Part shown: piece by piece, positions 1 to 64,000 of the stretch
How the letters are laid out: every line of letters starts with the position of its first letter
Position numbering within the stretch: the stretch's first letter is position 1
DNA from: Promethearchaeota archaeon
Lineage (GTDB): Archaea > Asgardarchaeota > Lokiarchaeia > Sigyniarchaeales > SOKP01
Direction: 5' to 3'
Length of the DNA: 64,000 bases
NCBI GenBank assembly: GCA_016840165.1
Contig: JAEOSU010000051.1
Span: forward strand, 128,001-192,000
Notes under the pieces: generated by a model
Told to the model about the DNA's origin: nothing
Databases searched by the model: none
The model's input: only the letters and a program-made list of their open reading frames with translations
Position numbers and translations under genes: made by a program

Positions 1-140
1 AAATCCGCAGCGGATCGTACAGTATCTCCCGATAAAACTCCTAACCCTCCACTATATGTAGGAATATTAGAATCCATCCCTATTTCCATTGAAATATACG
101 CTACAGAGGTGTTATTCTTAAATTCATCACTAATTTCCAT
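1..140 (-). CDS. glgP: Alpha-glucan (glycogen/maltodextrin) phosphorylase, 5' fragment running off the window edge
   Basis: Not in the ORF track. Manual translation from ATG at 140 gives [46 protein letters not shown], the VAY-SME...P-YSGGLG-L-GD signature of GT35 phosphorylases. Confidence 0.9.
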
Positions 141-228
141 AATAATATCCTCAATTAAATATCAAGAAAATACTAACTTGAATTATTATATATAAAGTCT
201 AAATTCATATTTTAAAATCTTATGTGAA

Positions 229-882
229 TTAAATGTTAAGATCTTTATTCGTCAAAATCTCTACTGAGATATTTGAATTCTTTTTATGAAGTATTTTTTC
301 ATACTCATCAAGTTCCACATCCCAATTATGCATTGGAATCACTATTCTCGGATTAATATCAACTGCTGCATCGGTAGATTCCTCAAAATCCATCGTATAT
401 GTCCCACCGCAAGGTAACATCGCCACATCAATCTCTTTTAAAGCTAATTTTTTCATCTCAGGGATTCTTTCACTATCTCCTGCATGATATATTTTTTTTC
501 CATCCGCCTCTAACAAAATACCTGCCCAATTTCGCTCTTTAGGATGAAATGGTTGATTTTTGCTCCTCATTCGTTTTATATTATAAGCAGGAAATAATTC
601 AATAGTAACATTTTCGATTTCATATGGTTCATATAGGGAAAGACCTTTCCCGTCAAATTTCTCTAATTTTGAAGAAATACTTTTAGGACCTAATAGAACA
701 GTTGATTCTTTACTAATCTTAGAAATTGAATCCTCGTCAAAATGATCGCCATGTTCATGGCTACATATGATAATATCTGCTTTCTCTTCTTCTTTTGATA
801 ATTGGTAGGGATCTAAATAGATTATTTTTTTGTCTTCAGTTTCAATTTTAAAAGCAGCATGTTTTAGCCAACTAATTTTCAT
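229..882 (-). CDS. MBL-fold metallo-hydrolase (UlaG/Lactamase_B_3-like)
   Basis: DPY, SHEHGDH metal motif, IYHAGDS and PMH motifs. Confidence 0.9.
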   Translation of the reverse strand: MKISWLKHAAFKIETEDKKIIYLDPYQLSKEEEKADIIICSHEHGDHFDEDSISKISKESTVLLGPKSISSKLEKFDGKGLSLYEPYEIENVTIELFPAYNIKRMRSKNQPFHPKERNWAGILLEADGKKIYHAGDSERIPEMKKLALKEIDVAMLPCGGTYTMDFEESTDAAVDINPRIVIPMHNWDVELDEYEKILHKKNSNISVEILTNKDLNI

Positions 883-988
883 AAATTTTCCACCTTAATT
901 ATTGCTCTTGATTTAAAAGACTCTTTTGAATTTTTTAATAATATATTTAATTTAAAAATATGCTCACTAGATTTAGAATGATAATTAA

Positions 989-1360
989 TCAGTCCTTAGG
1001 CTCTAAATCCAGCTCTGGTTTCTTAAGCTCTACCTTCTTTAAAATATTAAATTTATCTAAATGATTTAAGCTATAATGATCCAGTTTTTCCAAGAGGGTA
1101 TTATTTTGAAACCTCCTCTTGATGATTGTATTTGGTTTAGGTAACGATCTCGTAAATATCGGTTGGGGAAATTTTTTTCTATTCATTAAATTATTTTCAA
1201 ATTCATTTTTGAGAGTTAAATGCTTTTTGAAGGAGGGATTCTCAGCTTTCAAATAATTAGTGAAATCTTTTCTTAAATTAGCTGAAATGGGAGGGATGCT
1301 TACTCTATCAATACGACATGTTGGGCATTCGCTTTCTTCAAATCCATGAATACATCGCAT
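989..1360 (-). CDS. Hypothetical protein with N-terminal Cys/His motif (CIHG-x5-CPTC), putative Zn binding
   Basis: 123-aa ORF filling the intergenic gap; N-terminal Cys/His cluster. Confidence 0.6.
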   Translation of the reverse strand: MRCIHGFEESECPTCRIDRVSIPPISANLRKDFTNYLKAENPSFKKHLTLKNEFENNLMNRKKFPQPIFTRSLPKPNTIIKRRFQNNTLLEKLDHYSLNHLDKFNILKKVELKKPELDLEPKD

Positions 1361-1436
1361 ACAAATTCACACTTTTTTTTAACGTTTCTGAGTTCTTTAA
1401 ATTAATTTTATTTTATATTTTTTTTTATTATTATTT

Positions 1437-2555
1437 ATGAATAAATTTCTTTCCGAAATTAAATCACAACCTCAAGCACTCCAAGATACCTTTAATTATA
1501 TCCTCAATGAAGGAAAAAAACAATTCTTAATCATTAAGGATTTCATTAAAAAAGGAGGGATCACGAAATTAATTTTTACGGGTATGGGTTCTAGTTATAT
1601 TAGTTGCTACTTACCATATTATATTCTTAACCAATATGGTATTGCTGTGGAGATGCGCGAAGCAGGAGAATTCTTATTCAATACCTTTCCAATAACAAAG
1701 CAAAATTGTTTTTCAGATACAGGAATCATATTTATTTCACAATCAGGTGAATCAGGAGAAATAAGAGAGCTCTTAAGGAAAGTCAATTCCATCCCTATAG
1801 ATGATAAACCATTGACCATTGGAATCACTAACAATCCTGATAGTTATTTAGCTTATATGACGGAATTACAAATTTTATTGAATTTTGATGATGAGGTTTC
1901 TGTTACCTCGAAAAGTTATGTTTGCACTTTATTGATCCTTTATGTCATGGCAAAAACTATCATCGGTGAATTTTTCATGGATGAGAAGGAATCAGAAAAA
2001 GTGAAGGATTTAATAAAAGAATTAGAAAAATTATTCATGAATGAGGATGAAATCGCTCAAATATGGGAAGACCTATTTACAAAATTCGGTTATGAGTTTG
2101 ATTTTCTAGAAATATTAGCAAGAGGCGCCTCTCTCACCACGGCGCATCAAGCTGCCTTGAATTTTAAAGAAATAGTTAAGAGTTATTCCGAAGCTAATTC
2201 TATCTCCTCTTTTAGGCATGGGGGTATTGAATGCCTTAATGATAAAACTCAATTACTCCTTCTAACGTCAGATCCTAAGAATTTAAAGCTCAATGTAAAA
2301 TTTATAGAAAATTTAATGACGAACTGGAAATGTGGAAAAGTGTTACACTTAACAAATCAAAATTTCGATAATAAAATAGACAAATTACATAAAGATCCAA
2401 AATTAATTTTATATCGACATCAGATTACCGACCCTTTCTTAGCTCCAATCATGGAAATTGCAATCATTCAATTACTTTTTTATAGAATAGCCGAAAAGAA
2501 AGGGTTAGACCCTGGTCTCTTTCAGTTTTCCAAAAAAGTAACAGATGATATTTAA
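1437..2555 (+). CDS. SIS-domain sugar isomerase/deaminase (GlmS C-terminal/FrlB-like, no glutaminase domain)
   Basis: EIKSQP, TGMGSS, ISQSGESGE, ITNNPDS, TSKSY, FRHG and KKVT motifs; two SIS domains. Confidence 0.88.
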   Translation: MNKFLSEIKSQPQALQDTFNYILNEGKKQFLIIKDFIKKGGITKLIFTGMGSSYISCYLPYYILNQYGIAVEMREAGEFLFNTFPITKQNCFSDTGIIFISQSGESGEIRELLRKVNSIPIDDKPLTIGITNNPDSYLAYMTELQILLNFDDEVSVTSKSYVCTLLILYVMAKTIIGEFFMDEKESEKVKDLIKELEKLFMNEDEIAQIWEDLFTKFGYEFDFLEILARGASLTTAHQAALNFKEIVKSYSEANSISSFRHGGIECLNDKTQLLLLTSDPKNLKLNVKFIENLMTNWKCGKVLHLTNQNFDNKIDKLHKDPKLILYRHQITDPFLAPIMEIAIIQLLFYRIAEKKGLDPGLFQFSKKVTDDI

Positions 2556-2717
2556 AAAATCTTTTTTGTCCAAAATCTTTAGCTATTTCTAATTAAACGT
2601 TAAAGAAAGACAGAAGAAAATTCATTAATATAACATTTATAAAGTAAAACTAATTTTCTTTATTGTTTGCATAACAATATTAAAATCATAATAATAAACG
2701 AGTAATTAAAAATAAAA

Positions 2718-4496
2718 GTGAATAAAATGGCAAAATGGCATTTAGATGAAAATAAAGCATGGTTCAAAAAGTGGTGGCCTGAAATTGCACCCAAAAACAT
2801 TGACTTTCCCGAGATTTCTCTAGGAGAATTCTTTGAAGAACAGAGGAAAAAATATGCTGCTGATAATATAATGTGGTTTTTAGAATCATGGATGACTTAC
2901 GAAGAAGCTGGTAAAGCAATGGATTCGTTTGCAACTGCCTTACATAATCTTGGAATAAAGCAAGGTGATGTCGTTGCTTTGCTTTTACCAAATAGTTTTC
3001 AATATGTGATAGCATTTTATGCTGCTGCGAAAATTGGAGCGATCCCTACCGGAATAAATACAACATATAAGCCGTTGGAAGTACTCCACCACCTTGAAAT
3101 TACTGAAGCAAAATCATTAATCGTATTAGATGCATTATATGGTGAATCAGTAAAACCTATTGTTGATAAAACAGATCTTGAATTAGTAATTTATACTAAT
3201 GTTGCTGATCTTGCATCTGGACTTTCAGGAGCCATAAAGTTTATTGGAAGACTGATCGGAAAGATTCCCAAAGGAAAAGTTGATTTTAAACCATCATATA
3301 AGTTCTTAGAGTTATTAGAAACCGAACCAAATCTTCCGCAAGTAAAGTTTGACCCAACTACACATCCGGCAACATATATTATGACGGGAGGAACGACTGG
3401 GGTCCCAAAAGCAACCGTTTTAACCCATTTCAATCTTGTGTCCAATGTAAAACAATGTGTTGCTATACTTGGGGGAGAGCAACCTGGTTTGGGCGATATT
3501 GGCGCCTTACCATTATTTCATTCATTCGCAATGACTGCTGTTATGAATGTTGGCATTGGAATGGGAGGTTGGATGATGCTATTTCCACGTCCACCCCCAA
3601 CTGAAGAATTTCTAAAAGACATAAATGAAATTGATGCTCCGAAAGGTTTTGCATATACTGGAGCAGAAATCTTATTTAAGCGAATTGCTGATTTCCCTCA
3701 TTTAGAAAAGTTTCCAGGTATAATGGGTAAACTCAAGCTCAATATTTCTGGAGCTGGTCCGTTACATGCGCCTGTTAGGGATGCATTTGAGAAAAATACT
3801 GGTGGTAGGATTGTGGAGGGTTATGGTCTTTCGGAGGCTACTCCTGTTGTAAGTGCTGGAAACTTATTTGGTGAAAGTCCTATTGGTACTATTGGTATGC
3901 CCTTACCAGGAACAGATTGGGGAATCTGGGATGCTGCTGCTCCAACTTTGGATGCTGGTCCAATTGCTATTGGATTGCCCGGATCAAAATATGGTGAGGA
4001 ACATTCGGGAGAATTATGTGTTTACGGACCGCAAGTAATGAAAGCATACTTGAATCAACCTGAAGAAACCGCAGAAACCTTGCAAAAATGGGATGGTCGA
4101 ATCTGGTTAAGAACGGGTGATATTGGATTTATGAACGAAGATGGCACAGTTGCTCTAAGAGACCGTAAAAAACAACTTATAAAAGTAGCTGGTCACTCTG
4201 TCTTTCCTACAGAGGTAGAAACTATGTTGATGAAGAATGAAGCAGTTAGTGAAGCCGCTGTAGCTGGATTACCGGATCCAGAAGGTAAAGTTGGAGAAAT
4301 TACAAAGGCATGGGTTACTCTTAAACCAGAATATAAAGGTAAAATCACTGAAGAAGAATTAAAAGCTTGGACTGAAGAGAATATGACCAGATGGAAATGT
4401 CCCGCTTTAATTGAGTTCATTGATGAAGTTCCGAAAAATGTACTTGGTAAAGTACAACGTAGAATCTTGCAAGAGGCAGATCCTCTTTACAAATAG
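2718..4496 (+). CDS. fadD: Long-chain fatty-acid--CoA ligase (AMP-binding); start may be ATG 2727
   Basis: TGGTTGVPK P-loop, EGYGLSE, RTGDIG, DRKKQLIK and PKNVLGK motifs. Confidence 0.92.
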   Translation: MNKMAKWHLDENKAWFKKWWPEIAPKNIDFPEISLGEFFEEQRKKYAADNIMWFLESWMTYEEAGKAMDSFATALHNLGIKQGDVVALLLPNSFQYVIAFYAAAKIGAIPTGINTTYKPLEVLHHLEITEAKSLIVLDALYGESVKPIVDKTDLELVIYTNVADLASGLSGAIKFIGRLIGKIPKGKVDFKPSYKFLELLETEPNLPQVKFDPTTHPATYIMTGGTTGVPKATVLTHFNLVSNVKQCVAILGGEQPGLGDIGALPLFHSFAMTAVMNVGIGMGGWMMLFPRPPPTEEFLKDINEIDAPKGFAYTGAEILFKRIADFPHLEKFPGIMGKLKLNISGAGPLHAPVRDAFEKNTGGRIVEGYGLSEATPVVSAGNLFGESPIGTIGMPLPGTDWGIWDAAAPTLDAGPIAIGLPGSKYGEEHSGELCVYGPQVMKAYLNQPEETAETLQKWDGRIWLRTGDIGFMNEDGTVALRDRKKQLIKVAGHSVFPTEVETMLMKNEAVSEAAVAGLPDPEGKVGEITKAWVTLKPEYKGKITEEELKAWTEENMTRWKCPALIEFIDEVPKNVLGKVQRRILQEADPLYK

Positions 4497-4660
4497 TAAT
4501 TTTTTTTCCTAATTTTTCTTTTCTAAATTTACTTCCTAACTTTTTTTAAAAAGCATTATTTAGATTTTATCGGCATTGAATTAGAATCTTTTATTGAAAG
4601 CTAAATTTTTTATAATAAGTACTAATTTGATTATTGTATTGACTTTTGAGCAGACTTAAA

Positions 4661-5797
4661 ATGACTAAGGGAATTATATTGTCAGGTGGTTACGGGACGC
4701 GTCTTAGACCACTTTCGTGTTCAATACCGAAATCACTCATGCCAGTGGTAAATAAACCGGTTATTGAACGACAGATAATGCTATTAAAAGCTGCTGGTGT
4801 AAATGAGATTGTTCTTGCTGTCAGTGTAATGTCGGATGTAGTAAAGCATTACTTTGGTGATGGAAAACGATTGAATATAAAGATACACTATACTAACGAA
4901 AAGTATCCTATGGGAACTGCAGGAGCGATTAGATTAGCACAGGAATATTTAAAAGATGATAATTTTTTCATGCTAAACGGAGATGTTATAATGGATTTTA
5001 AGTTTAGTGATATGTTGAAGCACCATCAAAAATGTGGTGGAATTGGTACTATCGCAAGTAGGGTTGTTGAAGATCCCTCGCGATATGGAGTTTTAATCGT
5101 TGATGACCAAACTCATCAATTACATAAGTTTCTTGAAAAGGAAGAATATCATCCTCCCGCAGGAAAAATTAAACCAATGCCAATAAATGCGGGGGTTTAT
5201 ATTCTTGAACCGGATATTTTCTCATATATTCAGCCTAAAAAAAAAGTATCCATTGAAAGAGAGGTATTTCCGCATGTAGCGGATGATGGTAAATTGTTTA
5301 ACTATTCCATATCTGGTATTTGGAAAGATATTGGAAAACCACTAGATTTACTTGAAGCAAATATCCTTTTAATGACTGATATTATTGATTCTTTAGAGGG
5401 AGAAGTGAAGAATCTAATTGATGATTCTGTTAATATTGATCCAACCACTAACATCCATTCCCCATGTACCATCGGGAAAAATGTAATAATTCGGAAGAAT
5501 TGTACTATAGGACCCAATGTTATAATTGGAGATGATGTATACATAGATGAAAATACAAAAATTAACGATTCAATGATATATAACGAATCTTATATCTCTA
5601 AGAATGTATCAATTAATAACGCTATCATATCTGATAACTGTCTCATTGAGAAAAATGTCCAACTAACTGGAACTGACGAAAATCTAATAATTTTAGCTTC
5701 ATTCGTAAAAGTTAATAAAGATGTTAAGCTCCTTTCTAAAAATAATCAATCAATTTCATATTGTCATCATGAAGTAGTTAAAGAAAGTGTAAATTAG
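4661..5797 (+). CDS. NDP-sugar synthase, mannose-1-phosphate guanylyltransferase-like, with left-handed beta-helix
   Basis: LSGGYGTRLRPLS..PK, E.PMGTAGA, NGD, INAGVY, WKDIGKP and hexapeptide repeats. ATG 4661 preferred over TTG 4646. Confidence 0.88.
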   Translation: MTKGIILSGGYGTRLRPLSCSIPKSLMPVVNKPVIERQIMLLKAAGVNEIVLAVSVMSDVVKHYFGDGKRLNIKIHYTNEKYPMGTAGAIRLAQEYLKDDNFFMLNGDVIMDFKFSDMLKHHQKCGGIGTIASRVVEDPSRYGVLIVDDQTHQLHKFLEKEEYHPPAGKIKPMPINAGVYILEPDIFSYIQPKKKVSIEREVFPHVADDGKLFNYSISGIWKDIGKPLDLLEANILLMTDIIDSLEGEVKNLIDDSVNIDPTTNIHSPCTIGKNVIIRKNCTIGPNVIIGDDVYIDENTKINDSMIYNESYISKNVSINNAIISDNCLIEKNVQLTGTDENLIILASFVKVNKDVKLLSKNNQSISYCHHEVVKESVN

Positions 5798-5815
5798 AAA
5801 AAAAGGAAAATGTAA

Positions 5816-7039
5816 TTGCCAATAATAACTCCTCAGGATATCGCCCATAATTTTTTAAATAAGAAAATATCAAAAAACGAAGCGCTTAAAAGTTTAGAAT
5901 TATTAATCAATGAAAGTTTTGCGCCCGAAGTTCGAGCTGATACTATAAACATTCTTGAACATCTTGCTATTTTTAATCAATCGGTTTATGATCTTTTGGA
6001 AAAATGTTTAATTACAGATGAATCAGATCTCGTAAGATTTACTGCAGCAAGAGTATTAATACAGAATTTCGAAATTTCTGAGGATACTCCCCTATTTTAC
6101 GCTTTAGAAAATGAGCAATCGATTTTTTTTCTTAGGAACTTATTACAGGTCAACCTTAATTCAGAAACTCTTCAAAAACTCCAAACTTTAATTAAAAAAA
6201 AAATTTCTAATTTTTACAATCTTAATCCTGCAGATGCTCAATTCATATTAGATATTGAATACTTGGACTATCTCAAATTTAAAAAAAATTTTAATGAATT
6301 CATTAATAAATTTGATATCCAAGAGAATGAGAAACAAGAATATTTACGAGAAAAGGCAAGATTGGGCTATAAGGGATTAGGAAGAGTGATTAAGAGTGAA
6401 AATGGTTTCATAACTGGATTAAAGTTACATGATTTCGACAAAATACCCAATTCTATCAAAAATTTAAAAAATTTGGAATACTTGGAAATTAAACGATCAA
6501 ATTTGAGCAATTTAGACGAAAACTATGATAATTTACTTAATTTGAAATACTTAATTTTGAGTAATAATAAGTTGGATAAAGTGCACAATTGGATATATGA
6601 GTTTGCACAAAATAGGGATTATGCTGCTAAATACATCAAAAATGGCGTCTCTTATTCTGAAGCTATTATATTAGGATTGCTAGAACTCCTTTTAGGACAA
6701 GCACTTGTAAAATTAGATCAAAATGAATCGTTTAATCAGTCTTTATTATACTACTTTAAAATGAATCAGAATGGTAATCTTATTGGAATCAATATCTCTT
6801 CAGACTTAAATAAAATTGGAATTTTTCCGGAAACGATTTGTTCATTAGTATATCTAAAAGAATTATATTTGCCCAATCAAAACATTAGAATGATTCCGTC
6901 TTGTATTTCTAAATTACAATATTTAGAAACTCTTGATTTAAGTTATAATGAATTAGTTGAACTTCCATCAACAATTAATGATTTAAAGAATCTAAAATAT
7001 TTAAGATTAGAAGGAAATGATATAAAAACTAATAATTAA
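5816..7039 (+). CDS. HEAT-like N-terminus plus two leucine-rich-repeat blocks
   Basis: HEAT-like DESDLVRFTAARVL; LRRs such as LKNLEYLEIKRSNL, LQYLETLDLSYNELVELP and LKNLKYLRLEGNDI. Confidence 0.8.
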   Translation: MPIITPQDIAHNFLNKKISKNEALKSLELLINESFAPEVRADTINILEHLAIFNQSVYDLLEKCLITDESDLVRFTAARVLIQNFEISEDTPLFYALENEQSIFFLRNLLQVNLNSETLQKLQTLIKKKISNFYNLNPADAQFILDIEYLDYLKFKKNFNEFINKFDIQENEKQEYLREKARLGYKGLGRVIKSENGFITGLKLHDFDKIPNSIKNLKNLEYLEIKRSNLSNLDENYDNLLNLKYLILSNNKLDKVHNWIYEFAQNRDYAAKYIKNGVSYSEAIILGLLELLLGQALVKLDQNESFNQSLLYYFKMNQNGNLIGINISSDLNKIGIFPETICSLVYLKELYLPNQNIRMIPSCISKLQYLETLDLSYNELVELPSTINDLKNLKYLRLEGNDIKTNN

Positions 7040-7058
7040 AAAAATCTTAATCATTATT

Positions 7059-7337
7059 ATGGAAAATCTAAAAGAACTAAGCTTAAAAATATACGGGGCA
7101 ATGTTCGAGAATAAGAAAAAAGTCGAACTTGAAGAGCATGAGTATTCTTTTCAGAAATTTTCGAGTGGAGTAAAATATCTAGATTATTTTGGCTATAGAT
7201 TTATCGAGCAAAATCGTCACAAGAAATCAGAATGGGGCAAGAAAGCAAGAGAAGGTCATAAGATTATGTGGGTTATCAAAGGGAGAAGATATCTTTCCCA
7301 GATCTTTGATGGAAAATACAAAGAACTAAAGAAATAG
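7059..7337 (+). CDS. Small conserved-looking hypothetical protein
   Basis: 92-aa ORF co-oriented 19 bp after the LRR gene; IEQN..K.S.W...AREGHKIMW motif. Confidence 0.7.
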   Translation: MENLKELSLKIYGAMFENKKKVELEEHEYSFQKFSSGVKYLDYFGYRFIEQNRHKKSEWGKKAREGHKIMWVIKGRRYLSQIFDGKYKELKK

Positions 7338-7346
7338 AATTTAAAC

Positions 7347-8477
7347 TTACTTGTTCCCCCTTAACTGTAACTTTTTTTGCCCTATTTTCTTATAAAGATC
7401 ATCCATCGTTAAAGGAGGATCAATTTTCTCTTCTTTACTTTTCAGTTTTATCGCATTTTCTTGGCAAACTAAAACACAACTTCCACATCCTATGCACCGC
7501 TTCGAATTTACCTTAGCAATTTCTTTTACCAATTTAATAGCATCTATTTGACATCGATCAATACATTCTCCACATCCATTACATAATTCACGATCGATCT
7601 CGGCAAGATAATTAGTGGATACAAAATCAACTGGACGTGGAAATCGTTTCAATCCTGCTAAAGAAACACAACAACATCCACAACAACTACAGAAAAAATG
7701 AGGATTTAATGAATTTGCCGCTTGAAGAACTAAACCTTCTTCTTCACTTTTTCTTAAGATTTCCAGTGCTTCATTCTTATTTATCTGACGCCCTTTTCCT
7801 TGATCTATATATATTTGGGCTAAGTGTCCAAAACCAAGATGAGTTTCACGTCTGTCTGTCATTTTACATGGGCGGTTTAACAAATCAGTAGCCTGACGAC
7901 ATAAGCAGTTAGCAACCATAATAGGTTCTTCAGCATTTTTAATCACCTCTCTTGCATAATCATAGGATGGTAATACATTATCGATTTCAATGCTTTCTTC
8001 TACTGGAACCGTACGAAATTGTGGAATTTTAGTTCCATATGATTCCATACCAAAAGCTTCTACCATATACTTTACCGCAGTTTTAAGAAAATCTTTTGAG
8101 AGATTATCTACTTGCAATTCATACATCCCATACATGAATTGAGAATTAGCATAATATTTCTGTTTTCCTTCCTTTTTAGAATGAATCGTACCCTTATGCG
8201 TCATATGATCTAATATTTCTTCTAATTCTTGCTTTGACAATTTGATATCTTTAATACGTTCGTATATAGTTTCCAAAGATTCAAGATTCTCAGACCAAGT
8301 AAAATTTAATTTTGTTGCGATTTTTGCCTCTAAGGGAGTAAATAGGTATTTTAAAACCTCAATTTCAACACCAGACTTAGTTACGGGAAAACCTATCGGA
8401 AAACTGTCGAAATGTTGTTGTAACTTCCTATAGACCTCGAAATCATTCTGTGTCATATGGTTTTGATTATTTATCAT
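7347..8477 (-). CDS. 4Fe-4S dicluster domain protein (N-terminal winged helix, Cys-rich centre)
   Basis: CLCR, CSCCGCCC, CNGCGECIDRCQ and CIGCGSCVLVCQ motifs. Confidence 0.88.
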   Translation of the reverse strand: MINNQNHMTQNDFEVYRKLQQHFDSFPIGFPVTKSGVEIEVLKYLFTPLEAKIATKLNFTWSENLESLETIYERIKDIKLSKQELEEILDHMTHKGTIHSKKEGKQKYYANSQFMYGMYELQVDNLSKDFLKTAVKYMVEAFGMESYGTKIPQFRTVPVEESIEIDNVLPSYDYAREVIKNAEEPIMVANCLCRQATDLLNRPCKMTDRRETHLGFGHLAQIYIDQGKGRQINKNEALEILRKSEEEGLVLQAANSLNPHFFCSCCGCCCVSLAGLKRFPRPVDFVSTNYLAEIDRELCNGCGECIDRCQIDAIKLVKEIAKVNSKRCIGCGSCVLVCQENAIKLKSKEEKIDPPLTMDDLYKKIGQKKLQLRGNK

Positions 8478-8620
8478 TCATTAAAAAATTAATTAGATTT
8501 GCTTGTAAATAATTGCTATATCTATATTAAAATATTGGACTCCAAATAATTTATTATTATGATTATCGATATCAAATATAGGAAGTAGTTAAATACACCA
8601 TATTGAGTTGAGAAATTAAG

Positions 8621-8809
8621 ATGGAAGTGAAAATAGAACTAGATTTGGGTTATTATGAATTTCTAAAATTAGTTAACGTTATCAGTGTAAACAATAAGTC
8701 TATTCAAAATGAAAATGTGAATTTAACTTTTAAAAACTATGATTTAAATAGAATAAAATTTCATTTGGATAAAGAAATTGAAAAATTTAATAAAGCCTTA
8801 AGAAAATGA
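8621..8809 (+). CDS. Small hypothetical protein
   Basis: 62-aa ATG ORF in an otherwise empty gap; no motif. Confidence 0.4.
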   Translation: MEVKIELDLGYYEFLKLVNVISVNNKSIQNENVNLTFKNYDLNRIKFHLDKEIEKFNKALRK

Positions 8810-8877
8810 ATCTCAATTTTTAGATATTACTTTAGAACTTCTATCTTAGCGATTTTGCTGAATTTTGTTATAATTTT

Positions 8878-9468
8878 TTATTTTTTTTTTAATATCAATT
8901 CTAAATAAGACTCCCGGATTGAATCATATTTACTGTAGCCAAATAAGGAAAGAAAGTTGAATAGCAAATCTCTTTTTTCTTCAAGTTGTTCTATTGATTC
9001 TGCGATTAATTCAACCTCTAAAAAATAAGTCTTAAGAATAGGCAAGTAATCAATAAGGGCTTCAATTATATTATTTTTATATTCGAACTCATATAGCTCT
9101 CTTTCTTTTTTCACAGTAAAGATTTCACGAAAACCTAAAACAGAAAGGATTTCTTTTAGACTCTCAGCATCATCAAATACAACTTCAACTTCTTTGCGTG
9201 ATTTCGAAACTTTATCAACTTTTTTTCCTTTATAGGTAAAATAGCATATTGAAGATTTAGTTCTTTTCTTTTCCTCCTTACTAAATTCAATTGAATTACG
9301 AATTCTTAATGCTTCATCCGTAAATGCTAAATTACGTAAACCTTTAGGCATATTATAATATGTATCTTCATGAATTAGAGATAACTTATAGATTCCGCCT
9401 TGCTTTTCAAATTCTTGCCGCAATGAAGATGGATCTGAAATCTGAACTTTTACTTCTACTTCTATCAA
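8878..9468 (-). CDS. cyaB: CYTH-domain protein (class IV adenylate cyclase/triphosphatase)
   Basis: IEVEVK, DTYY, DEALRIR, TYKG, KSRKEVE, KERE and FLEVE motifs. TTG 9468 preferred as start because ExExK normally sits at the N-terminus; the ORF extends to 9495. Confidence 0.88.
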   Translation of the reverse strand: MIEVEVKVQISDPSSLRQEFEKQGGIYKLSLIHEDTYYNMPKGLRNLAFTDEALRIRNSIEFSKEEKKRTKSSICYFTYKGKKVDKVSKSRKEVEVVFDDAESLKEILSVLGFREIFTVKKERELYEFEYKNNIIEALIDYLPILKTYFLEVELIAESIEQLEEKRDLLFNFLSLFGYSKYDSIRESYLELILKKK

Positions 9469-9579
9469 GATAAGATTCTTTTTTATTGCTAACAATTATA
9501 ATTTAATATTTTATATAATTATTAATAAAATCGAATGAGCTGAGTGTAAATTTCTCAATATTCTGAGAATGTTCTGAAA

Positions 9580-10515
9580 TTGGCGAATAAATATGGATAC
9601 TTGCCTTATATGATTCATAGGTATATTCAATTTTTAGGACTAAAACAAACAGAGCAACTCTTAATCGCCAATGATAAACCTTTAAAACCATATATTCGGG
9701 TAAATACGTTAAAGATTAAACCACAAATACTAAAAGATAGGTTAGAAAAGAAAGGATTTCAATTAAAGCCAAGTAAGTGGTTTTCTTATTCATTCGAAGT
9801 ACATGAAGCTCCATTTAATCTTGGTGCAACTCATGAATTTCTTTTAGGATATTATTATTTGCAGAATTTAGCCTCAATGCTTCCTGCATCAATCTTAAAT
9901 CCTCAAAAGCATGATATTGTTATTGATATGTGTGCTGCTCCAGGAAGTAAAGCCACTCAACTAGCTCAGATTATGAGGAACCAAGGAAATTTAATTTTAA
10001 TTGAAAAGAATGCTCTTCGAATTCCTGCTTTAACAATTAATGTTCGAAGATTAGGGATTATTAACTCTACAATTTTAAATTTCGATGCTACTAAGTTAAG
10101 CAATTATGGAATAATGGGGGATAAAATTTTATTGGATGCTCCTTGTACTGGTGAGGGATTAGTAAGAGAAGATCCAACAAGGAAAAAAAGTAGAACTATC
10201 AATGATTTGAAAAGTTTAGCTAAAGTGCAAAAAAAATTATTAAAAGCAGGTTTGAATTCATTAAAAACTGAAGGTATGTTATTATATAGCACATGCTCCA
10301 TTGCGCCTGAGGAAAATGAATTGGTTGTTAATGATGTGTTGAAAGAGTTAGAGAATTTTGCTGTAGTAAAGATTTCTAACGCTTATGGTATACCAGGATT
10401 GATTCAAGTTTATGGGAAATCTTTAAGAGAAGATTTAAAGTTTTCAAATCGGCTTTATCCTCACATCCATGATACTATTGGGTTTTATTTATGTCTTATT
10501 AAAAGAATAGAATAG
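9580..10515 (+). CDS. NOL1/NOP2/Sun (RsmB/F) RNA m5C methyltransferase
   Basis: RVNTLK, DMCAAPGSK, LLDAPCTG, YSTCS..PEENE and PH.HDT.GF motifs. Confidence 0.93.
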   Translation: MANKYGYLPYMIHRYIQFLGLKQTEQLLIANDKPLKPYIRVNTLKIKPQILKDRLEKKGFQLKPSKWFSYSFEVHEAPFNLGATHEFLLGYYYLQNLASMLPASILNPQKHDIVIDMCAAPGSKATQLAQIMRNQGNLILIEKNALRIPALTINVRRLGIINSTILNFDATKLSNYGIMGDKILLDAPCTGEGLVREDPTRKKSRTINDLKSLAKVQKKLLKAGLNSLKTEGMLLYSTCSIAPEENELVVNDVLKELENFAVVKISNAYGIPGLIQVYGKSLREDLKFSNRLYPHIHDTIGFYLCLIKRIE

Positions 10516-10635
10516 AATTTTCTAACAAAGAAGATTTAAATCTATAAAACTTAATAAATTATTATTGGAATTAGGTTATTGGATAATATATAAATCGATT
10601 TCTTCAAAACTTAAATAGACATAGATTCTTCTAAA

Positions 10636-11340
10636 ATGAAACCAAAAATCATAAAGTCTATTGGATTAGAACATCCATCCGTAAGAAGAGTAATAGAGAT
10701 AGCTGAAGAAATCATGGATAAAAATAAAGTCTTAAATATTGACACTCTATATAATGTTTCTAAAAAAGAATTAAAGATCCCTAGAAATGGGCTTTTATTT
10801 ATAATCCAATTTCTAATAAATAATAAGATTCTGATTGAAGGTTCAAAATTCTCTAAAAAAACAGTATTATCAAATCCAATTAGGTATGCAATATATCGAT
10901 TTATTGATTTAAATCCAGGAGTACACTTTTCTGAATTGAGAAAAAGAAGTATTTCAGGTGAAAATATGAGTTCAGGACAACTTATTTGGCATTTAGGCAT
11001 GTTAATGAAATTTAATTTTATAAGGAAAATTAAAGTCGGAAATTATTCAGTTTTTATTCCGTATGGAATGGATGAAGAAAATGGGAAAATTTTTTTTCTT
11101 ATAAGGGATCGTATTATCTATAAACTATTAACATTATTGATTGAGAGAGAAGTATTAGTAAAGGCTGAAATCTATAAAATTTTAGATGAAAAGAGAGAAA
11201 AGGTATATTATCGAGTTAAAAATTTAATGGATTTAGATATAATTGCTATGAATAAAGATTCGGACAGAGAAATCGTTTTTAGATCTAATAAAAAGAAATC
11301 TATCATAAAAATTTTGAAATCCCCAAAAATATATTTCTGA
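10636..11340 (+). CDS. Multi-winged-helix protein (COG3398/ArsR-like tandem wHTH)
   Basis: VL.N..R..IY.FI..NPGVHFSEL...GQL.WHL..L motif, with wH-like segments before and after. Confidence 0.8.
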   Translation: MKPKIIKSIGLEHPSVRRVIEIAEEIMDKNKVLNIDTLYNVSKKELKIPRNGLLFIIQFLINNKILIEGSKFSKKTVLSNPIRYAIYRFIDLNPGVHFSELRKRSISGENMSSGQLIWHLGMLMKFNFIRKIKVGNYSVFIPYGMDEENGKIFFLIRDRIIYKLLTLLIEREVLVKAEIYKILDEKREKVYYRVKNLMDLDIIAMNKDSDREIVFRSNKKKSIIKILKSPKIYF

Positions 11341-11364
11341 AAAAACAAAAGAAGGTGTAGAGTC

Positions 11365-12669
11365 ATGTTGATGTTAAATTGGAATATTGAAGTAATTATC
11401 GATTTTATTGGTGCTTTTGTCGGGATTATACTTACATTGATTAGCTATTATACACCAAAAGCGAAAAAAATTAAATCACTATTTTTTATTAGGTTAGGTT
11501 TTATCTTCTTTTGGATTTTTATGTTTATGGACGGGTTATCATTTTTATATTTAAATGAAATTATTGGATTGATAAGTGGTTTTTTTGTTGTTTTTGCTAC
11601 AATATTTATAATCATTGGTGTAAATTATACTATAAATGAGAATTTCAATTCTTTCGGACTTCAAATTGTTATCGCATTAGCGGTCTTATTTTTGTATTTA
11701 GGATTTCAACCAGGTGCTATTGAGGTAAAATTTCAATCGGGTTATTTTAGGGTAAGTTGGGGAGGATTATTTGGTATTTTAGGAATGGCGTTTACTGGCA
11801 TCGCAATGCTATATCTATTTTACTGGGGGTTAAGAACATGGCTAAATGCCCCCTTTTTAATAAAAAAAGAAGCATCTATTTTTTTATTTGGTATTTTGAT
11901 AATTTTTCCTTTCAGTTTTATATTTTATATTTTGTATCTTTTTGAGCCGATTTTTCTGCTTATTTGTGATGTAACTGTCGCAATAGGGGCTTTTATTGTT
12001 TCTTTAGTTGTTCTCCGAGAGCCAAAATTATTATACATATTACCATTTACGATTTATAGAATAATTGTAAAAAGTAAAAGAGGAGACCCACTTTATTACC
12101 ATGATTGGTCTGAATCTACTCTGAATGAAACAATTTTTACAGGTTTTTTGAATGCTGTACAACTTATGAGTAAAGAAGTAATAAATATAGGCGGATTATT
12201 AGATATTAATTTAGAAAATGGGATCTTAATTTTAAAAGAATCTAAAAATATAACAGTAGGGCTTGTTGCATCAAAATCGTCGAAACTGTTAAGAGATTCA
12301 GTTATTAAATTTACTGTAGATTTTGAGAGAAAGTTCGAATATCAATTAAAAAAGTCAATTACTGATATGGCTCAATATGAAACTGCATTTGAATTAATCG
12401 AAAAATATTTTTCTAACTTTCCTTATAATATAATCCAGAGTAAAAAACAAGAATTGTACTTAACGGGGAAATATTTAAAGATTCCCTTAGAATTAGAGAA
12501 CAAATTAAGAAAAATCTTCACAGATGAAGAGGAATACCAGACAATTAAAGCAGAGTTGATTCGATCCCCTCTTTCTTTCACTTCTGAATTCATTAGACTT
12601 CATGACGAATTGAACAATGAGATAAAGAAAATTTCCGATGAAGATGTCAAATTGATTGATGAAAAATAA
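11365..12669 (+). CDS. Seven-TM membrane protein fused to a cytoplasmic longin-like domain and helical tail
   Basis: Seven hydrophobic segments in aa 1-218, then IYRIIVKSKRGDPLY...IFTGFLNAVQLMSKEV...FTVDFERKF...YETAFELIEKYF, which matches the Asgard longin pattern. SD-like GAAGGTG upstream. Confidence 0.78.
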   Translation: MLMLNWNIEVIIDFIGAFVGIILTLISYYTPKAKKIKSLFFIRLGFIFFWIFMFMDGLSFLYLNEIIGLISGFFVVFATIFIIIGVNYTINENFNSFGLQIVIALAVLFLYLGFQPGAIEVKFQSGYFRVSWGGLFGILGMAFTGIAMLYLFYWGLRTWLNAPFLIKKEASIFLFGILIIFPFSFIFYILYLFEPIFLLICDVTVAIGAFIVSLVVLREPKLLYILPFTIYRIIVKSKRGDPLYYHDWSESTLNETIFTGFLNAVQLMSKEVINIGGLLDINLENGILILKESKNITVGLVASKSSKLLRDSVIKFTVDFERKFEYQLKKSITDMAQYETAFELIEKYFSNFPYNIIQSKKQELYLTGKYLKIPLELENKLRKIFTDEEEYQTIKAELIRSPLSFTSEFIRLHDELNNEIKKISDEDVKLIDEK

Positions 12670-12787
12670 GACCTCTTCTATATTTTTTAATAATAATCAA
12701 GAAAAAAAATTTTGTAAAAATTTGGTCCTATTGCCTTTAAATATTAACTAGATAATTTAATTTATAATTTCTATATTTTTAACTTTT

Positions 12788-12821
12788 TAAGGGAGATTAT
12801 GAGGGCGTCATCCTCCCTTTA
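12788..12821. other. GC-rich intergenic hairpin
   Basis: AAGGGAG-ATT-ATGA-GGGCG-TCAT-C-CTCCCTT in a very AT-rich spacer. Confidence 0.4.
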
Positions 12822-12966
12822 TACTAATATTCAAACCTTTACTTGTATAAAATCGGTCTTTATGACTTTATATTATAGTAAAATTATCTTAGTTATAAGC
12901 ATATCTTTGATAATCTAAGATATGAGAAATTCAGCAACAATTCTGAATAATTTAGGTGAAATTATT

Positions 12967-15564
12967 TTGAAAAATTTTACTAAGAAATTTTATGCAATTT
13001 TAGGTATTTTCTTTATTCTATGGTCTTTTTCTATAATCTTTATTCGATTACCAGGAAATCAGCTAAACTATCACACTATAGTTGAATTTCCAAAAACTAG
13101 TCAATCATTAGATATTATAACTCCTGAAAATAAAACCTACCTTGAACCAATGGACGGTTATTTTCCAGGTACATTTGGTTTTGAAAATGATAAACTTAAT
13201 GAATATCAACCAATGTTATTTAGTAATATTTATGAAGGAGATTGTAATGGGAGTGTAATTGAAGAGTTAGATGGCCATAAGAAGGTATTCAATATATCTG
13301 ATGATGAACTTGTTGGTTCAGCTATAATATTGCAAAAATTTAGCGATGCAGGGTTTGAAAATCAAACATATGGAACAATAGAATTTTGGTTTAGAGTACA
13401 ACCAGGAAGAAGCCTTAAAAATACTGAAATTCGATTACATTGGGATCATAACCCCACATCGGCCGCGATTAATATAAGAGTGTATGGTGCCCTCCAACAA
13501 TGGCAATTCTGGAATGGAACATGGACTCAAATTCCAAATATTCACGATCCAAGTAATAATACATGGCATCATATTAGAATACAATTTCGATGCCTTGGGG
13601 CTGGCTCTTATCTTGGATTGAATGAGAATGAATTCCAAGTCGTAATCGATGGAATAAGCAGTGGAGCTCTTAACTTTTTTCAATCTGCAACGGAGATAGC
13701 GATGTTCGAACCTACCCATACTCAAGCTGCTGGATATAAGGACAATTATGCCTATATTGATGCCATTGGATACTCATGGGATCCATATTATAATATTGGA
13801 GATAATTTGAATGAAGGACTATTAATAAATTTTGAAACGGATATAAATTTTGATTGGATAGGATATTCCTTAGATAAAAATACCAATAAAACCATATTAG
13901 GGAATACAACAATATGCTATCCTACGAATGGATTACATTCAATACAAGTATTTGAAAATAACTCAGTAGGAACCATATATTCCTCGGGACTTAGATACTT
14001 TTCAATACAGGAACCAATTATACTTTTAACACCTGAGAATAAAACTTATAGTGCACCCATGAGTGGATATTATCCAGCGACCTATGGATTTGAAGATGAT
14101 GAAGATGGGCAACCACCTAAAGATTGGGTAATCCAAAATAACGCAGGAAAAATTGAAGTTATTTCAGATTTATATAATTCTAAAAAAGTACTAAGATTAT
14201 ATGATAACCATGGGAGCATTCCATCAAGAATTTATAATAGTTTTAGTGCAAAAGATAATGGAACAATTGAATTATGGATACAACAAAATTTACTAGACGA
14301 TGATGGTAATCGAGGGCAAATCTCAGGTTATGGAAATGGCATGATGATTTTTCGGGTGAAAATGGTAGGACCATTAAGTGGGGGTTCAGCTAAATGGCAG
14401 GCAAGAGATAATGAAACAGACGTTGATATTGTCGGAGCACCAACTCCCCAAATACATACGTGGTATCATGTTCAGATTGATTTTGAACACACTCTAGGAG
14501 CATATCAAGGACTTGGTCAAAATGAATACTTTGTATATATAAATGGATTACGCTATGGTCCATATAATTTCACTTCTGATGAACCATTAGATGAAATACA
14601 TCTACACACGTATAGTTATGGAGAAGATTATGATACTTATTACGATGCTGTAGGATACTCATGGGATTCGGATTATAATATTGGTGATAATTTAGAAGAG
14701 GGCTTATTAATTAGCTTTGAAAATAATACCAATTTAGATTGGATAGGTTATTCAATAGATGGGCAGATGAATAAAACAATATCTGGGAACTCAACCATAA
14801 AATTTCCTAATGAAGGTTTACATAAAATACAACTTTTCTGCAATAATACTCTTGGTGAGACCTATCAATCAGCTATTCGTTATTTCTTAATTGATAGCAC
14901 TATGCCAACTTTAAATATTCTGTCTCCTATCGATGATGTATTTTTTGCCGACTCTCCTCCCAATTACCAGATTTCGTATACTGAAGATAATTTAGATTCA
15001 ACATGGTATTATTTAGGTCCAGGAACAAATATTGTGATGTTTATTGGAACTGAGGGAACGATTAATCAAACAGAGTGGGATAAATTAGGAAGTGGATTAG
15101 TTTCGATAAGATTTTATATAAATGATACAGGAGGATTAGAGAGTTATGACGAGGTCTTTATACAAAAAGACGTAACTCCGCCTACTTCAAGCATAGTCTA
15201 TACACCATATATCAATCCAAATTATGTGAGTATTTCTACAACATTTTCATTTTCTTATAATGATGGGACGGGTTCTGGCGTTTCTGTTGTACGGTATAAA
15301 ATTAATGATTCTATTTGGTATGATTATACTGATCCTTTTGACTTATCTGCTTATGCTTACGGTGATTATCTTATCACATATCAAGCAATTGATGAAATGG
15401 GAAATGTTGAATCAGAAAACACACTTTTAGTCATATTAACGGAGATTATTACTGAGCCACAACCAGGCATACCAGGATATAATTTATTACTTGTATTGAG
15501 TTTAATAAGTTTATTGTCAGTCTTACTAATTAGAAAATATACTAAGAATCAATCAAAATTTTAA
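12967..15564 (+). CDS. Secreted surface glycoprotein: two ~300-aa ConA/LamG-like + Ig repeats, further Ig-like domains and a Loki-CTERM anchor
   Basis: N-terminal signal/TM. Repeated TPENKTY..PM.GY.P.T.GFE...GTIE.W...W.H..I.F...DA.GYSWD..YNIGDNL.EGLLI.FE. C-terminal PGIPGYNLLLVLSLISLLSVLLIRK. Many NxS/T sequons. AGGTGA SD precedes TTG 12967; the ORF extends to 12922. Confidence 0.82.
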   Translation: MKNFTKKFYAILGIFFILWSFSIIFIRLPGNQLNYHTIVEFPKTSQSLDIITPENKTYLEPMDGYFPGTFGFENDKLNEYQPMLFSNIYEGDCNGSVIEELDGHKKVFNISDDELVGSAIILQKFSDAGFENQTYGTIEFWFRVQPGRSLKNTEIRLHWDHNPTSAAINIRVYGALQQWQFWNGTWTQIPNIHDPSNNTWHHIRIQFRCLGAGSYLGLNENEFQVVIDGISSGALNFFQSATEIAMFEPTHTQAAGYKDNYAYIDAIGYSWDPYYNIGDNLNEGLLINFETDINFDWIGYSLDKNTNKTILGNTTICYPTNGLHSIQVFENNSVGTIYSSGLRYFSIQEPIILLTPENKTYSAPMSGYYPATYGFEDDEDGQPPKDWVIQNNAGKIEVISDLYNSKKVLRLYDNHGSIPSRIYNSFSAKDNGTIELWIQQNLLDDDGNRGQISGYGNGMMIFRVKMVGPLSGGSAKWQARDNETDVDIVGAPTPQIHTWYHVQIDFEHTLGAYQGLGQNEYFVYINGLRYGPYNFTSDEPLDEIHLHTYSYGEDYDTYYDAVGYSWDSDYNIGDNLEEGLLISFENNTNLDWIGYSIDGQMNKTISGNSTIKFPNEGLHKIQLFCNNTLGETYQSAIRYFLIDSTMPTLNILSPIDDVFFADSPPNYQISYTEDNLDSTWYYLGPGTNIVMFIGTEGTINQTEWDKLGSGLVSIRFYINDTGGLESYDEVFIQKDVTPPTSSIVYTPYINPNYVSISTTFSFSYNDGTGSGVSVVRYKINDSIWYDYTDPFDLSAYAYGDYLITYQAIDEMGNVESENTLLVILTEIITEPQPGIPGYNLLLVLSLISLLSVLLIRKYTKNQSKF
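13108..14895 (+). repeat. Intragenic tandem duplication, two units of about 900 bp
   Basis: Units start near 13108 (LDIITPENKTY) and 14017 (IILLTPENKTY); both contain GYSWD.YNIGDNL.EGLLI and WIGYS.D...NKTI.GN.TI..P..GLH.IQ. Confidence 0.85.
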
Positions 15565-15576
15565 ATTCTTTTTTTT

Positions 15577-16149
15577 TTATTGTTTTACTCTTAGATAATA
15601 ACCTTTATCACGTAAATTTATAGCAATAACGTCTTTAGCTTTGAGTTGCGAAATTTGCGTGCTTTCAACTTTAGAATACGCTAAAGCTAGAATTTCATTC
15701 ATTTCATTCATTATGAGCAAAATATCTTTATTATGGAGAGAAGGGGATACTTTATGAACCATCTCCTTTAATATATTATTCCCATACAACACAGATTTTT
15801 CACCTTTCTTATTAACTTGAATGAAATTTTCTTTCATAAGGTAATGATTTTTATAAAGAAATTCTGCTCCTTCGATGCTTATAAAAAAATTACCTTTATT
15901 AATATATCCGAAGTAAAGTCCAATTTCGTGAATTTTAGCATATAATTCTTTAAATTCTTGAATATAGGATTGGTTAGAGGTAATTAAATAAATTTTATAA
16001 GTATTTTTCAGTGAATCAAAAAGCAAATAAAAGTTATAGTGCCCTTCTTCAAAGATAGAATTTATATTTAAACTAATTTTTGAGAGAGAATTGATTATAA
16101 TTGATTTCTCATAATTATTAACAAGCCTAAACTTTTTTGAAGCACTCAT
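15577..16149 (-). CDS. Nip7-like PUA-domain ribosome biogenesis protein
   Basis: IGLYFG, ISIEGA, GEKSVLYG.NI, LALA and terminal D.GYYLR are typical of Nip7. Confidence 0.82.
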   Translation of the reverse strand: MSASKKFRLVNNYEKSIIINSLSKISLNINSIFEEGHYNFYLLFDSLKNTYKIYLITSNQSYIQEFKELYAKIHEIGLYFGYINKGNFFISIEGAEFLYKNHYLMKENFIQVNKKGEKSVLYGNNILKEMVHKVSPSLHNKDILLIMNEMNEILALAYSKVESTQISQLKAKDVIAINLRDKGYYLRVKQ

Positions 16150-16603
16150 TTTTAACTCTCATATTTGCTTATTAATATATTCTCTTAAAGGATTTAAAAT
16201 GTTGATAGATAATGAATAGTATATACTTATATGTAAAAAATACTTAAATTCAATTAATTTTATCTAAAATATCTTTCTTAAATTTTCTTTTTTAGAAAAC
16301 CATATTCTTATTCAGAGTTATATGGATGAAGAATAAAATTACTACTTTTTTGAAAAAGTTAGAACATGGTTATGAAATAAAAAGAAGAAATATCATTATT
16401 AATGAAGGTAATTCATAACAATTAAATTAAAAAAATATTATTATATTATAAGAGTAAATAAATCAAATTAAATATTAGAATAAATTTATATATTATAGAA
16501 AAAATCTGGTTAAGAAAGGAGTTCTATTATATAGTTAGGAATAATTATATTAAAGATTCTATAATTAATCATTTAAGGTATTAAAAAATAGTGCTAAGTA
16601 AAA

Positions 16604-17320
16604 ATGGGAATTCGTAAAATAGAAGACGAGATTGATTTAAGAGAGGCAATGAAAAAAAAGGCGGCTGAATTAAAGATTAAAGATATTCAAGCTAAGGCAG
16701 CCACAGAAAACTTCACGAAGGAAAAATTAAATGAATTGGCTAAAAGACACGGGATTATTTTAGCTTTAACTCCTGAACTCAAGGAAGAGGTAAAAAATCT
16801 GCAGAAAAAATATAATATACCGTCATCTAAAATCATTACAGAGCAAATTACCGAAAACGATGTGCTTGTTAAATTTTCAAAAATTGATCATGAAAAGCTA
16901 GGTATGCTCGCTTATCAACGAGTTCTGATGCAGAAAGAAGAGATAGGAGTTGGATTACTTCCTTTAACGGAGGTCTTTGATTTAATAAACACAGGAATTT
17001 TAAGAGGAATTGTGGACATAAAAGATTTACACAAGGCACTGAAAATTTTAAAAAAATCACATGTAATTGATGATCTTAAAGAATTAGAATCAGGTATTAT
17101 CATGGTAAGATTCTTTCCAGTAGAATACACCAGTGATCAAGTAAAAGTAATTGGCATTGCTAAGGACAAAGGTTTTATTTCCCTTGAAGATGTATGCGTT
17201 GAACTTAATTGGTCTCAGGATCGCGCTTTAGAGACTCTGAAATCACTTGAAGAAACAGGTGTCGCAAAATTTAGAGAATCCTTACTTAAAGGAAAACAAT
17301 GGTTTTTCCCTTCAATCTAG
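16604..17320 (+). CDS. vps22: ESCRT-II Vps22/Vps36-like (EAP30) protein
   Basis: MGI start, GLL.L.EV, D..KAL..L, P.E...DQ..V, G.IS......L.WS..RA...L..L...G and terminal WFFPS tandem winged helices; ESCRT gene context. Confidence 0.85.
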   Translation: MGIRKIEDEIDLREAMKKKAAELKIKDIQAKAATENFTKEKLNELAKRHGIILALTPELKEEVKNLQKKYNIPSSKIITEQITENDVLVKFSKIDHEKLGMLAYQRVLMQKEEIGVGLLPLTEVFDLINTGILRGIVDIKDLHKALKILKKSHVIDDLKELESGIIMVRFFPVEYTSDQVKVIGIAKDKGFISLEDVCVELNWSQDRALETLKSLEETGVAKFRESLLKGKQWFFPSI

Positions 17321-17322
17321 AA

Positions 17323-18228
17323 TTATTCAACTATTATTTTAAATGAGATTTGCCCATTTTCAGCTTTAATAATTACTCCTTTCTTATCTTTTTCAAGCAT
17401 TTTGAATATTTTAATAATATCCTTTTTAGGCAAATTACTAAATTCCTTATTTGATTCTCTAATTTCGAAGATCAAAATTGGTTCTAAAGGTGAGATTTCT
17501 ACTGCCCACTCATATATTTCTTGAGCCCAATTATCAAGGGACTTCCAATACACTCGCAACTTTTCTTTGCTCTTAGATAACCATTCTGCTTGCTCTCTTT
17601 CAACTAATTCTTCGGCAATTTCCTTTAATGCGTCTGCTCGATCTTCAAATTTAGAAAATGGTTTCTGAGATTCTAATTGTCTTAAATATAAAATATGCAA
17701 TATGGCATATCGGGCATAATCAAATAGAACTTTAGACCACTCCTTTTTCCATGATTCAAAATCTTTCAAATCCTGCTTTTTATTAGGCAGAGTATACATA
17801 AAGATATAGCGTTTTTCTTCTAACCATGGATAATCATTTACTAAGAGTTCATAAGTAGAAACTTCTTTAGATATAACACCTTTTTCACCTACAATCTCTC
17901 GTTCAATTAATTTAAGCTCCTGCTCTACTTCTTCGGCATTTTGCTCATATGCCTTTATGTCTACTTCCCCCAGCTTCGATGTTAAAAAGTCTTCGATCTT
18001 ATCTAATCTTGCTTCAATATCTTGGCTTTTTGCTGCTGAAACAACATCATCTTCCACACTTTCTCCGTGTTCTACTTCAGACTCTTCCTCTTTTTTTCGT
18101 TCTAATTCTTTTTGTTTTTTCAGTTCTTTTAATCTTGCTAATTCTTTTCTTAAATCCTCTAATTCTTTCTCAGGTTTTTCCTTTTCTTCTTTAGTTATTT
18201 CCTTAGGTCTCTCTCTCTGACGTTCCAT
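17323..18228 (-). CDS. vps25: ESCRT-II Vps25-like protein with long charged N-terminal extension
   Basis: YPW...FMYTLP, W..EW..V, AEW, VYWKSLDNWAQEIYEWA, EF..L....I......LE...K pattern; 22 bp downstream of vps4. Confidence 0.85.
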   Translation of the reverse strand: MERQRERPKEITKEEKEKPEKELEDLRKELARLKELKKQKELERKKEEESEVEHGESVEDDVVSAAKSQDIEARLDKIEDFLTSKLGEVDIKAYEQNAEEVEQELKLIEREIVGEKGVISKEVSTYELLVNDYPWLEEKRYIFMYTLPNKKQDLKDFESWKKEWSKVLFDYARYAILHILYLRQLESQKPFSKFEDRADALKEIAEELVEREQAEWLSKSKEKLRVYWKSLDNWAQEIYEWAVEISPLEPILIFEIRESNKEFSNLPKKDIIKIFKMLEKDKKGVIIKAENGQISFKIIVE

Positions 18229-18250
18229 GATATTTCATCAATTAATTATA

Positions 18251-19468
18251 TTAATATTCTCCATATTCTTCTGCCCAGTCTTCATACTTATTCAATTCAC
18301 GCCCAGTTGTCATCGGTTTAACCTTTTTAAGTGTTTTTACAAAATCTTTTAATGTTATATCCCTTACTACTACTTCTTTATCTGAATCTTCAAGTAGACC
18401 TCCCATATCCAATTCTCGGATAGGAATCATAATTACTTCTCGACAGACATTCGAGATATCTCTTCCCGAATATCCCTCTGATCTGACTGCTAATTCAATA
18501 TAATCCTCATCAGTCAAATCTGAGTTAATCCCTGCTGTATGTATTTTAAAGATACCCGCTCTCGCTGGCATATCTGGAAGCGGAACATAGACCTTTTTCT
18601 CAAAACGACTAAGCATAGCAGTATCTATATCCCATGGTCGATTAGTGGCCCCTAATACTAATAATGGTCTGTCGTGTGTTGATTTCATTCCTTGAATTTC
18701 ACTGAGAAGTTGAGTTTTAACTCTTCGCTCACCACCACCTTCATGGCCCTCTCCTCTCCTAGTAGCAACTGAATCTATTTCATCCATAAAAATTAAACTA
18801 GGAGCTTTAATACGAGCTACCTTAAATAATGAGCTTATTAGCTTTTCACTTTCCCCTAACCATTTACTTAACATGTCAGCAGACGAAACGCTAAAAAAAG
18901 TAGCTTTGCATTCAGTAGCTGCTGCTTTTGCCAATAAAGTTTTACCACATCCTGGTGGACCAAACAAAAGTATTCCTGACCAAGGCTTTCTTGCACCCGT
19001 AAACAGTTCTGGCTTCATGATAGGTAAAACAATTGCTTCTCGTAATGATTGCTTACAGTCTTCTAAACCTGCAATGTCCATCCATTTTACATTTGGAGAT
19101 TCGGTTAGTATTGTTCCTGAAATAGAGTCAATAAGTTCCTGTTCTTCAGCAGAATAAGCACCTTCCGTATCTGAAGATGCTTCTCCTTTTGCTTCACTCG
19201 AAGCACGCGGGGGTATTGAGCCTCTTCTCCTTGGTCCACTTAAATGAGCTTTAAGTGCCTGTGCTCTACCGACATATTGCTCAATTTGCTCTTGGCAGCG
19301 TCTAATCATAATTGGATTTTTATTATACTTTACAAATTGTATTAAAATTTCGGCAGCTCGTTGGTATTTATTTATTGCTTGTCTATACCTTCCACCCTCG
19401 TCTAATCTTACAGCTGCTTGTGCTTCTTCCACCGCATACTGATAAAGCTTACTATCAACACTTGACAT
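18251..19468 (-). CDS. vps4: Vps4 AAA ATPase with N-terminal MIT domain
   Basis: MIT helix bundle (A..AV.LD..G.Y..A...Y..A), PNVKW.DIAGL, GPPGCGKT, SKWLGESEKL, FMDEIDS, ATNRPW and GYSG.DI motifs. Confidence 0.95.
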   Translation of the reverse strand: MSSVDSKLYQYAVEEAQAAVRLDEGGRYRQAINKYQRAAEILIQFVKYNKNPIMIRRCQEQIEQYVGRAQALKAHLSGPRRRGSIPPRASSEAKGEASSDTEGAYSAEEQELIDSISGTILTESPNVKWMDIAGLEDCKQSLREAIVLPIMKPELFTGARKPWSGILLFGPPGCGKTLLAKAAATECKATFFSVSSADMLSKWLGESEKLISSLFKVARIKAPSLIFMDEIDSVATRRGEGHEGGGERRVKTQLLSEIQGMKSTHDRPLLVLGATNRPWDIDTAMLSRFEKKVYVPLPDMPARAGIFKIHTAGINSDLTDEDYIELAVRSEGYSGRDISNVCREVIMIPIRELDMGGLLEDSDKEVVVRDITLKDFVKTLKKVKPMTTGRELNKYEDWAEEYGEY

Positions 19469-19677
19469 CCTAAATAACCTTTAAAACTAATTATTAATTT
19501 TATACAAATCTTACTATTTATAGGTAATCTAGTTCGGTATTTGTTTAAATATTTAATATATTTACATTTATCAAATTTTCTTTTATCTCATGTGTGGTAA
19601 TAATTGGTCTACAAAAAATTATATAATTGCGAACTTTTATATAATATATAAAAACAATTAAAATTTGATGTTTTAAT

Positions 19678-20304
19678 ATGGGTTTTCTCAAAGATATGAG
19701 TAAATGGCTTTCTGGGGGAAAAAAGAAAGATACTGTTCGTTCCGCCACCGTAAAATTAAAAGTATTTAACAAGCGATTGATGCGACAAACCAAGAAAATG
19801 GAAATGACTGCGAAACTAGCGAGAGATAAAGCGGTGAATTTACGCAAAAGTGGTGATATGGACGGCTCTGCTTTTCATGCAAGAAACTATCTTCAAGTAA
19901 AGAAACAATCAAGAGCAATAGACCACTTTAGAACCAATTTAGAAGGGATGGTCTTTAAATTGGAGCAAGCTACGGCTGTCAAAGATGTAGCTGATGTTAT
20001 GCATGGCATTGCCGCAAGTCTAAGTGCTTTAAAGAGTCAATTATCTATACCACAGCTTACTGACCTTATGGATAATATCGGAATCGACATGGAAGATTTT
20101 GATCTTACACAAGAAATAACCTCGGATGGAATTAGTGATATACAAATGGATTCTGCAGTCACTGACGATCAAGTTCGAGAAGTCTTAGGAGAGATTGATG
20201 CCGAGATTGGAGCTGAAATTGGAGGGGCCCTTCCCACAGTTGATCCCGATGGGAAAGTCAAAGAACTCGAAGAAGAACTAAATAAATTGAAATCAAGAGA
20301 TTAG
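19678..20304 (+). CDS. ESCRT-III Snf7-family protein, Vps2/24/46 class
   Basis: Amphipathic N-terminus MGFLKDMSKWL, basic helical hairpin, acidic C-terminal half, C-terminal MIM1-like ELEEELNKLK; divergent from vps4. Confidence 0.9.
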   Translation: MGFLKDMSKWLSGGKKKDTVRSATVKLKVFNKRLMRQTKKMEMTAKLARDKAVNLRKSGDMDGSAFHARNYLQVKKQSRAIDHFRTNLEGMVFKLEQATAVKDVADVMHGIAASLSALKSQLSIPQLTDLMDNIGIDMEDFDLTQEITSDGISDIQMDSAVTDDQVREVLGEIDAEIGAEIGGALPTVDPDGKVKELEEELNKLKSRD

Positions 20305-20389
20305 TCTTTTTTTAATAGAGCTCTCTTTTTTATAATATTTTGAAATTAGTTAGTCATTATATGATCTACAAATAATAATAAAATAAAGT

Positions 20390-20462
20390 TGATTTGGTTA
20401 AGTGTGGCTAACTTTTATGGATAAAATATCCTCTTTTTTTCCATCCTATCCATTCCAAATCA
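20390..20462 (-). promoter_or_regulatory. Structured 3' UTR element, candidate SECIS of the upstream selenoprotein gene
   Basis: Minus-strand RNA: outer stem UGAUUUGG/CCAAAUCA encloses a 12-bp stem AUGGAUAGGAUG/UAUUUUAUCCAU with loop GAAAAAAAGAGGA. The SECIS function is inferred. Confidence 0.4.
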
Positions 20463-20945
20463 TTATTTATTTATCTTTCTTAATTCAGCCAAAATATCCT
20501 CGTTTTTGGGGAGGTCTTTCATACTATCACTGTAATAGGCATATCGAATGATTCCTTGTTTATCGATGATTAATAATCCTGGCATCCTTCCTCCTTTCCA
20601 TATTCTTACTTGTTGTTTCAAAAGTTTCGGTATTTTTTTCGATGGATCATAAAAAATTGGATACTTGCGAGCATATTTTTGTTCCATCTTTTGAGCGTTT
20701 TTTTCATTATCAGCTAAAATGGGATATAAAAAAGCATCCAGTTCTTCAAATTTTTCAAGGTCTCTCCTTAACTCTGCTGCGTGCCATCTACAATATGGTC
20801 AATGAATATCCCTAAATAAAATTAGGATAACATTTTTGCTATTTTCGAACTCTCGGATATTTACTGTATTTCCTCTTGAATTTGGCAATTCAAATTCAGC
20901 GATTTTTGTACCAACTAATTGGAATTTATCTTTAATGATAATCAC
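20463..20945 (-). CDS. Peroxiredoxin-like (AhpC/TSA, redoxin) probable selenoprotein, UxxC motif, 160 aa
   Basis: The frame of the 74-aa track ORF extends upstream to GTG 20945 with one in-frame TGA (20799-20801, codon 49): VGTKIAEFELPNSRGNTVNIREF...VILILFRDIH-U-PYCRWH. The TGA aligns with the first Cys of the WCPYC motif. Confidence 0.85.
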
Positions 20946-21156
20946 ATTAAAATTGTGTCTTATTAAAAAAAAAGATACTTTTTCCTTTAAATAATTGAGT
21001 TTTATAATCCAAAATTTTTTAATAGCTACATTTTTATAAATAAGTTACCAAATTCTCCTTTCACTAAATCATCTTTTCTCTACATAAAATTATTATATCC
21101 TAAACACTATTCTTAATTTATTTGGAAAATCTTAAAATTATATATTAGTGGTTTAA

Positions 21157-22170
21157 TTGAATCCAGAGTTAATTACTATTGGAAGTTGTACACTCGATTG
21201 TATCATTCAAGTGAAAGATATTCTTCGCTTTGAACTATTTGATAAAGATGTTGTTAAAAAATATACTGCTATCGAATATAGTAGAAAACTGAATGTAGAA
21301 GATATCCGATTTGTTCCCGGTGGTTCAGGGGCAAATATTGCCGCAGATTGTGCTATGTTAGGGATTAAATCAACTTATATAGGGGTTATTGGAAAAGACT
21401 TTTCCGCTGAAATCTGTTTAGAAGATTTAAAAAAGAGAAATGTGGATATTTCACAGATCTACCAGACTGAAGAAGATAATACAGCGTTTTCTGTAATCTT
21501 AAAAACAGAATGGGGAAAAGATAGAAGTATATTGGCATACAAGGGCGCAAATAATTTACTTACACCCGATCATGTTAAAGAAAAACTTTTTAGTAATATT
21601 AAAGCTTTTGCGTGGAGTTCCCTTACTACAGAAAATGGTTGTAAGGCAATCGAAAAAGCGATAAGACTAACTAAAGATAATGGTGGTATGGTATTTGCAG
21701 CTCCTAGTATGTCTATTCTGAAAAATAATCCAAAATGGGCAAAAACTTTGATTACAAACTCCGATGTTGTGTCAATGAATGCAGAAGAAGCAGAAGAGTT
21801 CACTAAAGAACCCGAACGCTACTATGCGGTTAAAAAGATGATTGATCTTGGCCCTAAATTGGTATCAATCACAGATGGCGCTCGTGGTTCATTAGTGACA
21901 GATGGAGAAAAAATAATCAAGAGTGGTATATATAATGTTAATGTAATAGACACAACAGGTGCGGGAGATGCGTTTCTTAGTGGGATACTCCTATCAAAGT
22001 TAAATGGTTATTCATTAGAGAAAATGACACAAATTTCAACAGCAATGTCTTCCTTAGAATCTATGGAGATTGGGGTAAGAGAAGGATTACCAAGTAATCT
22101 TAGTGATATCGAAAAATTCATGTCGAAAAATAATCTTCAACAGAACGTTTCTTCATTGGCGGATTATTAA
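21157..22170 (+). CDS. PfkB-family carbohydrate kinase
   Basis: PGGSGANIA, N.EEA, ITDGARG and DTTGAGDAF motifs. Confidence 0.92.
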   Translation: MNPELITIGSCTLDCIIQVKDILRFELFDKDVVKKYTAIEYSRKLNVEDIRFVPGGSGANIAADCAMLGIKSTYIGVIGKDFSAEICLEDLKKRNVDISQIYQTEEDNTAFSVILKTEWGKDRSILAYKGANNLLTPDHVKEKLFSNIKAFAWSSLTTENGCKAIEKAIRLTKDNGGMVFAAPSMSILKNNPKWAKTLITNSDVVSMNAEEAEEFTKEPERYYAVKKMIDLGPKLVSITDGARGSLVTDGEKIIKSGIYNVNVIDTTGAGDAFLSGILLSKLNGYSLEKMTQISTAMSSLESMEIGVREGLPSNLSDIEKFMSKNNLQQNVSSLADY

Positions 22171-22189
22171 TAGATAAAATTAAATAAGA

Positions 22190-22291
22190 TGCGCCGCCCG
22201 GGAGTTTCAAATTGTGTCGAAGTTACACAATTTATTGAACCCGGGTCGCCAAGTTGGCAACCTGGCATACTGACCACTATACTAGCAGCGC
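22190..22291 (-). tRNA. tRNA-Gly(GCC) with 30-nt intron at position 59/60 (22204-22233)
   Basis: Acceptor GCGCTGC/GCGGCGC-A; D arm TAGTATAGTGGTCAGTATG; anticodon arm CCAGG-TTGCCAA-CTTGG; T arm CCGGG-TTCAAT^T-CCCGG interrupted by a hairpin intron with a strict BHB. Confidence 0.95.
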
Positions 22292-22428
22292 AGAATTTAG
22301 TAGAAATATGATATTTAATTCACATTTTTCTATATATCATAATATATTATAAAAAATTAAAATTTATTGATTTCAATTAAGTAATTTTTAATTGAAAATT
22401 TTGGATCTCTTAACTAGAGATAAATATT

Positions 22429-23622
22429 TCATAGATACTCCTTTTTTACTCGTGTGAAAAGGGTAAATATTAGAATAGCGACTCCAATAAACAGAAATAT
22501 GTAAAAAGTGTTTATTGTTCCTATCATCGCTATTATAAAAAACATTATTGCCATAAAAAAGCTTCGAAACATATTTATTGTGCTCAAAACTGTTGCTCGT
22601 TCCTCTGCTTCTATTTGTTTATTGATACCATGAACATAGATCAAATATCGTGGATAACCAAATGCTACAATCATCAATATGAGAAATATCCCAAGGAATG
22701 GATTAGTATTGAGACCCATGATAACAAAAGTGATCCCATTTATTAAATCAATAACGATTAAAAATATTAACTTATTTCTGACTTTTTTAAGTATCCTAGG
22801 GATACTAAAACTAAAAATGGCATTAGTAATGTTCATACCAGCAGAAATAAATCCCCACCATACAAAGGGAATTCCAAGAGCTTGAAGATAAGGCTGATAT
22901 GTCCAAAATAGTAAAAAAATTAAACTATTAATAAACAATCGGTCAATGCACAAAATAGTCAAGATCTTGTTATGCTTTAATTCTATAAATCCTTGTTTGA
23001 TGATTTTTAAATAACTTTTCTTTTCATCTTCTTTTCTCCGAAAAGGAGGTTCTTTAAATGTAAGTGCTACAATTAGACTACCTATGAATATAAATGCCAG
23101 ACATGTCATGGTAAATTGAAGTGAGATATACTCCGCAATAATAGAACCAAGCGGAGCAGATAAAGTCAAAGCAATCAAATTGATTGTTTGATTATTCCCT
23201 AAGACTTTAGAAATCTTGTGTTCAGCTTTATAACTTTTTAGAGAACTATATAAAAATGCCTCGTCTGTTCCAGAGGATAAAGCAATACTTAGAGCCCATA
23301 AAGTTTCTGCTAAATAGAAAAGTAGGATATAAGGATAAATACTATAAGCAAATGCAGCTCCAATTACGCAAAAGGAAGAAAGAATAAGAGCCCTTTTCCT
23401 CCCAACAAAATCTGCTATCGCACCGGAAGGGATTTCAAAGATAAAAATAATAAACATGAAATAACTTTGTAACGCCAGTATTTGGAATAAATCTAAACCC
23501 CCCCACTCAGTCATATAGGCAAAATAAACTCCCCTAACAGTATGAATTCCAAAAATGAATTGGTAGATATAATATTTATAAATGTTTGACTTAAAGCTGG
23601 GAGTTTTATGCTCGTCAGACAT
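22429..23622 (-). CDS. MFS transporter
   Basis: About 12 TM segments; FEIPSGAIADFVGRK motif A, SGTDEAFLY and RATVLS. Confidence 0.9.
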   Translation of the reverse strand: MSDEHKTPSFKSNIYKYYIYQFIFGIHTVRGVYFAYMTEWGGLDLFQILALQSYFMFIIFIFEIPSGAIADFVGRKRALILSSFCVIGAAFAYSIYPYILLFYLAETLWALSIALSSGTDEAFLYSSLKSYKAEHKISKVLGNNQTINLIALTLSAPLGSIIAEYISLQFTMTCLAFIFIGSLIVALTFKEPPFRRKEDEKKSYLKIIKQGFIELKHNKILTILCIDRLFINSLIFLLFWTYQPYLQALGIPFVWWGFISAGMNITNAIFSFSIPRILKKVRNKLIFLIVIDLINGITFVIMGLNTNPFLGIFLILMIVAFGYPRYLIYVHGINKQIEAEERATVLSTINMFRSFFMAIMFFIIAMIGTINTFYIFLFIGVAILIFTLFTRVKKEYL

Positions 23623-23782
23623 CGGTGTTCTTTCGAATATTTAATTATATTATACTATTTTCCATAATTTATATAGAAATCTCTTTGAAGTATTACTGAT
23701 TTATTGAAGTAGAAAAATTGGGAGAGTTTGGAGGATTAGTAAAAGATATAATGAAACTTCAATTTATTAAAATTACAAAGTT

Positions 23783-24286
23783 ATGACAAACATTAGAAAA
23801 CTAGTTATTTCTCTTACATTACCGATATTAGTGACTATTATCATACCGTTAGTGATTCTTTTATTATTTGATCGAACTTTTATTACACGATTATATAAAT
23901 TGCATATACTCCAAATTATTTTTGGTATATTTTTTATGATAATTGGACTTATCTTACTAATTTGGTGTATATCTCTCTTTTTCTCATCTGGAAATGGCAC
24001 CTTAATGCCAATTTCAAAATTAGAAACCCAAAAATTAGTGATAAAAGGACCATATAGATATATCCGACATCCTATGATTCTTGGAGTAATTATTATTCTT
24101 TTAGGAGAGTCGGTTTTATTTGGATCTTGGTGGCTATTAGGATTTAGCATATTTTTTTTCATTTTAAACCTTATATACCTTCCGCTGGTCGAAGAAAAAG
24201 GATTAGAAAAAAGGTTTGGTGATGAATATTTACAGTATAAAGCTAAAGTTCATGGTTGGTTGCCAATAAAAAAGTATGAATCATGA
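23783..24286 (+). CDS. Isoprenylcysteine carboxyl methyltransferase / PEMT-family membrane protein
   Basis: G.GT..P, LVIKGPYRYIRHPM and EEKGLEKRFGDEYLQY motifs. Confidence 0.88.
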   Translation: MTNIRKLVISLTLPILVTIIIPLVILLLFDRTFITRLYKLHILQIIFGIFFMIIGLILLIWCISLFFSSGNGTLMPISKLETQKLVIKGPYRYIRHPMILGVIIILLGESVLFGSWWLLGFSIFFFILNLIYLPLVEEKGLEKRFGDEYLQYKAKVHGWLPIKKYES

Positions 24287-24345
24287 AGACAAGTGCAAAA
24301 ATTGACCTCCTAAATATTTAATACATTCTCAAAATTGTATCTAAT

Positions 24346-25596
24346 GTGAATATCATGTCCTATTTAAATTTGATTGAATTATTACAAAAAATGGGATTAT
24401 CTCCGAAAGATCTTTCAGGAGAGGTCGCTCTTATCACGGGAGGCGGTCAAGGTATTGGAAAAGAACTATCAAGAGCTTTAGCATGGTTAGGAGCAAAAGT
24501 TGTTATTGCTGAAATTGCTGATACTGGTAAAGATGTTGAAGATTTAATCAAATCAGAAGGTGGAGAAGCAGTTTTCATAAAAACAGATGTATCAAGTGAG
24601 AAGAGTATGAGAGAATTATTTAAAAAAAGCCATCAGATCTATGGTAAAGTAGACATTCTCATCAATAACGCGATTATTTATACTATCGGGTCAATTAAAG
24701 ACCAACCAATTGACAATTGGATAAAAGTGTTAAATGTTAATTTGTTTGGTGCAGTACTTGGTATAAAATTATTTTTACCGGAAATGCTTAATAGGAAGCG
24801 AGGTGTCATAGTAACTATAACCTCAGATGAGGGGACTGCTTATTTGGCTCCCTATTCGGCTTCAAAATCAGCTCTACAATCTTTAGGATATTCTCTGGCT
24901 AGTGAATTAGGAGAAAATAGTGGTATCTCCACTTTCATTTTTGGACCTGGATTAGTTGACACTCCAGGGGGGAAATATGCATTTGAAAAATTAGCCCCTC
25001 TCTATAAAGTTAGTTTTGACGAATTTATAAAACTGGGAAGTGCAGGAGGATTTGATGGGATGATGCCTGTACAATATTGTGCCTCTGGCTTTGCCTATGC
25101 GATTGTTCATGCTCAAGAATATCATGGACAAATTATTGACCCTTTTAGACCTTTGGGTAAATTTGGCCTATTACCTAAAATAAATGACCAGAAAAGTGAA
25201 GAATCTCTTTCCATAACATCAATGTCATCCGCATTAGAAGCTGCAATAGGGTTAAAGAAAGTTTTAAACGCTGTTAAAAAAGAAACTGGAGAATTGAATT
25301 TTTTTGCAAGAAAATGGATGGAAAAAGTCTATGCTAAAAGAACAAGTTTATCCATCCAAGATTGGCTTGATACTATTGATGATGTTATCAAACTTTTTAA
25401 AAATAAAGATTTGGATACATTCTCCACAAAACACGAGTGGTTACTATCGATTTTAAGGAAACTTGAGAAAAACTTTGAACAGACCAAAAATGATGCGAAA
25501 GGTTATATAAAGGACGAAGAAAATTTGAAAGAAGCATTGCAAGTTATTGAATATCGAAGAAAGTCCGTTGAAATCTTGTTAAATGAACTATCTTAG
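24346..25596 (+). CDS. SDR-family oxidoreductase with ~130-aa helical C-terminal extension
   Basis: TGGGQGIG, DILINNA, YSASK and PG.VDT motifs. Confidence 0.85.
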   Translation: MNIMSYLNLIELLQKMGLSPKDLSGEVALITGGGQGIGKELSRALAWLGAKVVIAEIADTGKDVEDLIKSEGGEAVFIKTDVSSEKSMRELFKKSHQIYGKVDILINNAIIYTIGSIKDQPIDNWIKVLNVNLFGAVLGIKLFLPEMLNRKRGVIVTITSDEGTAYLAPYSASKSALQSLGYSLASELGENSGISTFIFGPGLVDTPGGKYAFEKLAPLYKVSFDEFIKLGSAGGFDGMMPVQYCASGFAYAIVHAQEYHGQIIDPFRPLGKFGLLPKINDQKSEESLSITSMSSALEAAIGLKKVLNAVKKETGELNFFARKWMEKVYAKRTSLSIQDWLDTIDDVIKLFKNKDLDTFSTKHEWLLSILRKLEKNFEQTKNDAKGYIKDEENLKEALQVIEYRRKSVEILLNELS

Positions 25597-25607
25597 ATGG
25601 GTTTTTC

Positions 25608-25631
25608 TTCGTGAAATCCACCTTTCACGAA
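25608..25631. terminator. Perfect 9-bp hairpin between convergent genes
   Basis: TTCGTGAAA-TCCACC-TTTCACGAA followed by a T-rich tract. Confidence 0.5.
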
Positions 25632-25679
25632 TATTACTTTTTCTTTATAATAAAATTAAAATTAAAAAAAAAATGAAAA

Positions 25680-27386
25680 TTATTCTTTTTTTCTTTTGAA
25701 CTTAAAGAGAATAGGTTCTTTCAATCCATAGTGGAGCGCAAAAAAGCCTATACATAATATAAATAGTGAAATTCCAGGCCATAAAGCTGCCCATGGTGAA
25801 TTAACTATGTGTGATCTCGCAAATAAGACACTAGTCCCTAAATGGAAAAATAGTAATGGATCAATAGGACCTAAGAAATATAATGCCTCAATAAACAATA
25901 TTGAAAATCCCATGAACAATGGAATATATGTTATAACTTTCTTTATAAGAGATTTTAAGTCAAATTCGCCTCTCCCAAACAGAATACTAAATCCCGGAAT
26001 TAAGAAGAGCCCCACCAGTGCTACAAACATAAGCGTATCTATTCCAATAATCTCAATCAAGGATATCAATAGGATAATAATCGGTACAGAAAAAATAAGC
26101 GTTAATATTGCTAGAATCACTGCCTTTATTAATCTATGAAGTCGGGATAAAAATCCAAAAATTAACCCTCCTAATATTCCAATCAATACTGGTAGGATTC
26201 CTGTTATTAAAGCAATCTTAGTTCCATATACTATTAATGCTAAAACATCTCGACCCATAAAGCTCTGCCCCAAAGGATGCTCAGGAGAAGGGGGATCGTA
26301 TGCACCAGATATTGGTGTAGAGAGTTGTTCATATGAAAAAGGGGTTAATATCATTGGAAATATTGATATTATTATTGCAAATCCTACAATAACTAAGCCT
26401 ATAACTGTAAGTGGTGATTTTAAGCGTTTGATTAAAAAATCTTTTAAATCTTTACCAAAAGTCCTCTCATTACGATTATCTTCACCCCAATACTCTTCAT
26501 TTAATTCAGTAAAATGTACTAGATCCTTCCATTTTGTATCCTCAATTAAAAAACCATATACTGTGAAGCTTAAGGTAGAAATGAGTACTGGTATCAATAT
26601 AAGAAATAACATTATTGATATGGTTGTTCTGAAAACATAGTAATCTTGATTATAAATTGATGTAAAGAGGATGTTTCCTAAGCCATTAAGATTAAAAACT
26701 GCTTCGAGAACTAAACTGGCTGCAAAAATCAAATTAATATTAAAGCACAACTTTAACACATTTGAAGGGAGATAATGTCTCTCCTTTATATCAACAAAAT
26801 TTGAACGAAATTGTCGTGTCATTAGTAATGTTGTAATTATAAATAAAATTATGCCTGGAAGGACGGGATCCATCGTCGTAGGGAATAGATCTAATATATG
26901 TCCAAGAACTAGCTGGGAAGATAACCCAATATAAAAAATCGGTACTGAAATTCCTAATATTATCAGAATTTGAAAAATAATTTTAACGAATTTATACCTA
27001 ATTTTTACGGAAAGTATTCCAAGAAGCAATCCTACGACAATTCCGAAGATTATTGGCCAGACGGTAAAATCAAGACTCCTTACTATTCTTGGGATCACCA
27101 TTTCATAGACGGACATGCCTTTTACTATAGTATCTGAGAGCCCCCAATCCCAGGATAGCATTTGAAGAATAAATCTTAAAAACTGAAAAATTAGTGGATC
27201 ATTGAACCCTAACATTTGTTTCGCGGCATCATATTGTTCTTGTGTAAATGTTGATGGAAGGTATGCTAAAACGGGATCCGCTGGAAAAATTGTCATAACC
27301 AGGAAAATAACATACAATCCTACAAAAACCATAGCTAAAGGAACGAAAATACTATATACTAAATTTTTAACTATTTTTGGAATCAA
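25680..27386 (-). CDS. Fused DppB/OppB + DppC/OppC ABC permease
   Basis: N-half P.DP..A.L...LG..P...QF..F...WG.S and E.VF...GLG; C-half PPS.EHPLG....GRDVL...YG and PW..LWPG. Confidence 0.85.
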   Translation of the reverse strand: MIPKIVKNLVYSIFVPLAMVFVGLYVIFLVMTIFPADPVLAYLPSTFTQEQYDAAKQMLGFNDPLIFQFLRFILQMLSWDWGLSDTIVKGMSVYEMVIPRIVRSLDFTVWPIIFGIVVGLLLGILSVKIRYKFVKIIFQILIILGISVPIFYIGLSSQLVLGHILDLFPTTMDPVLPGIILFIITTLLMTRQFRSNFVDIKERHYLPSNVLKLCFNINLIFAASLVLEAVFNLNGLGNILFTSIYNQDYYVFRTTISIMLFLILIPVLISTLSFTVYGFLIEDTKWKDLVHFTELNEEYWGEDNRNERTFGKDLKDFLIKRLKSPLTVIGLVIVGFAIIISIFPMILTPFSYEQLSTPISGAYDPPSPEHPLGQSFMGRDVLALIVYGTKIALITGILPVLIGILGGLIFGFLSRLHRLIKAVILAILTLIFSVPIIILLISLIEIIGIDTLMFVALVGLFLIPGFSILFGRGEFDLKSLIKKVITYIPLFMGFSILFIEALYFLGPIDPLLFFHLGTSVLFARSHIVNSPWAALWPGISLFILCIGFFALHYGLKEPILFKFKRKKE

Positions 27387-27462
27387 AGTTTTTCGCCAAT
27401 AATTTTATTGTAATAAAATTCATTAATAATTAAGATGTTTCTTTATATAAAGCTTAGGACTT

Positions 27463-28317
27463 TTACAATGTCCCAAGGAAATTTGAGATTTCGGAAGTCT
27501 TTGGAATCTCCACCTTGAAATAGTTCTCTACTATTTCATATAAAAATTCCAAATATGGCATTGAGACTTTAACGTTATGTTTTTTCTCTAATTCTTCTAT
27601 TATTTGGCGAGAAAATACTTTTTTCCCTTTTTCAAGCTTTTGAATTATCTCCACGGTTGAATTAGACAATTCGAAAGTTTTTTTGAGTTCATTCTTTAAA
27701 ATAATTATACTCGAGGTAGGGTCATACTCACTTATAAATCGTTGAGCAATTGCCTTCTCAACATTCAACTTCTTTTTATTAAAAAGCTTGAGTGGATCAC
27801 TTAACACCTCGCTTCCCTTTAAAATTACCCTATCCTTATAATTTTCCTTTTGAAAATGACTTTTTTTCGCAAATTGAATATTGAGTTCATAAGAATCTTT
27901 AGTGATATAACTAAAAAACTCTTTAAATTTCTCAAATAAAAAGTCCTGGTCTGAAATAAATAGAATTTTACTATTATAAATCATTGCATGAAAAATATAG
28001 GCAAGGTTTGTAACAGTTAGGTTCAATTTGATTAAACTTACATCAATTAAATCGGTTAATGATTTATCTACCCCCTCTTCTTCTTTTGATTCAACAACTG
28101 GTAATTCAATCTGAAAGTCGGCGGTATATGTATCACGGACAGTTAAGTTTTTATCCACGTATGCAATAAAAGAATGTGAGCATACAATTCCCTCTGTGAT
28201 ATTAACCGCAAATAGACCTCTGGTACTACTTTTTACTTCCTCTTCTGAAACCTCTATTTTCCCTCTCTTTGAACAAGTTGGGCATCGAATCTCAAGTTTG
28301 ACCATAATCTTCCCCAC
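27463..28317 (-). CDS. Hypothetical protein with N-terminal Zn finger (CPTC...CSH) and possible DENN-like core
   Basis: CPTC and VCSHSFIAYVDKN; LAYIFHAMIYNSKILFISD resembles the cDENN strand-helix motif (weak). Confidence 0.6.
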   Translation of the reverse strand: MGKIMVKLEIRCPTCSKRGKIEVSEEEVKSSTRGLFAVNITEGIVCSHSFIAYVDKNLTVRDTYTADFQIELPVVESKEEEGVDKSLTDLIDVSLIKLNLTVTNLAYIFHAMIYNSKILFISDQDFLFEKFKEFFSYITKDSYELNIQFAKKSHFQKENYKDRVILKGSEVLSDPLKLFNKKKLNVEKAIAQRFISEYDPTSSIIILKNELKKTFELSNSTVEIIQKLEKGKKVFSRQIIEELEKKHNVKVSMPYLEFLYEIVENYFKVEIPKTSEISNFLGTL

Positions 28318-28417
28318 TATCGAACAGCTAATGAACTGTTATGATTTTAAAATTGATATAATATTTAGATTATGATATAACTAACTTAATTCAACTATAT
28401 AAATTTTAATTATAGCT

Positions 28418-28897
28418 TTAATATCTTCTTACTCTTCCATATCGTTTTTCAATTAAATTAGCGATTAGTAAACATATTACTGTTGCGAAAACTTCTCCTA
28501 CTAAAAACGATGTTGCCTTATCTAAAAAAGTAGCGCTAAAGAAGTAAGAGATAAAAAACAATGCCATAAAAATTGAAAACATAATGAGTAATGGTCTTAC
28601 AACAGGAAAATATAAGAATCGTTGGAATTTTGAGGAAATTCCTTGAGACTTTTGAAACCGAGTCTTCAATTTTCGGTTTCTCTCCACCTGGGCATAGGAT
28701 TCAAACACGATCATTGAACCAAACAATAAGCCAATTGTAACTCCCAAAGGAATCAAAGTAACTACGAATAGATTCCCAACATTTAGAAGATATTGAGCAA
28801 TAAATATGAATAATACTTGAAATACTCCACATGCTCCTAAAAGCATCATCGCGAATGGAAAATATTTTTTCGTTGTCCAGCGAACTCGAATTGGCAT
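28418..28897 (-). CDS. Hypothetical 4-TM membrane protein
   Basis: Four hydrophobic segments; ATG 28897 preferred over TTG 28918. Confidence 0.7.
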   Translation of the reverse strand: MPIRVRWTTKKYFPFAMMLLGACGVFQVLFIFIAQYLLNVGNLFVVTLIPLGVTIGLLFGSMIVFESYAQVERNRKLKTRFQKSQGISSKFQRFLYFPVVRPLLIMFSIFMALFFISYFFSATFLDKATSFLVGEVFATVICLLIANLIEKRYGRVRRY

Positions 28898-28940
28898 AAT
28901 TTTATAACTCGTATACAATTTTATTATTTATTTTATATAA

Positions 28941-29014
28941 TGGGCCCGGCGTGAGTTGAACACGCGACCTTCCGCACGTCAAGCGGACGTCATACCAGGC
29001 TAGACCACGGGCCC
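28941..29014 (-). tRNA. tRNA-Val(GAC), no intron, CCA not encoded
   Basis: GGGCCCG/CGGGCCC-A acceptor; TCCGC-TTGACGT-GCGGA anticodon arm; GCGTG-TTCAACT-CACGC T arm. Confidence 0.95.
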
Positions 29015-29222
29015 ATAATTTTAAATCTATCTGTTATAATAACTATCGAAATTTACGATAAGTAATTTATTTTATGAAAAAATAAATATTTTACGAGTCT
29101 TTTTATGCATCTAATCTATTTTTCCACTTTGTTATTCTATATTTGAAACTAATAAAACTTATTTGAAGATTAAGGAAAATAAGTTATGATTTTAAATCTT
29201 TTTAAAAAAAAGTAGAAAAAAA

Positions 29223-30446
29223 TTAAAGTTTTTTCTCACGTAGCGCTTTTATCATAGGCAAATCCTTTCCAGAAAGAATTTCGAGCATGGCTCCCCCCGC
29301 AGTGGATATAAACGATACTTGATCAGCTAAACCTGCCATCGAGGCAGCAGCTCCCATTTCTCCACCACCTATAATTGTAAGAGCATTCTTATCATGAGTA
29401 GCCTTTACCATGGCTTCTACCATATCATATGTGCCCTTTCTAAACACTTCCTTTTCAAAAATGCCAGGTGGACCATTTGCTATTATTGTTTTGCATTTTA
29501 ACAATACTTCTTTGAAATGCTCTATTGTTTTTGGACCAATATCTCCTGTGGTAGTATTATAGGTTCCTGCTTCATCAGTGTTTATGACTTTTCTATTCCC
29601 ATTGTCGTCAATTACCAAATCTTCTGGTAATATAATTTCCTCTTTATATTTCTGGTAGGTACTTAATATCATATCTTTGTTTTGTTCCAAATCCTCTGCA
29701 ATAATTTTATAATTTGGTTCCCCCATATTTTTTCCCATTGCTTCAAAAATCAGGATAGCAGTTAGACCAGAACAAAGAGCGTAATTTAATTTATCTTCCT
29801 CAAAGTTGTACTTCATTGCTTTGAACTTATCTATCGCTTTTGCCCCACCTATTAGCATTGCCATGGGTTTTTTGGGGTCTTCGAGCACCTTCTTTAGATT
29901 GGCTAATTCTTCATCTGTTATAGGACCGGCTAACATTTTTGGCCAACCTACAATAGAAGCGTGAGCACGATGAGCTGCTCCAAAAGCGTCTACGATAACA
30001 TAATCTACTAGTGGAAAGAGTGTTTTAACCATTTCAGTATTTTCAGCTTCAGAGAAATCTTTATAATTTTTCATTTCACCTTCAAATTTTCGTACATTAT
30101 TGAGCATCAATACTTCTCCTGGTTTAAGATCTTTAATTGCTTTTACTGCTAATTCTCCGTAAATATCTTTGACAAATTTTACAGGTCGTCCAAGATATTT
30201 CTCAAGTTCTTTTGCATGTATATCTAAATCGGTAAAATCATCACTTCCAGGCCTTGATTGATGAGCTAAAAGAATCACAGCACTTTTTTTGAAATGTTCA
30301 TTAAGTGCAGGTGCTAATGCTCGAATTCTTGGAGAGTCTCTAATTTCCATCTTCTCTGTATCGATATTAGAGTTTATATCTACACGGATTAATATTTTTT
30401 TACCTTTCAATTTAACATCCTTATAGGATGTGTAATCTATTTTCAT
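29223..30446 (-). CDS. pgk: Phosphoglycerate kinase (archaeal type)
   Basis: RVDINS, AHQSRPG, LNNVR, DAFGAAHR.HAS, GGAK, NGPPGIFE and STAGGA motifs. Confidence 0.95.
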   Translation of the reverse strand: MKIDYTSYKDVKLKGKKILIRVDINSNIDTEKMEIRDSPRIRALAPALNEHFKKSAVILLAHQSRPGSDDFTDLDIHAKELEKYLGRPVKFVKDIYGELAVKAIKDLKPGEVLMLNNVRKFEGEMKNYKDFSEAENTEMVKTLFPLVDYVIVDAFGAAHRAHASIVGWPKMLAGPITDEELANLKKVLEDPKKPMAMLIGGAKAIDKFKAMKYNFEEDKLNYALCSGLTAILIFEAMGKNMGEPNYKIIAEDLEQNKDMILSTYQKYKEEIILPEDLVIDDNGNRKVINTDEAGTYNTTTGDIGPKTIEHFKEVLLKCKTIIANGPPGIFEKEVFRKGTYDMVEAMVKATHDKNALTIIGGGEMGAAASMAGLADQVSFISTAGGAMLEILSGKDLPMIKALREKKL

Positions 30447-30613
30447 TTATTTTATCACTTTGGATAATAATTTAATTTTATGTATTTGTCTAATTTATTT
30501 TAGATATCGAATTAAGATCATTTAATTTAAGATTGGTTAATATTTTTTTCTTATCAAGAACATAAAAATTAATGTTATCAAATATTAATAACAACTGTAG
30601 AAGATGAGTAAAT

Positions 30614-31393
30614 ATGGAGAATATAAGAGATGTACTAAATAAATTAATAGAAAAAAAATGTTCCGTTGAAGAGGCAGAAAAGTTATTAAAAGCCAATTTA
30701 ATCGAGGAAGTGGGAGATCTAGCTAAATTGGACGTGTTTCGAAAACTTCGAACTGGAATTGTGGAAGTTATATATGCTGAAAATAAATCACCTGACGTGT
30801 TAATTGAAATAATAAAATCATTTTTGAAAAGAAATAAATTTGCGATAATTTCTCGCTATAAAGAGGATCAGTTACAATTAATCGAGAAGACTTACCTTAA
30901 CAATCAGCAATACGAGATGGATATTAATGATCAAGCTAAAACAATGATAATTAAATCAGATAAATTCCAATTTCAAAAAAAAGGAGGAATTATAGGAATT
31001 ATCACTGCTGGAAGCTCAGATATTCATGTTGCTGAAGAGGCAAAAGTTATTGCTCAAGCAATGGGCTGTCAAGTGCTAACGAGTTATGATTTAGGGATTG
31101 CGGGAGTCCATAGGATTTTTCAACCATTGAGTGACATGATAAAAAAAGGGGTTCAAGTGTTAATTGTTTGTGCGGGGATGGAAGGGACACTACCTGGGGT
31201 AGTTGCCGCTTTAATTGATATACCGGTGATTGGAGTTCCAGTATCAAGTGGCTATGGTTTAGGAGAAAAGGGAATTGGTGCTCTCACCACAATGCTTCAG
31301 TCCTGTTCTCCTGGTTTGTTAGTTGTCAATATTGATAATGGATTTGGAGCAGGCGCTTCAGCAGCATTAATAGCCAATAAAATTGCCAAGTAA
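30614..31393 (+). CDS. larB: Nickel-pincer cofactor biosynthesis carboxylase/hydrolase LarB
   Basis: D..R..RTG..EVIYAE.K, TAGSSD..VAEEA, AGMEGTLP, PVSSGYG, SC.PG..VVNIDNGFGA motifs. Confidence 0.93.
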   Translation: MENIRDVLNKLIEKKCSVEEAEKLLKANLIEEVGDLAKLDVFRKLRTGIVEVIYAENKSPDVLIEIIKSFLKRNKFAIISRYKEDQLQLIEKTYLNNQQYEMDINDQAKTMIIKSDKFQFQKKGGIIGIITAGSSDIHVAEEAKVIAQAMGCQVLTSYDLGIAGVHRIFQPLSDMIKKGVQVLIVCAGMEGTLPGVVAALIDIPVIGVPVSSGYGLGEKGIGALTTMLQSCSPGLLVVNIDNGFGAGASAALIANKIAK

Positions 31394-31522
31394 TAAGCAT
31401 TAACTTCTTTTCGATTTTGTAATTATTGATTGGAATATAATTAATTATAAATACAAATAGAATCGAAATTTACTCATAAAAACTATATATTTAAAATTAA
31501 TTACAAATTAAGAGTTTTTAAA

Positions 31523-32185
31523 ATGACACCCACACCAGCTTCTTTAGAAGCCTTAAGTAAGCTCAGAATATTAAATGAAGATTTTGGTTGGTATATTATT
31601 CCAATATTAGCAATAGTTCTTTATATTTATGGTGTAGAAATAAAGAGAGCACGTGAAACTGGAAACTGGAGCACAATTTTTGCTGGATTAACAGTATTAG
31701 GATTAGATTTCATAAATGAAATATGGAATGCCTTAGTTTTTGCTTTTAGTGGTTATTCTGCATTTTGGACGACTCCCGGAGCTAGTGCATATATTATATT
31801 AATTGGCTGGAACATTGAGATTGTTTTTATGTTTTCTATAGCGGGAATCATCTTTGCAAAGTTTCTACCAGAAGATAGAGGCAAAAAGATTCTTGGATTA
31901 CCAAATCGATGGGCAATGGCCGCAGGATTTGCTCTATTTTGTGTAATTGTTGAAATTTTGCTAAATTGGGGTAATTATCTGATTTGGGAATATGTATGGT
32001 GGCATTGGTACAATCCCGTTTTAATCTTTTTAATAGGATACTTTCATTTTTTTGTAGGGGCGTTTTATGTATATGATTTGCCCGAAAAGAAAGATAAGAT
32101 TAAAGTAGTAGCCATCATCTATGGAATTTGTGTTGTATTACTATGTATTTTTGGTCCAATATTCGGGCCATTAGGCATTTTTTAA
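31523..32185 (+). CDS. Conserved hypothetical multi-pass membrane protein
   Basis: About 7 hydrophobic segments; D..NEIWN, GWNIEI.FMF and VEILLN motifs. Confidence 0.75.
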   Translation: MTPTPASLEALSKLRILNEDFGWYIIPILAIVLYIYGVEIKRARETGNWSTIFAGLTVLGLDFINEIWNALVFAFSGYSAFWTTPGASAYIILIGWNIEIVFMFSIAGIIFAKFLPEDRGKKILGLPNRWAMAAGFALFCVIVEILLNWGNYLIWEYVWWHWYNPVLIFLIGYFHFFVGAFYVYDLPEKKDKIKVVAIIYGICVVLLCIFGPIFGPLGIF

Positions 32186-32429
32186 TTATTTTTCTTTTTT
32201 TTTTTTTCTTAATTTTTCTTTACTTAGAGAAATATTTGTTCAAACGCCTTTTTTAGCAATTTCTAAATTAAAGCCATAGGTGAGTATTAATAAGTTTTCC
32301 CCCCTTTTTTAATAACAAAAAGCCTACAAAAAACTATAAATATGTAGATTAATATAATTTATATTGAAACTATTTCTATATAAAATCTATTTAAAAAAAA
32401 TAAAATTTGAGACAATGTAGTTGAGACCA

Positions 32430-32963
32430 ATGGTCGCAACAGCAGATAATTTTGAAAGATCTAAAGAGTTTTTCGATAGCGGGGATATTCTTAGTACTCT
32501 AGATAGTTTTAACAAAGTTATCGAGAATATTGACCGAACACATACCAACCGTAAAATAGAGCTTATCCAATTCCTACAAAATTTACTAAAACATTGCCAA
32601 GATAACAATCTCAAGAGTGAAGAAGCAATGGTACTGCGAGCTCTTGGGAGGACACATGCTAAATTTAAAGAGCATGCTGAGGGTCTAAAGTATTCCTATC
32701 AAGCTTTGAAAATTCAGAAGAAGTTAGGCAAAAAAATAGATGTTGCTGAAGGACTTGAATTTCTCGCTGAAGATTTACAGATATCAGGGAATTATGATAA
32801 ATGTATTGAATCATTTTCCGAGGCTTCTGAAATCTATCATGATTTAGGGAAATTAAGAAAAGAGAGAGACATAAAAAAGAAAATCTCTAAACTTAAAGAA
32901 TTTTCAAAAGAGATGGTAGAAGACGAATATTTCCTTCATAAATTTAACATTGACAAATACTAA
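32430..32963 (+). CDS. Tetratricopeptide repeat protein
   Basis: EA.VLR.LG..H.......GL.Y..QAL.I and A..L..LA.......G.Y..CIE.F.EA..IY repeats; the ORF extends to TTG 32421. Confidence 0.8.
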   Translation: MVATADNFERSKEFFDSGDILSTLDSFNKVIENIDRTHTNRKIELIQFLQNLLKHCQDNNLKSEEAMVLRALGRTHAKFKEHAEGLKYSYQALKIQKKLGKKIDVAEGLEFLAEDLQISGNYDKCIESFSEASEIYHDLGKLRKERDIKKKISKLKEFSKEMVEDEYFLHKFNIDKY

Positions 32964-33012
32964 TCTGGATATCGAAACTATTAATTCACATCTCTTTTTT
33001 TTTCTATTAATT

Positions 33013-34317
33013 TTATCTCGAATTTTTTTCATTAGATAATTTCCGATACAGCTTCGTTAATTCAGATGCAGTCATTACTAATAATTCCTTGATTGAATAT
33101 CCTGTTGCTGCGCTAATATTTCTCAAATCTTCATATTCTGGTTTGATATTGACGATTTGCTTTCCTTTTTTGTTTATAAAATAAGAGATTTTATAGTTAA
33201 TTTCAAAATTTTCTTGATCAAGAACAATTTTCACAATTTCAATCTCCCTATCGATACAGACTCTTTTAGTTTTACTGATACGTACTCCCAATGTTCCTAA
33301 TTCGGAAAAGATATCTTCTAATATTTCATCACTCATTTCAGGGTGACATAGTATTTTTATAACATAGCTGGGTCTATTCTTCTTTGTAATACTCGATATA
33401 ACTTGAATGTCCAATATTTCAGAGTTCTCCATTTTATATATAAAATTACCAATAATTTCCCCCGTAACATCATCTACATCCGTCTCTAAAACATTAACAT
33501 CTTCTAGATAATCCTTAAATTTACTAGTTAAGGTTCCCAAATGCTCTTTTTCAATTTCACCAAAATATATCCGTAGAATGTTTGAAAAATTGTGAAAAGT
33601 TTTTTGTCCTGTTCCAAATGTCACTTTTTTAAGCTTCATTCCTTCAAAAAATTCCTTACAGACAGGATTTAAATTAACTAATAGTGCTGCACCCGTAGGA
33701 GTCACCAATTCTCCCTCAACCGGACCACTTTGAACAATAATTTCTGCATTTTCTAGGATTTTCACTGTTGCAGGTGCAGGAACTGCAAGAGTGCCATGAG
33801 CAGTCTTTATTTTTCCTCCACCTAATGGTAATTGACTACAAAATACTCCGAAATCATCATGGAAGTATCCTATAATTTCTAGGGCTTTAGTTACTCCTAA
33901 TATGTCAATTAAAGTATCTACAGAGCTTAACTCATGAAGATGAATTTGTTCAATTAATTCTCCATGAACCTGGGCTTCAGCTTGAAAAAGCGAGTTTAAT
34001 ACATTATATGCGTAAGTTTTTGCTGGTAGAGAGTAATTACCTCTTTCTAAAGCTGTATCTAATGCCAATTGAAGTGTTTTTGGAGTGCGATGATGTTTAT
34101 CTTCTTTAATTTTTATATTTAATTGATTTACCTGAATACCTGACTTTTCAATCGTTGATAAATCAATTTCAAGTTGAGAAACACTATCGATATATTTCTT
34201 TAAATCAACTAATAATTCTAATACATCATTAGGATCCTGTATTAATCCCAATAACGAAGCTAGAATCATATCTCCAGAAACTCCTGAATTGACGCAATCA
34301 AGATATAAACTTTTCAT
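33013..34317 (-). CDS. larC: Nickel-pincer cofactor nickel insertase LarC (continuous C1+C2)
   Basis: LYLDC..SGVSGDM.L, AEA.VHG...HLHE...D...DI, AHG.L.VPAPAT, EL.TPTGAA, ETDVDD.TGE, KKNRP, TLGVR and KPEYED motifs. Confidence 0.93.
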   Translation of the reverse strand: MKSLYLDCVNSGVSGDMILASLLGLIQDPNDVLELLVDLKKYIDSVSQLEIDLSTIEKSGIQVNQLNIKIKEDKHHRTPKTLQLALDTALERGNYSLPAKTYAYNVLNSLFQAEAQVHGELIEQIHLHELSSVDTLIDILGVTKALEIIGYFHDDFGVFCSQLPLGGGKIKTAHGTLAVPAPATVKILENAEIIVQSGPVEGELVTPTGAALLVNLNPVCKEFFEGMKLKKVTFGTGQKTFHNFSNILRIYFGEIEKEHLGTLTSKFKDYLEDVNVLETDVDDVTGEIIGNFIYKMENSEILDIQVISSITKKNRPSYVIKILCHPEMSDEILEDIFSELGTLGVRISKTKRVCIDREIEIVKIVLDQENFEINYKISYFINKKGKQIVNIKPEYEDLRNISAATGYSIKELLVMTASELTKLYRKLSNEKNSR

Positions 34318-34458
34318 TGATTATAACCTTACAGCTTTTTCTTAATCATACTTTACGAATATCAAAAATAATATTAAATTTTAATAATTTAATGATTATA
34401 ATATAAGTATTAAGATTTTGTAGTATGCTTTAAAATTACTAGTTTTTCGGCTAAAATC

Positions 34459-35190
34459 ATGAGTGAACTTCAAACATTAAAATGCTATTTAAATCAGTTG
34501 CCTTCGACACTTATCAGTCTCCTTGGATTGCAACAACCTTCTCATCTTCCAGAACCCGTGTCTGAGGTCTTGGATATGTATAGGGGCGTAGATCGTGTAT
34601 CTATATCCATGCTCGATAACTTTGGGCTCTTTGAGATTACTTATTTCAAACCCCAGTTCATGATTACGAATTCTGAAGCAATGCTGTTGCTTTCAACACG
34701 AAATCCTTATACTCTAGGAGTTCTTCATCAACTTATGTATGGAGGATTTGAAAAAGAGCCGAATGGATTTCATTTACTCCGATATTTAAATGAACATGGT
34801 AAAAAAACATGTTTTGTCGCTCGCAAAAAAGATCTTGATCGTTATAGTGCAAGAACGCATTCCGTTGCAAAAGATACAGATATGAGTACTTGGGTCGAAT
34901 CGGCAAAAACTATTAATAACTTTGATCTTTCCCTGATGCATTACTTAGATTTTGAGAACCTTCATAAACAGCAACAAGCATTAAAACAAAGAACACCCGA
35001 AGATCTAATTGAAAAATTGATTCTACGTACTGATAAATGGATTTTAAGTAATTATAAACAATTGCGGAACAATTCCTTAATGATAATCCTCGGAGACCAT
35101 GGAAGAATAAAATTAGATTTAGAATTTTCAGGAAAGATTGCTCAATGGCGAGAAGCTAGTGTTCCAATTGCGATTTTAATGCGTAAATAA
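34459..35190 (+). CDS. Compact, divergent alkaline-phosphatase-superfamily fold protein
   Basis: N.LPSTL..LLG, MLDNFG, HYLDFE..H and MIILGDHG recall the NPP/iPGM core. Confidence 0.6.
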   Translation: MSELQTLKCYLNQLPSTLISLLGLQQPSHLPEPVSEVLDMYRGVDRVSISMLDNFGLFEITYFKPQFMITNSEAMLLLSTRNPYTLGVLHQLMYGGFEKEPNGFHLLRYLNEHGKKTCFVARKKDLDRYSARTHSVAKDTDMSTWVESAKTINNFDLSLMHYLDFENLHKQQQALKQRTPEDLIEKLILRTDKWILSNYKQLRNNSLMIILGDHGRIKLDLEFSGKIAQWREASVPIAILMRK

Positions 35191-35210
35191 TCATATAATA
35201 ATCATATAAA

Positions 35211-35735
35211 ATGGAAGAAGAATATAAACGTTTCACTGTTTCGCTCCCTCCCGACTTATATAATGAAATAGAATCATTTAGAAAAAAATTAGGTGTCTCA
35301 CGTTCAGATTTGATCCGAAAAGCGATTTATTCATATCTTATTAGTGAAGAGAGCATTCCCACTGATTCAAATAATGTTATAGGCTGTATTTCTCTCATTA
35401 TGACTCACAAACATATTAAGACTGAAAATGATCAAAATAATCATATTCATTCCCATGAAGTTAATCATGATGCTGATCACCATCATAATCATGATTTTGG
35501 GTCGAGACCGATTTATATGAACGTACAACAAGCGGATGAAGTTTTAAAAACGGACATTCAACATCATTTTGGTGATATAATAATTTCTACGATGCATGTG
35601 CATCTGGAATTCGAAAAGTGTTTGGAAATTATTGCTGTATCTGGCCCAAAAGATAGAGTAGTACGGCTCAAGGAGGATTTGCAGGCATTAAAAAGTGTAA
35701 TCTCAACTGGATTTTTTATTATTGATAGAGAATAA
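35211..35735 (+). CDS. nikR: Nickel-responsive regulator NikR with His-rich insertion
   Basis: RHH RFTVSLP...SRSDLIRKAI; Ni site IQHH...STMHVHL...CLE. Confidence 0.9.
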   Translation: MEEEYKRFTVSLPPDLYNEIESFRKKLGVSRSDLIRKAIYSYLISEESIPTDSNNVIGCISLIMTHKHIKTENDQNNHIHSHEVNHDADHHHNHDFGSRPIYMNVQQADEVLKTDIQHHFGDIIISTMHVHLEFEKCLEIIAVSGPKDRVVRLKEDLQALKSVISTGFFIIDRE

Positions 35736-35778
35736 ATTCTAATAATTTAACCATTCCTTTTCATAAAAAGAAGAGAAG

Positions 35779-35846
35779 AGAATAAAAAATTCAAGAATTG
35801 AGGGATAGCTTAAAGGATAAGGCGATTTAGGTGAATTTTTTATTCT
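35779..35846. repeat. Perfect 15-bp inverted repeat with 38-bp spacer
   Basis: AGAATAAAAAATTCA (35779-35793) and TGAATTTTTTATTCT (35832-35846). Confidence 0.7.
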
Positions 35847-35978
35847 AAAATCTATTTGTTGTGTGTGTTAATTTATTAATAAGAGAAGCAAAATTTAAGC
35901 CTTAGAACTGTATAAAATTATTAATTTATTATACAACGTGTTAAGGTTAAATATTAAAAATAAATAAAAATAACTTAG

Positions 35979-36012
35979 AAAAAAAAAACTTATTCCATTT
36001 TAATGAATGGTA
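35979..36012 (-). terminator. Probable terminator of the histone gene
   Basis: On the minus strand, CCATT-CATTAA-AATGG hairpin then a run of about 10 T just after the stop. Confidence 0.55.
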
Positions 36013-36021
36013 AAGGATGTT

Positions 36022-36219
36022 TTAAAGATCCTTTTCCTGAACTGTCTTTCTTCCATTTGCTTTAGCCCTTCCTATAGCATTATCAAGTACATTAACGATG
36101 GCATCATTTAATGCTTTACCATCAATTAAATCGCCGCTTGTATTGCAACCTTTTGACTTGATATAATCTCTCACTTTGCTTTTCACAAAAAGGGCGTCCA
36201 CAGTTGCTTTTTTAGCCAT
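36022..36219 (-). CDS. Histone-fold protein with truncated alpha3 (Bd0055/face-to-face-like)
   Basis: LFVKSKVRDYIK...NTSGD...A..RAKANGRKTVQEKDL ends right after RxTxxxxD; GGAGG SD at 36229-36233. Confidence 0.88.
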   Translation of the reverse strand: MAKKATVDALFVKSKVRDYIKSKGCNTSGDLIDGKALNDAIVNVLDNAIGRAKANGRKTVQEKDL

Positions 36220-36568
36220 TTTTATATTCCTCCAAAAATTGTTTTAAATATGTTTTAAAAATAAATTTGTATTTAAAATATAATTCTTCACGCTTCTATT
36301 TAAAGTTAGTTGAAAAATCATCATAGAAGGTTAATATTGTCGGTCTAATCACAATTTATATAAGTATCAAAAGAATGAATTTCTGGGCTTTAAGCACGGT
36401 ATTAATTAAGATCTGAGAGTATCAGTGGTCATATTCTTACTTTTAATATCTCAACTCTTAATTTAGTAGATTAGATGTGGTTATAGACTTTTTTGAACTC
36501 TTAATCGATTTGATTAGTATATGAGTGATTATATTTATTTTTAAAATAATATAACTTCTGAATAATTA

Positions 36569-37564
36569 ATGCTGAAAAAAATTATATCCCGAGCTCCGGT
36601 AAGAATCTGTGATATTGGAGGTTGGACAGACACATGGTTTTATAGAAATGGTGCTGTTTTTAATTTCTGTATTAATCTTTATAGTTATGTGTATATTATT
36701 GAGAATGGAAAAAAAGCTATTAGAATTATCTCTGATAATTTAGATGTCCAAACTTTCATAAAAAGTCATGAATCCATAGAATATGATGGTAAATTAGATT
36801 TAATTAAAGCAGGAATAAAAATGTTAAACATTCACAAGGGTTTAGATATCTATGTAAAAACAGAAGCACCACCTGGAAGTGGTATGGGTACCAGTGCAAG
36901 CCTTGCAGTTGCATTACTTAGTGGTTTAGCCAAAAGCGATAATTTAGAAATTCAACCTAAAGAAATTGCACAATTAGCCCATCAACTTGAAGTTAAAGAA
37001 CTCCATTTAGAGAGTGGAGTTCAAGATCAGTATGCAGCGGCATATGGTGGAACTAATTATATGGAAATTTGCTATCCTTCAGTGAATATAGAACCAATTG
37101 AGATTGATAAAAGTAGGATTTTAGAATTAGAAAAACAATTAATTTTAATCTATATTGGTCCAAGAAGTTCAAGTGAAATGCATAAAGCAGTCATTGAAAA
37201 TTACGAGAAAGGGGATCCCTTTACGATAGATTCTTTTAGGATAATGAAAAATTGTGCTAAAAAGATGAAAAAAGCCATAAATTCTAATATTGAGGCGATT
37301 GGAGATGTTATGAATGAGAATTGGGATGCTCAAAAAAATCTCCATCCTCTTATGACAAATTCACTAATTAAAAAGGCGGAATCTATTGCCTTTGAAAATA
37401 AGGCATTAGGATTTAAGTGTAATGGAGCTGGTGGAGGAGGATCAGCTACCATATTATCAAAAATAGATAATGAGCACAAATTACGAAAAAAGTTAATAGA
37501 AAATGGTTTTACTATCCTACCCTGTAAATTATGCTTTGAAGGAGTAAGAAGCTATAATATCTAA
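36569..37564 (+). CDS. GHMP kinase (HddA/heptose-7-phosphate or fucokinase-like)
   Basis: RAPVRI...GG.TD, PPGSGMGTS, G.QDQYAAAYGG and K..GAGGGG motifs. Confidence 0.9.
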   Translation: MLKKIISRAPVRICDIGGWTDTWFYRNGAVFNFCINLYSYVYIIENGKKAIRIISDNLDVQTFIKSHESIEYDGKLDLIKAGIKMLNIHKGLDIYVKTEAPPGSGMGTSASLAVALLSGLAKSDNLEIQPKEIAQLAHQLEVKELHLESGVQDQYAAAYGGTNYMEICYPSVNIEPIEIDKSRILELEKQLILIYIGPRSSSEMHKAVIENYEKGDPFTIDSFRIMKNCAKKMKKAINSNIEAIGDVMNENWDAQKNLHPLMTNSLIKKAESIAFENKALGFKCNGAGGGGSATILSKIDNEHKLRKKLIENGFTILPCKLCFEGVRSYNI

Positions 37565-37624
37565 CAATAGTTAAATATATCTGAAAAGAACGTGCTTTTT
37601 ATAGTTCCTTATTAAAAAGGTTAT

Positions 37625-38431
37625 ATGAGTATACCTGAAAAATCTTCACAATTACTCAAGATAAAACGAGGTTTTAATGGAATCAAAATTCACAATTTAT
37701 TTATATTTAATAGGGCGGGAATTTGCATTTATGGCCTTAATTTTTCTCAGATTTATACCATTGAACAAGAACAGCTTATCTCTTCCTACTTTACTGCACT
37801 AATGTCATTTACTAAGGAATTAATTGGAGACAAGATTAAAGCTGTTGAAATGGGGGGTGGCATTAAACTTGTTGTATTTGAAAAGATTAACTTATACTAT
37901 TGTATCTTATGTGCGTCATTTGAAAATATTAATCTTTTAGAAGAAATTATTACGAAAATCCATTTAATCATTTTGTCTTATATTAAAAAAAATGATGTTA
38001 AAACGGACATTGAATATATCTATGATGAAAATCTTAATTTTTTAGTGGAAGATGTTATACGAGAAACTCTCAGTAAAGAATTTGATTTAAAAAAAGAAGA
38101 GAAAATCATTGAGTATTTTGATAAAATTCAGGAAATTGACGAGATTCAAGGATCGATCCTTTTAACAGACAGAGGTAAAGTAATTTATTCCACACTTAGA
38201 GATATTGAACTGAAAAAATTTCTCAAACAAGTTGATTTTAGAGTCAAAATATGTAATAATTCTATTTTGAAGCTTTTCTATACCTCACGAGAAAAGGAAT
38301 TGATTTTATCTGAATATATAAATGATTTGTATTTCATTATCTTGATTTTTGATTCCAAAACTAAATTTGGGGTCGCTGAATTTTATTTACAAAAAATTGT
38401 GAATAATATATGCGCAATTTTAAATAAATAA
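37625..38431 (+). CDS. Longin-like + roadblock-like two-domain protein
   Basis: IHNLFIFNRAGICIY...LISSYFTALMSFTKEL (longin) and EIQGSILLTDRGKVIYS...FGVA (roadblock). Confidence 0.75.
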   Translation: MSIPEKSSQLLKIKRGFNGIKIHNLFIFNRAGICIYGLNFSQIYTIEQEQLISSYFTALMSFTKELIGDKIKAVEMGGGIKLVVFEKINLYYCILCASFENINLLEEIITKIHLIILSYIKKNDVKTDIEYIYDENLNFLVEDVIRETLSKEFDLKKEEKIIEYFDKIQEIDEIQGSILLTDRGKVIYSTLRDIELKKFLKQVDFRVKICNNSILKLFYTSREKELILSEYINDLYFIILIFDSKTKFGVAEFYLQKIVNNICAILNK

Positions 38432-38564
38432 ATCTTTAACATTACTATAAACCTTAAAAAACATTCTTTCATGATGAATTTAGGGATAGCGAAGTTCTTA
38501 TGAATTATAATAACCAAATTAATATTTGATTCGTGCTAATGTCTAAATAATCATTAAATGAGAA

Positions 38565-39077
38565 ATGTTTAATATGACTAAAACCGAAGAGAATTTGTTA
38601 TCAGCTTTTGCTGGTGAATCTCAAGCAAATCGAAAATATTTAGCATTTGCAAAAAAGGCTGAAAATGATGGTTATCCCAACGTAGCTCATTTATTTCGAG
38701 CTGCTGCTGCTGCTGAAACGGTACATGCTCACAATCACCTACGTTCTTTAGGAGGTATAAAATCTACTGAAGAAAATTTAAAGGAAGCGATTGGTGGAGA
38801 ATTTTATGAATTTACGGAAATGTATCCTGAATATATTTCTGACGCAGAGTCTGAAGGGAATTCGAATGCTAAAAGATCATTTAATTATGCCAATGAGGTG
38901 GAAAAAATCCATCACAATCTATATGAAAAGGCGTTAAAATCGGTAGAAAACGGAAAAGATCTTTTAGAAACTGAAATATACATCTGTCCTATTTGTGGTT
39001 ACACACATGAGGGAACTCCTCCTGATAACTGTCCCGTCTGCGGAGCTGCTAAAAAAGCTTTCCAAAAAGTAGAATAA
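38565..39077 (+). CDS. rbr: Rubrerythrin
   Basis: AFAGESQANRKY, E..HA, E..E...MYP, E..H, CPICGY and CPVCG motifs. Confidence 0.95.
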   Translation: MFNMTKTEENLLSAFAGESQANRKYLAFAKKAENDGYPNVAHLFRAAAAAETVHAHNHLRSLGGIKSTEENLKEAIGGEFYEFTEMYPEYISDAESEGNSNAKRSFNYANEVEKIHHNLYEKALKSVENGKDLLETEIYICPICGYTHEGTPPDNCPVCGAAKKAFQKVE

Positions 39078-39092
39078 TTTACTCTTTTTTTT

Positions 39093-40676
39093 TTAAATTA
39101 TCCAGGGGCTAAATCCTTGCTGAATTTGATATAAATAATTATTTGACGAAAATCCGACACTACTTTCTGCTTTCTTGAAATCGCTATATCTCGCTCCTTT
39201 ACGGTAATAATCAATTAAAACTTCTGAAATATTAGCATCTCCCAAAGATAGGATGGTTTGTAGCTTTGCTTCTTTTAATATATCCTTAGGCTTGCGAGTC
39301 TTTAACTTCACAGAATTTATCTGCTTTAGTTCATTGATTAACGTCTGCAATTTCGTATTTAAAGTATTAAAATTATTATCCAAATAGTTATCGGTATAAA
39401 AACCATAAGGAGTATTTAATTTGGGGATAAAAGGATTAATATTCACTTTTAAAGTCCCTCTCTTAAAACCTATTGAATCTAGTTTTTTCAATAGATTGAT
39501 TATGTCTTTAATGTTATTCTCCGTTTCAGAAGGCAACCCTATTAAGAAGTACAATTTAATATATTGGATAGAAGAATTATAGATCTTAGTTGCAACCTCC
39601 AGAATTTTATCATTCGTTATTTTTTTTCCTAACCGAAATCTTAATGATTCTGAGCCCGTTTCGGGAGCGATAGTTATTGTATTCATATTGACTTTTTCAA
39701 AAAGCTTAATCAATTCATCAGTTAAATGGTCCAACCTAATTGAAGGTATGCTTAGTTTTTTGTCTTTCGCAATAATATACTCACATATCTCTTTAAATTT
39801 GGGATGAGAAGAAATACATGAGCCAATCAAACTAACTTTCTCGAAGTGCGATTGCTTTATGCCTTCATCAATAAAGTGAGTTAAATTGTCAAAACTCTTA
39901 TTCCTAAAGGGACTATTATGAAAGGAAGATATGCAAAATTTACATTGAAATGGACATCCTCGATTTACTTCTACAAAAAAATTTTGCTCAAATATCTTGC
40001 CTTTCTCTTCATCACTGGATATGGTTTGATATATTGGATTCGGGGATTCATCAAGGTTTTTTAATAAACCTCTCTTTGGATGGTTATTAAGTGAGGGTAT
40101 ATATATTCCTTCCATACCACTAATCTTAATCAATGAGTTGTTTAATTGCTGGTATCCTAATTTCAAATCAATCATCTCTTCTAAAAATGGTATAAGAGTT
40201 TTTTCTGAATCACCGATGAAAAATACATCAATTATTTCGCTTAAAGGTAGTGGATTAGAAGTTATTACAGGACCTCCAGCAATTATTAAAGGAAAAACTA
40301 TATCCTGATTTTCTTGCTTTTCAACTCTCTCCTTTCGGCTTAGGGGTATTCCTGCTTTATCCAAGGTCCATAAAATATTTTTTAAATCATTTTCGTAGTG
40401 AGCTGAAAATCCTAGTACATCAAATTCCGTTGGTAATATTCTATTTTCTAAACTTCGGATAACATTTGTTGGGGAATGATCATTAGAAGCAGGATATACT
40501 AACTTATCTGGAAGGAATATTCTTTCACAGAGAAATCTTTCATGAGAATTTATCATGTAATAAAGAAGACGGATAGCATAAGAAGAATTAGCTAATTTAT
40601 AGGAATTTGGATAAATTAAACCAAATGTAAGATCAACATGTCTCCAATCTTTAACGATTAATCCTTCATCTATCAT
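39093..40676 (-). CDS. Radical SAM protein (B12-binding-like N-terminus, COG1032/TIGR03960-like)
   Basis: YPN.Y...S, AGGP..T.NP.P, RGCPFQCKFC, APETGS, YFLIGLP.E and FIPK..TP motifs. Confidence 0.88.
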   Translation of the reverse strand: MIDEGLIVKDWRHVDLTFGLIYPNSYKLANSSYAIRLLYYMINSHERFLCERIFLPDKLVYPASNDHSPTNVIRSLENRILPTEFDVLGFSAHYENDLKNILWTLDKAGIPLSRKERVEKQENQDIVFPLIIAGGPVITSNPLPLSEIIDVFFIGDSEKTLIPFLEEMIDLKLGYQQLNNSLIKISGMEGIYIPSLNNHPKRGLLKNLDESPNPIYQTISSDEEKGKIFEQNFFVEVNRGCPFQCKFCISSFHNSPFRNKSFDNLTHFIDEGIKQSHFEKVSLIGSCISSHPKFKEICEYIIAKDKKLSIPSIRLDHLTDELIKLFEKVNMNTITIAPETGSESLRFRLGKKITNDKILEVATKIYNSSIQYIKLYFLIGLPSETENNIKDIINLLKKLDSIGFKRGTLKVNINPFIPKLNTPYGFYTDNYLDNNFNTLNTKLQTLINELKQINSVKLKTRKPKDILKEAKLQTILSLGDANISEVLIDYYRKGARYSDFKKAESSVGFSSNNYLYQIQQGFSPWII

Positions 40677-40708
40677 TTATAAAATTGCTCAGTATAAAAC
40701 GCTATATA

Positions 40709-41509
40709 CTAATTATTTGTATCTTTTTTAGTTTTAAGTTTTTTGATCTCTTCCACTATCAGTGGTAATATGGTTCCAGTCTTATGATGAATTACAACTT
40801 CAGCCTTTTCATCTAAATAAGTAGGTTGATCATTCACAATAATTAGTTTTCCACCATCTCTGAGGGTATATAAAGGTAGGTTTGAAACAGGAGCAACTTC
40901 TAAGGAAGAACCTGCTATTAACATAACATCTGCTTTTTGAGATAATGCTTGAGATTGATATATCTCGAAAGTAGGAAGAGGCTCTCCAAAAAGCGTGACT
41001 GAAGGCTTTAAAGGCGCAGTACAAACGTCACATAAAGGTGGATAGCTTTTTTCTTTTTTCAACTTTTTTAATACCTGTTCTTTAGTATAGGATGCTTTGC
41101 ATCCCAAACATGTAAAACGATTAACATTTCCATGAACTTCATAGACAATAACTGCACCCGCTTTTTGGTGCAGTTCATCAATATTTTGAGTAATTATCGC
41201 CTTTATAACATCCATTTTTTCTAACTCTGCTATTGCAATATGTCCGGGATTAGGTTTTGCTTTAAATAAAGTCGGTGCTACTTTTTCCGCTAATTCCCAA
41301 AACTTTGTAGGATTTTTTATAAAAGCTTGAATGTTTCCATAAATCTCAGGCTTATATTTTTCCCAGATACCACCATCGCCCCTAAAATCTGGAATTCCTG
41401 ATTCAGTTGATATTCCTGCACCTGTTAATACAATAGCATTCTTTGCATTAAACAACATTTCAGCAGCGTGGAGAATTTTCTTTTTTTCTAATACTTTAAT
41501 AACTTTCAT
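40709..41509 (-). CDS. cobB: NAD-dependent protein deacylase (Sir2 family)
   Basis: GAGISTESGIPDFRG, TQNID.LH, HG, two CxxC, FGE and GSSL.V.P motifs. Confidence 0.95.
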   Translation of the reverse strand: MKVIKVLEKKKILHAAEMLFNAKNAIVLTGAGISTESGIPDFRGDGGIWEKYKPEIYGNIQAFIKNPTKFWELAEKVAPTLFKAKPNPGHIAIAELEKMDVIKAIITQNIDELHQKAGAVIVYEVHGNVNRFTCLGCKASYTKEQVLKKLKKEKSYPPLCDVCTAPLKPSVTLFGEPLPTFEIYQSQALSQKADVMLIAGSSLEVAPVSNLPLYTLRDGGKLIIVNDQPTYLDEKAEVVIHHKTGTILPLIVEEIKKLKTKKDTNN

Positions 41510-41843
41510 ATAATCTCAAGCTGATATGAATTTAAATTGATATAAAATCCATTTAGTATTAAGTGATAATCATAATTTAAAATATTTGTCTTTATTCTTT
41601 AAAATTCTCTTAAGTATTAAGTATTTTTGACAATATTATAAATCTTATGCTCCGAATAAAAAATAGTATGAACGAATGAAAAGAGACAATGACATTGACT
41701 TTCCTTTATCGATTTTTTTTTAAAAAGAGAAGCTAAATTTAATTTTGTCACTATAATAATAAAAACTTTAAGAATTGCATAATTTTAAATTTCTGAAGTA
41801 ATACCATTAATTTGATTTAGTTAAAACTAAAAAGATCTTACTT

Positions 41844-42731
41844 ATGATTACTGGATTTTCTATCATACTAAACGAGGATATATTATACGTATCTAATTCC
41901 AAAAAGTATAATTTTTTTGAGATTGTCCTCTTTGTTCAGAAACTAATCACAAGTATTAATCCAAAGAATTCATGGCGTTTATCAAATATCTATTTTGAAG
42001 GAGAACCCGGAAAGGAACGAATGATAATTCATCATGAACTTACCTCTGATGAGAACCATTTATTTTTTTGCATTACTGGTGATTTTTTATCTGAATCTGA
42101 AGAAGTTAATAAAATGTTATTAGAATACGTGGAAAAAGTTAAAGCAAATTATGCTTCTGGAGAGGAAATACAAAAAGCAGCAAAAAAAACCGAGTTTAAA
42201 GCGGTCATTAAGCTAATTACTGGTTATTTATGGGATAAGTATAGGGATCCAATTGAAGATGAGAGTATAGTTCATAAATCAAATAATAATGAGAACAGAA
42301 TAATTTATTGTGGTATTTCTTCCCAAGGATTACCAATTATTTCACAACTTTACGACAAAAGTTTGCTGAATAATCTTTCTCGTGATATTAACGATGAGAA
42401 TATTGAACTATTCAGCTCTAATCTTTCAGCAAAATTAGCAACAATAGCAATGAACACCCAAATCAGGGCTAAAACTAACATTAAAGAAATCCATTTTAGT
42501 GATTTAGACGATAGAGGATCTAAAAAACTCATTTTCTATGGACAAATTAATGGTTATTCTTTGGATTTCTTTGCAACAGGAGATTTTAATAAAATTAAGG
42601 AAATATTTATTGAATTAGAACAAAAAATTTCTCAAGATCAAGTTCTTCATCATGAATTTTCGGGGGACTTGAAACCATTTCGCTCCTTAAAGACTTATTT
42701 AGATGAAATTATCCAACAATTTGATCAATAA
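41844..42731 (+). CDS. Tandem longin/roadblock-like (profilin-fold) protein
   Basis: Two beta-beta-alpha-beta-beta-beta-alpha units: MITGFSII...ILY..FEIVLFV and IIYCGISSQGLPII...SAKLATIAMN. Confidence 0.6.
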   Translation: MITGFSIILNEDILYVSNSKKYNFFEIVLFVQKLITSINPKNSWRLSNIYFEGEPGKERMIIHHELTSDENHLFFCITGDFLSESEEVNKMLLEYVEKVKANYASGEEIQKAAKKTEFKAVIKLITGYLWDKYRDPIEDESIVHKSNNNENRIIYCGISSQGLPIISQLYDKSLLNNLSRDINDENIELFSSNLSAKLATIAMNTQIRAKTNIKEIHFSDLDDRGSKKLIFYGQINGYSLDFFATGDFNKIKEIFIELEQKISQDQVLHHEFSGDLKPFRSLKTYLDEIIQQFDQ

Positions 42732-42762
42732 TTTCTAATAGAATGGTTTTTATTAGTTAATT

Positions 42763-44064
42763 ATGAAAGCTGTGATCTTAGCAGCTGGAGAAGGTAAGCG
42801 GTTAAGACCTATTACCTCTAGCCGACCTAAGCCAATGATCCCGATTTCTGGTAAGCCTTTACTGGAACACACTATTCTGAGTTTAAAATCAGCGGGAATA
42901 AAAGAAATTTTACTTATTGTTGGATATAAAGAAGAAAATATTAAAAATTGTTTTGAAGATGGCACTAAGTATAATCTTAGCATAAATTATATTACTCAAG
43001 GTAAATATGAGGGTACAGCTCATGCAACGAGGCATGCTAAAGATTTTGTAAAAAATGATTCCTTCCTCCTTCTTTATGGTGATATTTTAGTAGAAGGTTC
43101 CGTTTTTACGGAAATTATTAGAGTATTCAAACAAAAAGATTGTGAAGGGGTGATTTCCTTAATTCGGGTAAATAATCCACATGAATATGGTATTATTTCT
43201 TTAAATGAAAAACAATATGTAGTAAAAGTAACCGAAAAGCCCTCCCCTGAAAAGGAATTGGGGAATTTAGCGAATGCAGGAATTTATATGTTCTCATCGC
43301 AGATATTTCAGGCAATAGATAAAACTCAAAAATCTATCCGTAATGAATATGAATTTACCGATTCAATGAGAATTTTAATTACAGAACTGAAAGGAAAAAT
43401 TGTTGGATATGAAATAAAAGATAAATTCTGGAGCGATATTGGGTTACCTTGGCAATTGCTTGATGCAAATCATTATAAATTAGACAATTTAAAAGCTGAA
43501 AATCATGGTATAGTAGAAGATAACGTAGTGTTGAATGGAGTAGTCTATATTGGGAAAAATACAATAATTAAATCAGGTACTTATATTCATGGTCCTGTTT
43601 TTATTGGTGAAAATTGCAGAATTGGTCCTAATGCGTATATACGACCATACTCATCAATTGGAAATTCCTGCCACGTAGGTATGTCCGAAATTAAAAACTC
43701 AATTATATTTTCCAATTCCGCTATACCTCACTTTAATTATATAGGGGATTCTATCATTTGTGAGCATGTTAATTTAGGTGCGGGAACAAAAACTTCAAAC
43801 TTGAGATTTGACAATAAATCGGTGAAAATGAAAATAAAAGACATTGAAATCGATTCAAAAAGAAGAAAATTAGGTTGTATTATTGGTCCATATTCTCAAA
43901 CTGGGATTAATGCCAGCATAATGTGTGGTAAAATTATCTATGAAAATTCTATTATTGGTGCTCAAACACTAATTAATAAAGATGTTCCACCTAATACGCT
44001 CGCGTATCAAGATCAAAATGGAAATGTGGTCTTTAAACCTAATAATTTTACAATTAATGAATAA
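42763..44064 (+). CDS. glmU: Archaeal bifunctional sugar-1-phosphate nucleotidylyl/acetyltransferase (GlmU-like)
   Basis: LAAGEGKRLRP.T..RPKPM, GTAHA, S.RNEYE.TD, PWQLL, IGPN.YIRP, H.NYIGDS and RRKLG motifs. Confidence 0.9.
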   Translation: MKAVILAAGEGKRLRPITSSRPKPMIPISGKPLLEHTILSLKSAGIKEILLIVGYKEENIKNCFEDGTKYNLSINYITQGKYEGTAHATRHAKDFVKNDSFLLLYGDILVEGSVFTEIIRVFKQKDCEGVISLIRVNNPHEYGIISLNEKQYVVKVTEKPSPEKELGNLANAGIYMFSSQIFQAIDKTQKSIRNEYEFTDSMRILITELKGKIVGYEIKDKFWSDIGLPWQLLDANHYKLDNLKAENHGIVEDNVVLNGVVYIGKNTIIKSGTYIHGPVFIGENCRIGPNAYIRPYSSIGNSCHVGMSEIKNSIIFSNSAIPHFNYIGDSIICEHVNLGAGTKTSNLRFDNKSVKMKIKDIEIDSKRRKLGCIIGPYSQTGINASIMCGKIIYENSIIGAQTLINKDVPPNTLAYQDQNGNVVFKPNNFTINE

Positions 44065-44070
44065 ATCAAA

Positions 44071-45783
44071 TTACCTCTTTTTTAAACTACGTAATAATTT
44101 TGAAAATTGGGATGGTTTTAACTCGATATTTAACTCTGCTAATGCTTGTTCTTGATATGCAATAAATAATTTATTTGAAAAAGCCTCCCAATCTCTACAG
44201 ATATTTAATGTTTCGTGATCATTTTTCAATAGACTTTCGGTATCCATTATTCTTTTAAATTCCAACGTATATTCCATAATTTTTTCACCATCTGCTCCCT
44301 TGAGCAAGTCATTAATAAAATCCTCAGGGGAATACCAGCTAACAACTCTTTGAAAATCTCTATGAATTTGCGTAAGCAATACGCTTCTTGGACCCTCCCA
44401 AAGCTCCATAATCATTGAATCTCGATGCAGACGTGGTAGTGATAAAAAATCTTCCATAACTCCATGCCCGCCAAAAAAAGAAATTGCTAATCGAATCATT
44501 TTAGGTGCTTCATCAGCAACCACTATTTTTTGAAGCATGATTAATTCACGTAATCTAAACCGACGCTTTCTCTCCTCTAAATTATCAATTTTTACCATCT
44601 CTCTTATTCCACTTATCAGTTGTTCTCCAAAATCAATATACTCTGAATAGACTTTAAAAGCTCCTGCAGCAGTTCGCATCGCATAATAATTTAGATCATT
44701 TATTTGATTGATCATTAATGGAAACAACGATACAGGAACGCCAAAAGCTTCGCGGAATTGAGCATATAAACTTGCCTCTCGTGCAACTCTAAGCGCTCCA
44801 GCTGCCATACCAAAAGCAACATGCAGTCTTGACAGTGATAAAACAATTCCTACTACATCGGCCAATCCCTTTTCTAAAGGACCAACAGGATAAGCAACAG
44901 CTCCATTATAAGTGACTTCTGCTGTTGGTAATTCAGCAGTTCCTAATTTAGGTTTAAGTCTATCAATAGTATATGAATTACGAATTTCTCTCTTTTTATT
45001 TCCAGGAAGCCAAGACGGAACAACAAAAGCTGCTATCTTAGTAGACGATGGAACGTCTTTAGGTTTGGCGGTAACTAAAGCATAGTCGGTATGAACTGCT
45101 GAACAAAAGAACTTTTTGCCATAGAGACGCCAACAGTGTGAGTATCCATCAGGTCCTTCAGATTCATCAAATACAGCTTCAACAAGATTAGCTGGAACAT
45201 CACTCCCTCCTTGAATCTCACTGACAAACTGAGCTCCTCTGGCATAATCGCCTTTCATTCCATCCCTTAGGTTTTGTAATATAGATTTCGACGGATCAGA
45301 CAACTCTGATTCATACTTTTGTAATAACCAAATTAAACCATGAGTACACGCTATAGGGCACATACATCCTGCTTCACCATTCTCATATAGCAAGAACATC
45401 TTTACAAATCTACTCCATGGCGTATTTCTAGTTGGATCAAACAATCCTAAGCTAAATATCTCTCTTTCTAACGTTTCAGTTTCTAAACATCTCTCAATCC
45501 TGTCAATTCGGTGATTAAAAGCATCAAAATGTCTCAATTTAGTCACTTTCATGCGATTTTCAAGCTCGTTCGCTTGATTGGCAAGATCTCTCCACTTAAA
45601 TGATACGTAATTGGACAGAGCATTTAGATCTCTGTCTACTTTTTCGAATTCTTCTTTGGGAAGGTAATGTTTTACTAATATTTGTAGAAATTTATCATCA
45701 GAATAATAGTTAAAATTATCTCTAACAAGGAGATAATCATCAAAAGAATAAGAATTATCTCTATTTCCTTCTTGATTGGACAT
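44071..45783 (-). CDS. Acyl-CoA dehydrogenase family protein (AidB-like)
   Basis: CP.ACT, QF.SE.QGGSD, L.G.KFFCS, RLK.KLGT..LPTAE, R.AFG, GGHG..E.F and WEG motifs. Confidence 0.9.
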   Translation of the reverse strand: MSNQEGNRDNSYSFDDYLLVRDNFNYYSDDKFLQILVKHYLPKEEFEKVDRDLNALSNYVSFKWRDLANQANELENRMKVTKLRHFDAFNHRIDRIERCLETETLEREIFSLGLFDPTRNTPWSRFVKMFLLYENGEAGCMCPIACTHGLIWLLQKYESELSDPSKSILQNLRDGMKGDYARGAQFVSEIQGGSDVPANLVEAVFDESEGPDGYSHCWRLYGKKFFCSAVHTDYALVTAKPKDVPSSTKIAAFVVPSWLPGNKKREIRNSYTIDRLKPKLGTAELPTAEVTYNGAVAYPVGPLEKGLADVVGIVLSLSRLHVAFGMAAGALRVAREASLYAQFREAFGVPVSLFPLMINQINDLNYYAMRTAAGAFKVYSEYIDFGEQLISGIREMVKIDNLEERKRRFRLRELIMLQKIVVADEAPKMIRLAISFFGGHGVMEDFLSLPRLHRDSMIMELWEGPRSVLLTQIHRDFQRVVSWYSPEDFINDLLKGADGEKIMEYTLEFKRIMDTESLLKNDHETLNICRDWEAFSNKLFIAYQEQALAELNIELKPSQFSKLLRSLKKR

Positions 45784-45903
45784 TCATATCACTATAAAGA
45801 TAATGATTATAATAAAAAATAAATCTTTAATAAAAAATTATTTGAATATTCTCAAAAATAATTTTAGATTTTCTAAAAAAAGAAATTATAATAAGCTTAA
45901 GCT

Positions 45904-46710
45904 CTAATCTTCCTCTTCTGACTCTTCCTCAGGCTCACTTTCAACTTCCTCCTCTTCTTCTACTTTTTTAGATTCGGGTCGAGTGCGAGCAAGTTTTTTA
46001 ACATTAATTCTTTCAGTTCTTTTAATTTCACTCTTTCTACTTCGCTTCACATCAATCTCAACGATATCAAAGTCAGTTTCCTTAGGAATAAATTCTGTAT
46101 CTTCTCCACCTTCAGGAATTTGTACTAATTTACTTTTAATAATATTCGAACTAGAAAGTGGATAAATGGTTTTTGCCACTCGAAGGATCTGATTTTGAAA
46201 TTCGCCAAAAATCATTCCTGTGATGAATTTTTCATGATTAAGAGATCTCGCAAACTCTCTGAGAATTTCGCGTATGATCTTTCGTATTAAAATTTGTTGT
46301 GAATTACGGGCTCTTCTAATTGTTGTACAAACCACCGTTAACCTAAACGTATATTGGTCTTTAGTCTTAAGATTAATAATAGATTGGACTTTAGAGCTTC
46401 CCCTACTGATTAAGGATCTGATGTAATCATTAGTGTATTGATGACCAATAAAGATGCTTTTACAAGTTTTTGCTTCTGGATTGACTTCAACGATTTTAAA
46501 TTTTAATTTAAGACTAATGTCTGAATAATCATCTGTGAAATCGTATAATAGATTTTCAATTGTCCTACCGTCTAAATTACCTTCTACTCCTAGCACATCC
46601 CCAATTGACTTGAAATTAAAACTTTTAGGGGCAATTACATTATACCAATCTTTATCTTTAAAGGAAACCTTTTTAATTTTCGCCTTTCTTTTTCGTGCTT
46701 TTTGACTCAT
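45904..46710 (-). CDS. rps3ae: 30S ribosomal protein S3Ae (eS1) with long C-terminal tail
   Basis: K.WY.V.AP..F, GR..E..L.D, F.GH....DY.RSL..R..SK, Q...IR and IYPL motifs. Confidence 0.95.
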   Translation of the reverse strand: MSQKARKRKAKIKKVSFKDKDWYNVIAPKSFNFKSIGDVLGVEGNLDGRTIENLLYDFTDDYSDISLKLKFKIVEVNPEAKTCKSIFIGHQYTNDYIRSLISRGSSKVQSIINLKTKDQYTFRLTVVCTTIRRARNSQQILIRKIIREILREFARSLNHEKFITGMIFGEFQNQILRVAKTIYPLSSSNIIKSKLVQIPEGGEDTEFIPKETDFDIVEIDVKRSRKSEIKRTERINVKKLARTRPESKKVEEEEEVESEPEEESEEED

Positions 46711-46716
46711 AAAAAG

Positions 46717-47175
46717 TTACCTCGCGACAAGTGTCCTGATTTTATCTGGATCATATTTGAAATCAGGAGCAAGAACTTTACTTTTTTTATAATATTTAAT
46801 TAAGCGATAAATCTTAGATTCCGTTCGTTGTAATCCTTTCCTCGACTCAAGATCTTTATGATTCGATTCCAAGTGTTCTCTTAAAGTAAGTGCTTTTTTT
46901 ACTAAATTGGTTAAATCTTCAGGTAATGGTGATTCAATACCATTTTCTTCCAGAATTTGGCTTATTGACTTCCCTGTGACTATTTTAACTAAAGGTACTC
47001 CATAGGAATCTCGCAATATGATCCCAATTTTTGACTTTGAATGACCCTTTCTAGCTAATTTTACTACTTCACTTTCAACTTCATCCGCAGAAAGTTCAAC
47101 CCATACTGGTTTTTCTAACCGGGCAGGTCGAGTTGATCCCGATTTTCCTCGTTTTCTGCTATGCATTCGAGCCAT
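46717..47175 (-). CDS. rps15: 30S ribosomal protein S15 (uS15/S13e)
   Basis: MARMHSRKRGKSGS, IG..LRD.YG, LPEDL, ESKI.RL..YYK motifs. Confidence 0.97.
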   Translation of the reverse strand: MARMHSRKRGKSGSTRPARLEKPVWVELSADEVESEVVKLARKGHSKSKIGIILRDSYGVPLVKIVTGKSISQILEENGIESPLPEDLTNLVKKALTLREHLESNHKDLESRKGLQRTESKIYRLIKYYKKSKVLAPDFKYDPDKIRTLVAR

Positions 47176-47355
47176 AATAAATGTCCTTTTACCTTACAAA
47201 TTTCAATTTAGAAACAATAATAATACAATTAGTAAAGAACCATTTAAAATAAAATTTTGGAATTTAATTTCCTTCACTTTAGGATGACTCCATACACTAA
47301 CACTTTATCACACTTTATTCGAAATTTAAATAATAATTCCTATATTATTGCAATA

Positions 47356-47940
47356 ATGAGTGGAGATAGAGAAATAATATATTTTGTGACAGGAAATCAA
47401 TATAAATTTGATGAAATAGCCAAATTATTTGAGAAAACGGAAGTAAAATATCATTTGGAACAAAAAGATCTTCCAATGATTGAAATTCAAGCAGAAACTA
47501 TGAAAGAAGTGGCAATTTTTAAATTAGAAAGCATAAAAGTAGATATCCAAGGTTCATACTTTATCGAGGATGCTGGATTTTTTGTTGATGTGCCTCTTAA
47601 TGGCTTCCCAGGGATCTATTCGAAGTATGTACTTCATTCAATCGGAAATGAAGGTATATTACGCTTAATAAATGATTTTGATGCTGCTAGAGCTCATTTT
47701 GAGTCAGTTATTGCACTTTATCATAAACCTTTAGATAAAATACTTATATTCGAGGGTAAAGTTGAAGGTATTATATCTCCTATCAAAAAAGGAGAATATG
47801 GATTTGGATTTGACCCTATTTTTATCCCAAATGAGATGCCTTATAAAACATTTGCAGAATTAACAATAAATGAGAAAAACCAATTTTCTCATCGAGCAAA
47901 AGCCTGGAATCAATTAATAACCTATTTAAAAGAAACTTAA
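47356..47940 (+). CDS. rdgB: Non-canonical purine NTP pyrophosphatase (RdgB/HAM1)
   Basis: F.TGN..K, EIQ, EDAG, L.GFPG.YS, GFGFDPIF, AE...EKN.FSHR motifs; ATG 47356 preferred over TTG 47257. Confidence 0.93.
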   Translation: MSGDREIIYFVTGNQYKFDEIAKLFEKTEVKYHLEQKDLPMIEIQAETMKEVAIFKLESIKVDIQGSYFIEDAGFFVDVPLNGFPGIYSKYVLHSIGNEGILRLINDFDAARAHFESVIALYHKPLDKILIFEGKVEGIISPIKKGEYGFGFDPIFIPNEMPYKTFAELTINEKNQFSHRAKAWNQLITYLKET

Positions 47941-50918
47941 AAAGTTTGTCTGAAGATATCCATAATTGTTTGTTTACTTAATTTAATTAATATTAGATAC
48001 ATTCCAACAAAACCTATTGCTATTGAGATAATGAATACCCGTAATAACGCATCAATGGGGATAGAAAATACAATCGGTAGTTCTGTAAAAAGTCCGATAT
48101 TAGTTTCCATTAGATAGGCACTATATGTACCAATAATTGTCCCCATGGTTCCTGCAGATAATAATATTAATATGCTTTCAATTAAAAATAAATTTCTCAC
48201 ATTTCTAGTTTTCATTCCTAATGATCTTAGGATCCCAATCTCAAATTTTCTCTCAATCATTATAGCGTACATCGTACTTACTAACCCGAATATCGCAATA
48301 GCGATAGCAAACCACGTTATAATTTCTAACATTGTACTTTGTCTCTGAAACATCTCATTCATGAAATTTATTTTGGAAATAGCATCATCTAGTAAATAAT
48401 CTTTATCTGAGTATTGAGTAGAAATTTCTTCCTTCGTTTCTTTTATATTTTCTTCTGAATCATCAAGCAAATTAAGAAATAATTTATCAATTATCATATC
48501 TTCTTCGCCAGCATTTGAAACATTCATTAAGTTCATATAATTATCCAGAGAAACCATAATACCTCCTCCTTGAGCAGTTGCTTCAGAACTACGAAAATTA
48601 AAGAATCCCGGCATTCCACCTGATATTCCTACAACTTGAAGGAGAATAGGCGTACCCATATCATCTTCTATTTCTGGATCATAGAATGTTAGAAGAATTT
48701 TTTCTCCTATATCCTCTATCCCTAATCTAGAAGCTAGAGATTTAGCAATAATACATGTATCATTATGGTTGAATAATTCACTAAATGAATAATTGAAACC
48801 GCTAGAGTAGCTACTCCAAATAAATAATTCTTTATCCATGAGATTGTAATAGTTTTCCTCTATTCCAACAAACCCTATTTCTAGCTCATCATGTCTGGCA
48901 ATATCTGAAGCAATTACTTGATATTTCGTTTGTCTTTGTTCAGTGTAGAACTCAAATATATCTAAGAAGGCTTCATTGATCGACTCTTCATCAAATGACA
49001 TTCCGTCCTCTCCAAAACTATATGCAATTGATAAAATTGAGGTGATATCAAACATATTATATAGAGATATGGCAACATCATCAACACCCGAAAATGATCT
49101 TATTTCATTTGCCATCTCTAAGGTCACGGCATCCACATCAGCATCGAGACCTTGATTTATGATAACTAAATCGGAACCATACTGAAATCGTAAATTTAAA
49201 GCTGTATTCTTGGTTTCCATTTCAGTCACACTTGTTATGAAAAATATAAATGAAAAACTAAGAGCGAACATTACAATGGTACTGGTGTTTCGTCTTCGAT
49301 TACGCTTAAGAGAAATTTTTATAATATGAGAATACTTACGAATAAAAGGGGATATTACATACAGCAACCCGTTTTGGATTATTGGAACAATGCCTATTGA
49401 ACTAAAAACAAGTCCAATCAAAATAGCACCCAAAAGTCCTATAAATAAACCAGCAATGCTCATAAAATCTCCAGTAATTACAATATTCGGTAACAGTATA
49501 AAAACAACCATTCCAATCGTAGCTATTGATAAACCAATTAAAAAATTCCTCACATTCATACTTCCTTCCTTTTTTACTTCCCATCCTTCTTCCTTTGAGT
49601 GAAATGGTGTAATAGATTTAATAATATTTAATTTTCCAGTCTTCAAAGCCGGTAATAATGAAATTACCAAAGATACTACAGAACCAATAGAAAAAGCAAT
49701 AATAATGGTTTGAGGTTGGATAACATAATTAAGGTTTTGAAAAGGAGAACCAGTTAATATGAATAATGCATTTACGATGGGAGGGGTAAAAATTAAACCT
49801 ATAATGACACCTAATATAGAACCTGTCAATCCCATAAAAAACCCTTCAAAAATTACGATTTTTACTGGAAAGGTCTTTCTCCCTCCTAGTACACGAAGAA
49901 CACCATATTCTCTGATTCTCTCTTCGCTTGAAGTAGATAATATTGAATTGATTAAAATACCTGTAATTAAGATAGAGATGATCGTAATAAACCAAAAAAT
50001 GATGGTCATAGCAATTAACATAAACTGTTGAGCACTTAATTCTTCTAATTTTGGCATTGATACGGTATATTCATTCGGATCTAATTTAATTTGAATTCTC
50101 GTCCCTATTATTCTTAATTTTCTTAATGTGAGATCGACATCTCTCACATCATAAATTGACTCTGGATTTTCAACTGTACCCGCGATAAAATTGATTTCTT
50201 TCCTCCCTCGAGTTAATATAGACTGAGCTTGTTCAATGTTCACAATGATTATAGTATTTTCTAGGTCAGTAAATTTTAACTCTTGTCTACACACAGCTAT
50301 TACTTCTAAATCGACGGAGTCTCCTAAATAATCCACTGTTATATAATCACCGAGAGATACGTTTAACAACTGGGCTGTATTCCGTAATAATACACACTCA
50401 CCTATACTTGGTTGTTCAGAATAGATCTGTCCCGTCTCCTCTCCTTCTGAATTGACTAAATTCAAATCTCCAATATGACCATTAGTTGCTTCTTTGATAA
50501 AGTCTATACCATATAATTGTAGCGTATAATTTGACGTGACTTTATCCGAATAAGCTCTAACTAACATCATCATTCTGGGAAATAATTCTTCAACACCTTC
50601 AATATCATTAAGGGTAGTTTCGATGATACTTTCATTAAAAAATGGGTTATAATTTAAATCGGATTGAATACGTTTAGATATGAGTATATCTGAATTCCCG
50701 GTAGTGCTTGTAACAATCTCCATATAATTGTAGGACAAAGTATCATTTACCATTCCGATTGCTGTTAATAAAATGATTGAGGTCATAATTCCAGCTATTC
50801 CAAAAATTGCTTTAGCTTTATCTTTTTTTAAATTAAGCCAGGCATGCTTAATATATCGTAATTTGATATTGCTTCGAATTTTATAAACTAAATTTTCCAA
50901 CCGCATTGCTGAAATCAT
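47937..50918 (-). CDS. ABC permease, double MacB/FtsX (type VII) architecture
   Basis: Two large extracytoplasmic domains; ERIREYGVLRVLGG and ERKFEIGILRSLGM coupling motifs; about 10 TM. Confidence 0.9.
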   Translation of the reverse strand: MISAMRLENLVYKIRSNIKLRYIKHAWLNLKKDKAKAIFGIAGIMTSIILLTAIGMVNDTLSYNYMEIVTSTTGNSDILISKRIQSDLNYNPFFNESIIETTLNDIEGVEELFPRMMMLVRAYSDKVTSNYTLQLYGIDFIKEATNGHIGDLNLVNSEGEETGQIYSEQPSIGECVLLRNTAQLLNVSLGDYITVDYLGDSVDLEVIAVCRQELKFTDLENTIIIVNIEQAQSILTRGRKEINFIAGTVENPESIYDVRDVDLTLRKLRIIGTRIQIKLDPNEYTVSMPKLEELSAQQFMLIAMTIIFWFITIISILITGILINSILSTSSEERIREYGVLRVLGGRKTFPVKIVIFEGFFMGLTGSILGVIIGLIFTPPIVNALFILTGSPFQNLNYVIQPQTIIIAFSIGSVVSLVISLLPALKTGKLNIIKSITPFHSKEEGWEVKKEGSMNVRNFLIGLSIATIGMVVFILLPNIVITGDFMSIAGLFIGLLGAILIGLVFSSIGIVPIIQNGLLYVISPFIRKYSHIIKISLKRNRRRNTSTIVMFALSFSFIFFITSVTEMETKNTALNLRFQYGSDLVIINQGLDADVDAVTLEMANEIRSFSGVDDVAISLYNMFDITSILSIAYSFGEDGMSFDEESINEAFLDIFEFYTEQRQTKYQVIASDIARHDELEIGFVGIEENYYNLMDKELFIWSSYSSGFNYSFSELFNHNDTCIIAKSLASRLGIEDIGEKILLTFYDPEIEDDMGTPILLQVVGISGGMPGFFNFRSSEATAQGGGIMVSLDNYMNLMNVSNAGEEDMIIDKLFLNLLDDSEENIKETKEEISTQYSDKDYLLDDAISKINFMNEMFQRQSTMLEIITWFAIAIAIFGLVSTMYAIMIERKFEIGILRSLGMKTRNVRNLFLIESILILLSAGTMGTIIGTYSAYLMETNIGLFTELPIVFSIPIDALLRVFIISIAIGFVGMYLILIKLSKQTIMDIFRQTF

Positions 50919-50931
50919 AAATTTTACATTT

Positions 50932-53900
50932 TTAATCTAATATACTAAATTTTTTGCTTTTATGCTCAAACTTCCTTAAAACATATCCTTCTTTTGCTAA
51001 AATATCCTTAACTTCCTCTTTTTCTCTCGGTATTAATTTTACACCTTTACATTTTTTACAGTAATAATTATCTGCTGGATCATCCTTAAAATACCATTTA
51101 TTACAATTTAAACAATTATAAGCTACATAGAGAGTGTCATGTTCACATACAGGACAAATATAATCAAAATTCTTTGACTCAAACCATGAATCACAGTATT
51201 TGCAATGTAATGTTAAGAGACGCTCTTGAGTAAATTCAGACTCAATAATCTCTATGCGCTTAATTACTTGATCTTTATCAATATCTTTTATTCTTAAATC
51301 TTCAGCATTAATATTTCTCAACCGATTAATCCATAATTTTCCTTTTTTTTCTGCTAAGATGAAAAGCACTATCCCTATAAGTACAGTTCCAACTATTATG
51401 ATAATCCATGGACCCCAATTATGCCAATTAATAAAACCATTTTCTACTATCACTATAATAAATTGCTCTGCTCGATTTCCTTCCTCATCAAATGCAATAA
51501 TTTTAAGTTCATATGAGCCATCAATGGAATAGGTAGTATCCCAGTTATAACTAAAGATTCCCGTCGTTTCATTGTAATTATAGTCCTGTCTGACGACTAA
51601 ATTATCATTTAAATATAAATATATTCTTGAGGTATCAATTTTGGCATTATCTGTTATCATAGCTTCGACTTCAATCATAGAATTAACTACTTCATTACCC
51701 TTTGGTTTAAGAAACTCAATTAGAGGATCAATGAAATCTGTACTTTTATCAAATCCTAAATAAATGTCAGATAATAACCATCCTGAACCTGGTCCTAAAG
51801 GAAAGTCATTCGAACTAAGGGAAAACATAATCATTATTATCTCATTTTCATATTCGGATAAATCAATGCTTTCATTACCTGATAAAATCTCATCGTCATA
51901 ATAATAGACTTTAAGCACTTCCCAGGTTTCTCCAAAATTTTGAGAAATTGAAACGCTACAAGAATCAAGTTCCTCCTCCTCAATACCAAATTCAAGTTGA
52001 AGAGAAATATCATAGTAATATTGTAAGTATACCTTATGATTATTTTTTAATTGTAACGGCCGGGAAATTAATCTCATATCCCAATCCGTCCCATATCCTT
52101 GGTAAGACCCCCCAAATCCCTGTCCTAATCCACCATAAATATATGTTCTTTCAAAACGAGAGACCTCGTGCCAACTATTATCACCTTTTAACCAGGCTGT
52201 TTGTTCAGTTGGTATGGGAACACCTGTGACATAAAAGTCAGGAAAAAGTTGATTTGAGAATTGGTATCCTACTAGAGTTGAATTAATGTAAGTATTATAT
52301 TGTAGTATTGTTGGAATGGAAAGCGGAAATAAATTGTTATTTGGATTAAACCATTGAGAAGTATTAAGATATTCTCCATCGTATATATGAAATCTAAAAG
52401 ATTGATTAATGAAATCATGAATTGGCAAAGAACGAGTGAACTTAACTCCTTTATTGTCATTATTATCAGAACTCACATTCCAATCACCATATAAATTGAT
52501 CATCGAGTAATTATTATTGTTAATTTCAAGATGAATATATTCTGGATAATTTCCATCTCGATCGTAGTAATAACAAGAAAATTGATATGAGGAATATCGA
52601 GATTTATCAAAAGAATAAACGTCTTGGTTAAAATTAAAGAGATATTGAGGTGAATAGTGATTTGTATAGTTATATAAAGTAAAATAATCTAGCATAAATC
52701 CCTTATAATAGATAGGATCAAAATTTCCATCTAAATTACTAATAAATCTAAATTGGACATAATTTCCAACATATTCTGTCAAATTGAAATTCTCCATGAA
52801 CCAATCGCTCTCTTGGTTAGTGTAAGTTTCTAAGGTTATCCAACCTGTCCAATTTAAGTTGATTTGAAAGAAAATAAAATCTCCTCCATTAAGACTGGTT
52901 CTTAACCCCATTTTAACAAATGGCTGACTAATATTGGTATTTATTTGAGTTAAGTTAAATAATGGGCTAAATAACGTGCCATTTGGGTATGGGTCTTCAA
53001 TGCTATGGGGTTGATATGTATAGTTGGATGGATAATTATGATCCCTTCCGAAATAAGCAGAAGACCAATTATTGTTATATATTTTAGTTCTATTATCAAT
53101 TGAATTGTCTTGGGTTAGAAGAGCCCATCCTGTTCCATTAGAATACCAATTAGCTAAGCCATCATTGAAATCATGGACGTAAGGGAATGATTCACTATCC
53201 ATTGGAAACTCTATCGTTATTGTAAATGTATCTGATGCTGGAAACCTTAAATTATGAGCTCCATCACTGGCACTAAAATAATAATTATATATCCCGATTG
53301 ACGGAAATTCTATAAGTTCACTACGGAATTGAGCCCCGTCTGTATAATTATTATCAAATTCAAATAATTGAGAGAGTGTATAATTCTTTGAAGTTTCAAT
53401 AATATGTACTGAAACGTCTTGAGGAGGCACATTACTGATATCCGCATCAAAATAATCAATAAAAAACCAGTATTTATCAATAGTATAATTCTTAAGCGGC
53501 GAATTACCAAAAAATTCTTGTTGACTTATAATCGTTCCATTTTTTTCTCCTCCAAAAAACGTAATCTCAGGAATTTTTAACTCTGGAATATAAAAATTAT
53601 CAACAGTAGATATATTTATACTAAAATCACTTTCTCCTTCTATGGCTTTTACAATAATTATGCATTCTGTTTGATTATTTTTTGGAGTAAAGTAAAACGA
53701 ATCAAAATTACCATACCATTTTTGATTGGATTGCAATAATATCGGTTCTCCGTATTTATTTGTTTCATTTGAAAATAAAAACATAGTTAAATTACTCTCT
53801 GGACTAACGTTTGAGAGATTAAATTGATATTGGGTATCACTAATAAGATGAATCTTTCTAGCAAAAACATGATTCCCTAATGGATTAATTGATGAACTGA

Positions 53901-55713
53901 CTAAATGATCAGATATCATATCGCTTACATCTACAGATCTAGTTAAAGCATCAATTGCTGCTTGAATATTTAATCTACCATATCCTTCATGGATATCTTT
54001 GAGTGAATTTGGATTACCATTAAAAATTGAAGGAGAAAAAATGCTTTCATCAATATCTGTTCTTGGATCATCTTCTCTTTCAAGATTTGTTTCAGAGGCA
54101 GTCATCAATAAAATAGCTTTTAATATCTTAGACCATTTTGATAAATCTTGAACATTCCATTCATCCCAATCCCCCCATTTTGCATCAATTAAAATATTTA
54201 AAGCTGCAGAAACAATAGCCGCTGAAATGGATGTTCCTTGAAGTATAGTAGTTTCGTCTGAATTATGATCAGCACTAATTATTGAACGATGTCCAAAAAG
54301 ATAACTTCCTCCTGGAGCTAAAATGTCTGGTTTAATCATTTCACCTCCAATATTTTTCCCTACACTGCTATAAGAGCTAACTTGATCAATATCATTAGTC
54401 GAGCCAACTATGATACAATTTTTATTCATCGATAACCTATTAAGAGGGTTTGTTCCCTCGACTCCATAGTTTCCAGCAGCAATAACAACTAATATATTAT
54501 TATTTGATACTTCATTAATCACTCTATTAATAGCAACATAATCGTCTCCTAATGTTCCAATACTTAAGCACACCGCAACTATATGTTTTGTCACTCGATT
54601 TTGGATGACTCGCGATAAAGCACTTACAAGATCTGAGCTATAACCTTTCCCGGATTGGTTTATTATTTTATAAGATAATATTTGGGTTCCATTAGCAATC
54701 CCTGTAAAATGGTTGAAATTTTGGACCAAATTTTCTGGCAAAAAGGAGAGTGTTGCATTAAAGGAATAATTAGGAATCACTTCACTCTTTTTATGATATT
54801 TTAGAACAAGATCATAAATACCGCTATTCGAAACTTTATATTGAAATTCTTTGGAAATATCGGGATTAATATGTAGCGTTGAATTAATAAGTGTCGAGTT
54901 ATAATAGAGTTCAAACCACATTTTATCAATCTCAAGGATATTAAAATCACAAACTGACATTACTTTAAAAATAGAATCAATTTTTGAAAGATTTAGAGAG
55001 GAAAGTTTCATTGAATAATTCTTTGATTCAATAAATTCATCAAATAAATCTAAATGTGAATAATTCCCATATATATTTGTAATTGAAGGAGTTGTTGTAT
55101 CAAATGCTCTAGTTCCTGTTCCTGCAATAATAGACGATAAAAATGTACCATGTCCATTATCATCAGATATAGGATCACTATTAATGAAATTATACCATCC
55201 ACTGATTTTACCATCAAGAAAATCATGATCTGGGTTTACTCCACTATCAAGTACAGCAATAGAGGCGTTTATATCTCCATAAAAACCGTTTAGGCTCCAT
55301 GTAGAATTAGCAGCTTGACTTTGAGCTGCAGCATAATTCATTTGAACTTCTAAGATTTCATCTCTTTCAATATTGATATTTGAAAATTCTTGCTCATAAT
55401 CAGAAATATTTTCAAGAGGAAATATCCCCGCAAAACCAGAAAATTCATTAAATAAGCTGTCCCATTTTCTTTCATTATTAATTATTCCACCATAATACAA
55501 GAATCGCTCTTCAGCATATGAATCATAAGAAGAACTATTAAAAAATACAATAAGTGGGGCAAGTCCACTTTCTGCTCCTTCAACACTACCTTTTTCATCC
55601 GAAAATTGATAGAAAATATTATTATGAGTAATATTAGTCAAACTAAGGAAACCAGTATTAGTTAAAATAATACTACAAATGATAATGCTAAAAATAACAC
55701 GTTTTTTATTCAT
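50932..55713 (-). CDS. Membrane-anchored multidomain S8 subtilase with cytoplasmic double Zn ribbon
   Basis: Signal/TM; AVLDSG, D.NGHGT, AAGN, KPDILAPG, GTSIS; repeated MAM/InhA-like and Ig domains; TM WIIIIVGTVLIGIVLFIL; four CxxC. ATG 55713 preferred; the ORF extends to 55755. Confidence 0.88.
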   Translation of the reverse strand: MNKKRVIFSIIICSIILTNTGFLSLTNITHNNIFYQFSDEKGSVEGAESGLAPLIVFFNSSSYDSYAEERFLYYGGIINNERKWDSLFNEFSGFAGIFPLENISDYEQEFSNINIERDEILEVQMNYAAAQSQAANSTWSLNGFYGDINASIAVLDSGVNPDHDFLDGKISGWYNFINSDPISDDNGHGTFLSSIIAGTGTRAFDTTTPSITNIYGNYSHLDLFDEFIESKNYSMKLSSLNLSKIDSIFKVMSVCDFNILEIDKMWFELYYNSTLINSTLHINPDISKEFQYKVSNSGIYDLVLKYHKKSEVIPNYSFNATLSFLPENLVQNFNHFTGIANGTQILSYKIINQSGKGYSSDLVSALSRVIQNRVTKHIVAVCLSIGTLGDDYVAINRVINEVSNNNILVVIAAGNYGVEGTNPLNRLSMNKNCIIVGSTNDIDQVSSYSSVGKNIGGEMIKPDILAPGGSYLFGHRSIISADHNSDETTILQGTSISAAIVSAALNILIDAKWGDWDEWNVQDLSKWSKILKAILLMTASETNLEREDDPRTDIDESIFSPSIFNGNPNSLKDIHEGYGRLNIQAAIDALTRSVDVSDMISDHLVSSSINPLGNHVFARKIHLISDTQYQFNLSNVSPESNLTMFLFSNETNKYGEPILLQSNQKWYGNFDSFYFTPKNNQTECIIIVKAIEGESDFSINISTVDNFYIPELKIPEITFFGGEKNGTIISQQEFFGNSPLKNYTIDKYWFFIDYFDADISNVPPQDVSVHIIETSKNYTLSQLFEFDNNYTDGAQFRSELIEFPSIGIYNYYFSASDGAHNLRFPASDTFTITIEFPMDSESFPYVHDFNDGLANWYSNGTGWALLTQDNSIDNRTKIYNNNWSSAYFGRDHNYPSNYTYQPHSIEDPYPNGTLFSPLFNLTQINTNISQPFVKMGLRTSLNGGDFIFFQINLNWTGWITLETYTNQESDWFMENFNLTEYVGNYVQFRFISNLDGNFDPIYYKGFMLDYFTLYNYTNHYSPQYLFNFNQDVYSFDKSRYSSYQFSCYYYDRDGNYPEYIHLEINNNNYSMINLYGDWNVSSDNNDNKGVKFTRSLPIHDFINQSFRFHIYDGEYLNTSQWFNPNNNLFPLSIPTILQYNTYINSTLVGYQFSNQLFPDFYVTGVPIPTEQTAWLKGDNSWHEVSRFERTYIYGGLGQGFGGSYQGYGTDWDMRLISRPLQLKNNHKVYLQYYYDISLQLEFGIEEEELDSCSVSISQNFGETWEVLKVYYYDDEILSGNESIDLSEYENEIIMIMFSLSSNDFPLGPGSGWLLSDIYLGFDKSTDFIDPLIEFLKPKGNEVVNSMIEVEAMITDNAKIDTSRIYLYLNDNLVVRQDYNYNETTGIFSYNWDTTYSIDGSYELKIIAFDEEGNRAEQFIIVIVENGFINWHNWGPWIIIIVGTVLIGIVLFILAEKKGKLWINRLRNINAEDLRIKDIDKDQVIKRIEIIESEFTQERLLTLHCKYCDSWFESKNFDYICPVCEHDTLYVAYNCLNCNKWYFKDDPADNYYCKKCKGVKLIPREKEEVKDILAKEGYVLRKFEHKSKKFSILD

Positions 55714-58700
55714 TTGAATCACCAAAATTTTCTTTTGGAATTTCTTGTAGATCATTCGGAGAAATTGTATGCGTACTGGAAATAGATTTGAAATAATCTC
55801 TTAAATTATATTCAATATTAAGGACGGTGGTACTAGAGGAATCCTGAAAAAGAGTTAATTCATAGCGTTGTTGTTCATATCTTTTAGAATGATATTTATG
55901 TTTTTGCCATAGGAAGCCAATAATGACAATAAATGCTCCCACTGAAGGTCCGATTACAAATAGATATTGGATAGTCTTCGGAATGATTACTTTTACTTGA
56001 ACTTCATTAGATTGATATTTTAATTTAGTAAGATAGTATTGTTCGATAAAAGCTGGTTTCAAATTTACTACTGCTTGAGTTTTAGCCTTTATTTTATATA
56101 CAAAACTAAGAGTTTCACCAGAATGTAAACAAGGGATCTCATTTACTAAATTTCCATCGATTAAATCAAAATCTATTCCAGTAAAACTGATCGTATCTTG
56201 TAAACTAACATCTTTAAGGCATATCGTACCAGAATTGATAACAGTTATATTAACAGAAATGATATCTCCAATTTCAATTTGGTTTTTATCAACAGATTTA
56301 ATGATTGTAAAATTGATTGTTCCCAGTATAATTGATTCTGAGTTTTTAATTTGAATTATTTTACTTTCTGGACTTTCAAAATAATTTATTGACGCATATA
56401 AATATGCCTTCCAATCTGTTTTATTCAGAGTTAGTACAAATGACTTTAGATGATTATATTCAATATCAATCAGATTAGAGGATAGATTGTATGGATAAAG
56501 ATCACCATATTTATCTCCTGTCCGAATAGTAAGTGAAGAGATGTTAAAACCTTCTATTCCCGAATTTCGAATCCCTATTGTCAAGTTAAATAGTTCTCCA
56601 ATTTGAGGATTATTATTTGAAGAGTTTAAATATATTTCTATTGTCTTCACATAAGGAAATCGAGTTTCATAGTCAATGGGCGAGGTAAAGAGAACTTCAT
56701 TAGGGTTGGCTGTTAAACTGGTAGAATTAATATTGGCGATGGTCTCATTATTTTCATATTCAATAGTAACTGAGTTGATTTTTGCCGTATTAGGACTATA
56801 AAAAGAAAAATTGAGCCGTTTCTCGGCATATGGAATTAAGTCAGATATATAATAGCTTAGTGTATTGTTGTCGAATAAGAAGTCATTAAACTGGTTTATT
56901 ATACCCGGTATTGTTAAAGAAACATTTACATCATAGGCTGTTTCTGTTCCAATATTTTTTAGAATTAAATGATAATTAAGAATCTCTCCTTGAGTGGTAC
57001 TATACTCGTCTAAATATCCATAAGCTATTATTGAGGCCATACTATAGGTGCTTAAAGTGATTGTATTGGATCTTCGTATATACTCTATATTACCACTCAT
57101 TGAACTATATATCATTCTTGAGCCTAATACTTGATATGAATTAACATCCCTATAGGAAAACTGAATGTCAATATTGTTTATAGAAATATTAAACTTATTG
57201 GATTCAGATGCTTTCACTCTTATCAATACACTATGATTTTCTCTTGTGTAGGGATCGAATATCCATTCTAATGATCCTTCATTTCTTTCAAATGAAAATT
57301 CGAATGTACTATTTGTGTCTGAACTTGAAAAGTTATCTAAGTTCAGGTAAGTTTCTGAAGAGTAATTAAAAACTTCAAAAGTTAGATCACTAGTTAGATC
57401 AGTCAAATTCGCAATAATTGAAATTCGATCTAAGGAATAATTCTTAAAATCTATTGCACTTGTATTTTTAAAAAGAAATTGAATATCAATTTCATTATAA
57501 CCTATATACTTCTCTTCAGATTCGATAATCCAATCATCATTATCATTTTCTAACGCCATTTGCGGATTAGTTCCTGAAATTGTATTGCCAGAGATAATAT
57601 AAGGCAAACTTGGAAAACTTTCTCTTATTAAAAAACTATAATTGTAAAATGTTGTAAAGGAATCATATCCTTCAATTGAAAAGTTGGAGAATTCATAGAA
57701 TATTTTTTCCCCAGGATTTAAATACCAATTATGTTCATTCCAAATACTTTCTTGATTTCCAAATGTTGTGCGTAAATCATTAACACTAACACCGACTAGG
57801 GGTGCTGCTAAAGAATCTAGCAATGCTTGGTAAGATGAAGTCATTATAGTGATAACATTATCCATTTTTTCGTTATAGGGTAATATGTTTGTTAAATTTA
57901 GTAAATCTGGAAAATAATAATCTACGGTTCCTGCACCTGTAGTGTCAAAGTAAAAAATCCGTGGATCTTCATCAAAGTTGAAAAAATCCTCAAGAGAACT
58001 ATATTCACCAGAATATACTACACTCACAATTTCCCAGATGGCATCCTTAAGATCTTCATCAAGATTCAATGCTGTCCCTACTGGTCCAACGATTAAACTA
58101 AATGCATCGTCCAGATCTATTGGAATTTTTGTTGGATTTCCCCATGCTGTATTATTTCCTACATTTTCCGCTGTAATATTAAATGAGAAAGTATTATAGA
58201 CGCCATATGACGTGTTATCTCCAATTAAATCCTTCTTTATTAGGATCGACGGTTCATCATAGCCAATAACATATGAAACTGTAAAATCTGCTATTGGATT
58301 TAAAATACCAGCTGGGAGTCCTTCAATTCCTTGGAAACCAATAATGGATAAAAAGTTCACATAATCCGCAGGATCATTTAAGTTAACGGGTTTTACAAAA
58401 TTTCGTTTAATTCCTTCATAATCCATCCAAAAAAGCTCAAGAGAATAGTCTTCTAAGGAGCTAACATCAAAATCTACTTCTGCATAAAATAGTATCGTGT
58501 CAATTTGTTCTAGCAAAAAACTATAAAGATCAAAATATTTTGGAGTCATATCTGTAATTTCAGTACACATAATATTAACATTAATATTACTTATGAATGC
58601 CCCTATTAATGAAATAAAGATTTTCTCACTGGGTCGTAAAGCATCCCCTTTATAATTTAGCGCATTCCACAAATTAAATTGGTACTCATTTTCGTCTACT

Positions 58701-59689
58701 TCCGTAATTCCCTCATCGGTACCTTCATATTGAACCATTAAATTAACATAATTCGATTGATTACTTAGCGTAAACCCCTCAAATACGTCAATTAATCCTG
58801 CCATATCCGTGTCTGACTCATTATTTCCAATTAAATCTGTGAAATTTCCAAATATTGCTGGGTAATCCAATAATACATTGGTAAACTGTTCAAAGATACT
58901 TTCTACATTAAATGATTCCAAATAAGACAGATCTAATGACTCTATATTAAAATCTATTTGATCTATTGATGCAAGAAAATCTTTTTCAAGAAGATCTAAT
59001 GAATTAATTAGCAAAAAGGTAGAAGAAAGATGTTTGGACTTCAAATATCCATCAGAAGTAAGTCTCTCTACATCTAATGCTTTCCAATAACCATCCATGG
59101 GTAGATTTCCTATTATTTCTCTCATATAAACATTCCAATCTGGAAAATATCCAATAAAAGGAAAGAAGTAAGGATTTGTGGATGCAACTGTAATCAAATC
59201 AATTTCGAATTTTCTTTTAAGGATCTCAAGTGCTCTTTCCGCTCTTATCTCAACTTCGGATTGGGATAAAGAATCTTCATAGTATAAAAATCCAGAAAAA
59301 CCATTGAATGTCATACTAAATTGAATAGGTATATCATTCTCAGTAATTACCTTTGGAAATATTTCTGGAATAATTCCATTTGAAACAGAAAAGAGCAGGT
59401 TACATTTGAAAAAAGCAGGATCTCTCGTATCAAATTGAGGCAAAATGCTTGTATCATTTGAAAAGAACGATTGTTTGATTACAGATTTATTTCCCGCTAC
59501 AAAAGCATCAATATTTTCAGCATATAAGTCAGTTCCTGCGATATCATTTGTGTATAAGTTTTCTATCCCTAAATCATTTTTAACTCTATGACTAAGTAGA
59601 TTACTATTATAGCCTCGAATATGAATTGAAATTGAAAAAAGACTAATTGCTATCAAAATGATAACCGTTATTTGTTTTTTTCGCAACAT
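55706..59689 (-). CDS. Large surface glycoprotein with DUF11/BatD/COG1361-like Ig domains and C-terminal TM
   Basis: Signal peptide; four 'G....(I/L).(V/I).N.G' strands (FNITAENVG, YHLILKNIG, LTIGIRNSG, VNITVINSG); TM near the C-terminus plus ~60-aa tail. Confidence 0.78.
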   Translation of the reverse strand: MLRKKQITVIILIAISLFSISIHIRGYNSNLLSHRVKNDLGIENLYTNDIAGTDLYAENIDAFVAGNKSVIKQSFFSNDTSILPQFDTRDPAFFKCNLLFSVSNGIIPEIFPKVITENDIPIQFSMTFNGFSGFLYYEDSLSQSEVEIRAERALEILKRKFEIDLITVASTNPYFFPFIGYFPDWNVYMREIIGNLPMDGYWKALDVERLTSDGYLKSKHLSSTFLLINSLDLLEKDFLASIDQIDFNIESLDLSYLESFNVESIFEQFTNVLLDYPAIFGNFTDLIGNNESDTDMAGLIDVFEGFTLSNQSNYVNLMVQYEGTDEGITEVDENEYQFNLWNALNYKGDALRPSEKIFISLIGAFISNINVNIMCTEITDMTPKYFDLYSFLLEQIDTILFYAEVDFDVSSLEDYSLELFWMDYEGIKRNFVKPVNLNDPADYVNFLSIIGFQGIEGLPAGILNPIADFTVSYVIGYDEPSILIKKDLIGDNTSYGVYNTFSFNITAENVGNNTAWGNPTKIPIDLDDAFSLIVGPVGTALNLDEDLKDAIWEIVSVVYSGEYSSLEDFFNFDEDPRIFYFDTTGAGTVDYYFPDLLNLTNILPYNEKMDNVITIMTSSYQALLDSLAAPLVGVSVNDLRTTFGNQESIWNEHNWYLNPGEKIFYEFSNFSIEGYDSFTTFYNYSFLIRESFPSLPYIISGNTISGTNPQMALENDNDDWIIESEEKYIGYNEIDIQFLFKNTSAIDFKNYSLDRISIIANLTDLTSDLTFEVFNYSSETYLNLDNFSSSDTNSTFEFSFERNEGSLEWIFDPYTRENHSVLIRVKASESNKFNISINNIDIQFSYRDVNSYQVLGSRMIYSSMSGNIEYIRRSNTITLSTYSMASIIAYGYLDEYSTTQGEILNYHLILKNIGTETAYDVNVSLTIPGIINQFNDFLFDNNTLSYYISDLIPYAEKRLNFSFYSPNTAKINSVTIEYENNETIANINSTSLTANPNEVLFTSPIDYETRFPYVKTIEIYLNSSNNNPQIGELFNLTIGIRNSGIEGFNISSLTIRTGDKYGDLYPYNLSSNLIDIEYNHLKSFVLTLNKTDWKAYLYASINYFESPESKIIQIKNSESIILGTINFTIIKSVDKNQIEIGDIISVNITVINSGTICLKDVSLQDTISFTGIDFDLIDGNLVNEIPCLHSGETLSFVYKIKAKTQAVVNLKPAFIEQYYLTKLKYQSNEVQVKVIIPKTIQYLFVIGPSVGAFIVIIGFLWQKHKYHSKRYEQQRYELTLFQDSSSTTVLNIEYNLRDYFKSISSTHTISPNDLQEIPKENFGDSNE

Positions 59690-59707
59690 TTTTTTTAAAT
59701 ATTCCTT

Positions 59708-62698
59708 CTACATAGTTTCTCGGTATATTTGAACGATCTTTTTCTTCCTAATATTCCTCAACAATAACCTCATCCCTATTAGCACAAATATAATTGAAAT
59801 AGTAAATATAATAATCATATTAGATAGTGGAAATGTGGGAGTGTTCGGTAAATCACTTAATACATTAATAGAGGTTGCTAGTAATAGCCCAGTAGTCCAA
59901 CCCACTATAACCCCAACTGTTCCACTACTAAGCATTATTATTAAAGACTCAATTGTAAACAAGTGATTAATTTCTTTTCCTTTCAATCCTAAAGTTCTAA
60001 TAATTCCAATTTCCTTTTTCCTTTCAATAATCGTAGAATAGGATGAGGAAAGTAAACCAAATAGACATATTACGATTGTAGCATCTAATGTCATACTAAA
60101 AAAGGTATCTAAAATAGAAAACATAGATAAACCACCTGATACACTCTGCTCTAAATTATTAATCTCAAAATCATATAATCTCCTATTTGCATCTTCAATT
60201 TGGGTTAGTATTGATTGGGATGCGGACAAACTTGTTGTTCTTAATTGTATAAATATTTTGTCGAGATAAGGGATCGGAGGTATATCTAAAATATTCATAT
60301 AAGTTTCCTTTGATATCATCACACCTCCTCCAACGGCAGAAGAGCTTGATCGTGCGAATTGGCTTGAAAAACCTGGCATAGTTGCAGCAACTCCAACTAC
60401 TATAAACTCATAAATTTGCACCTCATCTCCTCTGTTAATCGTAATACTCACCACATCATTGAGTTGTAAATCTAAATTCACAGAAATTCCTTCAGAGATG
60501 ATACAAGTATATCTTTGTTGAAAGTTAAATAGATTATCAAAACTATTTACCAAATCTCCTTGAGTAAATTCGATATACTCTGTCTTAATAGTTGAGGGTA
60601 ATTTCTCATCTATACCTATTAAACTAACTTCTTGGGTGGTTAATCCTGCAAAATCTCCGATCTCTGCTGAAAACTCTTGATTATCTTCAGCATAAATCTG
60701 CGTTAAATGATACGGACTTGCTATGACAGATGAAACGCGTTCAATTCCATCCAATTTTAAGAGTACTTTTTCGAAATCTACTGTCAAAATTCTGCTAGGG
60801 TCAACAGAAAATTCAGGATCTATAGTTGTTTCTATTGTTCCTCCCCCTCCTCCACCAACAAAACCGCCTCCAAATCCAATACCCCCAACCTCTTCTGGAT
60901 CTTGCCACCCCTCCGTTTCTATCACCAGATCTGCACCATAATTCAGGTTTGCTCCAATAACCACTTGATCAGAGAGAAATTTAAAAGCTCCAGAAGTGAA
61001 AATTACGAATGAAAAAGTAAAGGCGAAAATTAATATTGTACTTTGATTTCGCCTTGCATATCTAAAAATAAAGATTTTATAAACTGGTGCTAACTTCCTT
61101 GAAAAGAATCTAAAGAGCTGAATGAAAATTCGCAAGATTAATGGCATCAAACCTAAACCTGCTAATGTTGTTCCTATTAAAAAAATGATTAAGAGTGCGA
61201 TTAAAGTCCCTGATATTAGAGCAAGATCCATCGCAACCATTATTCGCGGGATAATAAACAGAACAAAAGCAGCATTTATAGTAAGAATGATTCCAATAAT
61301 AATCAGTTTATAATTTACTGAAGCTTTTCTCTGAAGGTGATATAAAGTATCCTCATGTCGGTAGGGGTGAATAGATTCAATTAATTGGAGTTTCATTACT
61401 TTTATTGCGGGGGAAATGCTAACAAACAAACCAACACAAATTCCTATTAAATAAGATATAATAATTGATATTAGTGTAAATGAAAACTTTACATTCCCAG
61501 CTAACCCTGGGATTGAATTAGATACAATAATTTCAGCGATAGGGATAACAATGTTTTGAGTAGCTAAAAAAGCAATAATAATCCCAAATATGGTTCCAAA
61601 ATTTACTAATAGAAATCCTTGTACGAGTACAATTGCAAGATTATATTTTTTGGTTGAACCTAGGGTCCGAAAGATGCCAAACTCACGAATTCTTTCTTCA
61701 ACAGACGTCTTTAATATCCCATTTATCAATACACCTGAAATTAACATCGAAATCATAGAGACAAAGACAAATATAATAGTGATACCTACACTCAGAAATT
61801 CAGCGAAGGCTAGAACATCTAATTTCGGTAAATCGATAAAATATTCGTTTATCCCAATTACAATCTGTACCTCACCCGCAATGTCCCTTACACGATTTTC
61901 AGAGCCATCCAAATCCCGAGCATCATAAAAGCTACCAGCGGAATCAAGAGTTACGATTAAATCATTGCATCGTCCATTAAACGTTTCGTTTCCAAAAATT
62001 TCATATAATGTTTCGATATCAACAACAATTAAAGGGCGATTTTCATATCTAATTGGCCATTTCAATTGAAAGTCAAAAATCTTATCGACGGTAAAATTCT
62101 GGATACGGGATATATATTGATCTCCATGCCATAACCCCATTCTTATTTCAATGGTATCATTAACTGCATAATTAATAATGTCATTAAACTCATAGTAAAT
62201 TGCACAATGATATAATGGTAAATCATTGAGCGCTAATAGCGCATTTGAATTTGGTCTAATAAAACTTCCAAATCCTATACTGTTTTCTAATGTAAAGTTT
62301 ATTCCGGAAAGAAGCACCGATTCACGAGAATTTGATAAAGCGGGGGTATCTTTGCCAACAGAAACATTTACATTTCCCCAGACTTCCATCCGAGGGATAA
62401 AATTATCAATATAATTTACGTTTGTTTTAATTGATTGTATTAAAGGATTAAATTCAAAATAATCAGAACGATTATCAGGTTCATTATTGTAATGTCTAAC
62501 GTTAATAACCATATCCTGCCCTCCCGCATCAATACTGAGGTAATCAATAAACGTAACGGAAATCGAATCCGAAAGAAATAGGACTAATGATAAAAGAGCA
62601 ATTGAAATGGTGACTCCGATTATTGCAATAGTCGTCCTTACTTTTTGACGTGACAGATCCTTGAACGCATACTTAAATATTAATTTTATGTTAGACAT
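59708..62698 (-). CDS. ABC permease, double MacB/FtsX architecture
   Basis: A.KDL.RQK.RT, ERIREFGIFRTLG and ERKKEIGIIRTLG; paralogous to 47937-50918. Confidence 0.9.
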   Translation of the reverse strand: MSNIKLIFKYAFKDLSRQKVRTTIAIIGVTISIALLSLVLFLSDSISVTFIDYLSIDAGGQDMVINVRHYNNEPDNRSDYFEFNPLIQSIKTNVNYIDNFIPRMEVWGNVNVSVGKDTPALSNSRESVLLSGINFTLENSIGFGSFIRPNSNALLALNDLPLYHCAIYYEFNDIINYAVNDTIEIRMGLWHGDQYISRIQNFTVDKIFDFQLKWPIRYENRPLIVVDIETLYEIFGNETFNGRCNDLIVTLDSAGSFYDARDLDGSENRVRDIAGEVQIVIGINEYFIDLPKLDVLAFAEFLSVGITIIFVFVSMISMLISGVLINGILKTSVEERIREFGIFRTLGSTKKYNLAIVLVQGFLLVNFGTIFGIIIAFLATQNIVIPIAEIIVSNSIPGLAGNVKFSFTLISIIISYLIGICVGLFVSISPAIKVMKLQLIESIHPYRHEDTLYHLQRKASVNYKLIIIGIILTINAAFVLFIIPRIMVAMDLALISGTLIALLIIFLIGTTLAGLGLMPLILRIFIQLFRFFSRKLAPVYKIFIFRYARRNQSTILIFAFTFSFVIFTSGAFKFLSDQVVIGANLNYGADLVIETEGWQDPEEVGGIGFGGGFVGGGGGGTIETTIDPEFSVDPSRILTVDFEKVLLKLDGIERVSSVIASPYHLTQIYAEDNQEFSAEIGDFAGLTTQEVSLIGIDEKLPSTIKTEYIEFTQGDLVNSFDNLFNFQQRYTCIISEGISVNLDLQLNDVVSITINRGDEVQIYEFIVVGVAATMPGFSSQFARSSSSAVGGGVMISKETYMNILDIPPIPYLDKIFIQLRTTSLSASQSILTQIEDANRRLYDFEINNLEQSVSGGLSMFSILDTFFSMTLDATIVICLFGLLSSSYSTIIERKKEIGIIRTLGLKGKEINHLFTIESLIIMLSSGTVGVIVGWTTGLLLATSINVLSDLPNTPTFPLSNMIIIFTISIIFVLIGMRLLLRNIRKKKIVQIYRETM

Positions 62699-62749
62699 TT
62701 GTGATATAACTTTAGATTTTAGTCATAATTTCATATCATAAGTTTCGAT

Positions 62750-63928
62750 TTAAAATAAAAGTAATAAATTTCCTTCAATATTAGCATTAAGACTATTCTC
62801 TTCGATTAACTCCTTTAATACATCATCAAAATGTTCTGGCAAATTCAATAAAATCGAATTTGGTATACTCGCTTTCATATCATTAATATTAATTTCAACT
62901 TTTCCCTGATTTGTGTAAAGATATTTGAAAATCATATTTTTTACTTTTTCTTTATTGATTTCTGCTTCTTTTTTTCGACTTACTTCCATTGCTTCCGTCT
63001 CTTTTAGACCATCAACTTTTCCTTCATGAGTGAGTTTACCGTCTCTCATATGAAAAACGCGGGTTGCAAACTCAGTAACTGCCGCATCATGGCTCACAGA
63101 AACAAAAGTAGCGCCCCTTCGGTTTAAATCTCTCAGAAGGTTTAACACCATTACTCCTGTCTTACTATCAAGATCGCCAGTTGGTTCATCGAGTATTATC
63201 AATGCGGGATCATTTGAGAAGGCTCTTGCTATTGCCACTCTCTGTTGTTCTCCTCCAGATAATTCAGATGGAGTATGGTGCGCCCTTTCTTCTAAACCAA
63301 CTAATCTTAATAGATCAAGTGCTTTTTTCCTCTTACCTCTTTTACTTAACTTCCCTGAAAAATGCAATGGAACCATAACATTTTCTAATGCGGTCATTTG
63401 GGGTAAAAGATTATAAAATTGGAATACAAAACCAATCCGTTCCTTTCTAATTTCTGCGAGATCATTATCGTTTAACATTGAGATATTTCTTCCTTCCAAA
63501 AAGATTTTGCCTCTCGTGGGTGTATCTAATCCTCCAATTAGGTTTAAAAGAGTCGTTTTCCCCGATCCTGATGGCCCCATAATATCAATAAAATCTCCTT
63601 TATCAATTTTTAGGTCAACTCCTCGTAAAGCTGCGACTGCCGTCGTGCCAAGCAAGTACGTCTTATGCAGATTCTCAACGACAATTAAATGCTCATAATC
63701 CTTTCCAACTTCCTTACCATCTTTCAAATCTTTCTTTAATTGTCTCTTCTCTTCACGTGACTCAGTAAGTAGCTCTATTTTCTGTTTTTTAATTTCGTTC
63801 TTTTGCTTTTTTTTCTGCCATTTTTTAAAGTCTTTACTTAATTTGCCTTTCCAAATCGCCAATTTTCCTGTTTCTTGTTCATACTCCTCCATTTCTGGAG
63901 TTTTTCTTATATTAAAAGCATCTACCAT
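62750..63928 (-). CDS. ABC ATPase, LolD/MacB family, with N- and C-terminal extensions
   Basis: GPSGSGKTT, GFVFQFYNL, LSGGEQQRVAIARA, LDEPTGDLD and SHD motifs. Confidence 0.95.
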   Translation of the reverse strand: MVDAFNIRKTPEMEEYEQETGKLAIWKGKLSKDFKKWQKKKQKNEIKKQKIELLTESREEKRQLKKDLKDGKEVGKDYEHLIVVENLHKTYLLGTTAVAALRGVDLKIDKGDFIDIMGPSGSGKTTLLNLIGGLDTPTRGKIFLEGRNISMLNDNDLAEIRKERIGFVFQFYNLLPQMTALENVMVPLHFSGKLSKRGKRKKALDLLRLVGLEERAHHTPSELSGGEQQRVAIARAFSNDPALIILDEPTGDLDSKTGVMVLNLLRDLNRRGATFVSVSHDAAVTEFATRVFHMRDGKLTHEGKVDGLKETEAMEVSRKKEAEINKEKVKNMIFKYLYTNQGKVEININDMKASIPNSILLNLPEHFDDVLKELIEENSLNANIEGNLLLLF

Positions 63929-64000
63929 AATATCTTCACATTAAATTGAAATGAATCGATTAAATTTATTCTCAAATCGTTTAATTATAAAAATTTAAGT

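Follow-up and report, generated by a model that had tools for sequence, protein, structure and literature searches.

Asgard archaea encode longins, which belong to their eukaryotic signature proteins and are usually interpreted as a mark of GTPase-driven membrane trafficking, and the longin fold is known chiefly for GTPase regulation and trafficking, not for the binding of transcription factors. The gene described here occupies positions 11365-12669 of the window, the whole 64,000-nt stretch of DNA that was analysed, and encodes a protein of 434 residues; this and all other features given below lie on the forward strand. Its product has, like the HisKA_7TM (PF16927) and 7TMR-DISM histidine kinases, a seven-helix module of the input type at its N-terminus. 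In contrast to those kinases it lacks a kinase domain, and a longin domain is located where PAS, GAF or HAMP domains are usual. A precedent for Asgard longins wired into prokaryote-type signal transduction is provided by Liu et al. (bioRxiv 10.1101/2020.10.19.343400), where the text to Fig. 5c reports NPRL2-like longins fused to two-component signalling domains; the main-text passages on these fusions name neither a 7TM-longin fusion nor a winged-helix (wHTH) operon partner. Literature searches on Asgard longins with histidine kinases and on Asgard 7TM proteins did not find the 7TM-longin architecture, and in a 2026 preprint '7TM proteins' and 'a class C GPCR' cluster are only listed among Asgard-eukaryote structural clusters. 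The protein is most likely an undescribed signal receptor, and the reading favoured here, by a modest preference, is that it acts through a wHTH protein, the two genes forming a signalling unit of one Lokiarchaeial (Promethearchaeota) family in which it is the membrane sensor.

The seven-helix membrane domain and its relatives

The receptor has more than 420 homologous clusters and within its family conservation is higher in the soluble domain than in the transmembrane part, which together identify it as a real gene. The AlphaFold2 model, built on 125 homologues, displays a pLDDT of 91.9 and a pTM of 0.83. The 7TM domain (aa 1-221; 11365-12027) is defined by Kyte-Doolittle hydropathy, by the orthologue alignment and by the model; hydropathy reveals seven hydrophobic segments and the model places the helices at residues 8-29, 37-62, 65-91, 97-113, 134-161, 164-190 and 196-218. 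A β-hairpin (aa 119-132; 11719-11760) connects TM4 and TM5, with strands at residues 119-124 and 127-132 assigned by DSSP in a block modelled at pLDDT 96-98. Lys and Arg counts of the loops, read from the sequence, amount to at least nine on one side of the membrane and two on the other, so that by the positive-inside rule the N-terminus and the hairpin would face outwards and the longin domain would be cytoplasmic. The predicted topology, N-terminus out and C-terminus in, is therefore GPCR-like. Residues N5, S38, R43, P116, G134, W154, G155, T158, P163, G176, Y188 and G208 of the membrane domain are invariant in the orthologue alignment, R43 being the conserved arginine of TM2, and the cytoplasmic TM5-TM6 loop carries the conserved motif WG.KTW.NAPFLIKKEA. 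The linker REPKLLYILPF (aa 218-228; 12016-12048), delineated by its conservation, connects TM7 to the first longin strand. Its residues E219, P220, K221, Y224 and P227 do not vary among 37 orthologues, while P220, L226 and P227 reach at least 90% conservation in 125 family members. The initial annotation had proposed seven transmembrane helices, a hairpin-like loop between TM4 and TM5 and this same linker; hydropathy and model each give seven helices, the loop is modelled as two strands on the predicted outer side, and the linker is present and near-invariant among orthologues.

Searches of the receptor against Pfam and NCBIfam returned no kinase, no cyclase and no significant family whatsoever, in agreement with the earlier statement that no His-kinase or cyclase motif is present. 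Similarly, no PDB entry scored below E 0.79 by sequence profile, and Foldseek against the PDB gave no match at E ≤ 0.001, with only weak rows for class C GPCRs and longins. The structural matches of the membrane part are 7TM bundles, led by the alkaline ceramidase ACER3 (Z 14.9, rmsd 3.6 Å, 196 aligned residues) and followed by the class C 7TM domain of mGlu1, whose helix packing is similar (Z 13.8, rmsd 4.0 Å, 216 aligned). Class C 7TM domains overall reach Z 12-13.8 and a Foldseek E of about 1e-3, values in a range common to helical bundles. In its predicted N-out/C-in topology, and in a hairpin placed where extracellular loop 2 would be, the receptor resembles eukaryotic GPCRs. In contrast, the 7tm GPCR families do not match its sequence at E up to 1, and a G-protein-type transducer is without evidence for it. 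The ACER3 match, and the presence in the same genome of MFS-like 12-TM proteins that also carry the longin domain as a fusion, could suggest that the membrane part has an enzymatic or transport function, such as that of a ceramidase/PAQR-type hydrolase, with the longin domain merely regulating or anchoring it. Such a function is highly improbable: the invariant residues of the membrane domain include no conserved His/Asp metal-binding set, GPCR bundles score nearly as high as ACER3 while Z values below about 13-14 are common for helical bundles, and the kinase-fused relatives point to a sensor.

In those relatives, about 30 Asgard protein clusters, the same 7TM-longin module lies N-terminal to HisKA and HATPase_c domains. 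Their longin domain, at residues 217-357, is matched at E 1e-31 to 1e-38 by an HMM that was built without these proteins, and a profile-profile comparison of the receptor family with the kinase relatives gives a probability of 100 and an E of 8.6e-41; one of the clusters is named as a Hermodarchaeota sensor histidine kinase. The HisKA/HATPase_c fusions imply that the 7TM-longin module is a sensor input, and the proposal that such 7TM modules feed kinases turns out to hold for the receptor's own relatives. In the receptor itself HisKA and HATPase_c are absent by Pfam, and HisKA_7TM matches neither the receptor nor any other part of the genome at E up to 1. One receptor relative reaches HisKA_7TM at E 4.9e-4 and 20.4 bits (cut-off 28.6). 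A bacterial HisKA_7TM kinase is a structural neighbour of the receptor in the structure atlas (TM 0.44 over 229 aa), and HisKA_7TM clusters are nearest by language-model features (0.87-0.88), the latter being a lead only.

The longin domain and the small-GTPase question

The cytoplasmic longin-fold domain (aa 225-355; 12037-12429) is defined by the AlphaFold2 model and by structural matches. DSSP assigns strands b1 (230-237) and b2 (242-247), helix a1 (255-273), strands b3 (278-283), b4 (286-292) and b5 (296-302), and helices a2 (307-329) and a3 (335-349). The block of residues 230-349 is modelled at pLDDT 81-98 and, unlike roadblock domains, has no N-terminal helix. The best superposition is with VAMP7 (4afi_B; Z 12.9, rmsd 2.6 Å, 118 aligned), followed by Sec22 (3egd_C; Z 12.6) and CPLANE (7q3d_C; Z 12.3), while synbindin, sedlin, AP2 sigma and SRX match at Z 10.9-11.4. 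The likeness spans the whole domain of 125-130 aa at Z 11-12.9. A longin domain had been anticipated at aa 228-350, and the exact order of strands and helices, together with the VAMP7 and Sec22 scores, bears this out; as modelled, the soluble domain is a true longin fold of eukaryotic type. The strand and helix order and the α-β-α sandwich are shared with VAMP7, Sec22b, Ykt6, the AP sigma and COPI zeta subunits, TRAPP Bet5/Trs23/sedlin, the first longin of Mon1/Fuzzy/HPS1 and the SRX domain of SR-alpha. The receptor domain differs from these eukaryotic longins in its setting: an invariant linker joins it directly to a preceding 7TM bundle, and behind it comes a helical tail or, in relatives, a histidine kinase. 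It has no associated GTPase, SNARE motif or coat partner. Longins commonly occur as pairs, and the receptor may therefore homodimerise.

The Pfam longin families do not match the receptor itself. Fuz_longin_1, the family of the GTPase-contacting longin in Mon1/Fuzzy/HPS1, matches two of 125 receptor relatives at E about 1e-3. An HMM of the receptor longin domain finds standalone paralogues in the same genome that pass Fuz_longin_1, among them C43:26037-26447, which scores E 1.9e-5 with the receptor HMM and 33.3 bits with Fuz_longin_1 (cut-off 26.1). The sequence link between the receptor domain and Fuz_longin_1 is thus a transitive one, made through this paralogue.

These likenesses bear on the output proposed by the initial annotation, which described a functional analogue of a GPCR regulating small GTPases. 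In this role the longin domain would be a receptor-controlled platform, a GEF or GAP scaffold for a small GTPase of the organism. Such a platform is in keeping with the likeness of this true longin fold to VAMP7, Sec22, the Fuzzy/Inturned type of CPLANE and the TRAPP longins, with the genomic paralogues passing Fuz_longin_1 and with the Asgard longins fused to Arf/Ras GTPases among the structural neighbours in the atlas. The 3.6 Mb genome encodes about 90 small-GTPase-like ORFs, and in two congeneric genomes a small GTPase gene abuts tail-less tandem paralogues of the receptor. Against it, the 64,000-nt window contains no GTPase gene, and around the family seven GTPase ORFs occur in 735 kb (67 loci), as compared with about one per 40 kb in the genome, which is no enrichment. 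The universal partner of the family is instead a wHTH protein and the relatives feed histidine kinases. Furthermore, known longin GEFs combine longin domains into hetero- or tri-longin assemblies, whereas each chain here has only one, and the genomic association with a GTPase expected of platforms of the Mon1-Ccz1, TRAPP and FLCN/GATOR1 type is not observed around the receptor family. Asgard GTPase genes are reported to lie, as a rule, outside the operons of longin or roadblock genes (PMC10933270), and the missing adjacency is for that reason weak evidence. A GTPase platform as the main output is considered unlikely, as is a combined arrangement in which the receptor would regulate a longin platform serving one of about 90 small GTPases and the wHTH protein would form a second output or a scaffold. 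Thus, of the receptor proposed earlier, the seven helices, the longin domain and the sensor role stand, while small-GTPase regulation as the output is not supported: the family loci show no excess of GTPase genes and the conserved partner is a wHTH protein.

The winged-helix partner and the helical tail

The partner gene (10636-11340) lies directly upstream of the receptor and encodes 234 residues. Its AlphaFold2 model (pLDDT 90.2) and structural matches define three winged-helix domains, at about residues 14-72, 73-146 and 153-234, and the protein carries a net charge of about +19. Pfam gives a weak match to HTH_HVO_0163_N, while the best fold matches are wHTH regulators of the MarR, ArsR/SmtB, MecI and Fur type (Z 9-10.6), suggesting that the partner binds DNA; its winged helices could instead serve as protein-binding modules. 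In the window, a comparison of the region upstream of the partner gene with that upstream of the surface-protein gene described below gave no shared operator-like motif beyond chance. An ESCRT-II-like identity of the partner was considered and rejected, no ESCRT-II chain being among its 50 best structural matches.

In 62 of 67 receptor-family loci a partner homologue immediately precedes the receptor gene in the same orientation, the remaining five being cut or short contigs. In the window the partner TGA (11338-11340) and the receptor ATG are separated by 24 nt, and a GGTG Shine-Dalgarno-like motif (11354-11357), read from the sequence, lies 7 nt before the ATG, an arrangement consistent with one operon. 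Pairwise identities of receptors and partners correlate with r = 0.85, in part through the shared history of neighbouring genes, and paralogous pairs within one genome display matched divergence (42-59% versus 40-62%). These identities indicate joint duplication and divergence of the two genes. The near-constant co-encoding with the wHTH partner makes signalling through this partner, and not through a small GTPase, the most likely output.

The two proteins also occur as one chain. The natural fusion P0123 (676 aa), known from one species, ends in a full partner homologue (hhalign probability 100, E 5.5e-54) and was found again in a second assembly at 99.85% identity. A search for longer fused forms (761-2170 aa) found none, which is weak evidence. 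The permanent tether to a membrane protein in the fused form would be unusual for a DNA-binding protein, a point against a transcriptional output. Co-folding of receptor and partner gave ipSAE values of 0.26, 0.53 and 0.52 (median 0.52), with the best control at 0.00; the mark applied is reached by 58 of 80 solved complexes and by two of 110 mismatched pairs, and a pass at or below 0.60 counts as weak. Contact agreement between runs was at least 65% and the partner pLDDT at least 72. These models tentatively suggest that the receptor binds the partner directly.

The pairing recalls BlaR1/BlaI and MecR1/MecI, in which a membrane sensor and a wHTH protein are also encoded together, and MecI itself is matched by one partner domain at Z 10.6. 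Similarly, the fused variant resembles membrane-tethered regulators such as ToxR and CadC. In contrast to all of these, the receptor has no protease domain and no sequence relation to them, its sensor is a 7TM-longin protein, and its partner comprises three winged helices; the likeness is one of functional analogy only.

Linker and tail occupy the C-terminus of the receptor (aa 356-434; 12430-12666). The helical tail of about 80 aa described in the initial annotation is reproduced by the model, with helices at residues 375-384, 388-400 and 403-431. Its presence tracks the partner: 62 of 67 tail-bearing loci encode one, as against none of 20 tail-less loci. The tail-less relatives are about 355 aa long, and the two copies in the genome of the window both stand without a partner. 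In the profile-profile comparison the tail is located where HisKA stands in the kinase relatives, and a purely positional alignment sets E-L-x-R-S-P-L against the H-box H-E-L-R-T-P-L, with Ala or Thr replacing the His. The tail may thus be a decayed DHp domain, and the family a pseudo-histidine-kinase that now binds a transcription factor instead of phosphorylating one. This idea is a lead only because the tail alone does not match the DHp region of the kinase relatives significantly (hhalign probability 0.2, E 0.31).

Genomic neighbourhood and proposed signalling

Downstream of the receptor lies a gene for an 880-aa surface protein (12922-15564), which has a hydrophobic segment at the N-terminus, an internal duplication, a barrel of the OmpL47 type (barrel_OmpL47, 2.9e-13) and a Loki-CTERM sorting signal (NCBIfam, 20.7 bits; cut-off 19.9). 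Large anchored surface-type ORFs are present within 1.5 kb of the receptor-partner pair at 16 of 62 loci where about 1.5 would be expected, a naive P of 1e-12 calculated over related loci that are not independent. The surface-protein neighbour is associated with the pair and not universal. The Loki-CTERM surface proteins that recur beside the pair may be its inputs or its targets.

The main orthologous copy of the pair belongs to a larger block in the order CYTH, RsmB/Nop2-like, partner, receptor, (surface protein), Nip7-like, EAP30, Vps25, Vps4 and Snf7, which is found at 25-37 of 67 loci and in the window. ESCRT-II subunits are built of winged helices, a make-up they have in common with the partner, and in the fused form the winged helices would be anchored to the membrane. 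From these features the receptor could be read as a membrane adaptor or a cargo receptor with a role in trafficking or a link to ESCRT, with the partner as an ESCRT-II-like protein-binding module and the longin domain acting as in SNAREs or adaptor sigma subunits. The paralogous pairs, however, retain the partner yet stand away from ESCRT genes, the partner folds best match the DNA-binding MarR, ArsR and MecI regulators, and the kinase-fused relatives suggest signalling; the synteny may merely reflect slow rearrangement within one family. An ESCRT-linked role, in either its adaptor or its cargo-receptor form, is thus very unlikely.

As the sensor of a two-gene unit, the 7TM bundle, with its extracellular hairpin and conserved buried arginine, would perceive a signal that may stem from, or concern, the large Loki-CTERM surface proteins often adjoining the pair. 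The resulting change would pass through the invariant REPK..Y..PF linker into the cytoplasmic longin domain, which would serve as both transmitter and docking module. The longin domain and the 80-aa tail would then hold or release the basic three-winged-helix partner, and the partner, once held or released, would alter the transcription of putative target genes.

Within the receptor family the longin fold is hard-wired to a seven-helix membrane sensor and would be used in the manner of a PAS or HAMP-type transmitter, either before histidine kinases or paired with a winged-helix protein. Were the GTPase-platform reading to be true, the receptor would represent a prokaryotic counterpart of receptor-to-GEF signalling. 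If signalling through the winged-helix partner is correct, part of the large Asgard longin expansion would belong to prokaryote-style signal transduction and not to trafficking, and the way in which longin genes are counted in arguments on eukaryogenesis would change. The receptor-partner pair constitutes a compact two-protein system for finding the binding target of an archaeal longin, with the natural fusion as a guide.

Architecture and fold of the receptor

The 434-residue receptor is encoded on the forward strand (11365..12669) of a window with a G+C content of ~30%, and its close homologues, all from Promethearchaeota/Lokiarchaeia metagenome genomes, are annotated only as hypothetical proteins. 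Hydropathy reveals seven hydrophobic segments and the confident AlphaFold2 model (125 homologues as input; pLDDT 91.9, pTM 0.83) displays seven transmembrane (TM) helices, in agreement with the initial annotation. A two-stranded hairpin (residues 119–132) lies between TM4 and TM5, while the membrane part is followed by a short linker containing REPKLLYILPF, an α-β-α domain (residues 230–349, order β1-β2-α1-β3-β4-β5-α2-α3) and a C-terminal linker with three helices reaching residue 431. Thus, the hairpin, linker, longin-pattern domain and helical tail previously read from the sequence are all present in the model. Judging from the loop charges, the N-terminus and hairpin are predicted to be outside and the soluble part cytoplasmic. 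Pfam and NCBIfam searches with the receptor recognised no family, consistent with the reported absence of a histidine-kinase or cyclase motif.

In an exhaustive comparison with solved structures the model splits into two parts. Residues 225–355 superpose over their full length on true longin domains, including VAMP7 (Z 12.9, rmsd 2.6 Å, 118 residues), Sec22 (Z 12.6), the Fuzzy/Inturned longins of CPLANE (Z 12.3) and synbindin, sedlin, AP2 sigma and SRX (Z ~11), which bears out the longin fold proposed for this domain. Roadblock proteins reach lower Foldseek scores and, in contrast to roadblock, the domain has no N-terminal helix; both observations argue that the longin assignment is right. Residues 1–221 resemble 7TM bundles generally, matching ACER3 (Z 14.9) and class C GPCR 7TM domains (Z 12–13.8), values of a size common for helical bundles. 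The receptor family has no conserved metal-binding set of the kind expected of a ceramidase or PAQR hydrolase. Of the named ESM Atlas entries, clusters bearing HisKA_7TM come closest, both by features (0.87–0.88, a lead only) and by shape (TM 0.44), and the Pfam HisKA_7TM model matches neither the receptor nor anything in its genome.

Sequence comparison appears to support the longin domain indirectly: its HMM matches ~28 ORFs of the genome that contains the window, several of which give hits to Pfam Fuz_longin_1, with at least two standalone ~135-residue proteins exceeding the cut-off of that family. Among these ORFs a longin-type domain is also C-terminal in other membrane architectures, encoded on contigs C66 (70316–71950, −; 36302–38593, +), C27 (54696–56288, −), C16 (2358–4634, −), C56 (246–2486, +) and C2 (53600–55843, −). 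The C-terminal carriers comprise two MFS-like proteins with ~12 TM helices and several ~750-residue proteins, which are single-pass except for one with ~7 TM helices. Membrane-anchored longins look like a general theme in this genome, and longin domains are already known to be abundant in Asgard archaea.

The three-winged-helix partner

The receptor ATG is preceded by a GGTG motif and, 24 nt upstream in the same predicted operon, by the partner gene (10636..11340, +), which encodes a 234-residue basic protein of net charge ~+19. The partner model (pLDDT 90.2) comprises three winged-helix domains, which in structural comparison come closest to DNA-binding regulators of MarR, ArsR/SmtB, MecI and Fur type (Z 9–10.6). 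Of 67 related loci drawn from species-representative genomes, 62 have a partner homologue immediately upstream in the same orientation; the remaining five are cut or short contigs. Genomes with multiple receptor paralogues contain one partner for each receptor. Across loci, receptor identity correlates with partner identity (r = 0.85), and paralogous pairs diverge to a matched degree; therefore, the pair duplicates as a unit. In one species the two are fused into a single 676-residue protein, the receptor first and, after its tail, an entire partner (hhalign probability 100, E 5.5e-54 for the partner portion), and the fusion recurs in another assembly (99.85% identity).

When receptor and partner were co-folded, ipSAE values came to 0.26, 0.53 and 0.52 (median 0.52) against 0.00 for the best control; of 80 solved complexes 58 attain the mark applied, as do 2 of 110 mismatched pairs, and a pass of 0.60 or less is weak. 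At least 65% of the contacts agree between runs, with a partner pLDDT of at least 72. Considering the strong genetic prior, these predictions lend mild support only to receptor-partner binding.

Family forms, the tail and small GTPases

Among 1.84 billion representative proteins, 557 relatives of the receptor were identified, which take three forms. Across a sample of 201 Asgard genomes, the tail-bearing form (430–440 residues), to which the receptor belongs, is essentially confined to the window's family, where a genome carries as many as 8 copies. The tail-less form (~355 residues) occurs in several Asgard families, and in the window's genome as two tandem copies on a contig other than the window's. 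In two congeneric genomes a small GTPase gene (181–186 residues; L112 2897–3457, + and L113 2540–3085, −) adjoins the tandem tail-less pair convergently at 4–41 nt; at the orthologous tandem of the window's own genome (C51:126491–128905) the nearest GTPase-like ORF is 3.2 kb off. The kinase form (~30 clusters, 620–640 residues, one member named Hermodarchaeota sensor histidine kinase) contains the same 7TM and longin domains followed by HisKA and HATPase_c. Its longin domain (217–357) is detected at E 1e-31 to 1e-38 by an HMM built without kinase-form proteins, and profile-profile comparison with the tail-bearing form gives a probability of 100 and E 8.6e-41. Ordinary kinases, in contrast, present PAS, GAF or HAMP domains at the position taken by the longin. 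The kinase form is the strongest evidence for the 7TM-longin unit as a putative signal-input and transmitter module.

Tail-less relatives never have a partner nearby (0 of 20 loci, and likewise the two copies of this genome and the relative P0175), which makes the tail (12430–12666, +; residues 356–434, E397 and P402 invariant) the best candidate for a partner-specific element. In a full-length profile alignment the tail occupies the position of the DHp domain of the kinase relatives, and its stretch E-L-x-R-S-P-L aligns with their H-box H-E-L-R-T-P-L, Ala or Thr replacing the His. The match between tail and DHp tested alone is not significant; the tail may be a decayed DHp domain.

Small-GTPase regulation, the output initially suggested, finds no genomic link. 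An iterated search started from two Arf/Ras-type seeds yields ~90 small-GTPase-like ORFs in the 3.6-Mb genome, roughly 1 per 40 kb, against only 7 in 735 kb around the 67 family loci and none within the window. Since Asgard GTPase genes are reported not to share operons, as a rule, with genes for longin or roadblock proteins (PMC10933270), this missing adjacency is weak negative evidence. The receptor longin structurally resembles the longins of Asgard proteins with a fused Arf/Ras-type GTPase, and a role in GTPase regulation therefore retains a low probability.

Genomic neighbourhood and proposed mechanism

A conserved block of CYTH, RsmB/Nop2-like, partner, receptor, (surface protein), Nip7-like PUA, EAP30, Vps25, Vps4, Snf7 and PfkB genes is shared by the window and about half of the loci. 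The pair thus lies beside the known Asgard ESCRT cluster (15577–20304), which consists of Nip7-like UPF0113/PUA (15577–16149, −), EAP30/Vps22-36-like (16604–17320, +), ESCRT-II Vps25-like (17323–18228, −), Vps4 (18251–19468, −) and Snf7 (19678–20304, +), with the PfkB kinase (21157–22170) downstream. In a maximum-likelihood tree the ESCRT-adjacent copies form the family backbone and paralogue clades sit elsewhere in the genome, the context labels requiring 8 changes versus 19 in shuffles. Because paralogues retain the partner and not the ESCRT neighbours, the adjacency is read as probable ancestral synteny, not functional coupling.

In 16 of 62 loci, spanning several clades and differing orientations, the pair has within 1.5 kb a large ORF that combines a hydrophobic segment at the N-terminus with an anchor at the C-terminus. 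The density of such ORFs in the genome predicts ~1.5, and only 1 of 20 tail-less loci has one; the naive P of 1e-12 is overstated, as related loci are not independent. The window's example (12922..15564, +; 880 residues) displays two internal repeats of ~300 residues each, an OmpL47-type β-barrel domain (residues 768–837) and a Loki-CTERM sorting signal (residues 850–875), and its homologues, of very variable length (430–1452 residues), flank 12 related loci. No operator shared by the pair and the surface-protein gene was found in the window. Loki-CTERM-type surface proteins near the pair are candidate targets or co-sensors. The window also encodes a 407-residue protein (5816–7039) with C-terminal leucine-rich repeats (LRR_14 7e-17), one of a class of LRR proteins whose enrichment in Asgard genomes has been noted.

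On balance we lean slightly towards a route from the 7TM bundle to transcription. We infer a signal that would pass from the bundle via the invariant linker into the longin domain, a binding mode by which longin domain and tail would bind or release the partner, and DNA binding by the partner, which would alter transcription of its target genes. Liu et al. mention fusions of NPRL2-like longins to two-component domains in Asgard archaea, and '7TM proteins' and a cluster resembling class C GPCRs are listed for Asgard archaea in a 2026 preprint; in the literature searched, no description was found of the 7TM-longin fusion, its wHTH partner or the kinase-fused relatives. The family is read as a probable 7TM sensor system of prokaryote type in which a longin serves as transmitter.
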